In this document: one piece after another, positions 1 through 64,000 of the stretch
Position numbering within the stretch: position 1 is the stretch's first letter
How the letters are laid out: every line of letters starts with the position of its first letter
Assembly: GCA_963668315.1 (NCBI GenBank)
Contig: OY764216.1
Location: 1,504,001 to 1,568,000, forward strand
Length of the DNA stretch: 64,000 nucleotides
Source: Spirochaetia bacterium
GTDB taxonomy: Bacteria > Spirochaetota > Spirochaetia > DSM-2461
Direction: 5' to 3'
The notes under the pieces: generated by a model
What the model was told of the DNA's origin: nothing
The model's input: only the letters and a program-made list of their open reading frames with translations
The model's database searches: none
Position numbers and translations under genes: made by a program

Positions 1-1710
1 GGTCAGGGTCAGGATAATTCTGCGGCGCCCGTCCCGGTAGTAGACTTCGCCCTTGAGGCTCACTTCCCCCCCCTCTTCACAGGGCTCGAGGCCGTGGACG
101 ATGGCGTTCTCCACCAGGGGCTGCAGCAGGAGACGGGGAAGATGGACATTCCTCAGCTCCCCGGGAATGGAAAAGTCGTACCGGAGCCGGTTTCCGAAAC
201 GGATTTTCTGCAGTTCGCAGTAGGTAATAAGAAAATCCGTTTCCTCCCCCAGGGTGGACCATTTTTCCTGATGGGTCACATAGCGGAGCATCTCCCGCAG
301 GGAGAGAATCGCCTTCTCCAGCTGTTTCTGATCCCCCATGCGGTTCAGGCCGACGAAGCCGTTAAGAACGTTATAGATAAAATGGGGCTGAACCTGGGAC
401 TGGAGCGCATTATATTCGGCATCCCTCTTTTCCAGGACTTCCCGGTATTTCGTATGGTTATCCAGCGCCAGGGAGACATAATCGGCAAAATTATTCATAC
501 GGATGACGGACAGGTCGGAGAACTGTTTATCCCGGTCATCGATGACGGACATGAGAAGCCCGATAAGGGAACCATCAATGAGAAGGGGCAGAATGATTCT
601 TTTCAGCGGCAGGGAGGAGGGCAGGGGATTTCCCCTGCGCAGCAGGGCGTACTCTTCTTCGGACAGGGGGAGAATCTCCTCCGTCGGATGGTCTCCCCCT
701 TTGTGTACCTTGAGCACCATCTGGTGATTAATGGGCTCGTAAAGATAAACAGCCGCCCTGTCCGCCATGGTGTCATTGATGATCGTATCCGCCACCAGTT
801 CCAGGACCTCCTCCCGGGAGGATCCTTCCACAAGGGACGTGCCCATATCACGGGTCAGATTCAGAATACCGTCGATATTGGCCTTCAAATCGGCGGAAAG
901 GCTGTTGACGCTGACCAGCAGCCCGGTAAGTTCATCCTTGTCGTTTTTTTCTGAGGTATAGGTGAAATCTCCCCGGGCAATCCGGGAGAAGGCCTGGTTC
1001 ACCCGGGATATTTTCCTGATAATCTCCATGGAGAGGAGCCGGGCGTAAACAATGGACAGGCTGCCGGCGAAGAGACTGAACACGATGAAAGTCAGAAAGA
1101 GATTCCGCTCCAGCCTGAGGCTTTTCTCCCTGAAGGAGGAGAAAAAGTGGTTCATGTAACTTTCAAAGGTATTGGTAAAGTAATAGGAGGTATCCCGGAA
1201 TTCCTGGAAGAAGGGGTTCAGATCGGCATCAACCTGCATGGCCCGGTAAAGATTCTCTCCCTCCAGATCCATACCCTGAATGACCAGGAGAATGGAGGAC
1301 ATGGTATCGAGCCGTTTCAGGGCGCGCTCATTCAGAGTCAGGGCCGTATCGTAGCTGTCCTGAAGCTCATCCTCCTGAAAGATATCCATCTCCCTGTCGT
1401 CGAGGAAATCATCAAAGGTTTTCTGGTACTCCCTGACGGCCTTTTCCCAGGTCCTGAAGGTTACCAGAGAACGGGGAGAGTAGGTAAGGGAGCGTATCTG
1501 ACCGTATACCTGCGGGGCGAAAAGGTCGAAAACCAGATCCTTCATAAGCCCCATGACGCGCTGGGACTGGTTCAGGAGCTCCTGACCCAGAAATATGGTC
1601 TGATTCAGACGCTGAACCCTGTTGCCGTTCCAGAGGGACAGTCCCGTTATGGAAAGGAGGGAGAAAATCATGAGGCCGTTCAGAATGAGCAGTTTCCGCC
1701 GGATTTTCAT
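1..1710 (-). CDS. YesM/LytS-type sensor histidine kinase (TM-HAMP-His_kinase-HATPase), 3' end runs off the window
   Basis: Hand-translated, not in ORF track: start MKIRRKLLILNGLMIFSLL at 1710; motifs LQSQVQPHFIYNVLN and LLLQPLVENAIVHG in the same frame. Confidence 0.9.
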   Translation of the reverse strand, partial: MKIRRKLLILNGLMIFSLLSITGLSLWNGNRVQRLNQTIFLGQELLNQSQRVMGLMKDLVFDLFAPQVYGQIRSLTYSPRSLVTFRTWEKAVREYQKTFDDFLDDREMDIFQEDELQDSYDTALTLNERALKRLDTMSSILLVIQGMDLEGENLYRAMQVDADLNPFFQEFRDTSYYFTNTFESYMNHFFSSFREKSLRLERNLFLTFIVFSLFAGSLSIVYARLLSMEIIRKISRVNQAFSRIARGDFTYTSEKNDKDELTGLLVSVNSLSADLKANIDGILNLTRDMGTSLVEGSSREEVLELVADTIINDTMADRAAVYLYEPINHQMVLKVHKGGDHPTEEILPLSEEEYALLRRGNPLPSSLPLKRIILPLLIDGSLIGLLMSVIDDRDKQFSDLSVIRMNNFADYVSLALDNHTKYREVLEKRDAEYNALQSQVQPHFIYNVLNGFVGLNRMGDQKQLEKAILSLREMLRYVTHQEKWSTLGEETDFLITYCELQKIRFGNRLRYDFSIPGELRNVHLPRLLLQPLVENAIVHGLEPCEEGGEVSLKGEVYYRDGRRRIILTLT

Positions 1711-1837
1711 AGTCCACCCTATCATAACATATATTCAGCCATTGACCAGCTCTTTTTAAGCCGTCCCGCCGGGCAATATCCGTGAGGGAGAAGGAGGGTA
1801 TCGTTTTTTTATTTGGATGGGAAGGTTGAAAATTCAG

Positions 1838-1886
1838 TAAAAAAACGGCGGTCCCGGTCGGTCCATCACCGGCCGCGGCCGCCGCA
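1838..1886 (-). terminator. Rho-independent terminator after the ArsB/NhaD permease
   Basis: Minus strand CGGCGG..CGGCCGGT-GATGG-ACCGACCG..CCGCCG followed by a T run, just after the stop at 1893. Confidence 0.8.
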
Positions 1887-1892
1887 AAGGGG

Positions 1893-3167
1893 TCAATAGT
1901 AACGTATCATTATATAGGCGAAGCTTATGCCCAGACTCAGAAGAGTGATGGGAACGCCGTATTTCAGATAGCTTCCGAAAGAGAGGGACACGTTGTTTTT
2001 CTTGGCAAAGCCGAACATGATGACGTTGGCGGAAGCTCCGACGAGAGTTCCGTTGCCGCCCAGACAGGCGCCCAGGGAGAGGCTCCACCAGAGGGGGCCC
2101 AGTTCCGCGGCTGCATGACCGGTTCCCACCAGCTTGACCACGGGAATGAAGGTGGCCACCAGGGGAATATTATCGAGGATACCGGAGAAAATACCCGAGA
2201 AGAAGAGAAGAAGGCTGCTTGTCGCCTGCATCTCCCCCTGCGTCAGGTGGATCATCCATTCGGCCAGACTGTCAATGATTCCGGCGTATTCCAGAACGCC
2301 AACCATGATGAAAAGGCCGATGAAGAAGAGAATCGTATCCCATTCCACTTTCTTGAGCAGCTCCTCTATGTCGTTTTCAGACCAGATGATGAGAGCGCAG
2401 GCCCCGATGAGGGCGATGATGCTCGGCTCCGTTTCCAGGGCGCCGTGGAGGATGAACCCCAGAAGAACGAATCCCAGAACGACTAGGGATTTTTTCATCA
2501 GCTTCGGATTATGGATCATCTTCTTCTCATCCATTCTGAGAATGCGGTCCTTATTTTCCTGGGTTATGGTCAGGTACTTCCTGAAAATCAGCAGTAGCAC
2601 GAGAACGGTCACGACCGAAATTATCAGGACGACCGGCGCCACATTGGTGATGAAGGCCATAAAAGAGAGCTGGGCGGCCGATCCGATCATGATATTGGGG
2701 GGATCTCCGATCAGCGTGGCCGTACCGCCTATGTTGGACGCCAGAATCTCCGTGATGATGAAGGGGAGGGCATTAATCTCCATCTGGGTCGTCAGCAGCA
2801 GGGTAACGGGGGAGATCAGGAGGACCGTGGTGACATTATCGAGGAGGGCGGAGAAAATCGCCGTAATGAAAAAGAGAACCACGAGAAAGCTGACCGGATT
2901 GGCCTTTACCGCCTTGGCCGCCTTGATGGCAACAAATTCGAATACGCCGCACTGTTCGGTGATTTTCACAATCAGCATCATGCCCATGAGAAGGAAAATA
3001 ACGTTGGTATCGATATGTTCCACCGCTTCATGGAAGGGGATGAAGTGGAAGACCAAGTAAATACAGGCTCCCAGAAGCACGGCAATGGCTTTGTTTATCT
3101 TTTCCGTTACGAATAGTGTGTAAATGAGAATGAAAATTCCCAAAGCTAAAATGGTATGTATGTTCAT
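1893..3167 (-). CDS. ArsB/NhaD (ion transporter superfamily, P-protein-like) permease
   Basis: About 12 hydrophobic segments; SALLDNVTTVL, ASNIGGTATLIGDPPNIMIG, DNIPLVA and LGGNGTLVGASAN motifs. Confidence 0.9.
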   Translation of the reverse strand: MNIHTILALGIFILIYTLFVTEKINKAIAVLLGACIYLVFHFIPFHEAVEHIDTNVIFLLMGMMLIVKITEQCGVFEFVAIKAAKAVKANPVSFLVVLFFITAIFSALLDNVTTVLLISPVTLLLTTQMEINALPFIITEILASNIGGTATLIGDPPNIMIGSAAQLSFMAFITNVAPVVLIISVVTVLVLLLIFRKYLTITQENKDRILRMDEKKMIHNPKLMKKSLVVLGFVLLGFILHGALETEPSIIALIGACALIIWSENDIEELLKKVEWDTILFFIGLFIMVGVLEYAGIIDSLAEWMIHLTQGEMQATSSLLLFFSGIFSGILDNIPLVATFIPVVKLVGTGHAAAELGPLWWSLSLGACLGGNGTLVGASANVIMFGFAKKNNVSLSFGSYLKYGVPITLLSLGISFAYIMIRYY

Positions 3168-4063
3168 TAAGGCCTCAGCATTTTATCTATAATCTGATTG
3201 GGATGTATAATTCCCTTAAGGTTATCCATGGGGTCCATAACAAGGAGATGGCGCCGGTTGCCCTTTATCATAAGAAAGAATATCTCGGGATAGCTGGCGT
3301 CGCTGCGGACAATATAGGGACGGTAATCCCGTTTGAACTCGCTGACCTTCAGCTCATTTTCCCGGCTCCAGAAAAACTTTACCGGCTTGAAATCCTGTAT
3401 GAGTGAGAGATCGCTCAGGCTGAAGACGTAATCGGGAAAGCCCGCCTTCAGGAGATCCACCAGATCGAGAACGCCGCAGAGCTTATTCGTACTGCGGGAC
3501 AGGATGGGAAGAAGGTAGACCGAGTGCTGTTTCATGAGGTCAAGAGCTCTTCCCACCGTATCGTCTTCATAAACGGTGGGCCACTTCTTCGCCAGGTCGG
3601 AAGCCTTGAGAGGCATTCCGGTGATATGGGTCGATTCGCTGATGACGCTCAGAATATCTTCCGGTTTCGAACTGCGGTTGAGGCGATCGGCCTCCTCTTT
3701 CATCAGTTTTCCGATATCCTGCAGAATGGCAAGATAGGCGTTTCCCTCGTTGCCGGAGGTCAGGATGGAAATAATGTAACGGATGCTGTTTCCATCGGGC
3801 AGGAGAAGGGGCTTTTTACAGCGGATAAACAGGATGTGGATCCCTTCTACCAGAGGACTGTGGTTATGGGGCATGACCGTATCGGCTCCGATCCAGGTGG
3901 ATCCGATTTTCTCACGCTGCTGTAAAAGGTCCAGCACTTTGTCCTTTCCCAGGGATGTGGATTCCCCGAATTGTTCCGCCAGGAAGAGAAGAGCCTCCTC
4001 CCAGTCTGAAAAATGTTTGTCCAGGAAAACTTTTTCCCGGGATAGGTACTTGCTAAACGGCAT
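3167..4063 (-). CDS. PTS EIIA (Ntr/Fru-type) domain fused to a CBS pair
   Basis: N-half REKIGSTWIGADTVMPH (phosphorylatable His); C-half CBS motifs TVYEDDTVGRALDLM, LCGVLDLVDLL, LKGIIH. Confidence 0.8.
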   Translation of the reverse strand: MPFSKYLSREKVFLDKHFSDWEEALLFLAEQFGESTSLGKDKVLDLLQQREKIGSTWIGADTVMPHNHSPLVEGIHILFIRCKKPLLLPDGNSIRYIISILTSGNEGNAYLAILQDIGKLMKEEADRLNRSSKPEDILSVISESTHITGMPLKASDLAKKWPTVYEDDTVGRALDLMKQHSVYLLPILSRSTNKLCGVLDLVDLLKAGFPDYVFSLSDLSLIQDFKPVKFFWSRENELKVSEFKRDYRPYIVRSDASYPEIFFLMIKGNRRHLLVMDPMDNLKGIIHPNQIIDKMLRP

Positions 4064-4511
4064 AAAGGCGCTCCCTGTTGCCTACGGGCAGTATTTTAAG
4101 AAGGCTGTCGACGGAAACTTCGCCGAGGAGGCAGCCTTTCTTGTCCAAAAGAGGCAGATAGTTCTGATCGCTTTCCACGAAAAGAGCCAGGGCTTCGGCC
4201 ATGCTCTGGCCGGGCGTCAGGTAGGGAAAACGGCTATCCATAAGGTCAATGACCCGGATCTTGTCCAGCCTGTCATCCAGTTCGGGATCGAAGGCGATAC
4301 TTTCGAGGGTACAGTAGAGAGGAGCCAGAAATTCAAGAATCTTCGTCTTCTTTATGACTCCCTGAAGCTGTTCCTGGCAGTCTACGATATAAAAATTGTT
4401 AATTTTCCAGTTAGCCATAAAGGGGTGGAGAATGTCTTTTAATGTGGCGTTTACGGGAAAGAATACCGGTCCCCGGCTGTCTGTTATTTCTGATACTGTG
4501 ATATTTTTCAT
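4053..4511 (-). CDS. CBS-domain protein
   Basis: Two CBS repeats (YIVDCQEQLQGVI; LPLLDKKGCLLGEVS); SD AAGGA upstream; overlaps the next gene. Confidence 0.85.
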   Translation of the reverse strand: MKNITVSEITDSRGPVFFPVNATLKDILHPFMANWKINNFYIVDCQEQLQGVIKKTKILEFLAPLYCTLESIAFDPELDDRLDKIRVIDLMDSRFPYLTPGQSMAEALALFVESDQNYLPLLDKKGCLLGEVSVDSLLKILPVGNRERLYAV

Positions 4512-4517
4512 TTTAAT

Positions 4518-4574
4518 TCCTTATCCTTCTGTAATTAAGAGTTTTTTCTTTGTGCGGTGAAAATCAGATAAGGA
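4518..4574 (-). promoter_or_regulatory. Anti-SD/SD hairpin between the uORF 3' end and the CBS gene RBS
   Basis: Minus-strand TCCTTATC (4574-4567, V-L-I codons) is the exact reverse complement of GATAAGGA (4525-4518, SD of the gene starting at 4511). Confidence 0.65.
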
Positions 4575-4923
4575 CGGGGGGAGCTCTCAGATGAAGAAAC
4601 TGCAGATGGGAGGAGGAGGCATGACCCAGAGACCGGAAAATCTTGAGCCTGTGCTTGACGCCATGGGTGTGGTGGATGGCCGCCAGGGCCAGGGCCAGGG
4701 CCAGGTTGTGGGGCGCCGATTCCCTGCTGCTTTCTTCGTTCTCTTCAGATCCGACGTTTTCTTCCCCTTCCAGCAGAACCAGGTCATCCAGGGGTAAATT
4801 TTCCCCGGCTCTGGAAAAATAGGCATATCCCGTATCGGATATCTCTTCCAGGTGAAGAGGAGCTGCCTCCCAGGCAAGGAGGAAGGCGGGAAGTAAAAGA
4901 AAGGTGAAAAGAATCTTTCTCAT
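4564..4923 (-). CDS. Putative secreted leader/arrest peptide with C-terminal RAPP motif (119 aa)
   Basis: MRKILFTFLLLPAFLLA signal peptide, acidic tract, His cluster, ends HLRAPPVLI*; start re-called from 5016 to 4923 because of the promoter position. Confidence 0.7.
   Translation of the reverse strand: MRKILFTFLLLPAFLLAWEAAPLHLEEISDTGYAYFSRAGENLPLDDLVLLEGEENVGSEENEESSRESAPHNLALALALAAIHHTHGVKHRLKIFRSLGHASSSHLQFLHLRAPPVLI
4682..4705. repeat. Hexamer tandem repeat (GCCAGG)x4 encoding (Leu-Ala)4
   Basis: Seen directly: gccagggccagggccagggccagg. Confidence 0.85.
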
Positions 4924-4929
4924 ACTGGC

Positions 4930-4958
4930 AGTGTAGGCAAATCGGGGGGAGAAGTCAA
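4930..4958 (-). promoter_or_regulatory. Sigma70-type promoter, leaderless
   Basis: TTGACT-N17-TACACT-N6-ATG(4923), no SD. Confidence 0.7.
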
Positions 4959-5002
4959 GAGAATCAACGGACAAAATAGGACAATAACGGACAAAGTTCG
5001 AA

Positions 5003-5521
5003 TCACTGGTATTCAAGGGGGCGGGGAAAAAAGGTGGTAAATGTGAGGAAAAGAGCCTCTACCCCCTTCTTCGGGGAGTTTTTCTCCATCTGGACCAGTT
5101 TCCCGTTGAAAAAGAAGCCGAAATCGGCCCGGCTGCGTCTCGGCAGTCCGCGGGACATCATACTATCCTCTTCGGAACGGTGATAATCGTAGATCCGGTA
5201 GTTCAATGCCGTCAGATCGTCAAAGGAAAAAAGCTGTTCCCGGTAGAGAAAAATCAGCCCCTTTCTAATGCGGCAAATCTCCTCTTTCCTGTCAAAGCTT
5301 ACCGAGTACCGGTACATGCACCCCAGAAAAAGAAGGAGGGGCATGAGAAAGGTATTGATCTTCCCCGCCAGGGACGCCTTCGAGAAATCCTCTCCGCTCA
5401 TGTTTGTGGCAAAGGTCAGAAGAACGGAGAGAAAGAGAAAAATCAGAATTCCCCGCAGGAAGGGATTCATGGAGAAGCTGAGAGTGTCTTTCCTGATTAT
5501 GCGGGCCGAATAGAACGTCAT
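5003..5521 (-). CDS. Hypothetical membrane protein (2 TM), last gene of the opp operon
   Basis: Two hydrophobic helices then a soluble domain; starts 3 nt after the oppF stop. Confidence 0.7.
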   Translation of the reverse strand: MTFYSARIIRKDTLSFSMNPFLRGILIFLFLSVLLTFATNMSGEDFSKASLAGKINTFLMPLLLFLGCMYRYSVSFDRKEEICRIRKGLIFLYREQLFSFDDLTALNYRIYDYHRSEEDSMMSRGLPRRSRADFGFFFNGKLVQMEKNSPKKGVEALFLTFTTFFPRPLEYQ

Positions 5522-5524
5522 GGC

Positions 5525-6601
5525 CTACTCGTAAAGCCAGCAGGCGACTTTGTGATTCGGACCGATCTCCTTCAGGGGGGGCATCTCCTTTTTACACTTC
5601 TCCATGCATTGGGCACAGCGCGGGTGGAAGTGGCAGCCCGACGGGGGATTGATGGGGGAGGGGACATCCCCTTCCAGCAGAATCCGTTTCCTCTTCGTTT
5701 CCGGATCGGGCACGGGCACGGCGGATATAAGCGCTTTCGTATAGGGGTGGTACCGGTTCTCGTAGAGAGATTTCCGGTCGGCGATCTCCACGATTCTTCC
5801 CAGATACATGACCGCCACGCTGTCGGAAAAGTACTCCACCACGCTCAGATCGTGGGCGATGAAAAGGTAGGTCAGATCCAGTTTTGATTTCAGATCGTTT
5901 AACAGTTCCAGAATCTGCACCTGTATGGAAACGTCCAAGGCGGACACGGGCTCATCAAGCACGAGCAGTTTGGGTTCCAGGGCCAGGGCGCGGGCGATCC
6001 CGATCCTCTGCCTCTGGCCGCCGGAAAACTCGTGGGGATAGCGGTTGATGTAGGAGGGGTCGAGACCGGTGGCCTCCATCAGGTACTCCACCCGTTCCCT
6101 TCTGAGGCGGCTGTCCTTGAATACTCGATGGATATCGAGCCCTTCGGCGATTATGTCTCCCACGGGAATACGGGGATTAAGAGAGCCGAAGGGATCCTGG
6201 AACATCATCTGGAAATCGCTTCTGGCCGCCCTCAGGTCCTTTTTATTGAAGGAGTAATGGTCATACTGATTTTTAAGGTGTTTCCACTCTTCCTCATTTT
6301 CCCGGTTGCCCTCTTTGATCTGGGCTTCCAGTTCTTTCATGCGGGCGATGATTTCCGGCTCCACATCAAAGAACATCTCCCCTTCCGTGGGCTGGTACAG
6401 GGCGATCAGAGTCCGCCCGGCCGTGGTTTTCCCGCAGCCCGATTCCCCCACCAGGCCGAAGGTTTTGCCCCGCTCTATGGTGAAGCTGATGCCGTCCACC
6501 GCCTTCACATGGCCCACCGTTTTTCGAAAGATGCCCGCTTTGACGGGAAAGTATTTTTTCAGATTGTATACTTCCAGCAGATTTTTATTCTTTTCCGCCA
6601 T
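5525..6601 (-). CDS. oppF: Oligopeptide/dipeptide ABC transporter ATP-binding protein
   Basis: GESGCGKT, FSGGQRQR, LDEPVSALD, C-terminal GCHFHPRC; start re-called to MAEKNKN. Confidence 0.92.
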   Translation of the reverse strand: MAEKNKNLLEVYNLKKYFPVKAGIFRKTVGHVKAVDGISFTIERGKTFGLVGESGCGKTTAGRTLIALYQPTEGEMFFDVEPEIIARMKELEAQIKEGNRENEEEWKHLKNQYDHYSFNKKDLRAARSDFQMMFQDPFGSLNPRIPVGDIIAEGLDIHRVFKDSRLRRERVEYLMEATGLDPSYINRYPHEFSGGQRQRIGIARALALEPKLLVLDEPVSALDVSIQVQILELLNDLKSKLDLTYLFIAHDLSVVEYFSDSVAVMYLGRIVEIADRKSLYENRYHPYTKALISAVPVPDPETKRKRILLEGDVPSPINPPSGCHFHPRCAQCMEKCKKEMPPLKEIGPNHKVACWLYE

Positions 6602-6602
6602 A

Positions 6603-7589
6603 TTATTCCTTACTCCCACCGGTGTAGAGAAGACATCGGCAGAGATGGTTCTCTCCGACGGACGTCAATTCCGGTTTATTCGTTTTGCAGATGTCCATGG
6701 CCTCCCGGCAGCGGTTGGCAAAGGGGCACCCCTCTATCTCTTCCATGAGATTGGGAACCCGTCCGGGGATGGCTTCTATTTTTTTATCCGTATGGCCCAG
6801 AACGGGTATGGAGTTGAGAAGAGCCCTGGTATAGGGATGGCGCGGATTCCGGTAAATCTCCCTGACCGGGGCGTTTTCCACGATTTCTCCGGCGTACATG
6901 ACCACAACCCGGTCCACCGATTCGGCCACCACCGCCAGGTCGTGGGTAATCAGGATAATCGCCATGCCCAGCTTTTTCTGTAGTTCCTTCATCAGCTCCA
7001 GTATCTGAGCCTGGATGGTCACGTCCAGCGCCGTGGTAGGCTCGTCGGCGATGAGCAGGCTGGGATTGCAGCTCAGGGCAATGGCTATCATCACCCTCTG
7101 CCTCATGCCTCCCGACAGCTCGTGGGGGTAGGCGTTCATCCGCTTTTCCGGTGCGGGGATGCCCACCAGGGTCAGAAGTTCCAGAATGCGGTTCTCCTGT
7201 TCCTGACGGTTCATTTTAGTGTGGATTGCCAGGGCTTCGCGGATCTGGTCGCCGCAGGTCATGATAGGGTTCAGGGCCGTCATGGGCTCCTGGAAGATCA
7301 TGGCGATCTCCTTTCCCCGTATGGCGGAAATTTCCCTGTCGTTCATGGAAAGGAGGTTCTTTCCGCGGTAGAGAATCTCCCCGCCGTGAATCTTCCCGGG
7401 GGGCATTTCCACCAGTCCCATGATGGAGTAGGAACTGACCGATTTCCCGCAGCCCGATTCGCCCACTATGCCCAGGGTCTCCCCCTCATTCAGGCTGTAG
7501 GAGACGCCGTCCACCGCACGGACGATGCCCTCTTCCGTATGGAAATAGGTTTTAAGGTCTTTTACTTCCAGCAGTATATTGTTATCCAT
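6603..7589 (-). CDS. oppD: Oligopeptide/dipeptide ABC transporter ATP-binding protein
   Basis: [33 protein letters not shown]. Confidence 0.93.
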
Positions 7590-7597
7590 GCTCTCTC

Positions 7598-8488
7598 CTA
7601 AAGTACGTTTTTCAGCTTCGGGTCGAGAGCATCCCTGAGGGCGTCTCCGAAGATATTCAGGGCGACAAGGAAGAGGAACATGAAAAGTGTCGGGGCGATC
7701 ATATTCTGCCAGTTCCCCGCCATGATCTCCGTTTTGGAGAGGTCTATCATATTGCCCCAGGAGGGAACGCCGATGATGGAGAGCCCCACGTAGGCCAGGG
7801 TGACTTCCGACTTGATGACGCTGACAAAATTCAGGACGAACCGCACGATGACGAAGTGGGTGACGTTGGGGACGATATGGCGGAAGATGATCCGGGCGTC
7901 GCTGGCCCCCAGGTTTTTCGCTGCCAGAACGTATTCGTATTCCCGGGCCTGGATAAAGGCTCCGCGGATGACACGGCCCAGGCCCACCCAGCCGGTAACG
8001 CCGAAGGCGAAGGCGATGACCAGGAAGCTGGCCCCCATCACCTGAACCAGGCTCATGATAATGAGGAGTCCCGGAATAGAGTAGATCACCGTCATGACAT
8101 AGGTGATGATATCATCCACCCAGCCGCCGTAGTAGCCCGCCAGGGCTCCCAGGATAATGGCCAGGGGAATCATAATCAGTCCTGTGGAAAATCCGAGAAA
8201 CAGGGCGATGCGGGTCCCGATTATCGTCCTTGAGAGAACATCCCGTCCGAAACTGTCCGTTCCGAAGGGGTGGGTGAAGCTGACGAAGGGCTTGATGAAG
8301 CGGTTGTCCAGATTAAAGGTCACGGCCTTATCCTGCAATCCGCCTATGTTGGTAAAGCTGACCAGGGCGAGGAAGATGTAAATGATAACCACGGCGAAGC
8401 ATACCATGGCCCCTTTGTTGCGTTTCAGCCGCATCATGGAGAGCTGCAGGGGAGTCTTGCCCACGTATTTTTTTTTGATATCCGACAT
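7598..8488 (-). CDS. oppC: Peptide ABC transporter permease (OppC-like)
   Basis: HPFGTDSFGRD, EYVLAAKNLGASDARIIFRH, GDALRDALDP; start MSDIKKK with SD AGGAG. Confidence 0.92.
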   Translation of the reverse strand: MSDIKKKYVGKTPLQLSMMRLKRNKGAMVCFAVVIIYIFLALVSFTNIGGLQDKAVTFNLDNRFIKPFVSFTHPFGTDSFGRDVLSRTIIGTRIALFLGFSTGLIMIPLAIILGALAGYYGGWVDDIITYVMTVIYSIPGLLIIMSLVQVMGASFLVIAFAFGVTGWVGLGRVIRGAFIQAREYEYVLAAKNLGASDARIIFRHIVPNVTHFVIVRFVLNFVSVIKSEVTLAYVGLSIIGVPSWGNMIDLSKTEIMAGNWQNMIAPTLFMFLFLVALNIFGDALRDALDPKLKNVL

Positions 8489-8496
8489 AAAGACTC

Positions 8497-9438
8497 CTAA
8501 CTCAGCCGGACCCGGGGGTCGACGACGGCGTACAGTATATCCGTTATGAGGGAGAAGATCACGAAGAACAGGGTGTAGATCATAATCATCGCCTTGAGAA
8601 CGGGCAGATCGTAACTGGTTATGGCCTGGATGGTCAGGTCTCCTATGCCGGGAATACTGAAAAAACGCTCCAGAAGGAGGGAACCGGTCAGAAGGAAGGG
8701 TATCTGAATGACCACGGCGGTCAGGATGGGGATCAGGGCGTTGCGCAGGACATGGTTGAACATGATCTGCCGGTTGTTGACCCCCTTGGCCCGGGCCGTT
8801 CGCACGTAATCCTTGTGGACCTCTTCCAGAAGGGCGGTACGGAAAAAACGGATGTCGTACCCTACCGAAACGGTGACCCAGAGGATCCAGGGAAGGATCA
8901 GGTACTTGATGGCGCCGAACCCCTTCTGCCAGCCGGAAATGGGGAAAAGGCCCCACCGGTAGGCCAGAAGATTCTGTCCCAGGATGATGAGAACCAGCAT
9001 GGAGACCGACATGCCGATAACCGAGAAGACCGTAAAGAATCTATCGATAAACCGCCCCCGGTAATAGGCGCAGAGGCAGGAGATGATCAGTGATATGGCT
9101 ATTTCGAAAAAGAAGGCGGGAAAGGTAAGGGCCGCCGAATTGGGAACATGGCGCTTGATGAGCCGGGAGACGGGCAGTTTCCGCGATTCGGAACGGCCGA
9201 AGTCCAGGGTCACCATCTGCTTGACCATGTCGGTGTACTGGAAAAACAGAGGTTTGTCCAGGCCGTACTTGTGGCGGTAGAACTCTATCTGCTCGGCGGT
9301 CCGGGCTTTTTTGGGAAGCATGTTGTAGAGGAACTTCTCGTTACCTCCGACGACATTGAAAATGAGAAAAAAGATGAGAGCCACTCCCAGAAGGGTGGGG
9401 ACAAGGTACAGCATCCTTCGGATAATATAATTTAACAC
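8497..9438 (-). CDS. oppB: Peptide ABC transporter permease (OppB-like)
   Basis: YIIRR start, GLDKPL, DYVRTARAKG, HVLRNALIP, DPRVR. Confidence 0.92.
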   Translation of the reverse strand: MLNYIIRRMLYLVPTLLGVALIFFLIFNVVGGNEKFLYNMLPKKARTAEQIEFYRHKYGLDKPLFFQYTDMVKQMVTLDFGRSESRKLPVSRLIKRHVPNSAALTFPAFFFEIAISLIISCLCAYYRGRFIDRFFTVFSVIGMSVSMLVLIILGQNLLAYRWGLFPISGWQKGFGAIKYLILPWILWVTVSVGYDIRFFRTALLEEVHKDYVRTARAKGVNNRQIMFNHVLRNALIPILTAVVIQIPFLLTGSLLLERFFSIPGIGDLTIQAITSYDLPVLKAMIMIYTLFFVIFSLITDILYAVVDPRVRLS

Positions 9439-9484
9439 AGCGTATACAGCTCCTGATAATTTTACATAAAGCTTTAGGGAAGGG

Positions 9485-9516
9485 GGGAAGAAAGCTCCGA
9501 GAGAAGCTTTCTTCCC
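9485..9516 (-). other. Intercistronic stem-loop between oppA and oppB (mRNA stabiliser or attenuator)
   Basis: GGGAAGAAAGCT-N8-AGCTTTCTTCCC perfect 12-bp inverted repeat, no U-tract. Confidence 0.7.
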
Positions 9517-9531
9517 GTAAAATCGATGTAA

Positions 9532-11313
9532 CTAGTTGCCGGCTTTCTCGTTCCTCTCGGCTACATCCACGTCAAGGTACTTGGAATATCCCGAGCCGAT
9601 ATCCCTGAAAACCCGGGTCTTCAGCCAGGGTTGTTCCAGGTAGTAGGACAGGCGGTGAACACCCATGATCCAGGCCACGTCCTCGGCGGAAAGCTGGGCG
9701 GCTTCTGAATAGATGGCGTCCCGCTCGGGGCTCTGCTGCATGTAGGCTCCCTGTTCGTAAAGGGCGTCGAAGGCGGAGTTCTTGTAATTCCCGTTGTTGG
9801 GACCGGGGGCTTCGTTGGGGCCGTAGTTCAGCTGGAGGAAGTTCTGGGCATCGGGATAATCGGCACCCCAGGCAAGCCCCCCCATCTCTATGTTATGGTT
9901 GTCGATGGCTTCTATAAAGGTGGGCCAGTCGCCGGGAACCGCTTCAACGGTGATGCCGATGGCGGCCATGTTCTCAATGAAGAATTCCACCATCTGCTTG
10001 TGGGTGGTGGAGGTATTGGAATACATCTGGTACTTGATGACCGGAAGGCCTTTTCCCCCGGGGAATCCCGCTTCGGCCAGAAGTTTTTTCGCCTTATCCA
10101 CATCATAGCGGGCGTAGGGGTTTTTGTAATCCGGATCGTAACCGCCCAGGCCCGGGGGAAGCAGAGTCTGCGCCGGGATGGCGCGGTTGTTGTAGAAGAT
10201 CTCTTCCACCTTGGGGTTGTTGTAGGCCAGGGACATGGCCTGACGCATCTTCGGGTTGTCCCGGAAAAGGGGCATGTCCATGTTAAAAAAGTGGTAGGTC
10301 ACGTCCAGGGTTCCGTTCACATCCATGGTTATGCCCTTGTCTATCATCTCCTGGGTCAGTTCCCCGTTGATCACGGTAGACTCATAGTTATCCTTGGGAA
10401 TTCCGGAATAATCCAGCTCCCCGTTCAGGAATTTCAGCCAGAGCACACTGTCTTCCTCAATCACATACCAGACAACCTTGTCACAGAAGGGAAGGGCTTT
10501 TCCCTCATACGCGGAAAGGACATCCGCGCCCAGTTTGGCTTTCACCAGGGGGCCCGCTTCGCTGGCGGCGGGAAAGGTCTTTCCGTGCCAGGAGGGGTTG
10601 GCCCGGAGCACATGCTGAGACCCGGGGATGGATTCCTCATAGTCGTAGTAGTAGGCACCCGTACCGATGGGATAGTTGGCGAACTCTTCCGTTCCGTAGT
10701 AGTCAATGGCTTCCTGCGCGACGGGGAAGGTATAGGACATGGCCAGGGTGTAGAGAATCTGGGGATAGGCGGCGGTCAGGGTCATCTGGATGGTGTAATC
10801 GTCAAGAGCCTTGAATCCTTCCACTGTCTGACTGTAGTCGGCGCCCGCGTCGGCCCATTCGTTCAAGCCCTTGATCCAGCCGTCGAAGAGCCACCAGCCG
10901 TTGGCTTCGTTATCCGGATCGGCCAGTCTTTTTACGGAGAGGACGAAGTCGTGTGCATTGACTGCCCGGCCCTTGCCCTTGGGAAATACTTCCTGAAGGG
11001 GATCGTAAAAATAGGCGTCCTTTCTCAGCTTTATGGTGTAGACCAGTCCGTCGGCGGATACTTCCGGCATGGATTCGGCGATAACCGGCTCCAGCTGGTA
11101 GGTATCGGCGGTATACTTATACTCATAGAGATTCTCCATGATATCCCCCAGCACCTGGTGGGTATAGAGGTCTCCGATCTGAGCCGGGTCGAAGGGGGTC
11201 AGCTTGGCCACTACATAGCGGTTCAGTGTCTTTTCTTCCGTCTCCGTGCCGCCGGCCGCATACAGTCCGAAGATCATGAACGCAGCGAGCAGAACAACAA
11301 GTACTCTTTTCAT
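9532..11313 (-). CDS. oppA: Peptide ABC transporter substrate-binding protein
   Basis: SBP family 5 motifs (VSADGLVYTIKLRKD, PIGTGAY, RQAMSLA, WGADYPD); signal peptide MKRVLVVLL; promoter TTGCTT-N17-TACAAT upstream. Confidence 0.92.
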   Translation of the reverse strand: MKRVLVVLLAAFMIFGLYAAGGTETEEKTLNRYVVAKLTPFDPAQIGDLYTHQVLGDIMENLYEYKYTADTYQLEPVIAESMPEVSADGLVYTIKLRKDAYFYDPLQEVFPKGKGRAVNAHDFVLSVKRLADPDNEANGWWLFDGWIKGLNEWADAGADYSQTVEGFKALDDYTIQMTLTAAYPQILYTLAMSYTFPVAQEAIDYYGTEEFANYPIGTGAYYYDYEESIPGSQHVLRANPSWHGKTFPAASEAGPLVKAKLGADVLSAYEGKALPFCDKVVWYVIEEDSVLWLKFLNGELDYSGIPKDNYESTVINGELTQEMIDKGITMDVNGTLDVTYHFFNMDMPLFRDNPKMRQAMSLAYNNPKVEEIFYNNRAIPAQTLLPPGLGGYDPDYKNPYARYDVDKAKKLLAEAGFPGGKGLPVIKYQMYSNTSTTHKQMVEFFIENMAAIGITVEAVPGDWPTFIEAIDNHNIEMGGLAWGADYPDAQNFLQLNYGPNEAPGPNNGNYKNSAFDALYEQGAYMQQSPERDAIYSEAAQLSAEDVAWIMGVHRLSYYLEQPWLKTRVFRDIGSGYSKYLDVDVAERNEKAGN

Positions 11314-11416
11314 AACTCTCTCCTTTTCTGACGGAGAGATGATCTCCCGCCAGTTTTTCCATGAGTCAATTGTACTTGGAAAATCTGCATGAAGCAAGAT
11401 TCATTGTCGGAAAGAT

Positions 11417-13228
11417 TTACTCCGGTCTTACCGGCCTTGCCAGCAGGTACCCCTGATACTCCCGGCATCCCAGGGAGTTGAGGAGATCCCACTGCTCCTC
11501 CTGTTCCACTCCCTCGGCGACGGTTATATAGCCGTATTTGTGAAAATGGGTCATGAGAGACGCACAGAGATCACGTTTCTGCGGTTCTCTCAGGATACCC
11601 TGGATAAAGGATTTGTCGAATTTGATCTTCTTAATGGGCAGTTCAAGGATCTGGGTAATATTGGAGTAGCCCGTTCCGAAGTCGTCCAGTGCTATGACAT
11701 AACCCTTATCCCTGAGTTTCTCAATAAGATGAATGCTCTCCTGCCTATCCTTGAGAATGGTCGATTCGGTGACTTCAACGCCTAATCTGTCCGTCTCGAT
11801 ACTTCTGTCTTTAATGATCTGAGTCATCCTGTCAAAATCAAATCCCCCGTTGATCAACTCAGGGGAAAGATTGATGAAGACTCGGTTGTTTCCGAAGTAC
11901 CGGGGGAAGCTTTTCATATCGTCCAGGACTTTCTCAAACATTTTGAAGAAAAAATCGGCCATCAGACCCGACTGTTCCAGGAAGGGGATAAAAATGTCAG
12001 GCGAGATTCCTGTGCCGTCATGGCGCGTCCAGCGGGTAAGGGATTCGAAGGCGACAACCTCCCGTTTCTCATTATATATTGCCTGATAAACGGGGTAGCA
12101 GTTCCCCTCCAGGAAAGAAGTGCCCAGCTCATGGATCAGGTTCATATCCTTCTGAACCGCATACTCTTCCTCATCGGTGAAGAAAATCCGCCTTTTATTA
12201 TCCATGCTTGCTTTCTTCAGGCCTCTCAAGCCCCTATCCAGAAGGGCCTGAGGATTTTTACTGATCTTCTTTGATCTGGTCAGACAGGATCTCAGATAGA
12301 CCTGCACACTGAGTTCGCCTATGAGGACGGGGGTTTTTATCTGTTCCATTACCCGGTCAATTTCCATTTCCGACGGAGTCAGGGGATCTTTTTTAATGAC
12401 GGCCAGAGTACTTCCATTTATCTGATAGCACGTGTTCTGATGTTCCGTTTCGAGGAGCCGGGCCGTTTTTTTAATCAAGGCCGCCGTGGTCCACTCGCCC
12501 AGGCGGAGACGCAGATCGTTCAGGTTTTCGACACGGTAGAAAACCAGATCCATGTATTTTTCCAGACGGGAGATCTTTTTCACGGCCGTGATCATGCTTC
12601 TTCCGTTGGGAATGCCCGTATCTCTGTCATAATCCATCTGGAACATTATTTCCGATAGGCTGTCATAGAGAAGGGTGTGAATGAGAAACCCGATGATGAT
12701 TTCTATGAGCAGAATGATTACGGCGCCGATGGCATTAGATAGGTAGGGGGACGATATCTCCTTCATCGGCAGATAAATACGCAAGAATAGAAAAGCGAGC
12801 TCCACACCGAGAGCGATAATGCCCCCGAAGAGAATCTGCCCCCGTCTGTGAGTCAGCAGGGTCAGGTAGACGATTCCGGCCGATTGGATCAGGGTGACGA
12901 AATAAACCGTTTCTCGGGTCACCGGCTCCGCGTTGAAGGCAATCTGTACAAGGGGAGTAAGAAAAGAGATATAGGAGAGCCAGAGGGCTACGTCGTATCT
13001 TCCCCGAAAAAGGAGATATATGGCAAACAGGAGAAGGGGAATATAATGGGTAAGGGTGAAAACCCCCTGTTTATTGGGAAAAGAGAAGAGGAACGCCAAT
13101 ACAGTAAAACACAGCATGGCGCAGATTAGGGATAGCAGCACAAAATAGAATGCCTGGACTTTGCGGTTTATCAGAAGATCAGTTCCGGCATAGGTATTTT
13201 TCAGCAATTCCAGCGACATAAGTCTCAT
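11417..13228 (-). CDS. Membrane c-di-GMP phosphodiesterase (degenerate GGDEF + EAL)
   Basis: About 6 TM; GGDEF position reads INGST; ESLTRW, EVTES, DDFGTGYS, AEGVE, QGY. Confidence 0.88.
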   Translation of the reverse strand: MRLMSLELLKNTYAGTDLLINRKVQAFYFVLLSLICAMLCFTVLAFLFSFPNKQGVFTLTHYIPLLLFAIYLLFRGRYDVALWLSYISFLTPLVQIAFNAEPVTRETVYFVTLIQSAGIVYLTLLTHRRGQILFGGIIALGVELAFLFLRIYLPMKEISSPYLSNAIGAVIILLIEIIIGFLIHTLLYDSLSEIMFQMDYDRDTGIPNGRSMITAVKKISRLEKYMDLVFYRVENLNDLRLRLGEWTTAALIKKTARLLETEHQNTCYQINGSTLAVIKKDPLTPSEMEIDRVMEQIKTPVLIGELSVQVYLRSCLTRSKKISKNPQALLDRGLRGLKKASMDNKRRIFFTDEEEYAVQKDMNLIHELGTSFLEGNCYPVYQAIYNEKREVVAFESLTRWTRHDGTGISPDIFIPFLEQSGLMADFFFKMFEKVLDDMKSFPRYFGNNRVFINLSPELINGGFDFDRMTQIIKDRSIETDRLGVEVTESTILKDRQESIHLIEKLRDKGYVIALDDFGTGYSNITQILELPIKKIKFDKSFIQGILREPQKRDLCASLMTHFHKYGYITVAEGVEQEEQWDLLNSLGCREYQGYLLARPVRPE

Positions 13229-13285
13229 GGGGATATTATAGGGGATTACGGGACGTATGGAAACTCCTTTTTTCTTTTGGAAAAA

Positions 13286-16129
13286 TTAATGAAAAAGAGC
13301 TACTTCCGGATGCTTCTCGTAAAGTGAAAGCCTTTCCCTGGTCTCCCGCGGAACGGGTTCCAGGACCCTTTCCCTCTCCTCTGCCCTCATCCCGGCGAGT
13401 GCGGCAGCCAGAACGCGCATCTGGGCATCCCGGAAGCCGGCGGCTTTAAGGCTGATTCCTTCCTTGTCTGCGGCCCGATAGTCTTCGTTCACGGCGGAGA
13501 ACATGATGTCCCTGAGGATTGTATTCCATAATTCCGTTGTTTCCGGCGATTCCTCCCGGGAGAGAATCTCCTTGATCCGCCGGCGGAATTCGGGCATGAT
13601 GCGGCAGTCCATTACGCTGTCGTCAAAGGAACGGCCGTAGATCTTTTCCGCCTCGTACCGGCCTCTGTCCCAGAGGTTTCTCAGCCATTCGAAATAGGAG
13701 GCCGTCACACCGGCCGAATTGGCCAGAAAATCATAAACAACGAGTACCCCGTTCTTTTGGAGTATCTCCTCCGCCTTGGAACTGTTCGACCCGTTACTGC
13801 CGCAGATCTCGATTCTGGCCCTGATTTTCGGGGCGTTTTCTTCGGTCACCGCGTTTTCCAGAGCGGCGGGGAAGAGCAGGTCGCACTCCCTTTCCAGTAT
13901 GGAGGAGCCCTCGGCCGATCCGTAGATTACTTCGGCCGCACCGGCGTAATTGACGACAGACGCCCTGAGTTCTCTCTCTTCCCTGTTCCTGGAGTCTTCC
14001 ACGGCCCTGAGCAGGGCTTCCCCGTCAAGGTCCTCCCCGATCACGGCGCCTCCCGCATCGGAAACGGCAATCAGATTCACCCCGTAGCGGGTCATTTCCC
14101 TTATGACGGAACTGCCCACTTTTCCCGATCCCTGGACGATCATCCTTTTCCCGCGAAGGAGTCTGGGGTAGATCTCATCTCTGAGGCGCACCCATTTCTC
14201 ATCGTCCAGAACCTTCCCCTCGGGGCTTTTCAGAAGGGAGGCGGAGGTCATGGCGGCTGTTTCCCTCAGGAGGGCTGTCTCTTCCTCATTCAGCTCTTCC
14301 GCCGCTTCCCACTTCCCCGAGAGGTACAGATTGGTAACGGCGGCCAGGGCGGCGTAACTGAGGCCCCGGCCCGTGGCACCCGTTCGGGCTTCAATGCCCA
14401 TGCGGGGCTTTCCCGTTATCTGGGCGGCTACGACCAGCTCCAGGTAATCCTGATTGCTTCCCAGCTCCTTGAGGATCTTCTTGTCGTTATAATCGATATC
14501 GAAGGCATCCCTGAGTATCATCCGGGCTTCCTCCAGCGAGATTATCTGGTCCCCGATCATCGTTACGTTGTGGCGTATCCCATAAACCATCAGGGCCAGA
14601 TCGCGCAGGGCCGACTTGAACCCTTCGAACATGCGCCCTATTTCCTGGGCTCCGCATCCCACGTCTCCGGCGGGCACATCCCGGGATGGGCCGGTAACCA
14701 GAAAGAGGGAGCGGCCGAAATTGCTCAGGGCGTCAAAGAAGTCCATGCTCCTCGGGTCGTACTCCCTCGGATTGAGCATCAGACCCCCCTTGGCGCCTCC
14801 GAAAAGAATCCGGCTGCGGGCGCTTTTCCAGGTCATCATGAAGGAGAGGGCGGCCACTTCGCAGAAACTGACGATGTCGTCAATGCGGAGTCCTCCTTTG
14901 GACGCGCCCCTCAGGGTGCTGTGCTTGATGCGGTAGCCGGGGCGGTTTGTTATCCTGCCGTCGTGGGGACAGGGTACGTAGAACTCGTCGAACTTTTCAA
15001 ATCCCAGGAGTATTCCCAGCAGTTCGGGGCTTCTGTCCAGACCGGTCATTTCGGCGGCGGCCATAAAGTCGGAGACGCTGTTCAGATAAAAATTGCCCAG
15101 CTCCTCCCCGGGTTCCCGGTTCTTCCGGCAGAGCACCTTGAGCTCGTTCAGGGCGAGAATCAGTTTATCCCGGCTGGATGGGGAGGAGATCCGGCGGATG
15201 ATATTCTCCAGCCGGCTGTCCAGAGATGTCACCCGGCTTTCATCATCTCCCCAGGTGGATTCCAGACTCTTTTTCAGTTCCCTCTCGTATTCCCTGTAGT
15301 CTCTGTCCTGTTCCTTTATGTAAAAGGAGAATATTCCCACCCGGCACTGCTCCCCTTCGAAAAGGTCGTAGTAGCAGCGCTCCAGATTAATCCGCTGACG
15401 CCGGAAATAGTCCAGGGCCCGGGGAATGAAATCTTCCGTGGGATTGTAGACCCCTACGGAGAGGCGGAGGATATGGTCAACGACATCACTCTCCATGGAA
15501 AGTTTTCTTGATTTAACGGTTTTTTCGAAAAGATTCAGATGGCGGAATATGCGGGTGGGGTAGGTCTGAACGGAGAGCTCTTCCTTCAGATAGCGGTTCC
15601 CCAGAGTCTTCAGAAAGTCCTCCGTATGGGAAAGTCTGTTCTCCCCGGCATAGCTCCGTATGCGTTCCTTCAGTATCTGCGCCCCCTCCCGTTCCTCCGG
15701 GGAGAGTTTAGCAATGTGCTCTCCCCGTTTCTCTATGGTCACGATGCGGAGGCCGCTGGCCGTGCCTTCAAAATCGATGGTAACGATATCCATGGCGCGA
15801 TTCTGCTCCACTATATGGGCAAGACGTCCCGGATAGTCCCGGCCCACATTAATAAAGTAGGTCCGCGAGATATTATCCTTGCCGCTGTGGAAGAGAATGT
15901 CGCTGTTGGCGTTGAGAAAGTGGGTCAGCATGTAGATATGGTGGGCTATGATGAGGGGGGTGTTGCTGTAGAAATACCACCTGGGCAGATATCCCTCGGA
16001 GAAGTACTCTTCAAGAATCTTCTCCTTTGTGTTGATGTCCACACGGAAACGGTCTTCCAGAATTTTTCCCGTTTCCCGATATATTTCCTTCAGGTAATCT
16101 TCCCTATGGCCCATGTTGAATTCAGACAT
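13286..16129 (-). CDS. Large Glu/Leu/Phe/Val dehydrogenase (probable glutamate dehydrogenase) with a ~390-aa N-terminal extension
   Basis: KGGLR, MTWK, GGAKGG, DVPAGDVG, ITGKP, ATGRG, QGSGKVG, NSAGVTASYFEW; SD GGAGG before ATG 16129. Confidence 0.85.
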   Translation of the reverse strand: MSEFNMGHREDYLKEIYRETGKILEDRFRVDINTKEKILEEYFSEGYLPRWYFYSNTPLIIAHHIYMLTHFLNANSDILFHSGKDNISRTYFINVGRDYPGRLAHIVEQNRAMDIVTIDFEGTASGLRIVTIEKRGEHIAKLSPEEREGAQILKERIRSYAGENRLSHTEDFLKTLGNRYLKEELSVQTYPTRIFRHLNLFEKTVKSRKLSMESDVVDHILRLSVGVYNPTEDFIPRALDYFRRQRINLERCYYDLFEGEQCRVGIFSFYIKEQDRDYREYERELKKSLESTWGDDESRVTSLDSRLENIIRRISSPSSRDKLILALNELKVLCRKNREPGEELGNFYLNSVSDFMAAAEMTGLDRSPELLGILLGFEKFDEFYVPCPHDGRITNRPGYRIKHSTLRGASKGGLRIDDIVSFCEVAALSFMMTWKSARSRILFGGAKGGLMLNPREYDPRSMDFFDALSNFGRSLFLVTGPSRDVPAGDVGCGAQEIGRMFEGFKSALRDLALMVYGIRHNVTMIGDQIISLEEARMILRDAFDIDYNDKKILKELGSNQDYLELVVAAQITGKPRMGIEARTGATGRGLSYAALAAVTNLYLSGKWEAAEELNEEETALLRETAAMTSASLLKSPEGKVLDDEKWVRLRDEIYPRLLRGKRMIVQGSGKVGSSVIREMTRYGVNLIAVSDAGGAVIGEDLDGEALLRAVEDSRNREERELRASVVNYAGAAEVIYGSAEGSSILERECDLLFPAALENAVTEENAPKIRARIEICGSNGSNSSKAEEILQKNGVLVVYDFLANSAGVTASYFEWLRNLWDRGRYEAEKIYGRSFDDSVMDCRIMPEFRRRIKEILSREESPETTELWNTILRDIMFSAVNEDYRAADKEGISLKAAGFRDAQMRVLAAALAGMRAEERERVLEPVPRETRERLSLYEKHPEVALFH

Positions 16130-16277
16130 TTTCAACCTCCCTCAGATATATCGGTCCGGAACCGTCAATACAGAAACAACCGTCTCTTCTTTGTATTATT
16201 GCACATTAAGGGTATATTGCAAGGAAATATTACGAAAAACGGAATTATGCGCCGCTATGTTTGAGGAAAACCCCGAT

Positions 16278-17672
16278 TTAGAGTTTCCTCAGACAGTTTC
16301 GTCCTTCCTCTTTCGCTTTGTAGAGGGCCTTATCCGCCAGATCCAGGAGACTTTCCATGCAGTCCGAGGCGTTGGGGTAGAGGGTGGCCTGTCCGATGCT
16401 CAGGGTCACGTAGGGTGCCACCGGCGATGAGGGGTGGGGGAGCCTGGTTTTATTCATGATTTCGAGGATGATTTCCCCGACAGCCCGGGCCTGATTTTCG
16501 TCACTGCCGGGAAGAAGCACGCCGAACTCCTCTCCTCCCATCCTGGTGAGAATATCCGTATGCCTGTTGATGGAGCTCTGGAGAAGCTGGCTCACCTTTC
16601 TCAGGCAGCAGTCCCCCTCCGGGTGTCCCAGGGTATCGTTGAACTGTTTGAATTTATCAATATCCAGCATGAGAAAGCTTATGGGTTTTCTTTCCCTGAC
16701 GCACATCCACCAGCTGAAATCCAGTTTCTGGTTGAACATTCTCCTGTTTCCCAGGCCGGTAAGCTCGTCAATCATGGTCAGAGCTTCCAGTTCGCTGTTC
16801 TGCCTTTTCAGCTTGCCGGACATGTCGTTGATAGTTATGGCCAGGGAGTTCAGCTCTTTGATTTTGTACGGGGGAAGACGGAAGTCATAATCCCCGTTGC
16901 TGATGTTGGAAAGGGCGCTCTCCATCTTGCGGAATGTGGCCGTAACATTTCTTATGAAAAGGAAGCTTATGAAGAACAGAAGCAGAAGGGCGAAGATAAT
17001 ATACAGGGCGGCGCGGCTTGTAATACCCGCCCGAAAATCCTTTGTCAGCTCATAGGCCTGGGAGACGCTGGTCACCCCGATCAGTTCATCCCTGACGTAA
17101 AGGGGGAGGGCCTGGTAGATCATCTTCTCTCCGGTTTTCTCGTCTTTGCGCACGGACAGGCCTCTGCCTTCCTGCACGGCTTCAATGAATTCCGACGTGA
17201 CATGCCTTTCCTTATCAATCTGGTTAAAGGATAAACCGCTGTCAAAATTAACGTACGCCAGGGGCGAGAAGACGGTGAACCGGGTATCCGTCAGATCGCA
17301 GGCGATTCGGATCCTCTCCTCCATGACTTTGAGAACGTCGAATCTCCCGTAATAGGAGGGAGCCTGATAGTCATAGTGAAAAAAACTGTCATAGGGACCG
17401 GAAGAGTTCGGGGCGTCTTTTTCATCGGGTTGCGTCGGATGGGGAAGGGGGAAATCGGATGATGGCTCATCCCTGCCAAAAGCTTCCATAAGGGTCAGCT
17501 GGAGAATGATATTTCTCTTCTCCATCTCCTTGCCGATCTGCCTGAGGGTCTCCTGCCTTATGGTGATCAGCATCGTCAGTGCGGTGATGAGAAAAAAGAG
17601 CACAAGAAAGGAGATCTGGCTTATCTGCAGAATCCAGAAGAGCTTGATCGTTTTTGTATTACTTCCCGGCAT
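16278..17672 (-). CDS. Membrane HAMP-GGDEF diguanylate cyclase
   Basis: 2 TM, HAMP, DELTGLGNRR, DIDKFKQFND, RHTD I-site, GGEEF. Confidence 0.9.
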   Translation of the reverse strand: MPGSNTKTIKLFWILQISQISFLVLFFLITALTMLITIRQETLRQIGKEMEKRNIILQLTLMEAFGRDEPSSDFPLPHPTQPDEKDAPNSSGPYDSFFHYDYQAPSYYGRFDVLKVMEERIRIACDLTDTRFTVFSPLAYVNFDSGLSFNQIDKERHVTSEFIEAVQEGRGLSVRKDEKTGEKMIYQALPLYVRDELIGVTSVSQAYELTKDFRAGITSRAALYIIFALLLLFFISFLFIRNVTATFRKMESALSNISNGDYDFRLPPYKIKELNSLAITINDMSGKLKRQNSELEALTMIDELTGLGNRRMFNQKLDFSWWMCVRERKPISFLMLDIDKFKQFNDTLGHPEGDCCLRKVSQLLQSSINRHTDILTRMGGEEFGVLLPGSDENQARAVGEIILEIMNKTRLPHPSSPVAPYVTLSIGQATLYPNASDCMESLLDLADKALYKAKEEGRNCLRKL

Positions 17673-17858
17673 ATAAGAAGATTATGAAGCAGAGTCAGCA
17701 ATATTTCAATTCGATTTTCAAAAAAAACGTTCCCGCAGGGCAACGGCGGCATCCTCCTTTCAGCAGAGGGCTTAACATCGGCCGATTTTTTCCCGGCTCA
17801 TCCGATTGCCGATGAATCTTATTCTTGGCCATAATTCAGATTGGTGCTATGCTGAGTT

Positions 17859-20800
17859 ATGATTCTTGACGCCTTCCATCCCCTGGTCAGAGAGTGGTTC
17901 CTTGAAAAATTCGGAAATCCCACCGATATCCAGGAGAAAGGGTGGCGGGAGATTTCCTCCCGCTCCCATGTTCTGATGACCGCTCCCACGGGCAGCGGGA
18001 AAACTCTGGCCGCCTTCCTCTGGTCTTTGAATCAGCTTATCTCAGGCGAGTGGCCCGGGGGAATGGTACGGGTTCTGTATGTGTCTCCCCTGAAGGCTCT
18101 CAACAATGACGTGCGGCGCAACCTGACCGAACCTCTCGAGGAGCTGAGCCGGTTCTTTGAAGAGAGGGGAGAAGCGTTTCCCGTCATCCGGGTCCTGACC
18201 CGCTCGGGGGATACCAGTTCCTCGGACCGGCAGAAAATGATGCGCCGCCCCCCCGAGATACTCATCATAACCCCCGAAAGCCTCAACCTTATGCTCACGT
18301 CGGGAGCGGCCCGCTCCCTCCTGGCCGGTCTGACCACGGTCATTCTGGACGAGATACACGGCGTGGCCGATGATAAGCGGGGCGTCCATCTTTTCTCCGC
18401 CGTGGAAAGGCTGACCCGCATCAACGGGGATTTCCAGCGGATCGGACTCTCCGCCACGGTGAATCCCCTCTCCCTCGTGGCTTCCCTCATGGGAGGGTAT
18501 TATCCAAGAACAAACCCCGAAGAAGAGCCCCGTCCCCGGGCGGTGCGGATTATCCGGTCGGATATAAAAAAGGAGTACCGGCTGGATCTCCTCTTTCCCG
18601 AAAGCCCCGCCGGAGAGGAGACACGTTGGGCCGGGGTAATCCCCTCCTTCGTGGAGAAAATCAGGAAAAACCGTTCCACCCTGATCTTCTGCAACAGCCG
18701 GAGGCAGACCGAGAAAGTTACCCGCTTTATCAACGATTATGCCGGTGAGACCCTGGCCTTCGCCCATCACGGCTCCCTCTCCCGGGAAATAAGGACCTTT
18801 GTGGAAGGGCAGATGAAAAAGGGCGGCCTGAAGGCGATTGTCGCCACCAGTTCCCTGGAGATGGGAATCGATATAGGCAGCATTGACGAAGTGCTGATGA
18901 TCCAGTCCCCCTACGCCGTCTCCTCGGCCATCCAGAGGATCGGACGGGCGGGCCACCGGGTGGGCGATGTGAGCCGGGCCTCCCTCTATCCCATGCACGG
19001 GACCGATCTCATAGGCTGCGCGGTAGCGGGCCGGGCGGTTCTGGAAGGACAGATCGAGGAGCTCCACGTTCCGGTCAATCCCCTTGACGTCCTGGCTCAG
19101 GTTATTCTCTCCATGGTCTGCACCGAGGAGTGGAACCTCGATGACCTGTATCTGTTCATCACTTCCGTCTGGCACTGGCACACCCTGCCGCGCCGCCATT
19201 TCGACCTGGTGGTGCAGATGCTTAACGGGCGGTACAGCGATACGAGAATCGGGGAACTGAAGCCCCGGATCAATATTGACCCGGTCAGAAATACCTGCGC
19301 CGCCCGGGACGGGGCCCAGCGCGTACTCTATCTGTCGGGCGGGACCATTCCCGACCGGGGCTATTATGAGCTGCGCGGCAGGGACGGTACGCTTATAGGG
19401 GAACTGGACGAGGAGTTCGTCTGGGAACGGTCCACCGGGGATTTCTTTACCCTGGGAACCCAGACCTGGCGGGTCGACAATATCACCGACCGGGCGGTGG
19501 AGGTGAGTCCGGCCGATGCGGGCGGGGCCATGAGCCCCTTCTGGAAAGCCGATCCCAACGGACGGGATTTTTTCTACTCCTCCCTGATCCTGGATTTTCT
19601 GGAGAAGGGAGAGCATCTCCTTTCCGAGAAGCGGAAAGGCGGGGTGGAGACGTTCCTTTCGGAACTGACCGCCGACTATCACATGGATGAAGAGGGGGGA
19701 CATGCCCTGGTGGAGTTTCTGCAGAGGCAGCGGTCCCATACGGAGAGCGCTCTTCCCCACCGGCACCATCTGCTTATCGAGCATTTCAACGATCCCCTAA
19801 ACAAGACGGACTGTCACCAGATCATCCTCCACACCCTGTGGGGCGGAAAGCTGAATTTTCCCTATTCCGAGGCTCTGGCCCAGGCCTGGGAGAATAAAGA
19901 GGGTTATCCCCTGCAGGTTTTCTGCGATGATGACGCGGTGATACTGGATCTGCCCCACCGGTTCAGCGTTCAGGATGTTCTGTCCCTGGTTTCGGGGGAT
20001 AATCTGGAAGCTCTCCTCAGGCAGAGGCTGGAATCAACCCCGTTTTTCGGCGGGAGGTTCCGGCAGAACTGTTCCCGGGCTCTTCTTCTCCCGAGGAAGT
20101 CCTTCAAGCAGCGTACGCCCCTCTGGCTGAACCGGCTCCGATCCAAGAAACTGCTTCAGGCCGTCAGCCGCTACGAAGATTTCCCCATCCTTACGGAAAC
20201 CTGGCGGACCTGCCTCTATGACGAATTCGACCTGCCCGTGCTTTCCTCCCTCCTCGATGAGATCCGGGAGGGGCGGATCGAAGTTTCCGAGGCTGTGACC
20301 CGGACCGCTTCCCCCTTTTCTTCGAGCATCGTCTACAGCCATACAAATCAGCGGATGTACGAGGATGATACTCCCCTGGGCGGGGCCTCCCATCTAAAGG
20401 ACGATCTGATCAAGGGCATCGTCCACCAGTCGGGGCTGCGTCCCATGCTGCCTGCCCGTCTGGCAGAGGAATTTACGGCGAAACTGCAGAGGACCTGGCC
20501 GGAATACGCCCCGCGCACGGCCGAGGATCTTTTCGACTGGGTGGAGGAGAGAATCTTTCTGCCCCTGAGCGAGTGGGAGGAGCTGAAAAGGGCCCTGTCC
20601 CGGGATCTGGGAGAGGAGGAAGCCCAGTCTCTTATCGAGAAGACGGAGGAGAAGCTTCTCATCCAGGAGAGGGAGAGTGCCGCCGAACCTCTGGTCCTTT
20701 CCCGAACCTACGGGAAGAAATATACCGGGGCTGTTATCATGGATGAGGGGGAAGAGCTCTTCTCCCGCTGGATCACCTTTTACGGCCCGGTTCAGACCGG

Positions 20801-22247
20801 CTATATCTCGGACCGCTATCCCGCCCCGGAGAAGGAGATCCTCGCCTGGCTGGAAACGCTCAGGGAGTCGGAATATCTCATCATCGACCGGCTGACCGAA
20901 GAGAGCGAAGGGGACCAGATCTGTACGGCGGAAAATCTGGAGATCCTGTTCCGCCTGAAAAGACGGCGGGGAAAGAGCGATTTCAAAGCTCTTCCCAAGG
21001 AGATGCTGAGTCTATTTCTTGCCGGCCACCAGGGGCTGACGGGGTGGGACTCTTCCGGCGAATCCTCCTCCGGGAACCGGGCCGAGAAGAGCGACCTGCA
21101 GGAAGCCCTGGAGAAGCTGGTCGCTTACGGGGCGAAAGCCTCCCTCTGGGAAACGGATATCCTGCCGGCGCGATTATATCCCTACTACCCCCCCTGGCTG
21201 GACACGCTGTTTCAGGAGAGTCCCCTCCTCTGGTACGGAGCGGGCAAGGAGAAGATCGCCTTCTGCTTCGAAGAGGAGCAGTCCCTTTTTATCAAGAGGG
21301 GAAAGAACCCTGTTCTTCCTCCGGATCTGCTCCCCGACGGAAGGGGGAGTTTCTCTTTCTGGGATCTGAAGGATCACACGGGCCTTCCCTCGGGGGAGCT
21401 CATGGATCTCCTCTGGAAGTCCTGCTGGTCCGGAGCCCTCAGCAACGACCGGTTCGCCTCGGTCCGCCGGGGCATCCTGACGAAGTTCAAATCGGAAAGC
21501 TTCCGGGAGATGGAAGACCGATCAGGGGGACGGATCCGGCGGGGAGGATTCAACCGTTGGGCCAACAGCCGGACACTGGAGGGCCGATGGTTTCTGACGG
21601 AGCCGATAGGGGAGCAGGAAGATCCCATAGAGAAGGATGAGCGGATGCGGGAAGTAATACGCCAGCTTTTTCTGCGCTATGGCGTCCTTTTCCGTACCCT
21701 TTTGGAGAGGGAAGCCCCCCATCAGAACTGGTCCGCCCTTTTCCGGACCCTCAGGCTTATGGAACTCTCCGGGGAGTGCGTCTCCGGGCGCTTCTTCGAG
21801 GGAATCCGGGGGCTTCAGTTCGCCAGTTGGGAGGCTTTGAGGGAGTTGAACCAGGGGCTGGATGAAACGAGGCTTTACTGGATGAACTGCACCGATCCGG
21901 CGTCGCTCTGCGGATTGAAAGAGGATGATTTCAAGGGCAACTATCCCTCCCGGCTGGCTACGAGCCACATGGTTTTCCGGGGTTCGCGCCTTCTGCTCGT
22001 TTCACGCAGAAACGGAAAGGAACTGGATTTTCATGTGCCCCCGGAAGCGGAAGATGCCGGAATCGCTCTGGGACTCTTCTCCCTGCTTCTGGGCCGGGAG
22101 ACCGATCCGCTTAAATCGGTCCGGGTCGAGACGGTCAACGGAGAGGGGGTAAGCGAGAGCTCCTACGGCCCCGTTCTGAAAGCGGCCGGGTTCCGGGATA
22201 ACTTCTCCTGCTATATTTTGAATGGGCCGGTGAACCGGGGGCTTTAA
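17859..22247 (+). CDS. lhr: Lhr-family ATP-dependent helicase, full length with C-terminal domain
   Basis: TAPTGSGKT, SPLKALNND, DEIH, SAT, HHGSLS, ATSSLEMGIDIG, QRIGRAGH, GTIPDRG, GELDEEF, C-terminal GRFFEG..GLQFA and DPA. Confidence 0.92.
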   Translation: MILDAFHPLVREWFLEKFGNPTDIQEKGWREISSRSHVLMTAPTGSGKTLAAFLWSLNQLISGEWPGGMVRVLYVSPLKALNNDVRRNLTEPLEELSRFFEERGEAFPVIRVLTRSGDTSSSDRQKMMRRPPEILIITPESLNLMLTSGAARSLLAGLTTVILDEIHGVADDKRGVHLFSAVERLTRINGDFQRIGLSATVNPLSLVASLMGGYYPRTNPEEEPRPRAVRIIRSDIKKEYRLDLLFPESPAGEETRWAGVIPSFVEKIRKNRSTLIFCNSRRQTEKVTRFINDYAGETLAFAHHGSLSREIRTFVEGQMKKGGLKAIVATSSLEMGIDIGSIDEVLMIQSPYAVSSAIQRIGRAGHRVGDVSRASLYPMHGTDLIGCAVAGRAVLEGQIEELHVPVNPLDVLAQVILSMVCTEEWNLDDLYLFITSVWHWHTLPRRHFDLVVQMLNGRYSDTRIGELKPRINIDPVRNTCAARDGAQRVLYLSGGTIPDRGYYELRGRDGTLIGELDEEFVWERSTGDFFTLGTQTWRVDNITDRAVEVSPADAGGAMSPFWKADPNGRDFFYSSLILDFLEKGEHLLSEKRKGGVETFLSELTADYHMDEEGGHALVEFLQRQRSHTESALPHRHHLLIEHFNDPLNKTDCHQIILHTLWGGKLNFPYSEALAQAWENKEGYPLQVFCDDDAVILDLPHRFSVQDVLSLVSGDNLEALLRQRLESTPFFGGRFRQNCSRALLLPRKSFKQRTPLWLNRLRSKKLLQAVSRYEDFPILTETWRTCLYDEFDLPVLSSLLDEIREGRIEVSEAVTRTASPFSSSIVYSHTNQRMYEDDTPLGGASHLKDDLIKGIVHQSGLRPMLPARLAEEFTAKLQRTWPEYAPRTAEDLFDWVEERIFLPLSEWEELKRALSRDLGEEEAQSLIEKTEEKLLIQERESAAEPLVLSRTYGKKYTGAVIMDEGEELFSRWITFYGPVQTGYISDRYPAPEKEILAWLETLRESEYLIIDRLTEESEGDQICTAENLEILFRLKRRRGKSDFKALPKEMLSLFLAGHQGLTGWDSSGESSSGNRAEKSDLQEALEKLVAYGAKASLWETDILPARLYPYYPPWLDTLFQESPLLWYGAGKEKIAFCFEEEQSLFIKRGKNPVLPPDLLPDGRGSFSFWDLKDHTGLPSGELMDLLWKSCWSGALSNDRFASVRRGILTKFKSESFREMEDRSGGRIRRGGFNRWANSRTLEGRWFLTEPIGEQEDPIEKDERMREVIRQLFLRYGVLFRTLLEREAPHQNWSALFRTLRLMELSGECVSGRFFEGIRGLQFASWEALRELNQGLDETRLYWMNCTDPASLCGLKEDDFKGNYPSRLATSHMVFRGSRLLLVSRRNGKELDFHVPPEAEDAGIALGLFSLLLGRETDPLKSVRVETVNGEGVSESSYGPVLKAAGFRDNFSCYILNGPVNRGL

Positions 22248-22391
22248 CCTCATTGGCAATCGGCTCCTTTTGTGATAGAAAATAGGAAGCCTGTTGTTAT
22301 TTAAGAATAGATGAAATGAGGGAATGTTTTATTTCCCGGGCCGATGGGTGAACCTATCACCCCGCAGCCCATGCGTCCCAAGGAGTAACGC

Positions 22392-23552
22392 ATGGTAAAT
22401 TTTCAGTTTTACGCACCCACGAAAATCGAATTCGGCCGCGGCGCCGAGCTTAAGGCGGGAGCCTATGTTAAGGAGTACGGGAAAACCGTTCTCCTCCATT
22501 ACGGCAAAGGTCATATCATCAATACCGGTCTTTACGATAAGATCAAACAGCAGCTCGAATCGGAGGGGTTGACCGTGGTGGAACTCGGCGGTGTAAAAGC
22601 CAACCCCGAAGTCGGTCTTGTCCGCGAGGGTATAGAACTGTGCCGGGCCGAAGGGGTGGATTTTATTCTGGCCGTGGGAGGGGGAAGCGTTATCGACTCC
22701 TCCAAAGCCATCGCCCTGGGCGTTCCCTGGGAGGGGGATGTCTGGGATATCTGGTTCAACGGCGGGGTCCCCGTGAAAGCCCTGCCCCTGGGGGTAATTC
22801 TCACCATTCCCGCGGCGGGCAGCGAAATGAGCCAATTCAGCGTCATAACCAACGGCAGGTACAAAGTCGGCTATCATAACGATCTGATCCGCCCCCGGTT
22901 CGCGGCGCTGAATCCGGAACTGACCTTTTCCCTGAGCCCCTGGCAGACTGCCTCGGGCGTAGTGGATATCATGGCCCATGTGATGGAGCGCTATTTTACC
23001 GAAGAGGGCCATGTGGATTTTTCCGACGGGATGTGCGAGGGCCTCTTGCGGGCCATGATCAAGAACGGCCCCCGGGTTCTGGCCGATCCCGAAGACTATG
23101 ACGCCCGGGCTGAGGTCATGTGGGCCGGATGCATCGCCCACAACGGGCTTCTTGGGATGGGTCGGATAGAAGACTGGGCCTCCCACCGCATCCAGATGCC
23201 CCTGAGCGCCCTCTATGACATAACCCACGGGGCGGGGCTGGCCGTCATATTTCCCGCCTGGATCAGATACGTGTCGCGCAGGAAACCGGAACCTTTTATT
23301 AAGTTCTTCACCCGCGTTTTCGACATCCCCTATGATTTTGACTGTCCCGAAAGGGTTATTGAAAGGGGGCTTGTCCTTCTGGAAAATTTCTACCGTTCCC
23401 TGGAGATGCCAGTCCGCCTGAAAGAGATGGGCATCGACGATTCCCGCTTCGAGGAACTGGCCGACATCGTTACCGTGAAGGGGCCGACGGGGAATCTGGT
23501 AAAACTCGCTAAAGATGATGTCCTGGCCATCTATCGTCTCGCACTGGAATAG
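22392..23552 (+). CDS. Iron-containing alcohol dehydrogenase (BdhA/YqhD-like)
   Basis: AVGGGSVIDSSK, TIPAAGSE, DIMAHVMERYF, WASH, HGAGLA. Confidence 0.92.
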   Translation: MVNFQFYAPTKIEFGRGAELKAGAYVKEYGKTVLLHYGKGHIINTGLYDKIKQQLESEGLTVVELGGVKANPEVGLVREGIELCRAEGVDFILAVGGGSVIDSSKAIALGVPWEGDVWDIWFNGGVPVKALPLGVILTIPAAGSEMSQFSVITNGRYKVGYHNDLIRPRFAALNPELTFSLSPWQTASGVVDIMAHVMERYFTEEGHVDFSDGMCEGLLRAMIKNGPRVLADPEDYDARAEVMWAGCIAHNGLLGMGRIEDWASHRIQMPLSALYDITHGAGLAVIFPAWIRYVSRRKPEPFIKFFTRVFDIPYDFDCPERVIERGLVLLENFYRSLEMPVRLKEMGIDDSRFEELADIVTVKGPTGNLVKLAKDDVLAIYRLALE

Positions 23553-23558
23553 GTGGTT

Positions 23559-25049
23559 ATGGAGAGAGATAATCAGCATCCCGACTATAAACCCTACCGA
23601 AAAAGGACGATTGCCATTATCACAAAGGGGCTTTCGTTTTTTATTATCGCCGGTTTCTTTATAAACGGCCTCTGGTTTTTCTGGGACTCTTTCAGAAAAA
23701 TCCTCGCCCAGGAAATATTCCTTCTCCTCCTCTATCTGTTTACCCTTCTTATTAACTATATTGTCAATAAGAAGGAGTGGGAACTGGGGGCTTTGCGCCT
23801 CTACTCGGTGGCGGGAATCGTGACGGGCATGTTTTTTATCTTCTCCACGGGGGATGACTATCTCTTCGTCGGTCTCATCATTCTGGCCCTTTTCTCACTC
23901 ATCTCCATTTTTTCCCTGAACAGGCGGGAATCGGGACTCTGGAATATTCTGTGCCTCGTCGCCGGGGCCGCCGCTCTTTATCTTCGATATTCCTATTCTC
24001 CCGTGCATACACAATACAGCCGGGATGAACTGATACAGATTTCCCTTTTTATGGTGCTCATGTCTTCCCTTCTTCTTTTTCTCGGATACTCCACGGAAGG
24101 GATCGTCAAGGAGTATATCAACCGTCTCTGGATGCAGTCTAAAAAGATGGAGCTGCTCCTGGGCCGGGAGAAGATCCTCCGCGACAAATACCAGCTGGTC
24201 TTCTCCATGATTCCCGATATCCTCATCATGATGGACGGGTCGGGGCGGATTTATGATGTAAACCGGACCATGGTGCTCTATACAGGACTGAGCCGGGAGA
24301 CGCTCACGGCCCGGAATGTTCTGGACTTTCTGCCCGGGGTGGACCGGGAGTTTCTGGAAACGACGACAAGCCGGGTTTCCGGTGGAAGAATACAGGACGG
24401 GCTGGAAGTCCTGGTATCAGGAAGGGAGGAGGACAGGATTTTTGAGATCAGTCTCAGTTCCCTCGATGAAGAGAGCGGGGAAGAACGTTTTATTATTCTG
24501 GCCCGGGACATAACGGAAAGGAAGAAAACGGAACAGTCAGAGCGTTCCCGGGCGGAGGAACTGTACATACGATCCATTACCGATCCTCTTACCGGGCTGA
24601 GCAACCGGCTGAAACTGGATGACTTTCTCAAGGGGGAGATCAATAAGTCCGCCCGCTACGGGTCGCCCTTCTCCCTTATCATCTGCGATATCGACCATTT
24701 CAAAATGGTTAATGATACCTACGGCCACAGCACGGGCGACCGGGTCCTGAAAAATCTGGCGGCCCTTCTAAAGGAGAGCGTGAGAAATACCGACCTGAGC
24801 GGACGCTGGGGCGGAGAGGAATTTCTCGTTGTCTGCCCCGAGACGGAACTGGAGGACGGTTATTCTCTCGCAGAGAAAATCCGGGTAGCCGTGAGGGACA
24901 TGTCCGTCCCCAGGGAAGAGAAAATCACCCTCAGCTTCGGGGTTACCCAGTTCCGGGAGGGCGATGATATGGAGGGCCTGCTGGCCCGCGCCGATAAGGC
25001 TCTTTACAGAGCGAAGGAGACCGGGCGGGACCGGACGGTCAAGCTTTAA
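23559..25049 (+). CDS. Membrane PAS-GGDEF diguanylate cyclase
   Basis: About 6 TM, PAS ending RDITERK, TDPLTGLSNR, RNTD I-site, GGEEF. Confidence 0.9.
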   Translation: MERDNQHPDYKPYRKRTIAIITKGLSFFIIAGFFINGLWFFWDSFRKILAQEIFLLLLYLFTLLINYIVNKKEWELGALRLYSVAGIVTGMFFIFSTGDDYLFVGLIILALFSLISIFSLNRRESGLWNILCLVAGAAALYLRYSYSPVHTQYSRDELIQISLFMVLMSSLLLFLGYSTEGIVKEYINRLWMQSKKMELLLGREKILRDKYQLVFSMIPDILIMMDGSGRIYDVNRTMVLYTGLSRETLTARNVLDFLPGVDREFLETTTSRVSGGRIQDGLEVLVSGREEDRIFEISLSSLDEESGEERFIILARDITERKKTEQSERSRAEELYIRSITDPLTGLSNRLKLDDFLKGEINKSARYGSPFSLIICDIDHFKMVNDTYGHSTGDRVLKNLAALLKESVRNTDLSGRWGGEEFLVVCPETELEDGYSLAEKIRVAVRDMSVPREEKITLSFGVTQFREGDDMEGLLARADKALYRAKETGRDRTVKL

Positions 25050-25954
25050 TTTTTCCCTGCTGCGATCCGGCGGCTTTCGGCCAGAATAGCCTCTCCGTAG
25101 TCGGGGAGGGCTCCGGGCTGGGATACGACTCTGTCCGCCACGCTCTGGGCAAACCGGGCGGAACGGGGAATATCACCCGTATGAAAGTAGCAGAAACAGA
25201 AAGCCCCCGAGTAGGAGTCACCCGCCCCCACCGTATCGATGACGGGAACATCGCTCTCAATGGGAAAATACTGCCGTCCCTCCGGCGTGATAATATCGGC
25301 TCCCTCGGGGCCTTTGGTCAGGATAAGAAGCTCCAGCCCGGGGTATGCTTCCTTCATACGGGAAAAGAGTTCTTCCGGGGAATAGACCGCTCCGAAGATC
25401 AGCTCCGAAAGGAGGGGGAGCTCTTCGTCATTCAATTTGAGAATCGTTGTATGGGCAAGGGATTTTTCCATTACTTCCTTTGAATAGTAGTGCTGCCGGA
25501 TATTCACATCGAAAAAGACAATCCTGGCCCTGAGGGAGGGAAAAATCCTTTCATGAAGCAGGGAAAGATTGGCTTCGGAGCGCTGGGCGAGGGAGCCTAT
25601 ATAAAAGAGATCCCACTCTCTGTCCCGCAGCTGCGCCAGATTCTCCCCGCTGAGGCTAATGTTATCCCATGCCGTGCCGGTAACAATTTCGTATGAGGGA
25701 ATACCCTTCTCCATGGTTACTTCCACCACACCCGTAGGCTGGGGCACCTCTGATATAAAATCGGTTTTAACATTTACCCTGCTCACTTCCGTGAGGGTTT
25801 TGGCTCCAAGATCATCCTGGCCGACGGCGCTGATGATATAACCGTTAGAACCGAACTGGGCGGAATGGGCCGCAAAATTCAGGGGGGCTCCTCCCAGATG
25901 GTATTCCTTCTCAATATGGTCCCACAGGACCTCTCCGAAACACAATACATTCAT
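25046..25954 (-). CDS. PfkB-family carbohydrate kinase (fructokinase-like)
   Basis: CFGEVLWD, GGAPLNFA, DVNIR, KLNDEE, DTVGAGDS; start re-called after TTGCGT-N17-TACACT-N6. Confidence 0.92.
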   Translation of the reverse strand: MNVLCFGEVLWDHIEKEYHLGGAPLNFAAHSAQFGSNGYIISAVGQDDLGAKTLTEVSRVNVKTDFISEVPQPTGVVEVTMEKGIPSYEIVTGTAWDNISLSGENLAQLRDREWDLFYIGSLAQRSEANLSLLHERIFPSLRARIVFFDVNIRQHYYSKEVMEKSLAHTTILKLNDEELPLLSELIFGAVYSPEELFSRMKEAYPGLELLILTKGPEGADIITPEGRQYFPIESDVPVIDTVGAGDSYSGAFCFCYFHTGDIPRSARFAQSVADRVVSQPGALPDYGEAILAESRRIAAGKN

Positions 25955-26079
25955 GGAGGCAGTGTACTCTGAATCATCCATACACGCAATATATTCCGTC
26001 AGAGGGAAAATCGGGTAAATTTTTTTTGGACTTTGCATTAATGGGCGACTGCCTATATAATTTGAAGGATGAGGTTGCT

Positions 26080-29000
26080 TTGTTATTGAAGAAATTTCCT
26101 ATCCAGAGAAAACTTCTGCTCTCTTTTACGGGGCTTTTTATCCTGATTATCATGCTGACTCTTATGGCCGTGAGCTTTCTGATTTACCGGGAGAGGCGCA
26201 AGGACGTGAAGCGGGAGCTGGAAAATATTACGAAGACCGTGGCGGAACTGGTCATGTCCCACCTTGAGCTCATGCATGAGTTCAAGCTGGAGGAGGAGGT
26301 CGAATCGGCGAAGTCGGTCCTCGGGTATCTCTATGAGAAGGGGCATCAGGACGGCCGTTCCGACGAGGATATTCGGGATCTAGCCGCGAGCTATCTTTCC
26401 CGGGTCAAGGTAGGCGATTCGGGGTATTTTTTCGTTATCGATTCCAGCGGGAATGTGCAGATTCATCCCCATCCGGAACTGGTGGGACAATCTCTTCTTG
26501 AATATGAATTTGTCCGAACCCAAATCGCTGCCCGTGAGGGGTTCCTGGAGTATCTCTGGAAGAATCCCGATGAGGACGAGTACAGAGAGAAGGCCCTTTA
26601 TATGACATATTTTGAGCCTTTCGACTGGATTATCTCCGCCTCAACTTACAATGAAGATTTCTTTTCCCTCTTTTCCGTTGAGAAGATCAAGGAGAGTCTT
26701 GAAAATATCCCCGTGGGAAATGAGGGATATGTTTTCATTCTCGACGGGGACGGAAAGCTCCTTATTCATCCCCAGTACGAGGGAATGAATGTCGGTAATC
26801 TGAATATCGAAGGTTTCGACTCCTCTTTTCTTATGGATATCATGGCGGAGAAGAACGGGAGTATGTCCTATCAGTGGACCGATAAAGAATCGGGCAGGAA
26901 AGCGGAGAGATTTCTTCTGTTCCGGGAAATTCCCGAGATCGGATGGATCATCGGTTCGGTCGTCCCCTTTGGGGAGTACACCAGCTTCATTGTCCGTATC
27001 TATCTCTTTACGGCGCTGATTTTCGCCGTTGCCTTTCTGCTATTTTATCTGATGAGTCACCGCATCTCCCTGATGTTTGCCCGTCCTCTCATAGGAATTA
27101 TGGATTTTCTTGAGAGGACCTGCTATTCCGAATTGTCTCAAAGGCTGGATGAATCGGGGCGTGACGAATTCTCTCAGCTGAGCCGGCGGATAAACGAATT
27201 TCTCGATGCCGTAGAAGAAGAGAAAAACAACAGGCTTATCGCCGAGGAGGAGAACCGGATTCTGGCGCAGTTCACCAACGGGAATCCCTATCCCGTTATG
27301 CGGGTGGACAGCAACGGGTATATCCTCTATGTCAACAGGGCGTCCATAGAGCTGATGAAATTCTGGGAAATCGCCTTTGATACGAAACTGCCGGCAGATC
27401 TGACCCTCATGATCAGGGAACGGGATTCGGAGCTCGTGGATATTGAATACAAGCGGAAGAACCGCATCTATAATATCATGCTCTCCTTTTTTGAAGACCA
27501 GGACTCCTGCTATCTTCTCATTTCCGATATCACCGAGAGAAAGGAGGATGAGTATCTCCTCATGATGTCGGAAAGTGTTTTTTCCCACACCATGGAAGGG
27601 ATCATCATAACCAATCCGGACGGAACCATCGTACGGGTCAATCCGGCATTCTGTCAGATCAGCGGGTATTCCGAAGAGGAGGTGATCGGTGCGAATCCCA
27701 GACTGCTCCGCTCGGATCATCACGGGAAGGATTTTTTCAGCGCCCTGTGGTCGGCTCTTCTGGAAAACGGAACCTGGACGGGAGAGATATGGAACAGGAG
27801 AAAGAATGGAGAAGCCTTTCCCGAATGGCTGACCATCAACAGCATCAAGGACGACTCGGGAAAACTTGTTCATTACGTGGGTATTTTCAAAGATATATCC
27901 GATATCAAGGAGAGCGAGGAGAAGCTCCGATATCAGGTGTCCCACGACGCTCTTACGGGGCTTCCCAACCGCATCCTCTTCGAAGACCGGCTGAACCGGG
28001 CCATCGCCCGGGCCGGCAGGAACAGGTATAACCTGGCAGTCCTGTTCCTGGATATGGACAATTTCAAAAACATCAACGATACCCTGGGCCATCAGGCGGG
28101 AGATGATTTCCTGAAAATAATCGGGGAGCGGCTCGTCCAGTCCTGCCGGGAGGAAGATACGGTAGCCCGCCTGGGCGGTGACGAATTCGTCATTCTGATC
28201 CCGGAGCTTACGGAGCAGCATAATCTTATCGAAATAACGAGCCGGATACAGATTACGGTGGGGAAGTCTCTGCTCTTCAATACACACGAGCTCCATCCCT
28301 CGGTAAGTATCGGTGTCACCATTTTCCCCGACGACGGAGACACCCCCGCCCTCTTGATGAAGAATGCCGATCTGGCCATGTATAAGGCCAAGGACAGCGG
28401 AAAGGGAACCTATTCCCTTTTCAATAAAGAGATGAACCGTCAGGTGAAGAAAAGAATGGAACTGGAGGGGCAGCTTAAGAAGTCTCTTCAGAGAAAAGAG
28501 ATGTATCTTCTCTATCAGCCCAAGGTCTCGGTTCGCAGCGGGAAGATTACCGGCCTTGAGGCTCTTGTGCGTTGGGAGAATAAAAAGCTGGGGCTAATCT
28601 CACCGGTGGATTTTATTCCTCTGGCAGAGGAGTCCGGCTTCATTCATGCTCTGGGAGACTGGGTGCTCGAAACAGCTCTGGACGCCCTGTCGGAGATCAA
28701 TAGCAGGGGAGAACTCGGCTGGGAAATGGCCGTCAATCTGTCCACCCGTCAGTTCAGGGATATCAACCTGACAGCAAGGATCGAGAGTATCATACGCCGT
28801 TCCGGGATTGATCCGTCTCACATCAATCTGGAGATAACCGAGCATGCCGCGATGGAGGAGTCGGGAGAATCGCTGGAGATCGTATCCCGTCTGAAACAGC
28901 TGGGCGTCCGTATTTCCATTGACGATTTCGGCACGGGATACTCTTCCTACGGGTATCTGAAGCAGTTCGAAGTGCAATGCCTGAAAATAGACAAGTCCTT

Positions 29001-29214
29001 TATTGATGAGGTTCCCCACGAGAAGAAGACTTCCGCCATATTACGGAATATTATCGATCTGGGGCATACGCTCAATATGGAAGTCGTTGCCGAAGGGGTG
29101 GAAAAAGAGGATCAGCGGGAATTCCTGGAACGGAACGGATGCGATGTCATTCAGGGATATTTTTATTACAAGCCGATGCGGCTGGAGGAGCTGCTCAAGC
29201 TTCTCTCCGATTAA
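26080..29214 (+). CDS. Cache-HAMP-PAS-GGDEF-EAL signalling protein
   Basis: Two Cache-like segments (GYFFVID, GYVFILD), PAS WNRRKNGE, GGDEF, EALVRW, DDFGTGYSS; start uncertain (TTG after GAGG). Confidence 0.9.
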   Translation: MLLKKFPIQRKLLLSFTGLFILIIMLTLMAVSFLIYRERRKDVKRELENITKTVAELVMSHLELMHEFKLEEEVESAKSVLGYLYEKGHQDGRSDEDIRDLAASYLSRVKVGDSGYFFVIDSSGNVQIHPHPELVGQSLLEYEFVRTQIAAREGFLEYLWKNPDEDEYREKALYMTYFEPFDWIISASTYNEDFFSLFSVEKIKESLENIPVGNEGYVFILDGDGKLLIHPQYEGMNVGNLNIEGFDSSFLMDIMAEKNGSMSYQWTDKESGRKAERFLLFREIPEIGWIIGSVVPFGEYTSFIVRIYLFTALIFAVAFLLFYLMSHRISLMFARPLIGIMDFLERTCYSELSQRLDESGRDEFSQLSRRINEFLDAVEEEKNNRLIAEEENRILAQFTNGNPYPVMRVDSNGYILYVNRASIELMKFWEIAFDTKLPADLTLMIRERDSELVDIEYKRKNRIYNIMLSFFEDQDSCYLLISDITERKEDEYLLMMSESVFSHTMEGIIITNPDGTIVRVNPAFCQISGYSEEEVIGANPRLLRSDHHGKDFFSALWSALLENGTWTGEIWNRRKNGEAFPEWLTINSIKDDSGKLVHYVGIFKDISDIKESEEKLRYQVSHDALTGLPNRILFEDRLNRAIARAGRNRYNLAVLFLDMDNFKNINDTLGHQAGDDFLKIIGERLVQSCREEDTVARLGGDEFVILIPELTEQHNLIEITSRIQITVGKSLLFNTHELHPSVSIGVTIFPDDGDTPALLMKNADLAMYKAKDSGKGTYSLFNKEMNRQVKKRMELEGQLKKSLQRKEMYLLYQPKVSVRSGKITGLEALVRWENKKLGLISPVDFIPLAEESGFIHALGDWVLETALDALSEINSRGELGWEMAVNLSTRQFRDINLTARIESIIRRSGIDPSHINLEITEHAAMEESGESLEIVSRLKQLGVRISIDDFGTGYSSYGYLKQFEVQCLKIDKSFIDEVPHEKKTSAILRNIIDLGHTLNMEVVAEGVEKEDQREFLERNGCDVIQGYFYYKPMRLEELLKLLSD

Positions 29215-31505
29215 TTCTCCCCGTCGGAGCTTTTTTCCCTGACGGTCATCTCTTCTTCCGGGATCGGCCTGGAGTAGAGATAGCCCTGGGCATAGGGCAC
29301 ATTCATGGAGAGCAGGAGCTCGTGCTCTTCCTCCTCTTCCACACCTTCGGCGATAAGTGTCGTTCCCAGGACATTGTTCAAACTGATCAGACTCTCCATG
29401 ATCCCTATCTGCCGGCTGTTCTCCTGGAGATGACTGACAAAAAGCCTGTCCAGCTTCAGGGTATCAAAAGCTTCGGACTGCAGCCTTCCCAGGGAGGACT
29501 CACCCGTACCGAAGTCGTCCATAACCAGAAGATATCCCGCCTCTACGAGTTTTCTCAGGCTGTCCCAGAAGAAGACCGCTCCCTTCCCGGCATAGGTCTC
29601 GGTTATCTCCAGCTTCAGACGCTTTTTCCCGATTCCGTACTCTTCCACCAGTCCGTCCAGCCTGGCAAGAAAATCGGAGTCCAGAAACTGTACGGGGCTG
29701 ACGTTGACGGAGATGAACCAGGATTTCTCCCGGCCCAGGGTACTGAGTATTCTCAGCGCCTCCCGTATTACGAACCATCCGATTTCGATGATATGGCCGT
29801 TCTCTTCGGCCAGGGGGATAAAACGGTCGGGGGGGATAAGCATCCCCTTTTTCGCGCTCATCCAGCGAACCAGGGCTTCATAGCCCATAACCCTCCTGTC
29901 CCGGAGCCTGACGATGGGCTGGTAATAGACCAGAAGTTCTTCCAGAAAATCGGAACTTCCCATAGCCGTTTCCAGTTCCATTCTTTCTGTCCGTTTTCTG
30001 TTCAGTTCATCGTCGTATCTGATAACCCGGCTGTAGCGGTAGGAGGGATCTCCGATTCCCTCGGTCAGGGTCATACCCGCCTGGCTGATCAGCTGATCCA
30101 TGCTGACCGCTTCACGGAAGGGAATGATGCTTATCCTCAGGCGGGGCCTGACCTCCTTACCTTTGTGACTGATCGTCCTGCGGAACCTCTCCAGGTAACT
30201 ATGGGCTGTGATTTCCGCCTCTTTCTCATCCATATTTTCGAAGAGAAGAAAGAAAATAAAACCGTTTCCCCGGAAGATCCTGGCTCCGGGGGGACAACTG
30301 TCTTTCAGCTTTACTGCGAAGGCGTGGAGCAGGCTGTCGATAAAATCTTCATCCAGGACATAGGAGAGCTCCCGTATGTTATCCAGCGAGACCTGCATGA
30401 GCTGCCGCCTGTCCCGGGCCCCTTCGGGGGGGGAGACCTTTTCCTTGAGGGCGCGCAGATTTTCCAGCCCCGTGACGGAATCATGAAAGGCCAGGTACTG
30501 GAGCTGGGCTTCGGTCCTCTTCCGTATCTCAATTTCATCCTTGAGAGCCACATTCTCCTGGCTGAGCTGGCGGTTCTTGCTCCTATGGCGGCTGTTGCTG
30601 GCCATGAAGGCGTGCCAGATAAGGAATGACATTCCGAAGATAAGGGTGATAAAAAAACTGATACGGGTCTGCCGCAGCTCTTTGATAAAATCTCCCGGCC
30701 CCATGGTTCCGAACAGAATAAAGGGAGAGTTCTCGCTTTCCGCAGTGAAGAGAAAGGGATTGTTCTTGCTCACTTGGAGATAGGCATGGATGCTGCTGCT
30801 CGACGGAATCTTTCCCTCGTGCCCGTGGACATAGATGGGCTGCCCCTGCCGGTCGGAAAGGTAGATGCTGTCAAAGCTCTCGAAATCGAACTGATCCAGG
30901 AAGTGGGCCAGGCGCGGGACAATGATGTCGGCTGTGACAACGCCCTGGAAACTGCCGTTTCTGAAAAAAGGCCCTCCGAAGGTAATATAGGTATAGTCCC
31001 CCCCGTCGTAAGGGGGGATAACGGTGATTTCCCCCTTCTTCAGAGCCGCCAGGGTCTTATACCACTCCCTGCCGGGATAATCGTATTCGCGGCTATTCCA
31101 TTCGTAGGTCAGCGACCAGGTTTCGGCGGCCGGTTCATCCCTCCGTACGTAGGGGCCGTACAGAGCCGTCTCCGGCTCAAAGCATCCCGGAGCGTACCAT
31201 ATTCCCACTCCGTAGAGGAGTTCCGACTGGGAGGACGAGAATATCCCTTTCAAAAAGTTTTCATGACTCTCCCGTATAAGGGGAAGGTGACCCACCAGTT
31301 CCGTCGTTGTGGCTATGGTCTGGTAGAAGGAGGAGAACTGGATCTCCATATCATTAAGAATACCTGTCAGGCTTTCGTCTCTTTTCTCTATAATCGTCTG
31401 TTTTTCCCTGACACCGGTTACGGCTGTGATTCCCAGACCGATGAGAAGTATGACGACGAGCATCAGTATAAGTGAATTCTGCTGTGGCTTGGACCCTTCT
31501 GCCAT
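29211..31505 (-). CDS. dCache-degenerate GGDEF-EAL phosphodiesterase
   Basis: dCache (GVGIWY, GPYVRR, REWY, GVVTAD); GGDEF site reads RGNGF; EALVRW, DDFGTGESS. Confidence 0.88.
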   Translation of the reverse strand: MAEGSKPQQNSLILMLVVILLIGLGITAVTGVREKQTIIEKRDESLTGILNDMEIQFSSFYQTIATTTELVGHLPLIRESHENFLKGIFSSSQSELLYGVGIWYAPGCFEPETALYGPYVRRDEPAAETWSLTYEWNSREYDYPGREWYKTLAALKKGEITVIPPYDGGDYTYITFGGPFFRNGSFQGVVTADIIVPRLAHFLDQFDFESFDSIYLSDRQGQPIYVHGHEGKIPSSSSIHAYLQVSKNNPFLFTAESENSPFILFGTMGPGDFIKELRQTRISFFITLIFGMSFLIWHAFMASNSRHRSKNRQLSQENVALKDEIEIRKRTEAQLQYLAFHDSVTGLENLRALKEKVSPPEGARDRRQLMQVSLDNIRELSYVLDEDFIDSLLHAFAVKLKDSCPPGARIFRGNGFIFFLLFENMDEKEAEITAHSYLERFRRTISHKGKEVRPRLRISIIPFREAVSMDQLISQAGMTLTEGIGDPSYRYSRVIRYDDELNRKRTERMELETAMGSSDFLEELLVYYQPIVRLRDRRVMGYEALVRWMSAKKGMLIPPDRFIPLAEENGHIIEIGWFVIREALRILSTLGREKSWFISVNVSPVQFLDSDFLARLDGLVEEYGIGKKRLKLEITETYAGKGAVFFWDSLRKLVEAGYLLVMDDFGTGESSLGRLQSEAFDTLKLDRLFVSHLQENSRQIGIMESLISLNNVLGTTLIAEGVEEEEEHELLLSMNVPYAQGYLYSRPIPEEEMTVREKSSDGEN

Positions 31506-31560
31506 GATTGATGATTATATGGGTATAAGGGAAAAATATCAAAAACATTTCCCCCTCTTC

Positions 31561-31615
31561 TTGAAAAAAACAGTCTCCGGGTCTATGTTTGAAACATACC
31601 TACCGTAGGTATGTT
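31561..31615 (+). promoter_or_regulatory. tetR promoter with a perfect palindromic operator
   Basis: TTGAAA-N17-TATGTT followed by AACATACCTAC-C-GTAGGTATGTT (31593-31615, 11-bp arms). Confidence 0.8.
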
Positions 31616-31634
31616 ATTTTTAATGGGGCATAAA

Positions 31635-32261
31635 ATGAAGGATACAAAGGAAAAAATCATCGGACAGGCGCTTATCTACTTTTTCGAAAACGATTATGAG
31701 GGTGCCTCTCTGAACGACATCGCCGGGGCTCTGGGCGTGACGAAAGGGGCAATCTATCACTACTTCGGAAGTAAGGATGAACTGTTCAAGGCCGCCGTCT
31801 ATCATATGGTGGAGGAGCTGGGAAAACAGATGTCCGGAATGTGGTGCGGTTCGGACGGACTCTCCTTCAAGGATACGATGGCCCTCTGGTTCAATTTCGG
31901 AGCCATGATGAGTGAAACCAATGAACTGGCGGGGACGGATCTTTTCCGGGACTACGCCAACGTTATCTATCTCATGTTTACGGCAATCAAAAAGTTTCCC
32001 GAAATCCGGGAGCTGATGGACCGGACCTACAGGGGAACCATGGGCGGTCTGCACTCTCTTCTGGAAAAGGCCCGGCAGGAGGGAGAGATCCGGCAGGAGA
32101 TCGATACGGGGGCCCTGGCCTTTGAGATGACCGCCTTTGCCGAAGGATCTCTCCTGCTGGGAGGCGTCGTATCCGATCTGGACCTTCTGGACATGGGACA
32201 GAGGTGTTTTGACAATTTCTGGCTGAGGGTGAGGCCGGATGTGGGAGAGGAAGGAGGCTGA
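31635..32261 (+). CDS. TetR/AcrR-family transcriptional regulator
   Basis: ASLNDIAGALGVTKGAIYHYFGSKDELF helix-turn-helix. Confidence 0.93.
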   Translation: MKDTKEKIIGQALIYFFENDYEGASLNDIAGALGVTKGAIYHYFGSKDELFKAAVYHMVEELGKQMSGMWCGSDGLSFKDTMALWFNFGAMMSETNELAGTDLFRDYANVIYLMFTAIKKFPEIRELMDRTYRGTMGGLHSLLEKARQEGEIRQEIDTGALAFEMTAFAEGSLLLGGVVSDLDLLDMGQRCFDNFWLRVRPDVGEEGG

Positions 32262-32262
32262 T

Positions 32263-35028
32263 ATGAATACCGGGGGAAACCTCCGTGAAAAAGCACTGGG
32301 ATGCTGGGGACGCTGGGCTTCGATACACTGGGGAAAAACGCTGCTTATCGGACTTGCCGTCACGGCGGTCATGACATTAGGAGTCTCCCGGCTGGATCTG
32401 GAAATGACTTTCTTCTCCGTTATGCCGGGGAACTCTTCCCAGGTAAGAGATTTGAAGAGAATCATGAAGGAGTTCCCCTATGCCTCGGGCATTACCGTGG
32501 TGGTGGACGGCCGGATGATAGACGATCCTGCCAAGGCCGGGGAACAGATCAGAGCGGCGGTGGACGGGATCGCCGCGGAACTGGAGAAGGCCGAGTATGG
32601 GGACTATGTCAAGGATGTCCATGGCCGCTACGAGAATGATTTCCTCCTTGACCACGGCTTCATGCTGAGCGACGGAGATGACCGGGAGAGGTTCGAACGG
32701 ATTTTCGCCGATCTGAATCTGACTCCCTTCTTGGCAGGTTTGAATGACGATCTGGAAAGGGAATATTCGGGAAACGAAGAAAATCTGGCCGATGACGAAA
32801 TTCAGGCTGTTTCTCAGTTTGAGGGGCTGGGCAGGCTTTTCTCCCTGATGGAGGAGGCCGCCGGCGGGCATATTCCGGAACGGCCCGAAGTCGATGGGGT
32901 GCTGGATGCCTTTCTTGTCGGCGAATCCTACTTCCTGAGCCGTGACGGCCGGATGGCCCTGGTTATGGTGCAGCCCACTTTTACCATGGAAGATCTGCCT
33001 ATGCTGGTTCCCGGGGTAAACCTTATTGAAGAAACGGCACGGGAAATCGCCGGAGAGTTCGGGGTAGAGGCCGGCTGCACGGGGATAACTACCATCGGCC
33101 GGGACGAGATGGTCACCAGCGAACAGGGGCTGGCCGCATCGATGCTAATCGCGTTTTTCCTCATACTGGTGCTGATGATTCTGGTCTTCCGTATGTTCTC
33201 CACTCCCGTCATTACAGGCCTTCCCCTGCTTGTCGGTATCTACTGGGCCATGGGAATGACCGGATTCACCATACACCGGCTCAATATCATGACCGCCATG
33301 TACATGGTCGCCCTGATCGGCCTGGGAATCGATTTTGCCATACATCTTCTGACAGCCTACAGACAGGAGCGGGACGGGATAGGGGGTGGGGCGGCCGATT
33401 TTCATGATGCCGTGGCCGCAGCCTTTTCCAAAACCGGACCGGGAATCCTGACCGGAGCCCTGACTACGGCCATCGCCTTCTTTGCCATGCTTACCGCCGA
33501 AACGGAGCTTATGAGGGAACTGGGCATCGTTGCCGGTCTGGGAATCCTTTTCGAACTGGCCGCCATGATTCTTTTCATCCCCGCCCTTATGGGGCTGAGG
33601 GAATCGAGGCTCCGTCAAAAGGGGAGGGAGGAAAAGAGCATCTTCCGGCGGATGAATATCCGCTCCGACCTGGCTTCCGGTCTGGGAAAGCGTGTGATCG
33701 CCCGTCCCGGTACAGCCGTGGGAGCCATGCTGATTCTAACGGCGATTCTGCTTCTTAAAGCCGGTGATGTGGAGATTGAGAACAATCTTCTGAATATGGA
33801 AGCCCGGGGGCTCGAGTCGGTTGAACTCCAGGATACCCTGGTGGAGGAGTTCGAAATGGGGGCCGACGGCCTCTTTATCCTGAGCAATGATCTGGAAGAG
33901 GTGAAAACCCTTGAGAAGAAGCTGAAGAAACTCGATTCGGTGAAGCAGGTCGATTCTATCGGTCCCTTTCTCCTCACCCCGGAAGAGAGGCGTGAGAGAC
34001 TCCCCGGCGTGGAGAGGTTCCGGCAGGAACTGGCGTACCGGACCGTCGACGCCGTGGTGGACGGCCCGAGTCTCTTTGATGAGCTTATCCGTCTGCAGAT
34101 GAATCTGCTGGAGCTGTCCGATATGGCCTATCTGGGGGATATGGAGAAGATGCTGAACACTCTGAACGGCGTCACCGGATGGAACAGCGAAGGGGACAAA
34201 GCGGCCGAGACTTCCCTCGACCGCCTCCTCGCCCTGCTTGAGAACGGCGAAGGAACGGAAGGACTGGCCGAACTGCAGAATCTCCTGGTTCCTCTTCTGA
34301 GGGACAAGCTGAGGCGCATGGCATCCACCGACGATTTCACCCGGGACGATCTGCCCGCCCTTTACCGGAATTCCTATATATCCCCCGAGACGGGGGAATT
34401 CCTGATGACCATCGTCCCCACCAGGAATCCATGGGAAGGGGACTTCCGGGAAATCTATCTGACCCAGATCGGTTCGGTCACAGACAGGGGCACCGGAATG
34501 ATCCTGGCCTCCGATCAGCTTACTATCATGGCCGAGTCGGACGGCTTCCGGGCTTCTCTGGCGGCCCTTGCCGCCATTTTCATCGTCCTTCTGATGGATT
34601 TCAGGAATCTCAAACTGGTCCTGCTGACCATGTCGCCTTTGGGGCTCTCCTTCCTCTGCCTCTTCGGATTCATGGGCTGGACGGGCATCAAGTTTGATTT
34701 CGTCAACATCATCGCCGTTCCCCTCCTTATCGGCATGGGGGTTGACGATGCGGTTCATATCAGCCACAGGTACCTTCTGGAGGGCAAGGGACGGCTTCCC
34801 GAGGTTATCGCCGCAACGGGCACAGCCGTCATGCTGACGAGCGTCACTACGGTCATCGCCTTCGCCTCCTTTATTCCCTCAGTCATGAGAGCCATGAGAA
34901 GCACGGGGATAGTCCTCTCCATAGCCATGGCTTTCGCCTTCTTTTTTGCCATTATCTTTTACTCCGCCCTGCTGAAACTGGTCGCCGACGGCAGCAGGAT
35001 GAATCTGACCCCCTGGAGGAAAAAATGA
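32263..35028 (+). CDS. MMPL/RND-family transporter (HpnN-like)
   Basis: Two 1+5 TM repeats with large periplasmic loops; GLGIDFAIH and GMGVDDAVH motifs. Confidence 0.9.
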   Translation: MNTGGNLREKALGCWGRWASIHWGKTLLIGLAVTAVMTLGVSRLDLEMTFFSVMPGNSSQVRDLKRIMKEFPYASGITVVVDGRMIDDPAKAGEQIRAAVDGIAAELEKAEYGDYVKDVHGRYENDFLLDHGFMLSDGDDRERFERIFADLNLTPFLAGLNDDLEREYSGNEENLADDEIQAVSQFEGLGRLFSLMEEAAGGHIPERPEVDGVLDAFLVGESYFLSRDGRMALVMVQPTFTMEDLPMLVPGVNLIEETAREIAGEFGVEAGCTGITTIGRDEMVTSEQGLAASMLIAFFLILVLMILVFRMFSTPVITGLPLLVGIYWAMGMTGFTIHRLNIMTAMYMVALIGLGIDFAIHLLTAYRQERDGIGGGAADFHDAVAAAFSKTGPGILTGALTTAIAFFAMLTAETELMRELGIVAGLGILFELAAMILFIPALMGLRESRLRQKGREEKSIFRRMNIRSDLASGLGKRVIARPGTAVGAMLILTAILLLKAGDVEIENNLLNMEARGLESVELQDTLVEEFEMGADGLFILSNDLEEVKTLEKKLKKLDSVKQVDSIGPFLLTPEERRERLPGVERFRQELAYRTVDAVVDGPSLFDELIRLQMNLLELSDMAYLGDMEKMLNTLNGVTGWNSEGDKAAETSLDRLLALLENGEGTEGLAELQNLLVPLLRDKLRRMASTDDFTRDDLPALYRNSYISPETGEFLMTIVPTRNPWEGDFREIYLTQIGSVTDRGTGMILASDQLTIMAESDGFRASLAALAAIFIVLLMDFRNLKLVLLTMSPLGLSFLCLFGFMGWTGIKFDFVNIIAVPLLIGMGVDDAVHISHRYLLEGKGRLPEVIAATGTAVMLTSVTTVIAFASFIPSVMRAMRSTGIVLSIAMAFAFFFAIIFYSALLKLVADGSRMNLTPWRKK

Positions 35029-35777
35029 GAAATTTCACCATTATGGGGCTTCTGCTCCTCGCTCCCCTCTGCTATGCCCAGAGCGCCGGGGACATTATCG
35101 CCCGGGCCGATGAGAAATTCACCGGAGACCGCATCTGGTCCTACAGCACCATGACGATCATCAGAGGGGGGAAAACCCTTCCCCTCCAGGAAATGGAGAG
35201 CTTTTCCCTGGATACGGGGGAGGATTACCGAAGCCTTTCGGTTTACCGTGCTCCCGCCCGGATGAAGGGGACCGCCTATCTGATGATAGACGACGACCTC
35301 TGGGTGCGTTTTTCCTCCACCGGGCGCACCCGGAAGCTCTCCTCCTCCGCCAGGAAAAACGCCGCCGGGGGGAGTGACTTCTCCTATGCCGACATGGGCG
35401 AGGGGAATGAAGGGATCGGGGAGAAATACGACCTGGCCCTCGGGGGAACGGAAAAAGCCGAAGGGGAGACATGCTACGTCATCCATATGACGCCGAAACC
35501 GGGGGAGGATTCCCCCTATGAGAGGATTACCGCCTATGTGTCCGCCGGTTCGTACCGGTATCTCAAAATGATCTACTTCGAAGCGGGCGCCCCCATCAAG
35601 GAGATGATCCTGACCGACTACCGCGCCGTGGGGGACAAGGAGTACCCCTTCCGCGTAGAGATGAGAAGCCTGACGAAAGACTCGGTGACCATCATGGAAA
35701 CAACCGAAATGGAGTTCGGCTCATCCAGAGTTGAGGAGCGGTTCTTTTCGACGGCCTATCTGCAGACGATACATTAG
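35025..35777 (+). CDS. LolA-like outer-membrane lipoprotein-sorting family protein
   Basis: Signal peptide; PARMKGTAYL, DDLWV, GSDFSYADM, FSTAYL motifs typical of the MMPL-associated LolA-like family. Confidence 0.8.
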   Translation: MRNFTIMGLLLLAPLCYAQSAGDIIARADEKFTGDRIWSYSTMTIIRGGKTLPLQEMESFSLDTGEDYRSLSVYRAPARMKGTAYLMIDDDLWVRFSSTGRTRKLSSSARKNAAGGSDFSYADMGEGNEGIGEKYDLALGGTEKAEGETCYVIHMTPKPGEDSPYERITAYVSAGSYRYLKMIYFEAGAPIKEMILTDYRAVGDKEYPFRVEMRSLTKDSVTIMETTEMEFGSSRVEERFFSTAYLQTIH

Positions 35778-35788
35778 GAGGCTCTTTC

Positions 35789-37057
35789 ATGAGAAAAATA
35801 CTGATTCCCTTACTGGGCTTCCTGGCTATGGCTCCCCTTGCCGCCCAGCTTGTCTTCTATGGCGATTATGCGGCCGCTCTGACCGCCTCCGTCAGGGAGA
35901 ACAATTACGATACCGCCCTGAATCCTGATAATCTATATGGGGTGAAGGACCTGAACCTCTCCCATGAGCTGACCGTCAAAATGGCCGGGGGAGACGAACT
36001 GGCCGATCTGGAACTGTGGTTTTCCCTGGGCCGCTACCCCGTGGGAGCGGGACTGCTCGCCGCATCCTCAGAGGATACCGTTTCCGGTGCCGACAGCCTT
36101 ACCTACGCCCTGGTCGCGGAATCGGGGGACAGTATCTATTATTTTGACCTGATGCGGGCTTCGCTGGGATGGTCCTTTGGCGATTCCCTCCTGGTAAGGC
36201 TGGGACGGCAGTCCCTGCTGACAGGCTACGGCTACGGCTGGAACCCCATGGATTTCGCCAACCCCGTCAAGGATCCGGGAGATCCCGGGGCGGATCTGAA
36301 AGGCGTGGATGCCCTGTCTCTGCAGCTCCTTCCCCGGGACAGGGTGAACATGAAGGTTTACGCCCTTTACGACCGGGCCCAGGCAGAAACCGGGGCCGAT
36401 TATGCCGACCTTATGGGAGGTGCGGAGATAACCTTCTCCTTCCCATCTCTGGAGATGAAGCTGACCGGTTTCCTGGAACAGGACGGTACCGAGGGGGAGG
36501 ACAGCCGGGTTGACGGAGCGGGGGTCGGCTTTCTGGCCGATCTGGCAGGCCTGGGACTCTACGGCGAGGGCAGCCTGCTCTCGGGCAGCCGGGTACTCAG
36601 TCCCGATCTCCTGACACGGCGGGACAGCCTGCTGTTCTGCTTTCTCCTGGGTGCGGAATATGTCTTTCCCTCCGAAACATCCCTGGTGGCGGAATACTTC
36701 TATAACGGAGAAGGGTACGACAGAGGAGAAAGGGAGGAGATCCTCCGTCTCCTGAAGACGCGGACGGCCGGGGCGGACACTCTGTTCAGGCCGGGATACT
36801 ACTCCCGCCACTATGTGCTGGTAAACGGTTCCCAGCCCCTTTACGGTATAAACTGCGAGGCCGGACTGATCCTGCTCTGTTCAGCCGATTCGGGCGCTTT
36901 GACCGTCATGCCCTCCCTGACCTGGAACGGGTCGGGCAGCTTCTCCCTTAACGGCCGGTATACGGGACTTTTAAATCCGGGGGGAGAGGAGAGCAGCGAA
37001 AACGCCCTGGCACCTGTCAGGCACTCATTCAGCATGGAAGGGCGATTCAGTTTTTAA
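35789..37057 (+). CDS. Probable outer-membrane beta-barrel protein
   Basis: Signal peptide; RLGRQ..GYGYGWNPMD motif, amphipathic strands, C-terminal F (GRFSF). Confidence 0.65.
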   Translation: MRKILIPLLGFLAMAPLAAQLVFYGDYAAALTASVRENNYDTALNPDNLYGVKDLNLSHELTVKMAGGDELADLELWFSLGRYPVGAGLLAASSEDTVSGADSLTYALVAESGDSIYYFDLMRASLGWSFGDSLLVRLGRQSLLTGYGYGWNPMDFANPVKDPGDPGADLKGVDALSLQLLPRDRVNMKVYALYDRAQAETGADYADLMGGAEITFSFPSLEMKLTGFLEQDGTEGEDSRVDGAGVGFLADLAGLGLYGEGSLLSGSRVLSPDLLTRRDSLLFCFLLGAEYVFPSETSLVAEYFYNGEGYDRGEREEILRLLKTRTAGADTLFRPGYYSRHYVLVNGSQPLYGINCEAGLILLCSADSGALTVMPSLTWNGSGSFSLNGRYTGLLNPGGEESSENALAPVRHSFSMEGRFSF

Positions 37058-37095
37058 CGCTTTACCGGAGGATGGCCTTTTACTATATTGATAGT

Positions 37096-37995
37096 ATGGA
37101 CAAACTGATTCTGTTTTTTATTGACGGCATAGGCCTGGCGCCTCCCTCGGAAAACAATCTGATATCCTCTCTTTTTCAGAGGGAAACCGATGGGAGGGGC
37201 CTCGTTCCCGTAGATGATGTCCTTCATACGGAGACGTCCGTTCTACGCCCTCTGGACGCCTGTCTGGGGGTGGAGGGGATTCCCCAGTCAGCCACAGGAC
37301 AGACCACGCTCTTCACCGGCGTGAACGCTCCCCGCCTGCTGGGGTACCACCTGACCGCCTTCCCCAATGAACCCCTGCTGCCCCTCTTCGAGGAGAGCAG
37401 CATCATGAAGGTTCTGGCCGACCGGGGAGTCAGAGTGACTTCGGCCAATATGTATTCCCGGGAATTTTTCGAAGAACGGGAGAAGGCGGCGAAAAACCGT
37501 TATCCCGCTTCAACCCTGACGATTAAGGCTTCGAAAGTCCCCTTCCGCATGATAGAAGATTACCGGGCGGGCAGAGCCGTATTCGCCGATATCACCAACG
37601 AGCTGATTATCAGCCGGGGCTATGATCTCTCGCCCATCGAACCGGAGCTGGCCGCCGAAAGGACCCTGGCTATCCTTGAGGACCAGGATTTTCTTTTCTT
37701 CGAGTATTTCATGACCGACCATTACGGGCATAAAAGGAACCGGGAGGGACTGCTCCGCAGTGTGGATGTCCTGGGACGGTACGTGACCGCCCTCACGGAG
37801 GGGCTGGATCTTGTCAGGGAAGCCCTTTTGATTGTCAGTGACCACGGCAACAGCGAAGACTTTACCACCGGTTCCCATACACGGAATCCCGTTCCCGGTC
37901 TGCTTATCGGGGGATCGGAGGAACAACGGCGGAAATTTGCCCGCTGCGGCGATCTCATGGATGCCTATGAATTTATGAAAGGGTATTTTACGTAG
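37096..37995 (+). CDS. Alkaline-phosphatase-superfamily metalloenzyme (PGM/phosphopentomutase-like)
   Basis: FIDGIG, PQSATGQT, TDHYGH, SDHGNSED, HTRNPVP. Confidence 0.8.
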   Translation: MDKLILFFIDGIGLAPPSENNLISSLFQRETDGRGLVPVDDVLHTETSVLRPLDACLGVEGIPQSATGQTTLFTGVNAPRLLGYHLTAFPNEPLLPLFEESSIMKVLADRGVRVTSANMYSREFFEEREKAAKNRYPASTLTIKASKVPFRMIEDYRAGRAVFADITNELIISRGYDLSPIEPELAAERTLAILEDQDFLFFEYFMTDHYGHKRNREGLLRSVDVLGRYVTALTEGLDLVREALLIVSDHGNSEDFTTGSHTRNPVPGLLIGGSEEQRRKFARCGDLMDAYEFMKGYFT

Positions 37996-38047
37996 GGTAG
38001 CCTTTTAAAGTTATATTTTACTATAAATTTTCTATTTTCCTCTTGAA

Positions 38048-38063
38048 ACACTATATATAGTGT
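38048..38063. promoter_or_regulatory. NrdR box
   Basis: Perfect palindrome ACACTATATATAGTGT matching the acaCwAtATaTwGtgt consensus, 28 nt upstream of nrdA. Confidence 0.85.
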
Positions 38064-38091
38064 GGTATTTGTATCTGAGAGGGGAATAACA

Positions 38092-40638
38092 ATGCATATA
38101 GTAAAGCGTGACGGTACGCGTCAAAATTACGATAACCGAAAAATCCGCGAGGCCGTGATTAAAGCATTCAGAAGTGTCGATTCGGACCCGGAGGATAAAA
38201 CGCTGGACGAACTGATCGGGAATATGGAAAGGGAGATTTTTTCCCGCCATGGGGAAGGTATTCCCGTAACGGTTGAGTTTATCCAGGATCTGGCGGAGAA
38301 ACATCTCATGGAGATGGATCTCTTTCCTGTGGCGAAAAGTTATATTCTCTACCGGGAAGAACACGGCAGGAAAAGAAGCGGTCGGACTGCTCTGCTGGCC
38401 AAAATCCCTCCCCCCTCCGACGGGGAAAAGGGTGAATCCCTTTCCAATCTGATGAGGAAGATACAGGATACCTACAGGGAGGACGTCTACGATCTCTCTC
38501 TCCTCCACCATAAGTTCGCCGCCTTTTTCAAGGAGGGTATCTCCCGGGAAGAGGGCCTGAGGCTTCTAGTGAAGGCCGCACTGGAGCTGACCATGCAGGA
38601 TGCTCCTGACTGGGAATTCATCGCTTCCCGCCTGGAGTATTACCGGTTCAGCGAATCTCTCGGGCCCTACCTCAGGAAAAGGGGGATAGACTCGTTCTAC
38701 GGGAAGATTCTCTGGATGACCGGGGAAGGTCTTTACGGAGAGTATATCCTGGAACATTATCCGAAGGCGGATGTGGACTTTTTTGAAGAACAGCTGGCGG
38801 AAGAACGGAACGAGCTCCTAACCTACAGCGCCCTTGATCTGCTGATCAAAAGGTATCTGATAAGGGACAGGGAAAACCGCGTGGTTGAAACGCCCCAGGA
38901 ACTGTTTATGGGTATTGCCATGCATCTGTGCATGAATGAAAAAGAGAACAGGCGGGACTGGGTCCTAAAGACCTATCGCATGCTCAGTCTGCTTCAGGTA
39001 ACCATGGCCACTCCCACCCTCTCGAACGGACGCAAGCCCTTTCATCAGCTCTCCTCCTGCTTTATCGATGCTGTCCCCGATTCGCTGGACGGAATCTACC
39101 GGAGCATCACCAGTTTCGCCCAGGTTTCCAAATACGGGGGCGGCATGGGACTCTATTTCGGAAAGGTGCGGGCCGTGGGATCTCCTATCCGCGGGTTTAA
39201 GGGAGCCGCCGGCGGCGTCATCCGCTGGATCAAGCTGGCTAACGATACGGCCGTGGCGGTGGATCAGCTGGGCGTGAGGCAGGGTGCTGTGGCGGTCTAT
39301 CTGGACATCTGGCATAAGGATCTGCCCGAATTTCTACAGCTCAGGACAAACAACGGCGACGACAGAATGAAGGCCCACGACGTCTTTCCCGCTCTCTGTG
39401 TCCCCGACTACTTCTGGCAGAAAGTCGGCGAGGGGCTCGAAGGGGACTGGCAGCTCATGTGCCCCCATGAGATACTTTCTGTCAAAGGGTACTCCCTGGA
39501 GGACAGCTGGGGTGAGGAGTGGACCGCGAAATATAAAGAGTGCCTTGACGACAGGCGCATAGAAAAGCGTTCCATCCCCTTGAAAGACCTTGTCCGTATG
39601 ATCATCAAATCCGCCGTGGAAACGGGAACGCCTTTCATCTTCAACCGGGATCACGTGAACCGGATGAATCCCAACGGCCATGAAGGCATGGTGTACTGCT
39701 CCAATCTCTGCACCGAAATCGCCCAGAACATGAAGCCCTCCCGGCTCAAGTCACGCACGTTCACCGAAGAGGGTGATCCCGTTGTCATAGAGGAGACGGT
39801 TCCCGGGGATTTTGTGGTTTGTAATCTGGCCTCCCTTGTTCTGGGGAACATCGATACGGTGAAGCCCGGCGAACTGGAAGATATCGTCCATACCGCTGTC
39901 AGGGTTCTGGATAACGTCATCGATCTGAATTTTTATCCCGTTCCCTATGCGAAAATCACCAACCGGAAGTACCGTCCCGTAGGTCTGGGTATCAGCGGCT
40001 ACCACCACGCCCTGGTTCAGGCGGGGCTGACCTGGGAGAGCGACGCCCATCTGGCCTGGGCCGACAGGATTTTCGAAAGAATCAGCTACGCCTCGGTGGA
40101 CGCCAGCTCCGCCCTGGCCGCCGAGAAAGGCTCCTATTCCCGGTTCACCGGCTCCGATTGGGAGACGGGGGCCTTTTTTGACAAGCGGAACTACGGCGGT
40201 GAAAGATGGGACGCACTTCGCCGCCGGGTGGCCGAAAGGGGCATGAGAAACGGGTATCTGCTGGCCGTGGCGCCCACCAGTTCCACCTCCATCGTGGCCG
40301 GCACCACGGCGGGAATCGATCCGGTCATGAGCAAATTCTTTCTGGAAGAGAAAAAAGCCATGACCGTTCCCCGGGTGGCTCCGGGACTGAACCCGTCCAC
40401 GTTCTGGCTCTATAAGAACGCCCACCATATTGACCAGAGATGGTCGGTCAAGGCGGCGGGAGTCAGGCAGAGGCATATCGATCAGGCCCAGTCCCTGAAT
40501 CTGTACATCACCACCGAGTTTACCCTGAGACAGGTCCTGAATCTCTATCTGGACGCCTGGAAGGAGGGGGTGAAAACGGTCTATTACATACGGTCCAAAT
40601 CACTGGAAGTGGAAGAGTGCGAAAGCTGTTCCGCATAG
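38092..40638 (+). CDS. nrdA: Ribonucleoside-diphosphate reductase class I alpha subunit (ATP-cone plus a second cone-like segment)
   Basis: IVKRDG ATP-cone, ATPTL, LSSCF, SNLCTEI, VCNLAS, APTSSTS, TVYY, C-terminal CESC. Confidence 0.95.
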   Translation: MHIVKRDGTRQNYDNRKIREAVIKAFRSVDSDPEDKTLDELIGNMEREIFSRHGEGIPVTVEFIQDLAEKHLMEMDLFPVAKSYILYREEHGRKRSGRTALLAKIPPPSDGEKGESLSNLMRKIQDTYREDVYDLSLLHHKFAAFFKEGISREEGLRLLVKAALELTMQDAPDWEFIASRLEYYRFSESLGPYLRKRGIDSFYGKILWMTGEGLYGEYILEHYPKADVDFFEEQLAEERNELLTYSALDLLIKRYLIRDRENRVVETPQELFMGIAMHLCMNEKENRRDWVLKTYRMLSLLQVTMATPTLSNGRKPFHQLSSCFIDAVPDSLDGIYRSITSFAQVSKYGGGMGLYFGKVRAVGSPIRGFKGAAGGVIRWIKLANDTAVAVDQLGVRQGAVAVYLDIWHKDLPEFLQLRTNNGDDRMKAHDVFPALCVPDYFWQKVGEGLEGDWQLMCPHEILSVKGYSLEDSWGEEWTAKYKECLDDRRIEKRSIPLKDLVRMIIKSAVETGTPFIFNRDHVNRMNPNGHEGMVYCSNLCTEIAQNMKPSRLKSRTFTEEGDPVVIEETVPGDFVVCNLASLVLGNIDTVKPGELEDIVHTAVRVLDNVIDLNFYPVPYAKITNRKYRPVGLGISGYHHALVQAGLTWESDAHLAWADRIFERISYASVDASSALAAEKGSYSRFTGSDWETGAFFDKRNYGGERWDALRRRVAERGMRNGYLLAVAPTSSTSIVAGTTAGIDPVMSKFFLEEKKAMTVPRVAPGLNPSTFWLYKNAHHIDQRWSVKAAGVRQRHIDQAQSLNLYITTEFTLRQVLNLYLDAWKEGVKTVYYIRSKSLEVEECESCSA

Positions 40639-40659
40639 AAGCAAAGGAGAAGAAGAATC

Positions 40660-41706
40660 ATGAACGAACAGCTTAGAAGGAAGCCCCTTTTCAATGAAGG
40701 GGGAGAATCGGATGTGAGCAAGAGGCAGATCATCGGAGGGAACACCACCAATCTGAACGATTTCAACAATCTCAAATACGGCTGGGTGTCCGACTGGTAC
40801 CGGCACAGTATGAATAACTTCTGGATCCCTGAAGAGATCAACCTGCAGAGCGATGTGAAGGAGTACCGCCTCCTGAGCCCCGACGAGAGAAACGCCTATG
40901 ATAAGATCCTCTCCTTCCTGGTCTTTCTGGACAGTATCCAGACGGCCAATCTGCCCGCCATGGGAGAATACATCACGGCCAACGAGATTAATCTGTGCCT
41001 GACCATCCACGCCTTTCAGGAGGCGGTTCATTCCCAGAGCTACAGTTATATGCTGGACACCATCTGCTCTCCCGAGGAGCGGAACGGCATCCTCTACCAG
41101 TGGCGGGACGATGAGCATCTTCTGGGGCGGAACAAATTTATCGGCGATCTGTACAACCGCTTCCAGGTTGATCCCAGCCCGGTGAATCTGGTCCGCACCG
41201 CCGTGGCCAACTACGTTCTGGAGGGAATCTATTTCTTTTCGGGCTTCATGTTTTTCTATAATCTCGGGCGCAACGGCAAGATGAGCGGCAGCGTGCAGGA
41301 AATCCGCTATATCAACCGGGATGAGAATACCCATCTTCTGCTCTTCCGCTCCATCATTCTGGAACTGAAGAAGGAAAGGCCCGAGCTTTTCACCGAGGAG
41401 CTGAACCGGGAGTACCGGGAGATGATCCGCCAGGGGGTGGAACAGGAGATAGAGTGGGGCTGCTATGTTATCGGCGACCGCATCCCCGGACTGACAGAGG
41501 GAATGATCCGCTCCTATATCCGCTATCTGGGAAACCTGCGCTGTACCGGGCTGGGCCTGAAACCGCTTTATGAAGGGGAGGAGAAGGAACCGGAATCCAT
41601 GAAATGGATCGGCCAGTACAGCAACGCCAATATGATAAAGACCGATTTTTTCGAGGCGAAATCGACGGCCTACTCCAAATCGACGGCCCTGGTGGACGAT
41701 CTTTAG
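40660..41706 (+). CDS. nrdB: Ribonucleoside-diphosphate reductase class I beta subunit
   Basis: FWIPEE, D ligand (FLDSIQ), EAVHSQSY (radical Tyr), LEGIYF, RDENTH, DFFE..Y tail. Confidence 0.95.
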   Translation: MNEQLRRKPLFNEGGESDVSKRQIIGGNTTNLNDFNNLKYGWVSDWYRHSMNNFWIPEEINLQSDVKEYRLLSPDERNAYDKILSFLVFLDSIQTANLPAMGEYITANEINLCLTIHAFQEAVHSQSYSYMLDTICSPEERNGILYQWRDDEHLLGRNKFIGDLYNRFQVDPSPVNLVRTAVANYVLEGIYFFSGFMFFYNLGRNGKMSGSVQEIRYINRDENTHLLLFRSIILELKKERPELFTEELNREYREMIRQGVEQEIEWGCYVIGDRIPGLTEGMIRSYIRYLGNLRCTGLGLKPLYEGEEKEPESMKWIGQYSNANMIKTDFFEAKSTAYSKSTALVDDL

Positions 41707-41727
41707 GTTCCGTCCGGGGGGAAAGGC

Positions 41728-42492
41728 TTAGTTCCTCTCTTCCAGCCAGTCGGCGGTCATCTGAAGGACATCCTCTTTCTCTTCTCCCGTGATAAGGACG
41801 TGATGGCTGTTTTTCAGGCGGACTTCCATCAGGGGGCAACTTGCGTCCAGTCCGGCTTTTATGACCCGGCCCGCTTCCAGGGGCACCGATTCATCGGTTT
41901 CGGAAAGCAGGAGGAGCAGGGGGGATTTCACAGCCTTCATCTCCTTCTGTGCTATTTTCTGAAGTTTTCTCAGATGGGCCGCCTGGCGGGGAATATCGAC
42001 TGTCCAGTACTCCTGTCCCAGAATTTTCCGGTCTTCCGAAGCATCCGGTTCCGGTTCCCAATTCTTCTTCAGGGGGCCGATAAGACGCCCCAGAAACGGA
42101 GTCAGATAGAAGAGTCTGTTTCTGACGGCCATGGCCGGCGCCAGAAGGACGGTGCGTCGGGGAGAGTAGCGGGAGGCCAGGATCAGGGCAAGAACGCCTC
42201 CCATGGAAAGGCCGACCAGGGAGACATCCTCATAGAGGGCGCTCAGGTCACGGTAGCAGTCCTCCACATGGAGAAGCCAGTCCCGCCATCCGGTGGTCAT
42301 GAAATCTTTCCTGTTCGTCCCGTGGCCGGGCAGACGGGGCAGGGAAACGGTGTACCCCAGCTCATTCAGTTTTCGGGCCAGCGGGTAAAACTCCCCCGTG
42401 TATCCTGTAAAGCCGTGGATGATGAGAACGGCTTTACTACTGTTTCCCTCCAGATTGAGGGGTAGGGCTTCTTTGACGACTTTTGTTTCCAT
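41728..42492 (-). CDS. Alpha/beta hydrolase (carboxylesterase)
   Basis: HGFTG, LPGHG, GLSMGG nucleophile elbow, D and H of the catalytic triad. Confidence 0.9.
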   Translation of the reverse strand: METKVVKEALPLNLEGNSSKAVLIIHGFTGYTGEFYPLARKLNELGYTVSLPRLPGHGTNRKDFMTTGWRDWLLHVEDCYRDLSALYEDVSLVGLSMGGVLALILASRYSPRRTVLLAPAMAVRNRLFYLTPFLGRLIGPLKKNWEPEPDASEDRKILGQEYWTVDIPRQAAHLRKLQKIAQKEMKAVKSPLLLLLSETDESVPLEAGRVIKAGLDASCPLMEVRLKNSHHVLITGEEKEDVLQMTADWLEERN

Positions 42493-42530
42493 GGTTCTCT
42501 ATTTTCCCGGCATCAGGGGCATCTGTCAAT

Positions 42531-43043
42531 TCATTTCTGCGTAAACCGGCTGAATCGGTATTCCAGGCTTACTTCCGGAAGAAGAATCGGCACACGCCAG
42601 CCATGGTTCGCCTGGTATTCGTTGTAGTAAAGGACGCCGGCTTTAAGACCCAGAACACCCCTTCTGAAGGCATACCCACCATTCAGGTTTATTCCCGGAC
42701 CGAATCCCGCGAAGGGATGGTCTATTATCGGATCTCTGTCCAGAAGTGTCCCCTCCAGAATATTGACGCATCCTATGTTGAGCCCGAATTCCGTACTCAG
42801 CCTGAATGGACTTTCCCCGTCTATCAGCTTATAGTAACCGGCGAAATCATAGGTGAATACGGTAAAGCCGAAAAAGGGGAAACCCACAGAGCCTTTTATT
42901 CCCCAGCGGTCTCCCAGATCATGCTGCAGCCCCACCTTGAGGGAGAGCATCTGATCCAGTTCCACGTATATGTCATCTGTAAAGGAAGGCGCTGCCAGAA
43001 GAAAGAGCAGCGCTGCCGCAAGAAGGTTTTTCCGGAGATTCAT
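42531..43043 (-). CDS. Hypothetical exported protein, possibly a small beta-barrel
   Basis: Signal peptide, Gly/aromatic alternating strands, VSLEYRF near the C-terminus; SD GGAGG. Confidence 0.6.
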   Translation of the reverse strand: MNLRKNLLAAALLFLLAAPSFTDDIYVELDQMLSLKVGLQHDLGDRWGIKGSVGFPFFGFTVFTYDFAGYYKLIDGESPFRLSTEFGLNIGCVNILEGTLLDRDPIIDHPFAGFGPGINLNGGYAFRRGVLGLKAGVLYYNEYQANHGWRVPILLPEVSLEYRFSRFTQK

Positions 43044-43071
43044 AAATATCCTCCCCGGGATTCGGGTTATC

Positions 43072-43740
43072 CTATTCTACGGGGTACCCTTTTCGCGCCC
43101 AGTCCCCGAACCCGTACCTTAAATTATAAACCCTGGTAAAGCCGGCGTCAATGAGAAGGCGGGAGGCCACGGTGCTGCGGTTTCCCGAAGCACAGTAAAC
43201 CAGAATATCGCTGTCCCTGTAATCGTTCAGCTTGTCAAGGTTTTCCGCCAGGATCTGTACGGGAATCAGCTCGGCGCCGGGAAGATGACCGCCCCGGTAT
43301 TCCCCTTCGGTCCGGACGTCAAGAACATAGGGACCGGTCTGAGACATCAGCTCGGCCGCTTCATCGGCGGTCACTTCCCTGTAGTGAGCCTCGGTCAGTT
43401 CTTTTACGACCAGCGTTCCCCTGAGGTCTCCCAGGGTAAAGGCGAAAGTTCCCGATTCCTTGATCTTCACATAGGGATCTTCCGTTTCCGGGCGGGGCAT
43501 GGACGCGTTTATTCCCAGATCCGGCACGGAGAACACAAGGGGATTCCCCTGAATTTCGAATACAATATAATCTCCCCGGTAGACGGTGTAGTTCAGGGAT
43601 TCAGCCGCGGTATCCACGGGAAGATAGCGTAAGCCTCCCGTCAGGGTACCGGAAATCTCATCTCCCTTTCCGCTGCTCTGGGCGGTACAGGAAAACAGGA
43701 AAAACAGGCTGAGTGACATCAGCAGGACGATTTTTTTCAT
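43072..43740 (-). CDS. Rhodanese-domain lipoprotein
   Basis: Lipobox LFSC; LDVRTEGEY.GGHLPGA, YCASGNRS active loop, NLRYGF. Confidence 0.85.
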   Translation of the reverse strand: MKKIVLLMSLSLFFLFSCTAQSSGKGDEISGTLTGGLRYLPVDTAAESLNYTVYRGDYIVFEIQGNPLVFSVPDLGINASMPRPETEDPYVKIKESGTFAFTLGDLRGTLVVKELTEAHYREVTADEAAELMSQTGPYVLDVRTEGEYRGGHLPGAELIPVQILAENLDKLNDYRDSDILVYCASGNRSTVASRLLIDAGFTRVYNLRYGFGDWARKGYPVE

Positions 43741-43865
43741 ACTTACCTCACTTATATATAGTGAAAATAATATATCCTGAGGGGAGAATCCAGTTTTTTT
43801 TTGCATTTTTGTTATATAACCTCTATAGTTATTTAACCATGAAATTCTGTGAAGCGAGGAAATAA

Positions 43866-45611
43866 ATGAAACGGATTCTCACCATTGTCTCATTAATAGT
43901 CATACTATTTCTTAACAGCTGCGTCAGCAGCGAAATAAAGGGAGCCCGGGACGGGGACCTGAACGCCGTCAGGGAGTATGTGTCCCAGGGCGGGGATGTG
44001 AATGAAAAGAAAAACGGAGGCATGACCCTGCTTATGTATGCCGCGGCGGGAGGACATATTCAGATTATCGATTACCTGATGGCCCAGGGCGCCGATCTGA
44101 GAATACGGGATAACCGCGGCTATACGGCCTTTCTGCACGGCGCCTCTGCCGGCCGGAATATTTCACTCGATTCCCTTCTGGGATACGGGGCATCCCTGGA
44201 GGACCGGGACAACCAGGGAAGGTCCGCTCTGATGATCACCGTCTCCCGCGATCTGTACGGTACGGCGGAGTATCTCCTCAACAGGGGAATCGATCCACTG
44301 ACAAAGGACAACAGCGGGTGGACTGCCCTTCTTCTGGCTTTGGATAAAAGCGCGGAATACGATGGGGGATTCCATAGGATTTACGATCTCCTCGCCGGCC
44401 GGGGATTAGGCTTTTCCATCACCGATGCTCCGGTGCCGGATATCGCCTTTCATGCGGCCCGTTCGGGCAACAGGGATGTTCTGGAGCTGCTTCTGGGAAA
44501 AGGGCTTGACCGGAATATACGGAACAGCCACGGCGACACCCTTCTCCATGCCGGGGTCCTCCATGAGGATATGGCTGCCTATCTGCTTGGGCTGGGACTG
44601 GATAAAAACGTTTTGAATCGGGAGAATGAGACTCCCCTGATTCTGGCCGTCAAAGGGGACGCCATCGACTCCGTCCGTCTGCTTCTGCGGGAAGACGCCT
44701 GGCTCGAGCAGAGGGACAGAGACGGGAAAACGGCACTACTCTACAGCGCCGATGGAGCCGAGCTGGAGATCCTTCGCATGCTGATCGTGGTGGGCTCCGA
44801 TATTTTTATTACCGACAGGGAGGGAAATACGGCCCTTCACCTGGCCGCGAAAAGCGGTACCCCCGAAGGGGTTCGGCTGCTGCTGACTGCGGGCATTTAC
44901 GTGAACAGTACCAACGGGGACGGGAAAACACCCTATGAGGTGAGCTTTGCCAATGTTACCAGGGGCGAAGAGATCCGCCGGATACTCGTGACGGCCGGCG
45001 CCGTTGTCCCTGAAACGGAGACCGAGAGTGCCGATCCTGCCGCTGCGGATGCGAATCTGGAGTCCATGGGAGAGGTGCTTGAGGCGGAGGAAACCGAAGA
45101 TTTCGGCTTTATCATCGAACAGCCCGCCGAAGATGAGGTCGAGCCGGCAACGGAGAGTGAGGCGGCCGATGAACAGGTAGATACCGAGAATCCCGCCACC
45201 CCGCAGACCCAGGGGGAGGAAGAGCCCCTGCCGGAAGCGATCGCTGCGGATGATCAGGTTCAGGAGATTGAACCGGCTGTTCAGGATCTGCTTCTCTCAT
45301 GGACCCGGATCAATCCCTCCCGGGCCAAAGGCTGGAACAACAGGGATAAACTGACCTCCCGGGGGCGCATCGTCCTCCGTTACGAAGGGGAGGGGAAAAA
45401 GGATGTGATAAGGGAATTCACCCTGCCCATGCAGGGCGTAAACGGCAAGGCGGGTTCTCTGGAGTTTGAAGCCGAATGGAACGGATCGGATCCGGTGACC
45501 CTTATCATGATCCTTGAGACGGAGCAGGGGAAATCCCTTATCAGCGAATATTCCCTGGGCGGAGATGCCGGGGAGGGACCTGTCCTGTTCGGTGACTTCC
45601 GCTACGAGTAA
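43866..45611 (+). CDS. Ankyrin-repeat lipoprotein with acidic linker and unknown C-terminal domain
   Basis: Lipobox LNSC; about 10 G.T.L..A repeats; E/A/D-rich tract. Confidence 0.88.
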   Translation: MKRILTIVSLIVILFLNSCVSSEIKGARDGDLNAVREYVSQGGDVNEKKNGGMTLLMYAAAGGHIQIIDYLMAQGADLRIRDNRGYTAFLHGASAGRNISLDSLLGYGASLEDRDNQGRSALMITVSRDLYGTAEYLLNRGIDPLTKDNSGWTALLLALDKSAEYDGGFHRIYDLLAGRGLGFSITDAPVPDIAFHAARSGNRDVLELLLGKGLDRNIRNSHGDTLLHAGVLHEDMAAYLLGLGLDKNVLNRENETPLILAVKGDAIDSVRLLLREDAWLEQRDRDGKTALLYSADGAELEILRMLIVVGSDIFITDREGNTALHLAAKSGTPEGVRLLLTAGIYVNSTNGDGKTPYEVSFANVTRGEEIRRILVTAGAVVPETETESADPAAADANLESMGEVLEAEETEDFGFIIEQPAEDEVEPATESEAADEQVDTENPATPQTQGEEEPLPEAIAADDQVQEIEPAVQDLLLSWTRINPSRAKGWNNRDKLTSRGRIVLRYEGEGKKDVIREFTLPMQGVNGKAGSLEFEAEWNGSDPVTLIMILETEQGKSLISEYSLGGDAGEGPVLFGDFRYE

Positions 45612-45632
45612 TCCCCGAAGGAAAACCGTCCT

Positions 45633-46574
45633 CTATATCCCCAGGAATGCCATGATTCCCATGAGCAGAATCAGGGTCACCGGGGTGTAGAGGATGAGGA
45701 TATTATTATAGAAGCGGCTCTCCTTTTCTTTCTCCTTTCCCAGAAAAACGGGAATAATAAAGGGGGGCGGTATAAGAAAAAAGATGATAAACGCATAGAT
45801 CATCATCCTGTCCAGTTCCATAATATACCGGGAGGTTATCCAGCCCAGGGCCGTTCCGGCCAGAGCCACCGAGATAAGTCTGAGACCGATCAACCTGACT
45901 GCCGCTCCTTTTTCCCTCCTGTCGAAGCGCAGCTGGGAGCCGATGGTGAGAAGAATCAGGGGGGTGACAATCTGGGAAAGCATACGGGCCGATTCCAGAA
46001 TCCCCCGGGTGACGGCCAGAGATGCTGTCTGCCTGTAAATCCCCGACAGGTTAAGAAAAAGGGCGGCGATAATGGCCAGGATGATGGGGGATTTGAGGAA
46101 GGAGGAGAGAATTCTCTTCAGAGAGGTCTTTTCGTGATTCTGTGATTCCAGCAGGGGAGCGTAGACAAACCAGATGAAGAACTCATGTCCCAGTCCCAGA
46201 AGCAGAATGGACGGCAGGTTTTCCGGGCCGAAGAGACTGGTGAACAGGGCCACACCCACCATGCCGAATTCGAAGCCCGTGAAAAAGAAGGGCGACAAGG
46301 GATAGGGGCTCAGCCCTGTCTTCCAGAAAAGATACCCCGCACCGAAGAGGATGAGGCAGACCAGGAATACCAGGGAGAAGAGAAGAAGCGAGGAGAGGTG
46401 AATCTCCATGGTCAGAAAGGAGAGAAACAGAATGGCGGGAAGTCCCCCCGTGACAATCAGGTTTTTCAGAGAACCAACCGCCTGATCGGGGAGAAGACCT
46501 GTCCTGTTGAAGACAAACCCCAGGGCCAGAAGAAAAAATATGGGGAAAAAACGGATAAACAGTTCGGAAGCCAT
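45633..46574 (-). CDS. AEC (auxin efflux carrier) family transporter
   Basis: About 10 TM; LPAILFLSF, SPIILAII, PLILLTIG. Confidence 0.75.
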   Translation of the reverse strand: MASELFIRFFPIFFLLALGFVFNRTGLLPDQAVGSLKNLIVTGGLPAILFLSFLTMEIHLSSLLLFSLVFLVCLILFGAGYLFWKTGLSPYPLSPFFFTGFEFGMVGVALFTSLFGPENLPSILLLGLGHEFFIWFVYAPLLESQNHEKTSLKRILSSFLKSPIILAIIAALFLNLSGIYRQTASLAVTRGILESARMLSQIVTPLILLTIGSQLRFDRREKGAAVRLIGLRLISVALAGTALGWITSRYIMELDRMMIYAFIIFFLIPPPFIIPVFLGKEKEKESRFYNNILILYTPVTLILLMGIMAFLGI

Positions 46575-46653
46575 GATTCAAGTATGAATTCTCAATAAAC
46601 ACTTGTCAATTGAAATATGAATGATAATATGGATAGATAAGAGGAGACATATT

Positions 46654-47685
46654 ATGTATCAAGCGGACAGCGAACGTTACGATAATCTGAATTACAACAG
46701 GTGCGGCAACAGCGGCCTGATGCTTCCCGTTCTTTCCCTGGGACTGTGGCAGAATTTCGGATTTGATACACCCTTTGATAAAATCAGAGAAAAGATCTTT
46801 ACCGCCTTCGACCTGGGGATAACCCATTTCGACCTGGCGAATAACTACGGCCCTCCCTACGGTTCGGCGGAAGAGAATTTCGGCAAAGTGATGGCGAAGG
46901 ATCTTAAGCCCTACCGTGACGAGCTCATCATCTCCACCAAAGCGGGGTATGATATGTGGCCCGGCCCCTACGGCAACTGGGGCTCCCGTAAATACCTGAC
47001 TGCCAGTCTGGACCAGAGCCTCAGGAGGATGGGACTGGACTATGTGGACATTTTTTATTCCCACCGCTATGACCCCAACACCCCCCTGGAGGAGACCATG
47101 GGAGCCCTGGCTTCGGCGGTGAAGCAGGGAAAGGCCCTTTACGCCGGAATCTCCTCCTATTCGGCGGACAAGACCCGCAAGGCCGCCAAGATTCTGGAGG
47201 ATATGGGCGTGCCCCTGCTGATACACCAGCCCTCCTACTCCATGCTCAACCGCTGGGTGGAAGAAGAGCTTTTGGACGTGCTCAAAAAGACCGGAACCGG
47301 CTGTATCGCCTTTTCCCCTCTGGCCCAGGGCATGCTGACCGGCAAGTACCTGAACGGTATACCCGAAGGTTCCCGGGCCAGCCGGGCGGGAAGCCTTAAA
47401 AAGGAATTTCTGAACAAGGAAAATATCGCCCGTCTGAACGGTTTGGATGACATTGCCAAGAAACGGGGACAGTCCCTGGCGCAGATGGCCCTCGTCTGGG
47501 CTGCCCGGAGGCCGGAGGTGACCAGTGTTCTCATCGGTGCCAGCAGCAGCAAGCAGATAAAAGAGAATATCAGCGCTTTCGATAATCCCGACTTTACCAA
47601 AGAGGAACTGGAGGAGATTGATGCTTTCGCCCAGGAGAGCGGTATCAATCTCTGGGCCCGTTCAAGCAGTGACGGTAAAGCCTGA
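46654..47685 (+). CDS. gpr: L-glyceraldehyde-3-phosphate reductase (YghZ/Gpr aldo-keto reductase)
   Basis: SLGLWQNFG, HFDLANNYGPPYGSAE, STKAGYDMWPGPYG, GKALYAGISSY. Confidence 0.9.
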   Translation: MYQADSERYDNLNYNRCGNSGLMLPVLSLGLWQNFGFDTPFDKIREKIFTAFDLGITHFDLANNYGPPYGSAEENFGKVMAKDLKPYRDELIISTKAGYDMWPGPYGNWGSRKYLTASLDQSLRRMGLDYVDIFYSHRYDPNTPLEETMGALASAVKQGKALYAGISSYSADKTRKAAKILEDMGVPLLIHQPSYSMLNRWVEEELLDVLKKTGTGCIAFSPLAQGMLTGKYLNGIPEGSRASRAGSLKKEFLNKENIARLNGLDDIAKKRGQSLAQMALVWAARRPEVTSVLIGASSSKQIKENISAFDNPDFTKEELEEIDAFAQESGINLWARSSSDGKA

Positions 47686-47808
47686 TCGTAGAGTTCTGAA
47701 AGGCCGGGTTTCTCTTCCCGCCCCTGTTGGGGGAGGCTCCTGGCCGAACTTCCGGAGCAGGGACATTAACAGCTTGTCATAATACCTTAGTCGTGGCATA
47801 GTAGTATT

Positions 47809-48840
47809 ATGGAAAAAACTCTGTTAGGAAGAACGGGACTGGAAGTTTCCCGAACGGCTTTTGGAGTTCTGCCTCTTCAGCGGGTGGATTTTACGACGGC
47901 AAAGAAGATTCTGCTCCGTGCCTATGAAGGGGGAATCAACTTCTTCGATACGGCCCGGGGCTACACCGACAGCGAAGAGAAAATCGCCCATGCTCTGTCT
48001 CCGGTCCGCAAGGACATTATCATTGCCACCAAATGCTCCGGTGCCAAAAACAGGAAGGATGTTCTGTCTCTTCTGGAAGTTAGTCTGAAAAAGCTGAATA
48101 CCGATTATGTGGATCTTTTTCAGCTGCATAATCCCGACCACTTATCCGATCCTGACGATCCCGATTCTCTCTACGCCGGACTTCTTGAGGCCCGGAAGAA
48201 GGGTATGACCCGCTTCATCGGTGTTACCAACCACTCCCGGGAGAGGGCCCAGGCTTATGTGGATTCCGGACTGTACGATACGCTCCAGTTCCCGTTAAGC
48301 GCCATTTCCGATGAGGGGGATTTCGCTCTGGCCCGGTCCTGTGCCGATAAAAATATGGGGTTTATCGCGATGAAAGCCATGTGCGGGGGGCTTCTGAAGA
48401 GCGGCCGACCCGCCTTTGCCGGTCTGCGTCCCCACCGGCATGTGGTTCCCATATGGGGCATTCAGAGGATGGAGGAACTGGAGGAGTTTCTGGCGCTGGA
48501 AGAAAACCCGCCCGTTCTGGATGAGACGCTTAAAAGGGAAATCGCCCGTGACAGGGACGAGCTCTCCGGTGAGTTTTGCCGGGGCTGCGGATACTGTCTG
48601 CCCTGTCCGGCGGAGATTCCCATACCCATGGCCGCAAGGATGGGGCTTATTCTCAAACGGCTGCCGGCGGAACGGTTCGGGGACGGCGAGTGGCAGGAGA
48701 AGATGGCTAAGATTGAGAATTGCATAGACTGCGGCGCCTGTGAGACACGCTGTCCCTACGGGCTCGCCACCAGAACACTTCTCAGGGATAACCTGAGGGA
48801 GTATAAGCTATGGCTTCCTGTCCGTTCTGCATCGATATGA
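47809..48840 (+). CDS. Aldo/keto reductase with C-terminal 4Fe-4S domain
   Basis: FDTARGY, IATK, QLH; CRGCGYCLPCP and CIDCGACETRCP. Confidence 0.9.
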   Translation: MEKTLLGRTGLEVSRTAFGVLPLQRVDFTTAKKILLRAYEGGINFFDTARGYTDSEEKIAHALSPVRKDIIIATKCSGAKNRKDVLSLLEVSLKKLNTDYVDLFQLHNPDHLSDPDDPDSLYAGLLEARKKGMTRFIGVTNHSRERAQAYVDSGLYDTLQFPLSAISDEGDFALARSCADKNMGFIAMKAMCGGLLKSGRPAFAGLRPHRHVVPIWGIQRMEELEEFLALEENPPVLDETLKREIARDRDELSGEFCRGCGYCLPCPAEIPIPMAARMGLILKRLPAERFGDGEWQEKMAKIENCIDCGACETRCPYGLATRTLLRDNLREYKLWLPVRSASI

Positions 48841-48989
48841 ATTCCTTTGAGTACGGGAAACTCGGGATTGACGACCGGGAAATTGAAGCCCTGCAGGAAG
48901 AGATTCTCGCGGCAGGCTTTTCCGGGACCTGTACCGTCCTCAAGCTTGAGAATTACCAGACCCTCCATAATCAGGATAAGCCCCTTTGA
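48810..48989 (+). pseudogene. 59-aa CxxC ORF, probable remnant of an AhpD/CMD-like gene
   Basis: Hand translation MASCPFCIDMNSFEYGKLGIDDREIEALQEEILAAGFSGTCTVLKLENYQTLHNQDKPL*; overlaps the AKR 3' end. Confidence 0.45.
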
Positions 48990-49026
48990 AGGAGACGACT
49001 GTATCCGTCGGACCGGTGCCTTCTCG

Positions 49027-50154
49027 TTAACGGGTTTTCTTGTTTCTGAACATCATTTCGTCGGCCCTTTGAAAGAGCTCATCGTAATCCCTGTGAATGT
49101 CCGGATTAAAAATCTCATATCCCGCACTGAGCGAAAGGGTGAAGGGATTATTACTTGTCCTGTTCCAATCCTCAATATTTCGGTTTATACGGTCCAGGAC
49201 TTTTTTGACAATCTGCGTTTCTTCCGTCTCAAGGATAATCACGAATTCATCGCCTCCGTACCGGGCTAACGTATCTGAAGCCGAGAGGGAGTGGTCCAGA
49301 ATTGTCCCTGCGGTCTGGAGTATTTCATCCCCCTTGTCATGGCCGTAGGTATCATTGATGTTCTTGAATTTGTTCAGATCGATAACAACCAGGGCAAAGG
49401 GGCCTTTTCTGGTATATTGCTCCATTCGGCTGTATATCCTGGTCTCAAAGCTTTGTCTGTTCCAAAGGCCCGTCAGATAGTCCCGATCGCTTCGTCTGCT
49501 CTCCAGAAATAGATAGATGATGAGAAGGGCAATGGAAAAGGAGGGCCAGGCGGTGATGATGCCGTAAAAGAGAAGCTGAAGAAGAGAACCGATGCAGGGG
49601 ATCAGCGTATAGATCAGGACGGTCAGGAGGGTCTGCTTTTTAATTGTATCCCGATAATAGATGACGAGACCCAGTGCGGGGAGGATAAAGGAGTAGTTGA
49701 TAATGGCAAATATGAACATTCCCGGTCCCCGGTGGTAAACATTCGCCCCGTCTATGTAAAACACATAATCGGTGAAAAGTGAATATACCATAAGAACGCA
49801 TCCGGCGAAAAAGGGCAGCAGAAAAAGAAGGTGACTCGGGAGGGAGAAGCGCTTTTCCCTGAAAAGGGAAAACAGGTACAACAGGCCCAGGCTGACGGGA
49901 AGACTCTGGATACTGAGGTAGGCAAAGTTTACTGCGAATTTGATTTTATGAAGTGTATTCCCTCCGATGGGGAGATCACTACGCGAGAGAATATCGAGTA
50001 AAGAGATGATCAGGATAGTGAATGCCAGCCACGTTCTGTATCGGGCCGAGAGGGAAAGATCTCCGTTGTACCTATAGGTATGTATGATTATAATCAGAAG
50101 CAGAAGAATCGAAAATATATGAATATCGATGTAGTTATAATAATTGATGGCCAT
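49027..50154 (-). CDS. Membrane (about 7 TM) GGDEF diguanylate cyclase
   Basis: DYLTGLWNR, DLNKFKNINDTYGH, RYGGDEF; I-site Arg absent (SASD). Confidence 0.9.
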   Translation of the reverse strand: MAINYYNYIDIHIFSILLLLIIIIHTYRYNGDLSLSARYRTWLAFTILIISLLDILSRSDLPIGGNTLHKIKFAVNFAYLSIQSLPVSLGLLYLFSLFREKRFSLPSHLLFLLPFFAGCVLMVYSLFTDYVFYIDGANVYHRGPGMFIFAIINYSFILPALGLVIYYRDTIKKQTLLTVLIYTLIPCIGSLLQLLFYGIITAWPSFSIALLIIYLFLESRRSDRDYLTGLWNRQSFETRIYSRMEQYTRKGPFALVVIDLNKFKNINDTYGHDKGDEILQTAGTILDHSLSASDTLARYGGDEFVIILETEETQIVKKVLDRINRNIEDWNRTSNNPFTLSLSAGYEIFNPDIHRDYDELFQRADEMMFRNKKTR

Positions 50155-50350
50155 GATTTAATTTTTAACTTTTTACTTAAATAGTAGAAGGTAAATCGCA
50201 GAATAACAATCTCTTTTGGATTATTTGTATAAAAAATCCCGCTGAAGATGATTCAACGGGGAATCCGTCTTCCCCGGCTGTCCCCGAGAAAATTTTCCCT
50301 TTCCCTCCCGATGTAGTATAATCTATAGAAACAGACCCGAGGGAGGAACA

Positions 50351-51376
50351 ATGGAACGATCGACCGTGTCTCATATTAAAGCGCTTGGATTCACGTGGCA
50401 GACAAGGGATCCTTTTCTCTTCTGCGTTCACCATAAGGACGGCTATCCGGCGGGTAACGAGGAACTGGGACCGGACGCTTCGCTGGACGGACGGGATCTG
50501 GGGCAGGACTTCACCTTAAAGGACGGGTGGCGCATGTACCACGGAGAGAGAATTCCCGGGTTTCCCTCCCATCCCCACAGGGGCTTTGAGACGGTCACAG
50601 CCGTTCTCAAAGGATTTGTCGATCATTCCGACTCCCATGGATCGGCCGGCCGCTACGGAAACGGTGACGTCCAGTGGATGACGGCCGGCTCGGGGCTTCA
50701 GCATTCCGAGATGTTTCCCCTGCTTGACCGCCATAAGCCCAACCCCCTGGAACTCTTTCAGATCTGGCTGAATCTGCCCGGAAGCAGGAAGTTCGCCGAT
50801 CCCTATTACACCATGCTCTGGGCCGAAGATATTCCCCTGTTCCGGGAAGAGGATGAAAGGGGCCGGAAAACGGAAGTGACTCTCATTGCCGGAAGGCTGG
50901 GGAATGTGAAAGCCCCTGATCCGGCTCCCGATTCCTGGGCCTTTGGAACCCCAAATGAAGTAGCCATCTGGATTATAAAAATGGCCCCCCGCGCCGGATG
51001 GACCCTTCCGGCAGCCTCGCCGGAGATTAATCGTTCTCTCTATTTTTATGAGGGTGAGTCCCTTGACGTCGACGGTGTCGCTATTCCTTTCTACCATTCG
51101 GCAGACCTTTCTCCGGAGAAACCTCTGAGGATTAAAAACGGAGACGAAGAGGCCTCCCTGCTTCTGCTTCAGGGAAGGCCCATCGGCGAGCCGGTCATTC
51201 AGCACGGTCCCTTCGTTATGAACACGGCGGAAGAGATCCGCGATGCCTATAACGATTTTCAGCGGACCCGGTTCGGCGGATGGCCCTGGTCAAGGGAAGA
51301 TAATGTCCATGGCAGGGAGAAAGGGCGGTTCGCCCGTTACGCCGACGGGCGGACTGAGGAGAAACGGGGAGACTGA
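50351..51376 (+). CDS. Pirin-family protein
   Basis: DPFLF, GFPSHPHRGFETVT, HSDS, QWMTAGSGLQHSE, QIWLNLP, GPFVMN. Confidence 0.93.
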   Translation: MERSTVSHIKALGFTWQTRDPFLFCVHHKDGYPAGNEELGPDASLDGRDLGQDFTLKDGWRMYHGERIPGFPSHPHRGFETVTAVLKGFVDHSDSHGSAGRYGNGDVQWMTAGSGLQHSEMFPLLDRHKPNPLELFQIWLNLPGSRKFADPYYTMLWAEDIPLFREEDERGRKTEVTLIAGRLGNVKAPDPAPDSWAFGTPNEVAIWIIKMAPRAGWTLPAASPEINRSLYFYEGESLDVDGVAIPFYHSADLSPEKPLRIKNGDEEASLLLLQGRPIGEPVIQHGPFVMNTAEEIRDAYNDFQRTRFGGWPWSREDNVHGREKGRFARYADGRTEEKRGD

Positions 51377-51380
51377 TACC

Positions 51381-51989
51381 TTAGCGCACCCGGTTCCCGA
51401 ATCGTTTCAACACTCCTTCAAGGGCTTCATCGGTGTCCGCGTCAAAGAGAATCCCTTCGTCGGCGACCTCTGTAAAGGCATGGGTGATCCCTTCCCCGCG
51501 GAGGAGCCCGCCCAGTCCTTTTTCTCCGGAATAATCTAGAATCCTTCGGTACAAGGTGGCCCGGATGAGGGGAGGATGGCCCTTCCTGCCGCCGCAGACC
51601 GGATGAATCACATCGGACTCGCTGTCCCTGAAGGCTTCCCTGAGCAGACGTATCGTATCGGGCAGGACAAAGGGGTAATCCACGGGGAGCATGAAAAAAC
51701 CGGGTGAATCGCCGGGCAAGCTCTCTACGCCGGTTGTCACCGAGGTGTACATCCCTTCGGCATAGGCGCTGTTGAAAAGAGGAATGACATTCTGCTGCCT
51801 AAGCCTCTCCGTAAGAAGTTCCGCCTTGTGTCCGGTTACGGCGAAAATCCGCGTCACCCCTCCTTCCTTCAGGAGCCTGACGACCCGGTCGATCAGGATC
51901 TCCGTACCAACGGGACAGAGCGGTTTGAAACGGGACATCCGGCTGGAATAACCGGCTGTCAATATGATTCCGTCGGGATTATTATTCAC
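51381..51989 (-). CDS. MocA/MobA-like nucleotidyltransferase
   Basis: LTAGYSSRM..FKP, GMYTS, PVDYP, GHPPLI, DADT. Confidence 0.85.
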   Translation of the reverse strand: MNNNPDGIILTAGYSSRMSRFKPLCPVGTEILIDRVVRLLKEGGVTRIFAVTGHKAELLTERLRQQNVIPLFNSAYAEGMYTSVTTGVESLPGDSPGFFMLPVDYPFVLPDTIRLLREAFRDSESDVIHPVCGGRKGHPPLIRATLYRRILDYSGEKGLGGLLRGEGITHAFTEVADEGILFDADTDEALEGVLKRFGNRVR

Positions 51990-52986
51990 CGCTCCTCTCC
52001 GGAGCGCGTCTTTTCTCTATCAGCTGGGCCATTACGCTCACGGCGATCTCAGCCGGTGTTTCCGAGCCTATCTCTAACCCGATCGGCGCCGTCACCCGCT
52101 CCAGGTCGTGTGGAGTGAAACCCTTCTGCTTTAAGGAGTCGTAAATCATGGCTATTTTCCGGCTGCTGCCCATCATGCCGATATAGGAGGCGTCCGTTTT
52201 CAGGGCCTGTTCCAGGACATCCCTGTCATAGCGGTGTCCCCGGGTCATGATGACGATAAAGTACCGGGATCTTCCGGTCATGGCGGAAAAGCAGTCTCCG
52301 TATTCCGGCTTAACCAGAACCTCCCTGGCCCGGGGGAAACGTTCTTTTGAAGCAAACTCCGGCCTGTCATCCACCACTACCGTATCGAAACCGGCGAAAT
52401 CGGCCAGTTCCGCCGTTTTTAGACCCACGTGGCCCCCCCCGAGTATATAAACGCAGAAATTCCTCTCCAGGGCTTCGGCCAGAAAAAAGCAGCCGTCCTT
52501 CTCTTCGCTTCTGGCGTAGACGGGGGCCTGTCTGTGAGGACCGTCCCCCTCGCTTTCCCAGGGATCGTATGAGAGGGCCAGAGATGTTTCCAGTCCCTCC
52601 GGAGTTTTCTGAATGCGGGTAATCAGATACCCCCGGTTCGCTTCCGTGAAGAGGGCCTCCATCCCTTCCGTTCCTCCGTCTATCCCCTGAATCAGCACTT
52701 CCGCCCTTCCGCCGCAGGTCATGTCGACGCCCTCAACCGTTTCCCCATCCAGAAGAAACTCGCATATGCGGCTCTCTCCCGTTTCCAGACAGATCAGCGC
52801 CGTCTCGATGACTTCGGATTCGATTTTACCGCCGCCGACGGTTCCCGTAATCCTTTTGTCTCTGCTTACCAGCATTTTGGAACCGGCTCCCCGGGGTGTG
52901 GAGCCCTCGCTTTCCAGAACGGTGGCCAGGGCAAACTTCTCTTTATTCCGGCAGAGTTCCGCTGCCTCGGCGGTTATGTCTTTCAT
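51982..52986 (-). CDS. xdhC: XdhC-family molybdoenzyme maturation factor
   Basis: GSTPRGAGSKM, GTVGGG, MTCGG, GGGHVG, DDRPEF, TRGH, YIGMMGS, PIGL..ETPAEIA. Confidence 0.9.
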   Translation of the reverse strand: MKDITAEAAELCRNKEKFALATVLESEGSTPRGAGSKMLVSRDKRITGTVGGGKIESEVIETALICLETGESRICEFLLDGETVEGVDMTCGGRAEVLIQGIDGGTEGMEALFTEANRGYLITRIQKTPEGLETSLALSYDPWESEGDGPHRQAPVYARSEEKDGCFFLAEALERNFCVYILGGGHVGLKTAELADFAGFDTVVVDDRPEFASKERFPRAREVLVKPEYGDCFSAMTGRSRYFIVIMTRGHRYDRDVLEQALKTDASYIGMMGSSRKIAMIYDSLKQKGFTPHDLERVTAPIGLEIGSETPAEIAVSVMAQLIEKRRAPERSGE

Positions 52987-53240
52987 CCCCCCATTATAGC
53001 GGCATTTTTCCTTTTGGCATAGGCGGATATGACCGCTCGATTATCGGGAACGGCATAGGCTGCGTCCCGCTCCCTTTGATTCCAAAGGGCGGGTCCCCCG
53101 GGGGAAAAGGGTGATGGCGAATGCGACTCGGGGGACTCTTTTTCTTCTCCGGAGGGCGAATTGCTTGATCAGATCGGGGGATTTTTCTAAAATTGGTCTA
53201 GAATAGTGTGAAAAAGATCAATCTTAAGGAAGAAAAAATC

Positions 53241-54323
53241 ATGGTTAAACACGTTGTCATCATGGCCGGGGGAGCGGGAAAGCGTCTCTGGCCCGCCTCG
53301 AATAGGGATACTCCCAAACAGCTCCTTGAACTGAACAAGGGAAAATCCCTGTTATACGGGACGCTGGAGAGGGCGTTCGCCCTGAACGTGGAAGGCCATA
53401 TCATTATCGTTACCCATCAGAATCAGGTGGAGGGATGCATCGCCGCCTGCCGGGATTTCTCCGAAGATCAGAGGGGGAAAATCCTCATTCTGGCCGAACC
53501 GATCGCCCGGAATACAGCTCCCGCCCTGGCTCTGGCCGCCCAGTGGATAGGAAATCACTGTTCCGTGGAGGATACGGTCCTTGTTCTGGCGGCGGATCAT
53601 CTTATTTCTCCCCTAGAGGCTTTTATCAGGGATGTTGAGACCGCTTCCCGTCCCGCCGAAGAAGGTTTCCTGGTCACCTTCGGCATCGTCCCGTCCTTTC
53701 CCTCCACGGGCTACGGTTACGTGGAAGCATCCGTGGGGGATGCCCCTGTCCGGGACGTTCTGTCCTTCCGGGAAAAACCCGACCGGGCCACGGCCGAGGA
53801 TTTCCTTACCAGGGGTAATTATCTCTGGAATTCCGGTATGTTCGCCTATTCTGTGAAGACCTTTCTGGAGGAGCTTGCCCAGTCATCCCCTGATATCGCC
53901 GGCCCTTTTTCCGCTCTGGAAGCTTCGTCCTTTCCCCTGGTAACCCGTGACAATGTCCGAATCCCCGCCAGTCTGGAGGCGATCGGGGACGCCTACGGGA
54001 AAACCGCCTCCGATTCGGTGGACTACGCCGTTATGGAGAAGAGCCGCCGCATCAAGGTTGTACCCGCCACTATGGAGTGGAACGACGTGGGCAGCTGGGA
54101 CGTGATTGCCGAGGAGAAACTCACCCTTCCCTCGGATATTCTGGGGGAAGAGGATAAATCCAACTATGTATACAGCGATATGCCCGTGGCCCTCTGCGGC
54201 GTGGAAAATCTCATCGTCGTGGTAAAGAACGGAGCCGTTCTGATCTGCCGGAAAGGCGAGAGCCAGCAGGTCAAGGATGTGGTCGATTATCTGAAAGATT
54301 CAGGGCGGGAAGAACTTCTTTGA
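53241..54323 (+). CDS. manC: Mannose-1-phosphate guanylyltransferase
   Basis: IMAGGAGKRLWPAS..PKQ, EPIARNTAPA, ADH, TGYGY, FREKP, WNSGMF, DYAVMEK, WNDVGSW. Confidence 0.9.
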   Translation: MVKHVVIMAGGAGKRLWPASNRDTPKQLLELNKGKSLLYGTLERAFALNVEGHIIIVTHQNQVEGCIAACRDFSEDQRGKILILAEPIARNTAPALALAAQWIGNHCSVEDTVLVLAADHLISPLEAFIRDVETASRPAEEGFLVTFGIVPSFPSTGYGYVEASVGDAPVRDVLSFREKPDRATAEDFLTRGNYLWNSGMFAYSVKTFLEELAQSSPDIAGPFSALEASSFPLVTRDNVRIPASLEAIGDAYGKTASDSVDYAVMEKSRRIKVVPATMEWNDVGSWDVIAEEKLTLPSDILGEEDKSNYVYSDMPVALCGVENLIVVVKNGAVLICRKGESQQVKDVVDYLKDSGREELL

Positions 54324-54859
54324 AATTCTCCGTGATCCTGTCCGTTTTCGTCCTTTTTGTCCTGGGCGGGTGCCGGATTGATTATGATCTGGCCGGAGGG
54401 GAGGACGACGAATCCATCCCCGACCTCTATATGGAGGGAATCAGCCAGATTCAGACCACCGGGGACGGCAGGGCTCTGGTCGTGACTGCGGACAGCGCCT
54501 CCATCTTCTCCGAGGAGGGTGAGACCATTTTCGGAAATCTTACTTTCCGTGACATGGGGGAGGACGGTTCCCTCCAGAGGCTGGGGTCGGCGGGAAAAGT
54601 CCGGCTGTTCAATAAAAACGATGCGGATCTGGAGGGCGGCGTCAGAATCGAATCCTACGTGGATGACGTCAGGATTGACGGGGACGCCTTTTTCTGGAAA
54701 GATGAGGATCAGCTGCTTTCCGCGCCGGAGGACAGTGTGGTGACCATGGTTCGCGAAGGGGAAACGGAAATCTCCGGAGCCGGGTTTCAGGCCGATTTCC
54801 GTCTCAATGAAATTCAGTTTGACAAGGGCGTCAGAGGGGAGCTGCAGCTTGAAGAATAG
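54320..54859 (+). CDS. lptC: LptC-like LPS export periplasmic protein
   Basis: N-terminal anchor with GC lipobox, beta-jellyroll-like, ISGAGFQAD; position before lptA/lptB. Confidence 0.7.
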   Translation: MKFSVILSVFVLFVLGGCRIDYDLAGGEDDESIPDLYMEGISQIQTTGDGRALVVTADSASIFSEEGETIFGNLTFRDMGEDGSLQRLGSAGKVRLFNKNDADLEGGVRIESYVDDVRIDGDAFFWKDEDQLLSAPEDSVVTMVREGETEISGAGFQADFRLNEIQFDKGVRGELQLEE

Positions 54860-55535
54860 TATTCTGCTTATTTTGGTCCTGCTGCCGGGGTTCTTCCTGG
54901 CCGCTGAGACCTACTCCTTTTCGGGGGACCGGTCCTTTTCCGTCATGAGGGAAGGCGAGGAAATCACCACCATAGAGGGAAATGTCTCCATCCTCTCCGA
55001 ATCGAAGGAAATTTATGCCCGAAGTGTATCCATCACCGGGCTGGATGATCCTGAATTCGGCGGCGAGGGGGATGTCCGGGTTGTGGATCTCGAAAGGGAC
55101 ATGGAGCTGAAGGCCCAGGAGTTTACCTACTCCTCCTCGGGGAACATGCTGCGTGCCAAGGGGGATGTCCGAATGGAGGACAGGTCGAACGATCTGTTTA
55201 TCCGGTGTCAGCTCCTGACGGTGATGGAGGAGAAGGACCAGGTCGTCATGGAGATAGGTGTGCGCCTTTTCAAGGATGACATTATCTGCCGCAGCCAGTA
55301 CGCTTTATATAAAAGAGAAGAAAATCTGCTGGAACTGACCGGCTTCCCCGTGGTATATAAGGGGGAGGACCAGTACAGGGCCGACCGAATCCGGGTTAAT
55401 CTGGAAACCGACGAAATAACCATGTCCGGCCGCATAGAGGGGTCTCTGTACACTTCCCGGGAGGAGACCGATGTTCCGCCGGATGAGTCCGGTGACGGTG
55501 GTGTGGAAACGGTCCAGGAGGATTCGGATGAGTGA
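54849..55535 (+). CDS. lptA: LptA/OstA-family protein
   Basis: Signal peptide, repeated G(N/D)V strands, LELTGFPVV..YRADRIRVNL; operon context. Confidence 0.75.
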   Translation: MKNSILLILVLLPGFFLAAETYSFSGDRSFSVMREGEEITTIEGNVSILSESKEIYARSVSITGLDDPEFGGEGDVRVVDLERDMELKAQEFTYSSSGNMLRAKGDVRMEDRSNDLFIRCQLLTVMEEKDQVVMEIGVRLFKDDIICRSQYALYKREENLLELTGFPVVYKGEDQYRADRIRVNLETDEITMSGRIEGSLYTSREETDVPPDESGDGGVETVQEDSDE

Positions 55536-56265
55536 GAAGGAGCCCCGGCTGAGAGTCGAGGGGCTGAAGAAAGTTTTCCGTAAGAAAGTCGCCGTAAGGG
55601 ATGTTTCCTTCTCCATGGGTGAAGGGGAGATTGTCGGTCTTCTGGGACCCAACGGAGCGGGAAAAACAACTTCCTTCTATATGGTGGTGGGATTCATCAG
55701 ACCAACCCAGGGAAAGATCTACCTGAATAATGAGGATATTACGACCATGGCCATGTACCGCCGCGCCCGCCTGGGAATTTCCTATCTTCCTCAGGAGCCC
55801 TCCGTTTTCAGTAAATTGACCGTGGAAAAGAATATCTGGGCCGCGCTGGAGGCCCGGAACGATATCGGTATGGCCGAGAAAAAGGACCGTCTGGAGAGTC
55901 TGATTGACGATCTGGGTATAGAGAAGGTCCGCCGGCAGAAAGCCTATACCCTATCCGGCGGGGAAAGGCGCCGGACCGAGATAGCCCGTTCCCTGGCCAT
56001 GGACCCCCATTTCCTTCTCCTCGACGAGCCCTTCGCCGGAATAGACCCCATCGCGGTGTACGAGATCAAAAAAATCGTCTCCCATCTGTCGGAAAGGGGT
56101 ATCGGCGTCCTAATTACCGATCACAACGTGCGTGATACCTTGGAAATTACCGACAGATCCTATATAATGAATCTCGGCGAGATCGTGGTAAGCGGTTCTC
56201 ATCAGGAACTTGTTAACAGTGAGCTGGCCCGGAAGATATACCTGGGCGACAATTTTTCCATGTAA
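55528..56265 (+). CDS. lptB: LPS export ABC ATPase
   Basis: GPNGAGKTT, YLPQEPSVF, LSGGERRRTEIAR, DEPFAGIDP, ITDHNVR. Confidence 0.95.
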   Translation: MSEKEPRLRVEGLKKVFRKKVAVRDVSFSMGEGEIVGLLGPNGAGKTTSFYMVVGFIRPTQGKIYLNNEDITTMAMYRRARLGISYLPQEPSVFSKLTVEKNIWAALEARNDIGMAEKKDRLESLIDDLGIEKVRRQKAYTLSGGERRRTEIARSLAMDPHFLLLDEPFAGIDPIAVYEIKKIVSHLSERGIGVLITDHNVRDTLEITDRSYIMNLGEIVVSGSHQELVNSELARKIYLGDNFSM

Positions 56266-56285
56266 AAAGGGAGCTTAAACGGACC

Positions 56286-57668
56286 GTGCAGTCTCAGAGT
56301 ATCGTACTGTCGCAGGAACAGAAACTAAAACTCTCTCCTCAGCTTTTTCAGTCCATACAGCTGATGGCTCTGCCTCTGACCGATCTGCAGCAGCGCATCA
56401 GGGATGAGGTGGAGAAAAACCCCGCCCTGGAAATTGTCCGCGAGAAGGGGGAAATCTCCCAGACCGATATGTCCGGCGGAGCGGAGCTGGAGAGGGCTTC
56501 CCAGGATTACGATCCCTTTGAAAACTCCTCCGATCCGGGTTACGAACCCCGGCTGACTAGCTATTCCGCCAGCGGGGAAGACACGAAACGCCAGTTCCTG
56601 GAAGGCGCCGTTTCCCGGGGGGAGACCCTTCAGGAACATCTGGAAGAACAGCTTAACCTGATGAAGAATCTTTCCGAAAAGGAGTACGATCTGGCCTACA
56701 GCCTCATCCACAATCTGGATGAGAACGGCTTCCACCGGGAAGCGCCCCTTGTCCTGGCCGAAGGGGATGAGGTGCTGGTCGACAGGATCCTCCCCCGACT
56801 TCAGTGCCTTGATCCGGTCGGCTGCTGCACCACCGATGTCATGGAGTCCCTGAAAGTGCAGGCCGCCCACAGGAGCGACAGCCCTTCGGATATTATCGAT
56901 TTTCTCGACGGGATCATCCCCCATCTCCGGGACAACAAACATGACGCCCTCCTGAAGGAGTCGGGACTAACCGAAGAGGAGTTCCAGGAGCATCTGGATT
57001 TTATCCGAACTCTCACACCCTATCCGGGGCGTCTTTACTCCTCGGACAATCTCTCCTATGTCATTCCCGACCTGCAGGTGAAGCTGGAAGGGGATGAGCT
57101 GGTTATCTATCTGAATGACAGCCCGGTACCCGAGTTGAGGATCAACAGCTACTTTGAGGAACTGGACGGAATTAAAAAGCAGGACAGGGAGATCAAGCAA
57201 TTCGTCGGTTCCCATGTGAAGGACGCCCGCTGGTTTATCAACAGTCTGGAGCAGAGAAACCGGACTCTCTTAAGGGCCGCCCGGGCCATTGTCGAGCATC
57301 AGCGGGAGTTCTTCCACAAGGGCGCCAAGGGACTTGTCCCTCTTACCTTGAAGGACATAGCCGCCGAAATCGACGTTCATGAGGCCACCGTTTCACGGAT
57401 AACCACCAATAAATATGTCCAGACCGAGTGGGGCATCTTTGAACTGAAATATTTTTTTACCAATTCCATCTCCGGTTCCGGGTCCTCCTATTCCCGTGAG
57501 GCGGTTAAGGAGATTATCAAGGAAATCATAGAGGCCCACGAAGGACCTAAACGTTTATCCGATCAGAAAATCTCCGATATCCTGGCGGAGCGGGGCATAA
57601 ACATCGCCCGGCGAACCGCCGCCAAATACCGCAAAGAACTGGACATCGATTCTTCCTACGGCCGCTGA
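56286..57668 (+). CDS. rpoN: RNA polymerase sigma-54 factor
   Basis: Q-rich region I, NPAL, PLTLKDIA..HEATVSR, RpoN box ARRTAAKYR. Confidence 0.95.
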   Translation: MQSQSIVLSQEQKLKLSPQLFQSIQLMALPLTDLQQRIRDEVEKNPALEIVREKGEISQTDMSGGAELERASQDYDPFENSSDPGYEPRLTSYSASGEDTKRQFLEGAVSRGETLQEHLEEQLNLMKNLSEKEYDLAYSLIHNLDENGFHREAPLVLAEGDEVLVDRILPRLQCLDPVGCCTTDVMESLKVQAAHRSDSPSDIIDFLDGIIPHLRDNKHDALLKESGLTEEEFQEHLDFIRTLTPYPGRLYSSDNLSYVIPDLQVKLEGDELVIYLNDSPVPELRINSYFEELDGIKKQDREIKQFVGSHVKDARWFINSLEQRNRTLLRAARAIVEHQREFFHKGAKGLVPLTLKDIAAEIDVHEATVSRITTNKYVQTEWGIFELKYFFTNSISGSGSSYSREAVKEIIKEIIEAHEGPKRLSDQKISDILAERGINIARRTAAKYRKELDIDSSYGR

Positions 57669-57780
57669 CACCTCTTCGCTCAGAGCGTGGAATTGTTTGA
57701 ATTTCACCGCAAAGGGCATTATATTTAAAGTATCACCGACCGGGAGAGATTCAACGGGCGGACATTTATAGGAGGTCTAT

Positions 57781-58077
57781 ATGACAGTAGAAATCAAAGG
57801 TGTTCATAATTACCATGTTAGCGACAAGACCAAGGAATACCTGGACAAGAAATTGAACCGGATCACGACTTTCGAGGATTTGATTCAGGACCTTCATGTC
57901 AGTATTACCAGAGAGCAGAGCAGCGAGTACAAAGTAAGTTCCGATCTGCACTACCGCTGGGGGACGGTAGCTCATGTGACAGTTAACGACAGAGATCTTT
58001 ACAAAGCGATAGATACCTGTTTTGATAAAATTGACCATAAGACATCAAAAGAAAAGGAAAAAATCAAGGAACATTAG
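57781..58077 (+). CDS. hpf: Ribosome hibernation promoting factor (short HPF/RaiA)
   Basis: MTVEIKG..KEYLDKKL..DLYKAID; follows rpoN. Confidence 0.88.
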   Translation: MTVEIKGVHNYHVSDKTKEYLDKKLNRITTFEDLIQDLHVSITREQSSEYKVSSDLHYRWGTVAHVTVNDRDLYKAIDTCFDKIDHKTSKEKEKIKEH

Positions 58078-58101
58078 ATAAAATTATGCTATAATTGGGG
58101 T

Positions 58102-59082
58102 GTGATGAAGAAATTTACCGTTCTCGATCTTCTTGAACTAGATCTGAAACCGCCCCGAAATCTTGACCTGAAGTGTCTTTGCGGACGCAAAGGTCTGATT
58201 AGAGAGATTCCCCTGCCCGAAATCAATCGGCCGGGGCTGGCTCTGAGCGGTTTTTTTGAACTGTTCGTAGGTCAGAGGCTGCAGGTTTTCGGGCAGGGGG
58301 AGTTCGCCTATCTTCAGAAGCTGGAGGGGGAGGGAAACTTCGAATACGTGGAGAAGTTTTTCGCCATCAATCCTCCCTGCTGCATTTTCAGTCACAGTCT
58401 GACGCCCAGTGCCCGTTTTCAGGAACTGGCCGAGAAATACGGGGTCGCCATTCTTCAGACGACCCTGGAATCGTCGGACTTCTCGGTAAGACTTATTCAG
58501 GTTCTCAGCGATATCTTTGCCCCTCAGAAGACCCTTCACGGCGTTTTTGTGGAAGTCCACGGAACCGGGGTTCTGATAACCGGGGAGAGCGGAGTGGGAA
58601 AGAGCGAGACGGCTCTGGAGCTTATTGCCCGGGGGAACAGGCTCATTGCCGATGATGCGGTTCTTCTCAAGCGTCTCAATGGAAACATGCTAATGGGCTA
58701 TTCCACCAACCCCGCCATGTCTTCCCACATGGAAATCCGCGGCATGGGGATCGTCAACGTGGCCCAGGTTTTCGGGATAGGCGCCGTTAAAGAGAGCAAG
58801 CAGCTCGAAATCGTGGTGAATCTGGAAGACTGGCAGGTGGGTAAGATATATGACCGGATGGGAACGAAAGGCGAGACGGTCAATATTCTAGGGGTTAATG
58901 TTCCCAGCATAACTATCCCCATTAAACCGGGAAGAAATATTCCCATCATTATAGAAACCGCCGTATTAAACGAGCGGCTCAAGCAGAGGGGCTATTTTGC
59001 CGCGCGGGAGTTCAACAAGGATATTATCCAGTGGCTCGAGAGCGAGAATGCCCGGAAGCTGTATTTTGATAATTTCGGATAA
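58102..59082 (+). CDS. hprK: HPr(Ser) kinase/phosphorylase
   Basis: NRPGLAL, HGVFV, GESGVGKSE, LIADD, MEIRGMG, PGRN. Confidence 0.95.
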   Translation: MMKKFTVLDLLELDLKPPRNLDLKCLCGRKGLIREIPLPEINRPGLALSGFFELFVGQRLQVFGQGEFAYLQKLEGEGNFEYVEKFFAINPPCCIFSHSLTPSARFQELAEKYGVAILQTTLESSDFSVRLIQVLSDIFAPQKTLHGVFVEVHGTGVLITGESGVGKSETALELIARGNRLIADDAVLLKRLNGNMLMGYSTNPAMSSHMEIRGMGIVNVAQVFGIGAVKESKQLEIVVNLEDWQVGKIYDRMGTKGETVNILGVNVPSITIPIKPGRNIPIIIETAVLNERLKQRGYFAAREFNKDIIQWLESENARKLYFDNFG

Positions 59083-59130
59083 CCGGCAGTCAGGCGAGAG
59101 CAGACACCCGGAATCTTATTAGGATTGAGA

Positions 59131-59394
59131 ATGGTAAAACAGGACGTAGTGATTAAAAATAGAGCCGGCCTACATGCGAGACCCGCATCGATGATAGTTC
59201 AGACGGCGGCAAAATTTTCCTCCAATATCTATATCCATAAGGATGATGTTCAGGTCAACGCCAAATCCATCATGAATTTGCTGACCCTGGGCGGAGCATA
59301 TAAGACGGAATTGCTCATCTCTGTGGAAGGGGAGGATGAAAAGGAAGCCCTCGATGCCATCGTGGCTCTCTTTGAATCCAAATTCGAGGAGTAG
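59131..59394 (+). CDS. ptsH: Phosphocarrier protein HPr
   Basis: GLHARPA (His15) and NAKSIM (Ser46). Confidence 0.95.
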   Translation: MVKQDVVIKNRAGLHARPASMIVQTAAKFSSNIYIHKDDVQVNAKSIMNLLTLGGAYKTELLISVEGEDEKEALDAIVALFESKFEE

Positions 59395-59400
59395 GGCTCT

Positions 59401-61143
59401 CTGAACCATCCCGGAAGATTCAGGGCCCGGTCCTTTAATACGGCCCTATTCATATCCCTTGTGCTGGTCGTCCTTTTCTTCCTCATTATCGGTCGTTCCT
59501 TAACGGGATTAATCCGCTTCGGGCCGGGAGCTCTCAGCGGTACGTCGATACTTATCCTCTGTCTGATAATTTCTCTGCTCCTCATTACCATGGGGGTTCA
59601 TTTCTACTACTTCTTCCTGAAGAAGCGGGAAGGACTCAGGCTGCAGATACAGCTGGTTCTGGTTTTCATAATTCTGATTCTGGCCGCCTCTCTTCCTCAG
59701 AGCCTCCTCTCCCTCCATGTTCTGGAAGGGGTCATGCAGTTCTGGGTCGGAGAGGAGCTGGAGGCGACCCTGGAGGACAGTTCGGAATTCGTCCTCTCCT
59801 ATTACGGCATGGTCAGTGACAATCTCTATTCCCTGGGGAGGAGCACCATCCTGGGGGAAATGCTTGACGAGTATGTAAGGGGGGGGGAGTTCCCCTGGAA
59901 GAAGCTCAAGGAGCTTAATCTTTTCATCGAAACAGTTCAGATCTTTTCCGGGGAGGGAGAGGAGCTTTACGGGAACGAAGACCTCGCCGTGGAGCGCGGT
60001 TTTACCACGTCCTATTCAAACAGCTACCTTCCTGTAAGAACCAGCAGCGGCCGGGTTATCCTCAGCTATATCCGCAAGGAGAAGGGAATCAGTCTCGTTC
60101 TTACCGCCTCCCTTCTGAGCGGAACGGCCGAGATAGGAAGGAGCCTTGAAGCCCAGCTGGACAGACTCCTGGGATACAATCAGTTTCAGCAGGACAGCCT
60201 CAGGTGGAAACTCTATTTCTTTATTTTTTTCGTCTTTCCCCTGCTGCTTATCTCCATAAACCTGGCCATTCTCTTTGCCCGGACCTTGATCACTCCCATT
60301 AATGAACTGGGGCAGGCCTTGAGGAAAGTCACCGAAGGGGATTATAATTACCGCATCTCTCTGGATGAGGGCGGCGGGGTCTATGATTTCTATGTGGATA
60401 TATTCAACGAGATGATCGACGAGCTGAACAGTTCCCGTTCCGAACTAGTCCAGACAGAAAAGATAGGCGCCTGGAGGGATATTGCCCAGCGGCTGGCCCA
60501 TGAGATCCGCAATCCTCTGACTCCCATTAAATTGAATGCCCAGAGGATACTCCTGAAGGCCTCGGACATGGATGAGGAAACTCAGAAATATCTGCTGACC
60601 CCCATGAACAGAATCCTGAAGGAAGTGGATGAGCTTGACCTACTCCTCAGAGAGTTCAGGGAATTCGCCGGACAGAGGGCTCCCGTGCTGAAGAAGCTTG
60701 AACTGTCCCGTCTCATTGACGAAGTATGGGACAGCTACGGGAAGAAGAAGGACGATGTGATTTTCTCTCTCCATGATGAAGAGGAGGGAAGGGTTATCCT
60801 GGGTGATTCCTCCCAGCTGAAGCAGGTCTTCCGCAATATATTTTCCAATGCCATGGAGGCGATGGAGTTCCGGGGACGCCTTTCCGTAAGGCTGACCACC
60901 ATAATTAAGGGAACATCCGGTTTCTGCCGGATAGCCATAAGGGACTGGGGCAGGGGAATCGACGAGGAAACCCTGACCCGCATTTTTGAACCGTATTATA
61001 CCACGAGAAAGACCGGGACCGGACTGGGGCTTCCGATCGTGGAACGGATTATTACCGATCATAAAGGCCGGATCTGGGTGGAGTCCTCTCCCGGGGAGGG
61101 AACGGTTTTTTATATTGATCTGCCCATAGGGAGGGAGTTGTGA
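59401..61143 (+). CDS. NtrY-like sensor histidine kinase (start uncertain: CTG 59401 or GTG 59461)
   Basis: TM-HAMP, AWRDIAQRLAHEIRNPLTPI, NAMEA, DWGRG, GTGLGL. Confidence 0.88.
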   Translation: MNHPGRFRARSFNTALFISLVLVVLFFLIIGRSLTGLIRFGPGALSGTSILILCLIISLLLITMGVHFYYFFLKKREGLRLQIQLVLVFIILILAASLPQSLLSLHVLEGVMQFWVGEELEATLEDSSEFVLSYYGMVSDNLYSLGRSTILGEMLDEYVRGGEFPWKKLKELNLFIETVQIFSGEGEELYGNEDLAVERGFTTSYSNSYLPVRTSSGRVILSYIRKEKGISLVLTASLLSGTAEIGRSLEAQLDRLLGYNQFQQDSLRWKLYFFIFFVFPLLLISINLAILFARTLITPINELGQALRKVTEGDYNYRISLDEGGGVYDFYVDIFNEMIDELNSSRSELVQTEKIGAWRDIAQRLAHEIRNPLTPIKLNAQRILLKASDMDEETQKYLLTPMNRILKEVDELDLLLREFREFAGQRAPVLKKLELSRLIDEVWDSYGKKKDDVIFSLHDEEEGRVILGDSSQLKQVFRNIFSNAMEAMEFRGRLSVRLTTIIKGTSGFCRIAIRDWGRGIDEETLTRIFEPYYTTRKTGTGLGLPIVERIITDHKGRIWVESSPGEGTVFYIDLPIGREL

Positions 61144-62522
61144 AAATACAGCCGGGTAACATTCTTATTATAGACGATGAAGATTCCATCCGGGATACTC
61201 TCAAGGAGATACTGGAGGACGAGGGCTATAATGTCTATACGGCCGAAGACGGGCCGGAGGGGCTTGTCCTTCTATCGGATAACGAGATAGACGTTGTATT
61301 CCTTGATGTCTGGCTTCCCCGCCGGGGCGGGATAGATGTCCTGCAGGACATAAAAAAAGAGAAGCGGGACACGGAGGTCATTATTATCTCCGGACACGCC
61401 AACGTCGACCTGGCCGTAAAAGCCATAAAACTGGGGGCCTATGATTTTCTGGAGAAGCCCCTCGATATCGGCAAGGTGCTTACCCTGGCCAGAAAGGCGG
61501 CGGAGCTGAAGAGCCTCAAGACGGAAAACCGCTCCCTGAAGAGCCGCCTTGAGGGGACGGAGCAGGTAGAGCTCATCGGTGATTCCAATGAGATCAACCG
61601 AATCAGGAAAGTTATCAGCCAGGGCGCCCCTTCCGATTCGCGTATCCTGATTCTGGGAGAGAACGGAACGGGCAAGGAGCTTATCGCCAGGATGATTCAT
61701 CAGAAGAGTCCCCGGGCCTCCATGCCCTTTATTGAGGTCAACTGCGCGGCCATACCGGACAATCTGATAGAAAGTGAACTTTTCGGCCATGAAAAAGGGG
61801 CTTTCACCGGTGCGGTGGGGAAAAAAAAGGGCAAGTTCGAACTGGCCGACGGGGGGACTCTGTTTCTTGATGAAGTAGCCGATATGTCTCTGAACGCCCA
61901 GGCCAAAGTTCTCAGGGCCATACAGGAGATGGTTTTCGAACGGGTCGGAGGTGAGGAGTCCGTCCGGGTGGATGTCAGAATTATCGCCGCTACCAATAAG
62001 GATATCCGTAAGGAAGTGGAGGAAGGGAATTTCCGGGAGGACTTATACTTCCGCTTAAGCGTCATCCCGATCGATGTGCCGCCCCTTCATGAAAGAACCG
62101 GCGATGTTATCCTTCTGCTCAAGCACTTTATCTCCCAGTTCTCCGGAGGAGGCAGGCAGTTCTCGCCCGACGCTCTTGAGGAGCTTTCCCGCTATGTGTG
62201 GCCCGGGAATATCAGGGAGCTGAGGAACTTCGTGGAACGCATTAATGTCATGTGCGATGACAATCCCATCGGTTCCGATGCGGTCTCTTCCTTTCTCCAC
62301 CGCTTTGAAGAGAGCGATAAGAAGAACGCGTCACCCTCTCCCCTGGGAGAATTCAGCACCATGAAGCTCAGTGAAGCCCGTGACGAATTCGAAAGAAAGA
62401 TGATCATTGAAAAGCTTGAGGAAAACGGTTATAATGTATCCCGTACCGCCGGTGTACTGGGTTTGTATCCCGGCAATCTGCATAACAAAATCAAGAAATA
62501 CGGGATAGAGATTAAGAAATGA
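61140..62522 (+). CDS. NtrX-like sigma-54-dependent response regulator
   Basis: REC (DD, LDVWLP, KP), GENGTGKE, GAFTGA, WPGNIREL, Fis-type HTH. Confidence 0.92.
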   Translation: MKIQPGNILIIDDEDSIRDTLKEILEDEGYNVYTAEDGPEGLVLLSDNEIDVVFLDVWLPRRGGIDVLQDIKKEKRDTEVIIISGHANVDLAVKAIKLGAYDFLEKPLDIGKVLTLARKAAELKSLKTENRSLKSRLEGTEQVELIGDSNEINRIRKVISQGAPSDSRILILGENGTGKELIARMIHQKSPRASMPFIEVNCAAIPDNLIESELFGHEKGAFTGAVGKKKGKFELADGGTLFLDEVADMSLNAQAKVLRAIQEMVFERVGGEESVRVDVRIIAATNKDIRKEVEEGNFREDLYFRLSVIPIDVPPLHERTGDVILLLKHFISQFSGGGRQFSPDALEELSRYVWPGNIRELRNFVERINVMCDDNPIGSDAVSSFLHRFEESDKKNASPSPLGEFSTMKLSEARDEFERKMIIEKLEENGYNVSRTAGVLGLYPGNLHNKIKKYGIEIKK

Positions 62523-63115
62523 AGCAAATGACTTCCCGCCAGAAAGAGATCTATGACTTTCTCGAGGCTTTTATCGAGCGGGAGGGATATTCGCCGTCCA
62601 TTCGTGAGGTGGCCGGTCACTTCGGCATCTCCGCCATGGGAGCCCGGGATCATCTTCTGGCTCTGGAGAAAAAAGGGTATATTCAGAGCGGCAGCAATAC
62701 GTCCCGTTCCTTTGTCCTGAGCCGGAGCAAAACCGAAGAGGTGCTGGAAATCCCCATACTGGGCCATGTGGCCGCGGGACAGCCCCTTCTGGCCGAGGAA
62801 AATCTTAACGGTTCCGTTAAACTGCCCTCCGCGCTTTTCAGCCATAACAGCCTCTTCGCCCTTTATGTGGAAGGGGACAGTATGATTAATGCCGGCATTT
62901 TCGAGGGGGACCTGGCTATTTTTCATCAGCAGGAACAGGTGGAGAACGGAGAGATTGTCGTGGCCATGGTGGAGGAAGCGGTTACTCTTAAGAGGTTTTA
63001 CCGGGAGAAGAGCCGCGTCAGACTTCAGGCCGAGAATCCCGAGTATTCTCCCATTTATGCCAGCGACATCCGAATCCTCGGCCGTCTTGTTCATCTTATC
63101 AGAAATTACGATTAA
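62519..63115 (+). CDS. lexA: LexA repressor
   Basis: T.RQ..PSIRE wHTH, VAAG cleavage site, GDSM Ser, TLKR Lys. Confidence 0.93.
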   Translation: MKQMTSRQKEIYDFLEAFIEREGYSPSIREVAGHFGISAMGARDHLLALEKKGYIQSGSNTSRSFVLSRSKTEEVLEIPILGHVAAGQPLLAEENLNGSVKLPSALFSHNSLFALYVEGDSMINAGIFEGDLAIFHQQEQVENGEIVVAMVEEAVTLKRFYREKSRVRLQAENPEYSPIYASDIRILGRLVHLIRNYD

Positions 63116-63117
63116 CC

Positions 63118-64000
63118 ATGGAAAGAGTACATCTGCTTCTGGGCCCGGAAGAGGGCCAGAAAAAAGCCTATATAGAGCAAATAAAAGAGAATCTCCGCAA
63201 GGAACTGGGGGAGGAGCCGGAGAATTTCCGGTTTTATCCCGATGAGAAGGATCTCTCGGAGATCATTTCGATTATTTCCAACGGTTCCCTTTTCGCACCC
63301 CATCGGTTTGTCCAGCTGATGAACGTGGATGTTTACAAGGGAAAGCAGCAGAAAAGCCTGATCGATTACCTGTCCGGTCCCGCCGATGACGTCACTCTCG
63401 TCATGGTCAGCGAAAAGAATAGTGTCGATAAGAAACTGGAGAATGTCGTCCCCAAAAACGGAAGGAAAGTATTCTGGGAACTGTTTGAACGGGATCGTAA
63501 GAGCTGGGTTTATCAGTTTTTCCGGGAAAAGCGTATCAATATTGAGTCCGAAGCCGTGGATGACCTTCTGGAAATGGTGGAGAGCAATACGGAAGAACTG
63601 AAGAAAGCCTGCACCCTGCTGAACTTTTATTTTGGAGAGGGCTCGGAGATCGGAACTGACGATGTGGACCGTATCCTCTATCACAGCAAAGAGGAGAGCG
63701 TCTTTACCCTTTTTGATAAAATCGCCGCCCGGGATATGGAGGGCGCTTTGGAAAGCTACGCCAAGATTCGTCTTTCCGCTTCGGGAGAGATGGTTCAGAT
63801 ACTGGGGGGGCTTCTGTGGCAGATCAAGAAACTGCTGGATACGGCCCTGCTCCTGGAGGGGGGGATGAATCCTCAGCAGGCATTTACCCAGTTGAAAATC
63901 TTCGGCAAAAAGAGACAGTCCCTCTTTCTTCAGGGCACGAGAAACTACTCCTCCGCCGAACTGCAGAGGGCCGTCATGCTTATTGCCGAATACGACAGCA
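63118..64000 (+). CDS. holA: DNA polymerase III delta subunit, runs off the window
   Basis: Hand translation MERVHLLLGPEEGQK..NGSLFAPHRFV..KVFWELFE..SKEESVFTLFD. Confidence 0.85.
   Translation, partial: MERVHLLLGPEEGQKKAYIEQIKENLRKELGEEPENFRFYPDEKDLSEIISIISNGSLFAPHRFVQLMNVDVYKGKQQKSLIDYLSGPADDVTLVMVSEKNSVDKKLENVVPKNGRKVFWELFERDRKSWVYQFFREKRINIESEAVDDLLEMVESNTEELKKACTLLNFYFGEGSEIGTDDVDRILYHSKEESVFTLFDKIAARDMEGALESYAKIRLSASGEMVQILGGLLWQIKKLLDTALLLEGGMNPQQAFTQLKIFGKKRQSLFLQGTRNYSSAELQRAVMLIAEYDS

Follow-up and report, generated by a model that had tools for sequence, protein, structure and literature searches.

The window analyzed here, a 64-kb stretch of a Spirochaetia bacterium genome, carries on its reverse strand a 119-aa open reading frame (ORF), followed by genes for a stand-alone tandem CBS protein, a fusion of PTS EIIA with a CBS pair and an IT-superfamily transporter (Table 1). 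The ORF has a signal-peptide-like start and a RAPP motif near its end, and between the two lie a glutamate tract, an (LA)4 patch and a His-rich stretch. The sequence description given by the first-pass annotation of this region matched the letters of the window base for base. The putative signal peptide was read from the basic start and the hydrophobic run; its cleavage site is not conserved. By analogy with ApdA and ApdP (PMC10951233, PMC12992588), P115 would occupy the P site and P116 the A site at the predicted stall.

Table 1. Positions of the leader, its control elements and the downstream genes in the window.
Feature	Position	Strand	Remarks
Three 10-bp direct repeats	4966..4995	-	candidate operator with core WWGTCC; 7 nt between its end and the -35
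Sigma-70-type promoter	4930..4958	-	TTGACT (4958-4953)-N17-TACACT (4935-4930); 6 nt before ATG 4923
Candidate arrest-peptide leader ORF	4564..4923	-	119 aa; ATG 4923, C-terminus HLRAPPVLI*
Signal-peptide-like start	4873..4923	-	MRK + 14 hydrophobic residues; read from sequence; same build across leader alignments
Glu tract E52-E68	4720..4770	-	core E60-E64, 51-55 residues before P-site Pro115
(LA)4 patch	4682..4705	-	from 6-bp tandem repeat; lineage-specific
His-rich stretch	4591..4671	-	kept in close relatives only
RAPP codons R113-P116	4576..4587	-	3 residues before stop
Anti-SD arm TCCTTATC(TGA)	4564..4574	-	+8 to +16 from P-site codon; predicted
SD region GATAAGGA of CBS gene	4515..4528	-	3' arm of helix; predicted
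Stand-alone tandem CBS protein	4053..4511	-	152 aa; PF00571 E 6e-14; below all NCBIfam cut-offs
PTS EIIA (PF00359) + CBS pair fusion	3167..4063	-	298 aa; Pfam
IT-superfamily transporter, ArsB/NhaD/DASS-like	1893..3167	-	424 aa; CitMHS PF03600 E 1e-85

Searches of Pfam, NCBIfam and Rfam place the leader in no family, and the Rfam search over the leader and the intergenic region gave one chance-level match (E 0.69) and no known riboswitch or structured RNA. The 30 clusters nearest to the leader in the ESM Atlas are unnamed; the nearest named ones, CzcI and DUF6769, lie at 0.94 with low recognition and serve as a lead only. Frames with [RK][AG]PP at most 12 residues from the stop number 390 in the 5.6-Mb genome. 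Four of them pass a crude filter (ATG start, length, hydrophobic start), among which the 119-aa leader alone resembles, by eye, a genuine leader. As the sole convincing frame of this type in the genome, and with a conserved arrangement, the leader is beyond chance.

None of the three downstream genes encodes a Sec or YidC component. For the transporter, the best NCBIfam models are MamN, ArsB, DASS and NhaD, all below cut-off (TIGR00775, NF038006, NF011980 and TIGR00935 included), and the broad PF03600 alone is met. Because it falls below every named NCBIfam cut-off, we keep the assignment at the level of PF03600 and name no substrate. Neither this substrate nor the ligand of the CBS domains (c-di-AMP or adenine nucleotide) could be assigned. 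Directly 3' of the transporter gene lies a gene for a HAMP-GAF-His_kinase (PF06580) sensor kinase (window 1-1725, reverse strand). Just upstream of the candidate operator, a gene on the same strand (5003-5521) encodes a 172-aa membrane protein without a Pfam family, which occupies the same place in the three genomes of the same genus.

Conservation of the leader and of the predicted helix behind it

A profile of the CBS gene recovered 14 loci in 13 of the 38 genomes of the order and one further strong locus among 401 genomes. An [RK][AG]PP leader lies directly upstream in 15/15 close CBS orthologues and is absent before all seven weaker, operon-internal CBS matches (E 1e-15 to 1e-19). An alignment scan of all species genomes with EIIA-CBS gave 16 loci, six of them already in the set; 13 have the leader, and in the three exceptions (L070, L072, L074) the CBS gene is missing too. 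At these CBS and EIIA-CBS loci (15/15 and 13/16), the leaders are 107-120 aa long, with a signal-like start, an [RK][AG]PP tail and a leaderless-type promoter. A comparison of orthologous operons had been proposed with the first-pass annotation, and the combination of signal-like start, RAPP and short tail that it was to examine is indeed conserved ahead of ion-transporter operons in many spirochaetes. Furthermore, a metagenome scan with EIIA-CBS yielded one true orthologue among 19 loci, which was added to the leader set, and one with the CBS protein yielded 442 candidates, none of them confirmed. A leader profile run against 1.84 billion proteins found 30 matches, mostly leaders of 106-138 aa; against the 401 genomes it found nine weak matches besides the query, eight partial and one a full-length RAPP leader before an RND adaptor gene.

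From 49 collected leaders we assembled a set of 33 at <70% identity, after removal of seven proteins (three truncated or extended duplicates and four without the motif). Mean identity in the alignment is 24%, and M1, E60, E61, A114, P115 and P116 alone are invariant or nearly so; the PP is invariant across the 33 leaders and the preceding Ala/Gly nearly so. The R/K falls at residue 102-117 and is followed by a tail of 1-11 aa. A basic start with a hydrophobic run is present in all aligned leaders. Among 23 leaders, 13 carry RAPP, one RGPP (L036) and nine KAPP. In a relative at ~89%, none of the 40 differences listed (out of 55) falls in the two helix arms, and the change in RAPP is synonymous. 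A role for the (LA)4 patch, which the first-pass annotation had listed, is unsupported: the patch is a private 6-bp repeat, missing even from P0004 (74% identical) and from every other leader.

The KAPP leaders form a clade (L037, L066-L068, L073, L075-L077, L079) in which a conserved (F/S)NKAPP replaces LRAPP; several members have a shortened or degraded CBS gene, a mixed-charge tract and no operator. The cargo after the CBS gene is a CitMHS transporter in most loci, and elsewhere EIIA with a cation:proton antiporter (L040, L041), a SulP permease (L042, L044) or an HTH_17-EIIA gene (L043). Other arrangements also occur. At L158:1501-2587, one genome has a second leader, with the operator and without a CBS gene; a short HTH-like remnant comes next, then EIIA and a cation:proton antiporter. 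At L054:1962-2213 the leader and CBS gene are intact, the EIIA-CBS gene is a fragment and no transporter follows. Leaders with signal, Glu patch and RAPP also precede an ABC ATPase/permease pair (L160:1501-2876) and an RND membrane-fusion (adaptor) gene (L140:1459-3038).

The first-pass annotation had further noted that the codons after RAPP are complementary to the SD region of the CBS gene. Indeed, TCCTTATC (4574-4567) and GATAAGGA (4525-4518) match at every base, with the ATG of the CBS gene at 4511, 52 nt past the leader stop; across loci, the gap from stop to next start is 43-79 nt. The 5' arm lies at +8 to +15 from the P-site Pro codon, where a ribosome with Pro115 in the P site would cover it, as had been proposed. 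Both arms pair in the predicted local fold, whose energy of -11.8 kcal/mol is ordinary against shuffles (z 0.33). Orthologues build sequence-divergent helices from other letters (for example, CTTTTCCTG with CAGGAAAAG; AATTTCTC with GAGGAATT), which reach -10 kcal/mol or below in 10/21 loci including the query and are weaker in 11/21, most KAPP loci among these. RNAalifold found no common pairs in a MAFFT alignment of 11 intergenic regions, in which the arms did not align, and energies of cognate and swapped duplexes were used in its place. Cognate duplexes of 5' arm and SD average -9.1 kcal/mol versus -6.2 kcal/mol when swapped, with 0/100,000 permutations (21 loci after removal of two near-duplicates; kin are non-independent).

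SD accessibility was modeled as well. When the RNA up to +15 is removed, the median cost of opening the SD falls from 6.9 to 1.9 kcal/mol, with a drop of at least 1.5 in 18/22 loci (L075 is left out, as its start was not found). Blocking the ribosome footprint lowers the cost by at least 1.5 kcal/mol in 17/23 loci, compared with 4/23 for an upstream block. In the query, the SD is not freed by the footprint block alone (7.6 to 6.1 or 7.9 kcal/mol), since RNA further upstream can pair with it instead; with this RNA also covered, as might be done by queued ribosomes, the modeled cost falls from 6.2 to 1.4-1.5 kcal/mol. An SD-sequestering stem of the SecM type within reach of a stalled ribosome is present in silico for the query, as for the strong helices above.

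Promoter, upstream repeats and the HTH_17-EIIA gene

The promoter of the leader matches the consensus at 9/12 positions; the region holds seven such matches, where 3.0 would be expected. By eye, each of 23 leaders has a TTG(A/C)-type hexamer ~33-37 nt before its start, which fits leaderless transcription; the leader mRNA is likely leaderless.

The direct repeats upstream of this promoter recur before orthologous leaders. A repeat matrix trained on ten orthologous promoters, with the query left out, ranks the query site first in its genome (32.7). The second site (25.2) separates a gene for an amidohydrolase from an EIIA + Na_H_Exchanger operon that runs the other way, and the third (22.5) lies over the start of an HTH_17-EIIA gene. 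The repeat precedes 12/22 leaders, ten of which are the training set, and is missing at both SulP loci and 8/9 KAPP loci. In reversed orientation, and with a score of >13 (99th percentile of 845 control starts, 9.8), it covers the HTH_17-EIIA gene at its promoter or start in 20/29 family loci, one locus being too short. The repeat variant tends to agree within a genome, with GTC/GTC in four genomes of the same genus, TTC/TTC in four others and four ambiguous cases.

Inspection of single loci adds some detail. At the HTH_17-EIIA gene of G000:C1:2627755-2628469 (L099, L102), three 10-bp repeats in reverse orientation separate the -10 from the start codon; by eye, its second paralogue (C1:32696-33289) has no repeat site of this kind. 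At G000:C1:2606790-2608584 (L132), about five repeats separate a divergent M20 amidohydrolase gene from an EIIA + cation:proton antiporter operon, and no RAPP leader was seen in the 190-nt gap before this operon. At L070:2860-2900, the EIIA-CBS/transporter operon without leader and CBS gene has kept the direct repeats and a TTGATT hexamer.

We infer that the HTH_17-EIIA protein, which is encoded elsewhere in the genome, binds the three upstream repeats. This candidate carries HTH_17 (PF12728) fused to PTS EIIA. Winged helices of the BldC type bind to short phased direct repeats in a head-to-tail arrangement (PMC5859096). In E. coli, K+ transport is under the control of EIIA-Ntr (bioRxiv 2023.07.05.547876). 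A sequence search of the PDB with HTH_17-EIIA returned no BldC and phage Gp37 alone (E 0.005), and a literature search on repeats bound by HTH_17/EIIA proteins found nothing relevant. The position of the repeats suggests that the protein might repress its own gene and activate the leader operon. As they are common to the leader promoter and the HTH_17-EIIA gene, the repeats point to a PTS-linked ion-transport regulon.

The glutamate tract and possible release of the predicted stall

Between signal and motif, the Glu tract is the one conserved feature. In the leader alignment, the share of D/E rises to 57% at a distance of 50-54 residues from the P-site Pro. In 28/33 leaders, the most acidic 10-mer has its center 44-62 residues before this Pro (median 53); shuffled leaders gave 9.3 on average and at most 20 (2,000 shuffles), the 44-62-residue window having been set after the D/E profile was seen. 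The tract position varies equally from the N-terminus and from the stall site (sd 6.2 each, 33 leaders); hence the spacing cannot be tied to the stall. Glu outnumbers Asp 129:11 in the tract versus 111:73 in the rest of the leaders, and the net charge of the tract ranges from -3 to -9. Some KAPP leaders have mixed E/R/K tracts, and in L073, L075 and L076 the most acidic 12-residue window nets 0 to -1. A polypurine RNA element was considered in place of a Glu tract and rejected: Arg codons in the tract show no purine bias (AGR 18/49 versus 43/81 elsewhere), which makes the tract a protein-level trait. Since the leaders before the ABC ATPase and the RND adaptor also bear it, the tract is not specific for ion transport.

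From these features, we consider it rather probable that the 119-aa gene is an arrest leader of the SecM type that frees the ribosome-binding site of the CBS/EIIA-CBS/transporter operon. Transcription would start from the leaderless promoter, probably tuned by the HTH_17-EIIA protein on the three repeats, and the signal peptide of the leader would engage Sec. A ribosome stalled on RAPP would cover the anti-SD arm 8-16 bases downstream and free the RBS of the CBS gene, while the Glu tract would stand ~50-55 residues out, level with the translocon or slightly beyond it. Export that is efficient and energized would pull the chain free, translation would terminate three codons on and the helix would close over the SD (off); under weak pulling, the ribosome would stay parked (on). 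The operon would thereby be switched on when the export of its own leader falters. Several observations count against this scheme. Arg is irreplaceable in ApcA, ApdA and ApdP (PMC12992588), yet nine of the 23 leaders have KAPP; the helix is weak in 11/21 loci, RNAalifold gave no common pairs, and in the query the footprint block alone leaves the SD paired; the tract is of mixed charge in several KAPP leaders, has a spacing that cannot be tied to the stall and also occurs before genes outside ion transport; and CruR is released without need of its signal peptide (PMC9426467).

What the tract might report can be narrowed by its position. According to a review (PMC6028853), membrane potential lets acidic stretches draw a SecM-arrested chain through SecYEG, and basic and neutral stretches also gave some release. 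At 40-50 residues from the PTC, a nascent chain encounters SecYEG (PMC7886326). Taken together, a conserved tract ~53 residues out, acidic pull and the distance to SecYEG form the basis for a reading in which the Glu tract would lie in the electric field of SecY at the RAPP stall, and depolarization would prolong the stall and turn the ion transporters on. In a second layer, the HTH_17-EIIA protein would run itself, the EIIA + cation:proton antiporter operon and the leader operon. As a whole, a natural gauge of membrane voltage with a PTS-linked HTH_17-EIIA regulon layer and one KAPP clade remains a tentative proposal on the doubtful side. If it holds, one clade would rely on KAPP, which has failed in every RAPP peptide tested. 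Against the voltage reading speak the equal constancy of the tract from the N-terminus, the preference for Glu over Asp, the mixed E/R/K tracts of some KAPP leaders and the Glu-bearing RAPP leaders before the ABC ATPase and the RND adaptor. Literature searches found no leader peptide that senses proton motive force via stalling at the translocon and, since 2021, no work linking a RAPP arrest peptide, an acidic tract and membrane potential.

Alternatively, the leader might stall and open the SD as above, with the Glu tract itself as the sensor of an ion or of pH, by binding or helix folding, at a site outside the tunnel or in the periplasm, so that the stall is relieved as in CruR or caused as in CutF. 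The strong preference for Glu over Asp would be less expected of bare charge than of a helix or binding surface, the Glu spacing is similar to that in CruR, where 45 residues separate CXXC from RAPP (PMC9426467), and the targets are ion transporters. However, the tract has no fixed ligand pattern, its net charge varies widely and the signal-like start is kept in all leaders, and we regard direct sensing as unlikely. A leader that stalls constitutively and only couples translation at a basal level, with regulation left to the promoter via the HTH_17-EIIA repeats, appears improbable. The conserved operator fits such a division of labor, as do L070, L072 and L074, which run EIIA-CBS/transporter genes without leader or CBS gene; a plain coupler, however, would not need the signal-like start, the length (R at 102-117) and the Glu tract, which are all kept, and 10/22 leader promoters without repeats still keep the leader. 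The stall might instead control Rho-dependent termination in the manner of CruR (PMC9426467), with the SD helix secondary, in line with the weak helices in 11/21 loci and the 43-79-nt gaps after the stop. Strong, sequence-divergent helices that cover the SD at the right offset in 10/21 loci, the query included, speak against this and make it quite improbable. Release by a transition metal bound to the His cluster, as the first-pass annotation had suggested, is highly improbable and unsupported: the query has nine His and P0024 and L038 seven each, but across the 33 leaders His varies from 0 to 9 and Cys from 0 to 5 without a conserved column (the query has no Cys), on which the metal-sensing reading fails, and the His residues of the query, 4-30 residues from the P site, are likely inside the ribosome tunnel at the stall, with no DUF2946 match.

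In sum, the RAPP leader with its predicted SD switch is real and conserved, and probably functional. To the first-pass annotation, the comparison adds the conserved spacing of the Glu tract, the direct repeats before the promoter as a candidate operator, and the clade with KAPP. The family narrows down a question that the census of Fujiwara 2025 left open, namely which force or signal releases RAPP peptides before non-export genes, as its conservation excludes metal ligands and singles out the Glu tract, which lies at roughly the distance of the translocon. It also offers a clean test of whether charge-driven pull, so far confined to engineered SecM constructs, serves as a physiological sensor of membrane energization. 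Moreover, it provides a candidate target set and operator for uncharacterized HTH_17-EIIA proteins, natural KAPP variants with which to probe the chemistry of arrest, and a way into the study of an IT-family transporter without assigned substrate.

Relation to known arrest peptides and regulators

The kind of leader is already known and tabulated; what sets this variant apart is its fixed Glu tract, a clade with KAPP and the candidate operator for HTH_17-EIIA. The first-pass annotation knew of no arrest peptide for this transporter class. This stands for tested cases, as a literature search found no tested RAPP arrest peptide for CBS-domain genes, and not for predicted ones, since Fujiwara 2025 (PMC12992588) tabulates such uORFs. 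The source data of its Fig. 4B count 266 RAPP versus 94 AAPP for CBS targets (11-fold) and 75 versus 81 for cation:proton antiporters (3.6-fold), with rows for NhaD and SulP. At least one member of the leader family is among the rows listed, as P0003 is identical in sequence to row 792 (WP_149484965.1). Like this CBS class, the spirochaete leader is a small protein encoded ahead of a CBS gene, with RAPP close to its C-terminus and a putative localization signal. An acidic patch ~40-50 residues before RAPP is present in many rows of the class from gammaproteobacteria (by eye, 30 rows), whereas acidic tracts are rare in the SecD class, with two Asp patches in 28 rows (by eye; taxa differ from the CBS class). 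The words 'CBS' and 'transporter' never occur in the main text of this source, although its appendix figures may name them; the helix, Glu spacing, operon context, operator and KAPP forms of the spirochaete leaders do not appear to be mentioned there.

With SecM-secA of E. coli and uDF_RQH-secDF2 of Alteromonas naphthalenivorans (PMC10987492), the leader shares a signal-like start, a C-terminal arrest motif and a predicted SD stem-loop; in both systems, the stem-loop over the SD of the next gene is proven to be opened by the stalled ribosome. It differs from them in its non-sec target, leaderless promoter and Glu tract, with sequence likeness compared at the motif only. As its target is not a sec gene, there is no direct feedback on the export machine; the leader would work like SecM, yet is no Sec monitor by target. 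ApdA and ApdP (PMC10951233, PMC12992588) have the RAPP core that is identical in the query and appears as RGPP in L036, but they sit upstream of secDF, and their Arg is irreplaceable where nine of 23 spirochaete leaders have Lys. CruR and CutF (DUF2946, PF11162; PMC9426467, bioRxiv 2025.02.05.636593) are exported uORFs, as is predicted for this leader, with a conserved element at a set distance before a proline arrest motif, and CutF melts a stem-loop over the RBS (bioRxiv 2025.02.05.636593), whereas CruR acts via Rho (PMC9426467). Unlike these, the spirochaete leader has no CXXC, Pfam match or copper genes, and PF11162 matches none of 19 leader-family members. At the promoter, finally, the phased direct repeats and the HTH_17 domain of the candidate binder recall the BldC family (PMC5859096), from which the binder differs by its fusion to PTS EIIA and its other repeat word.
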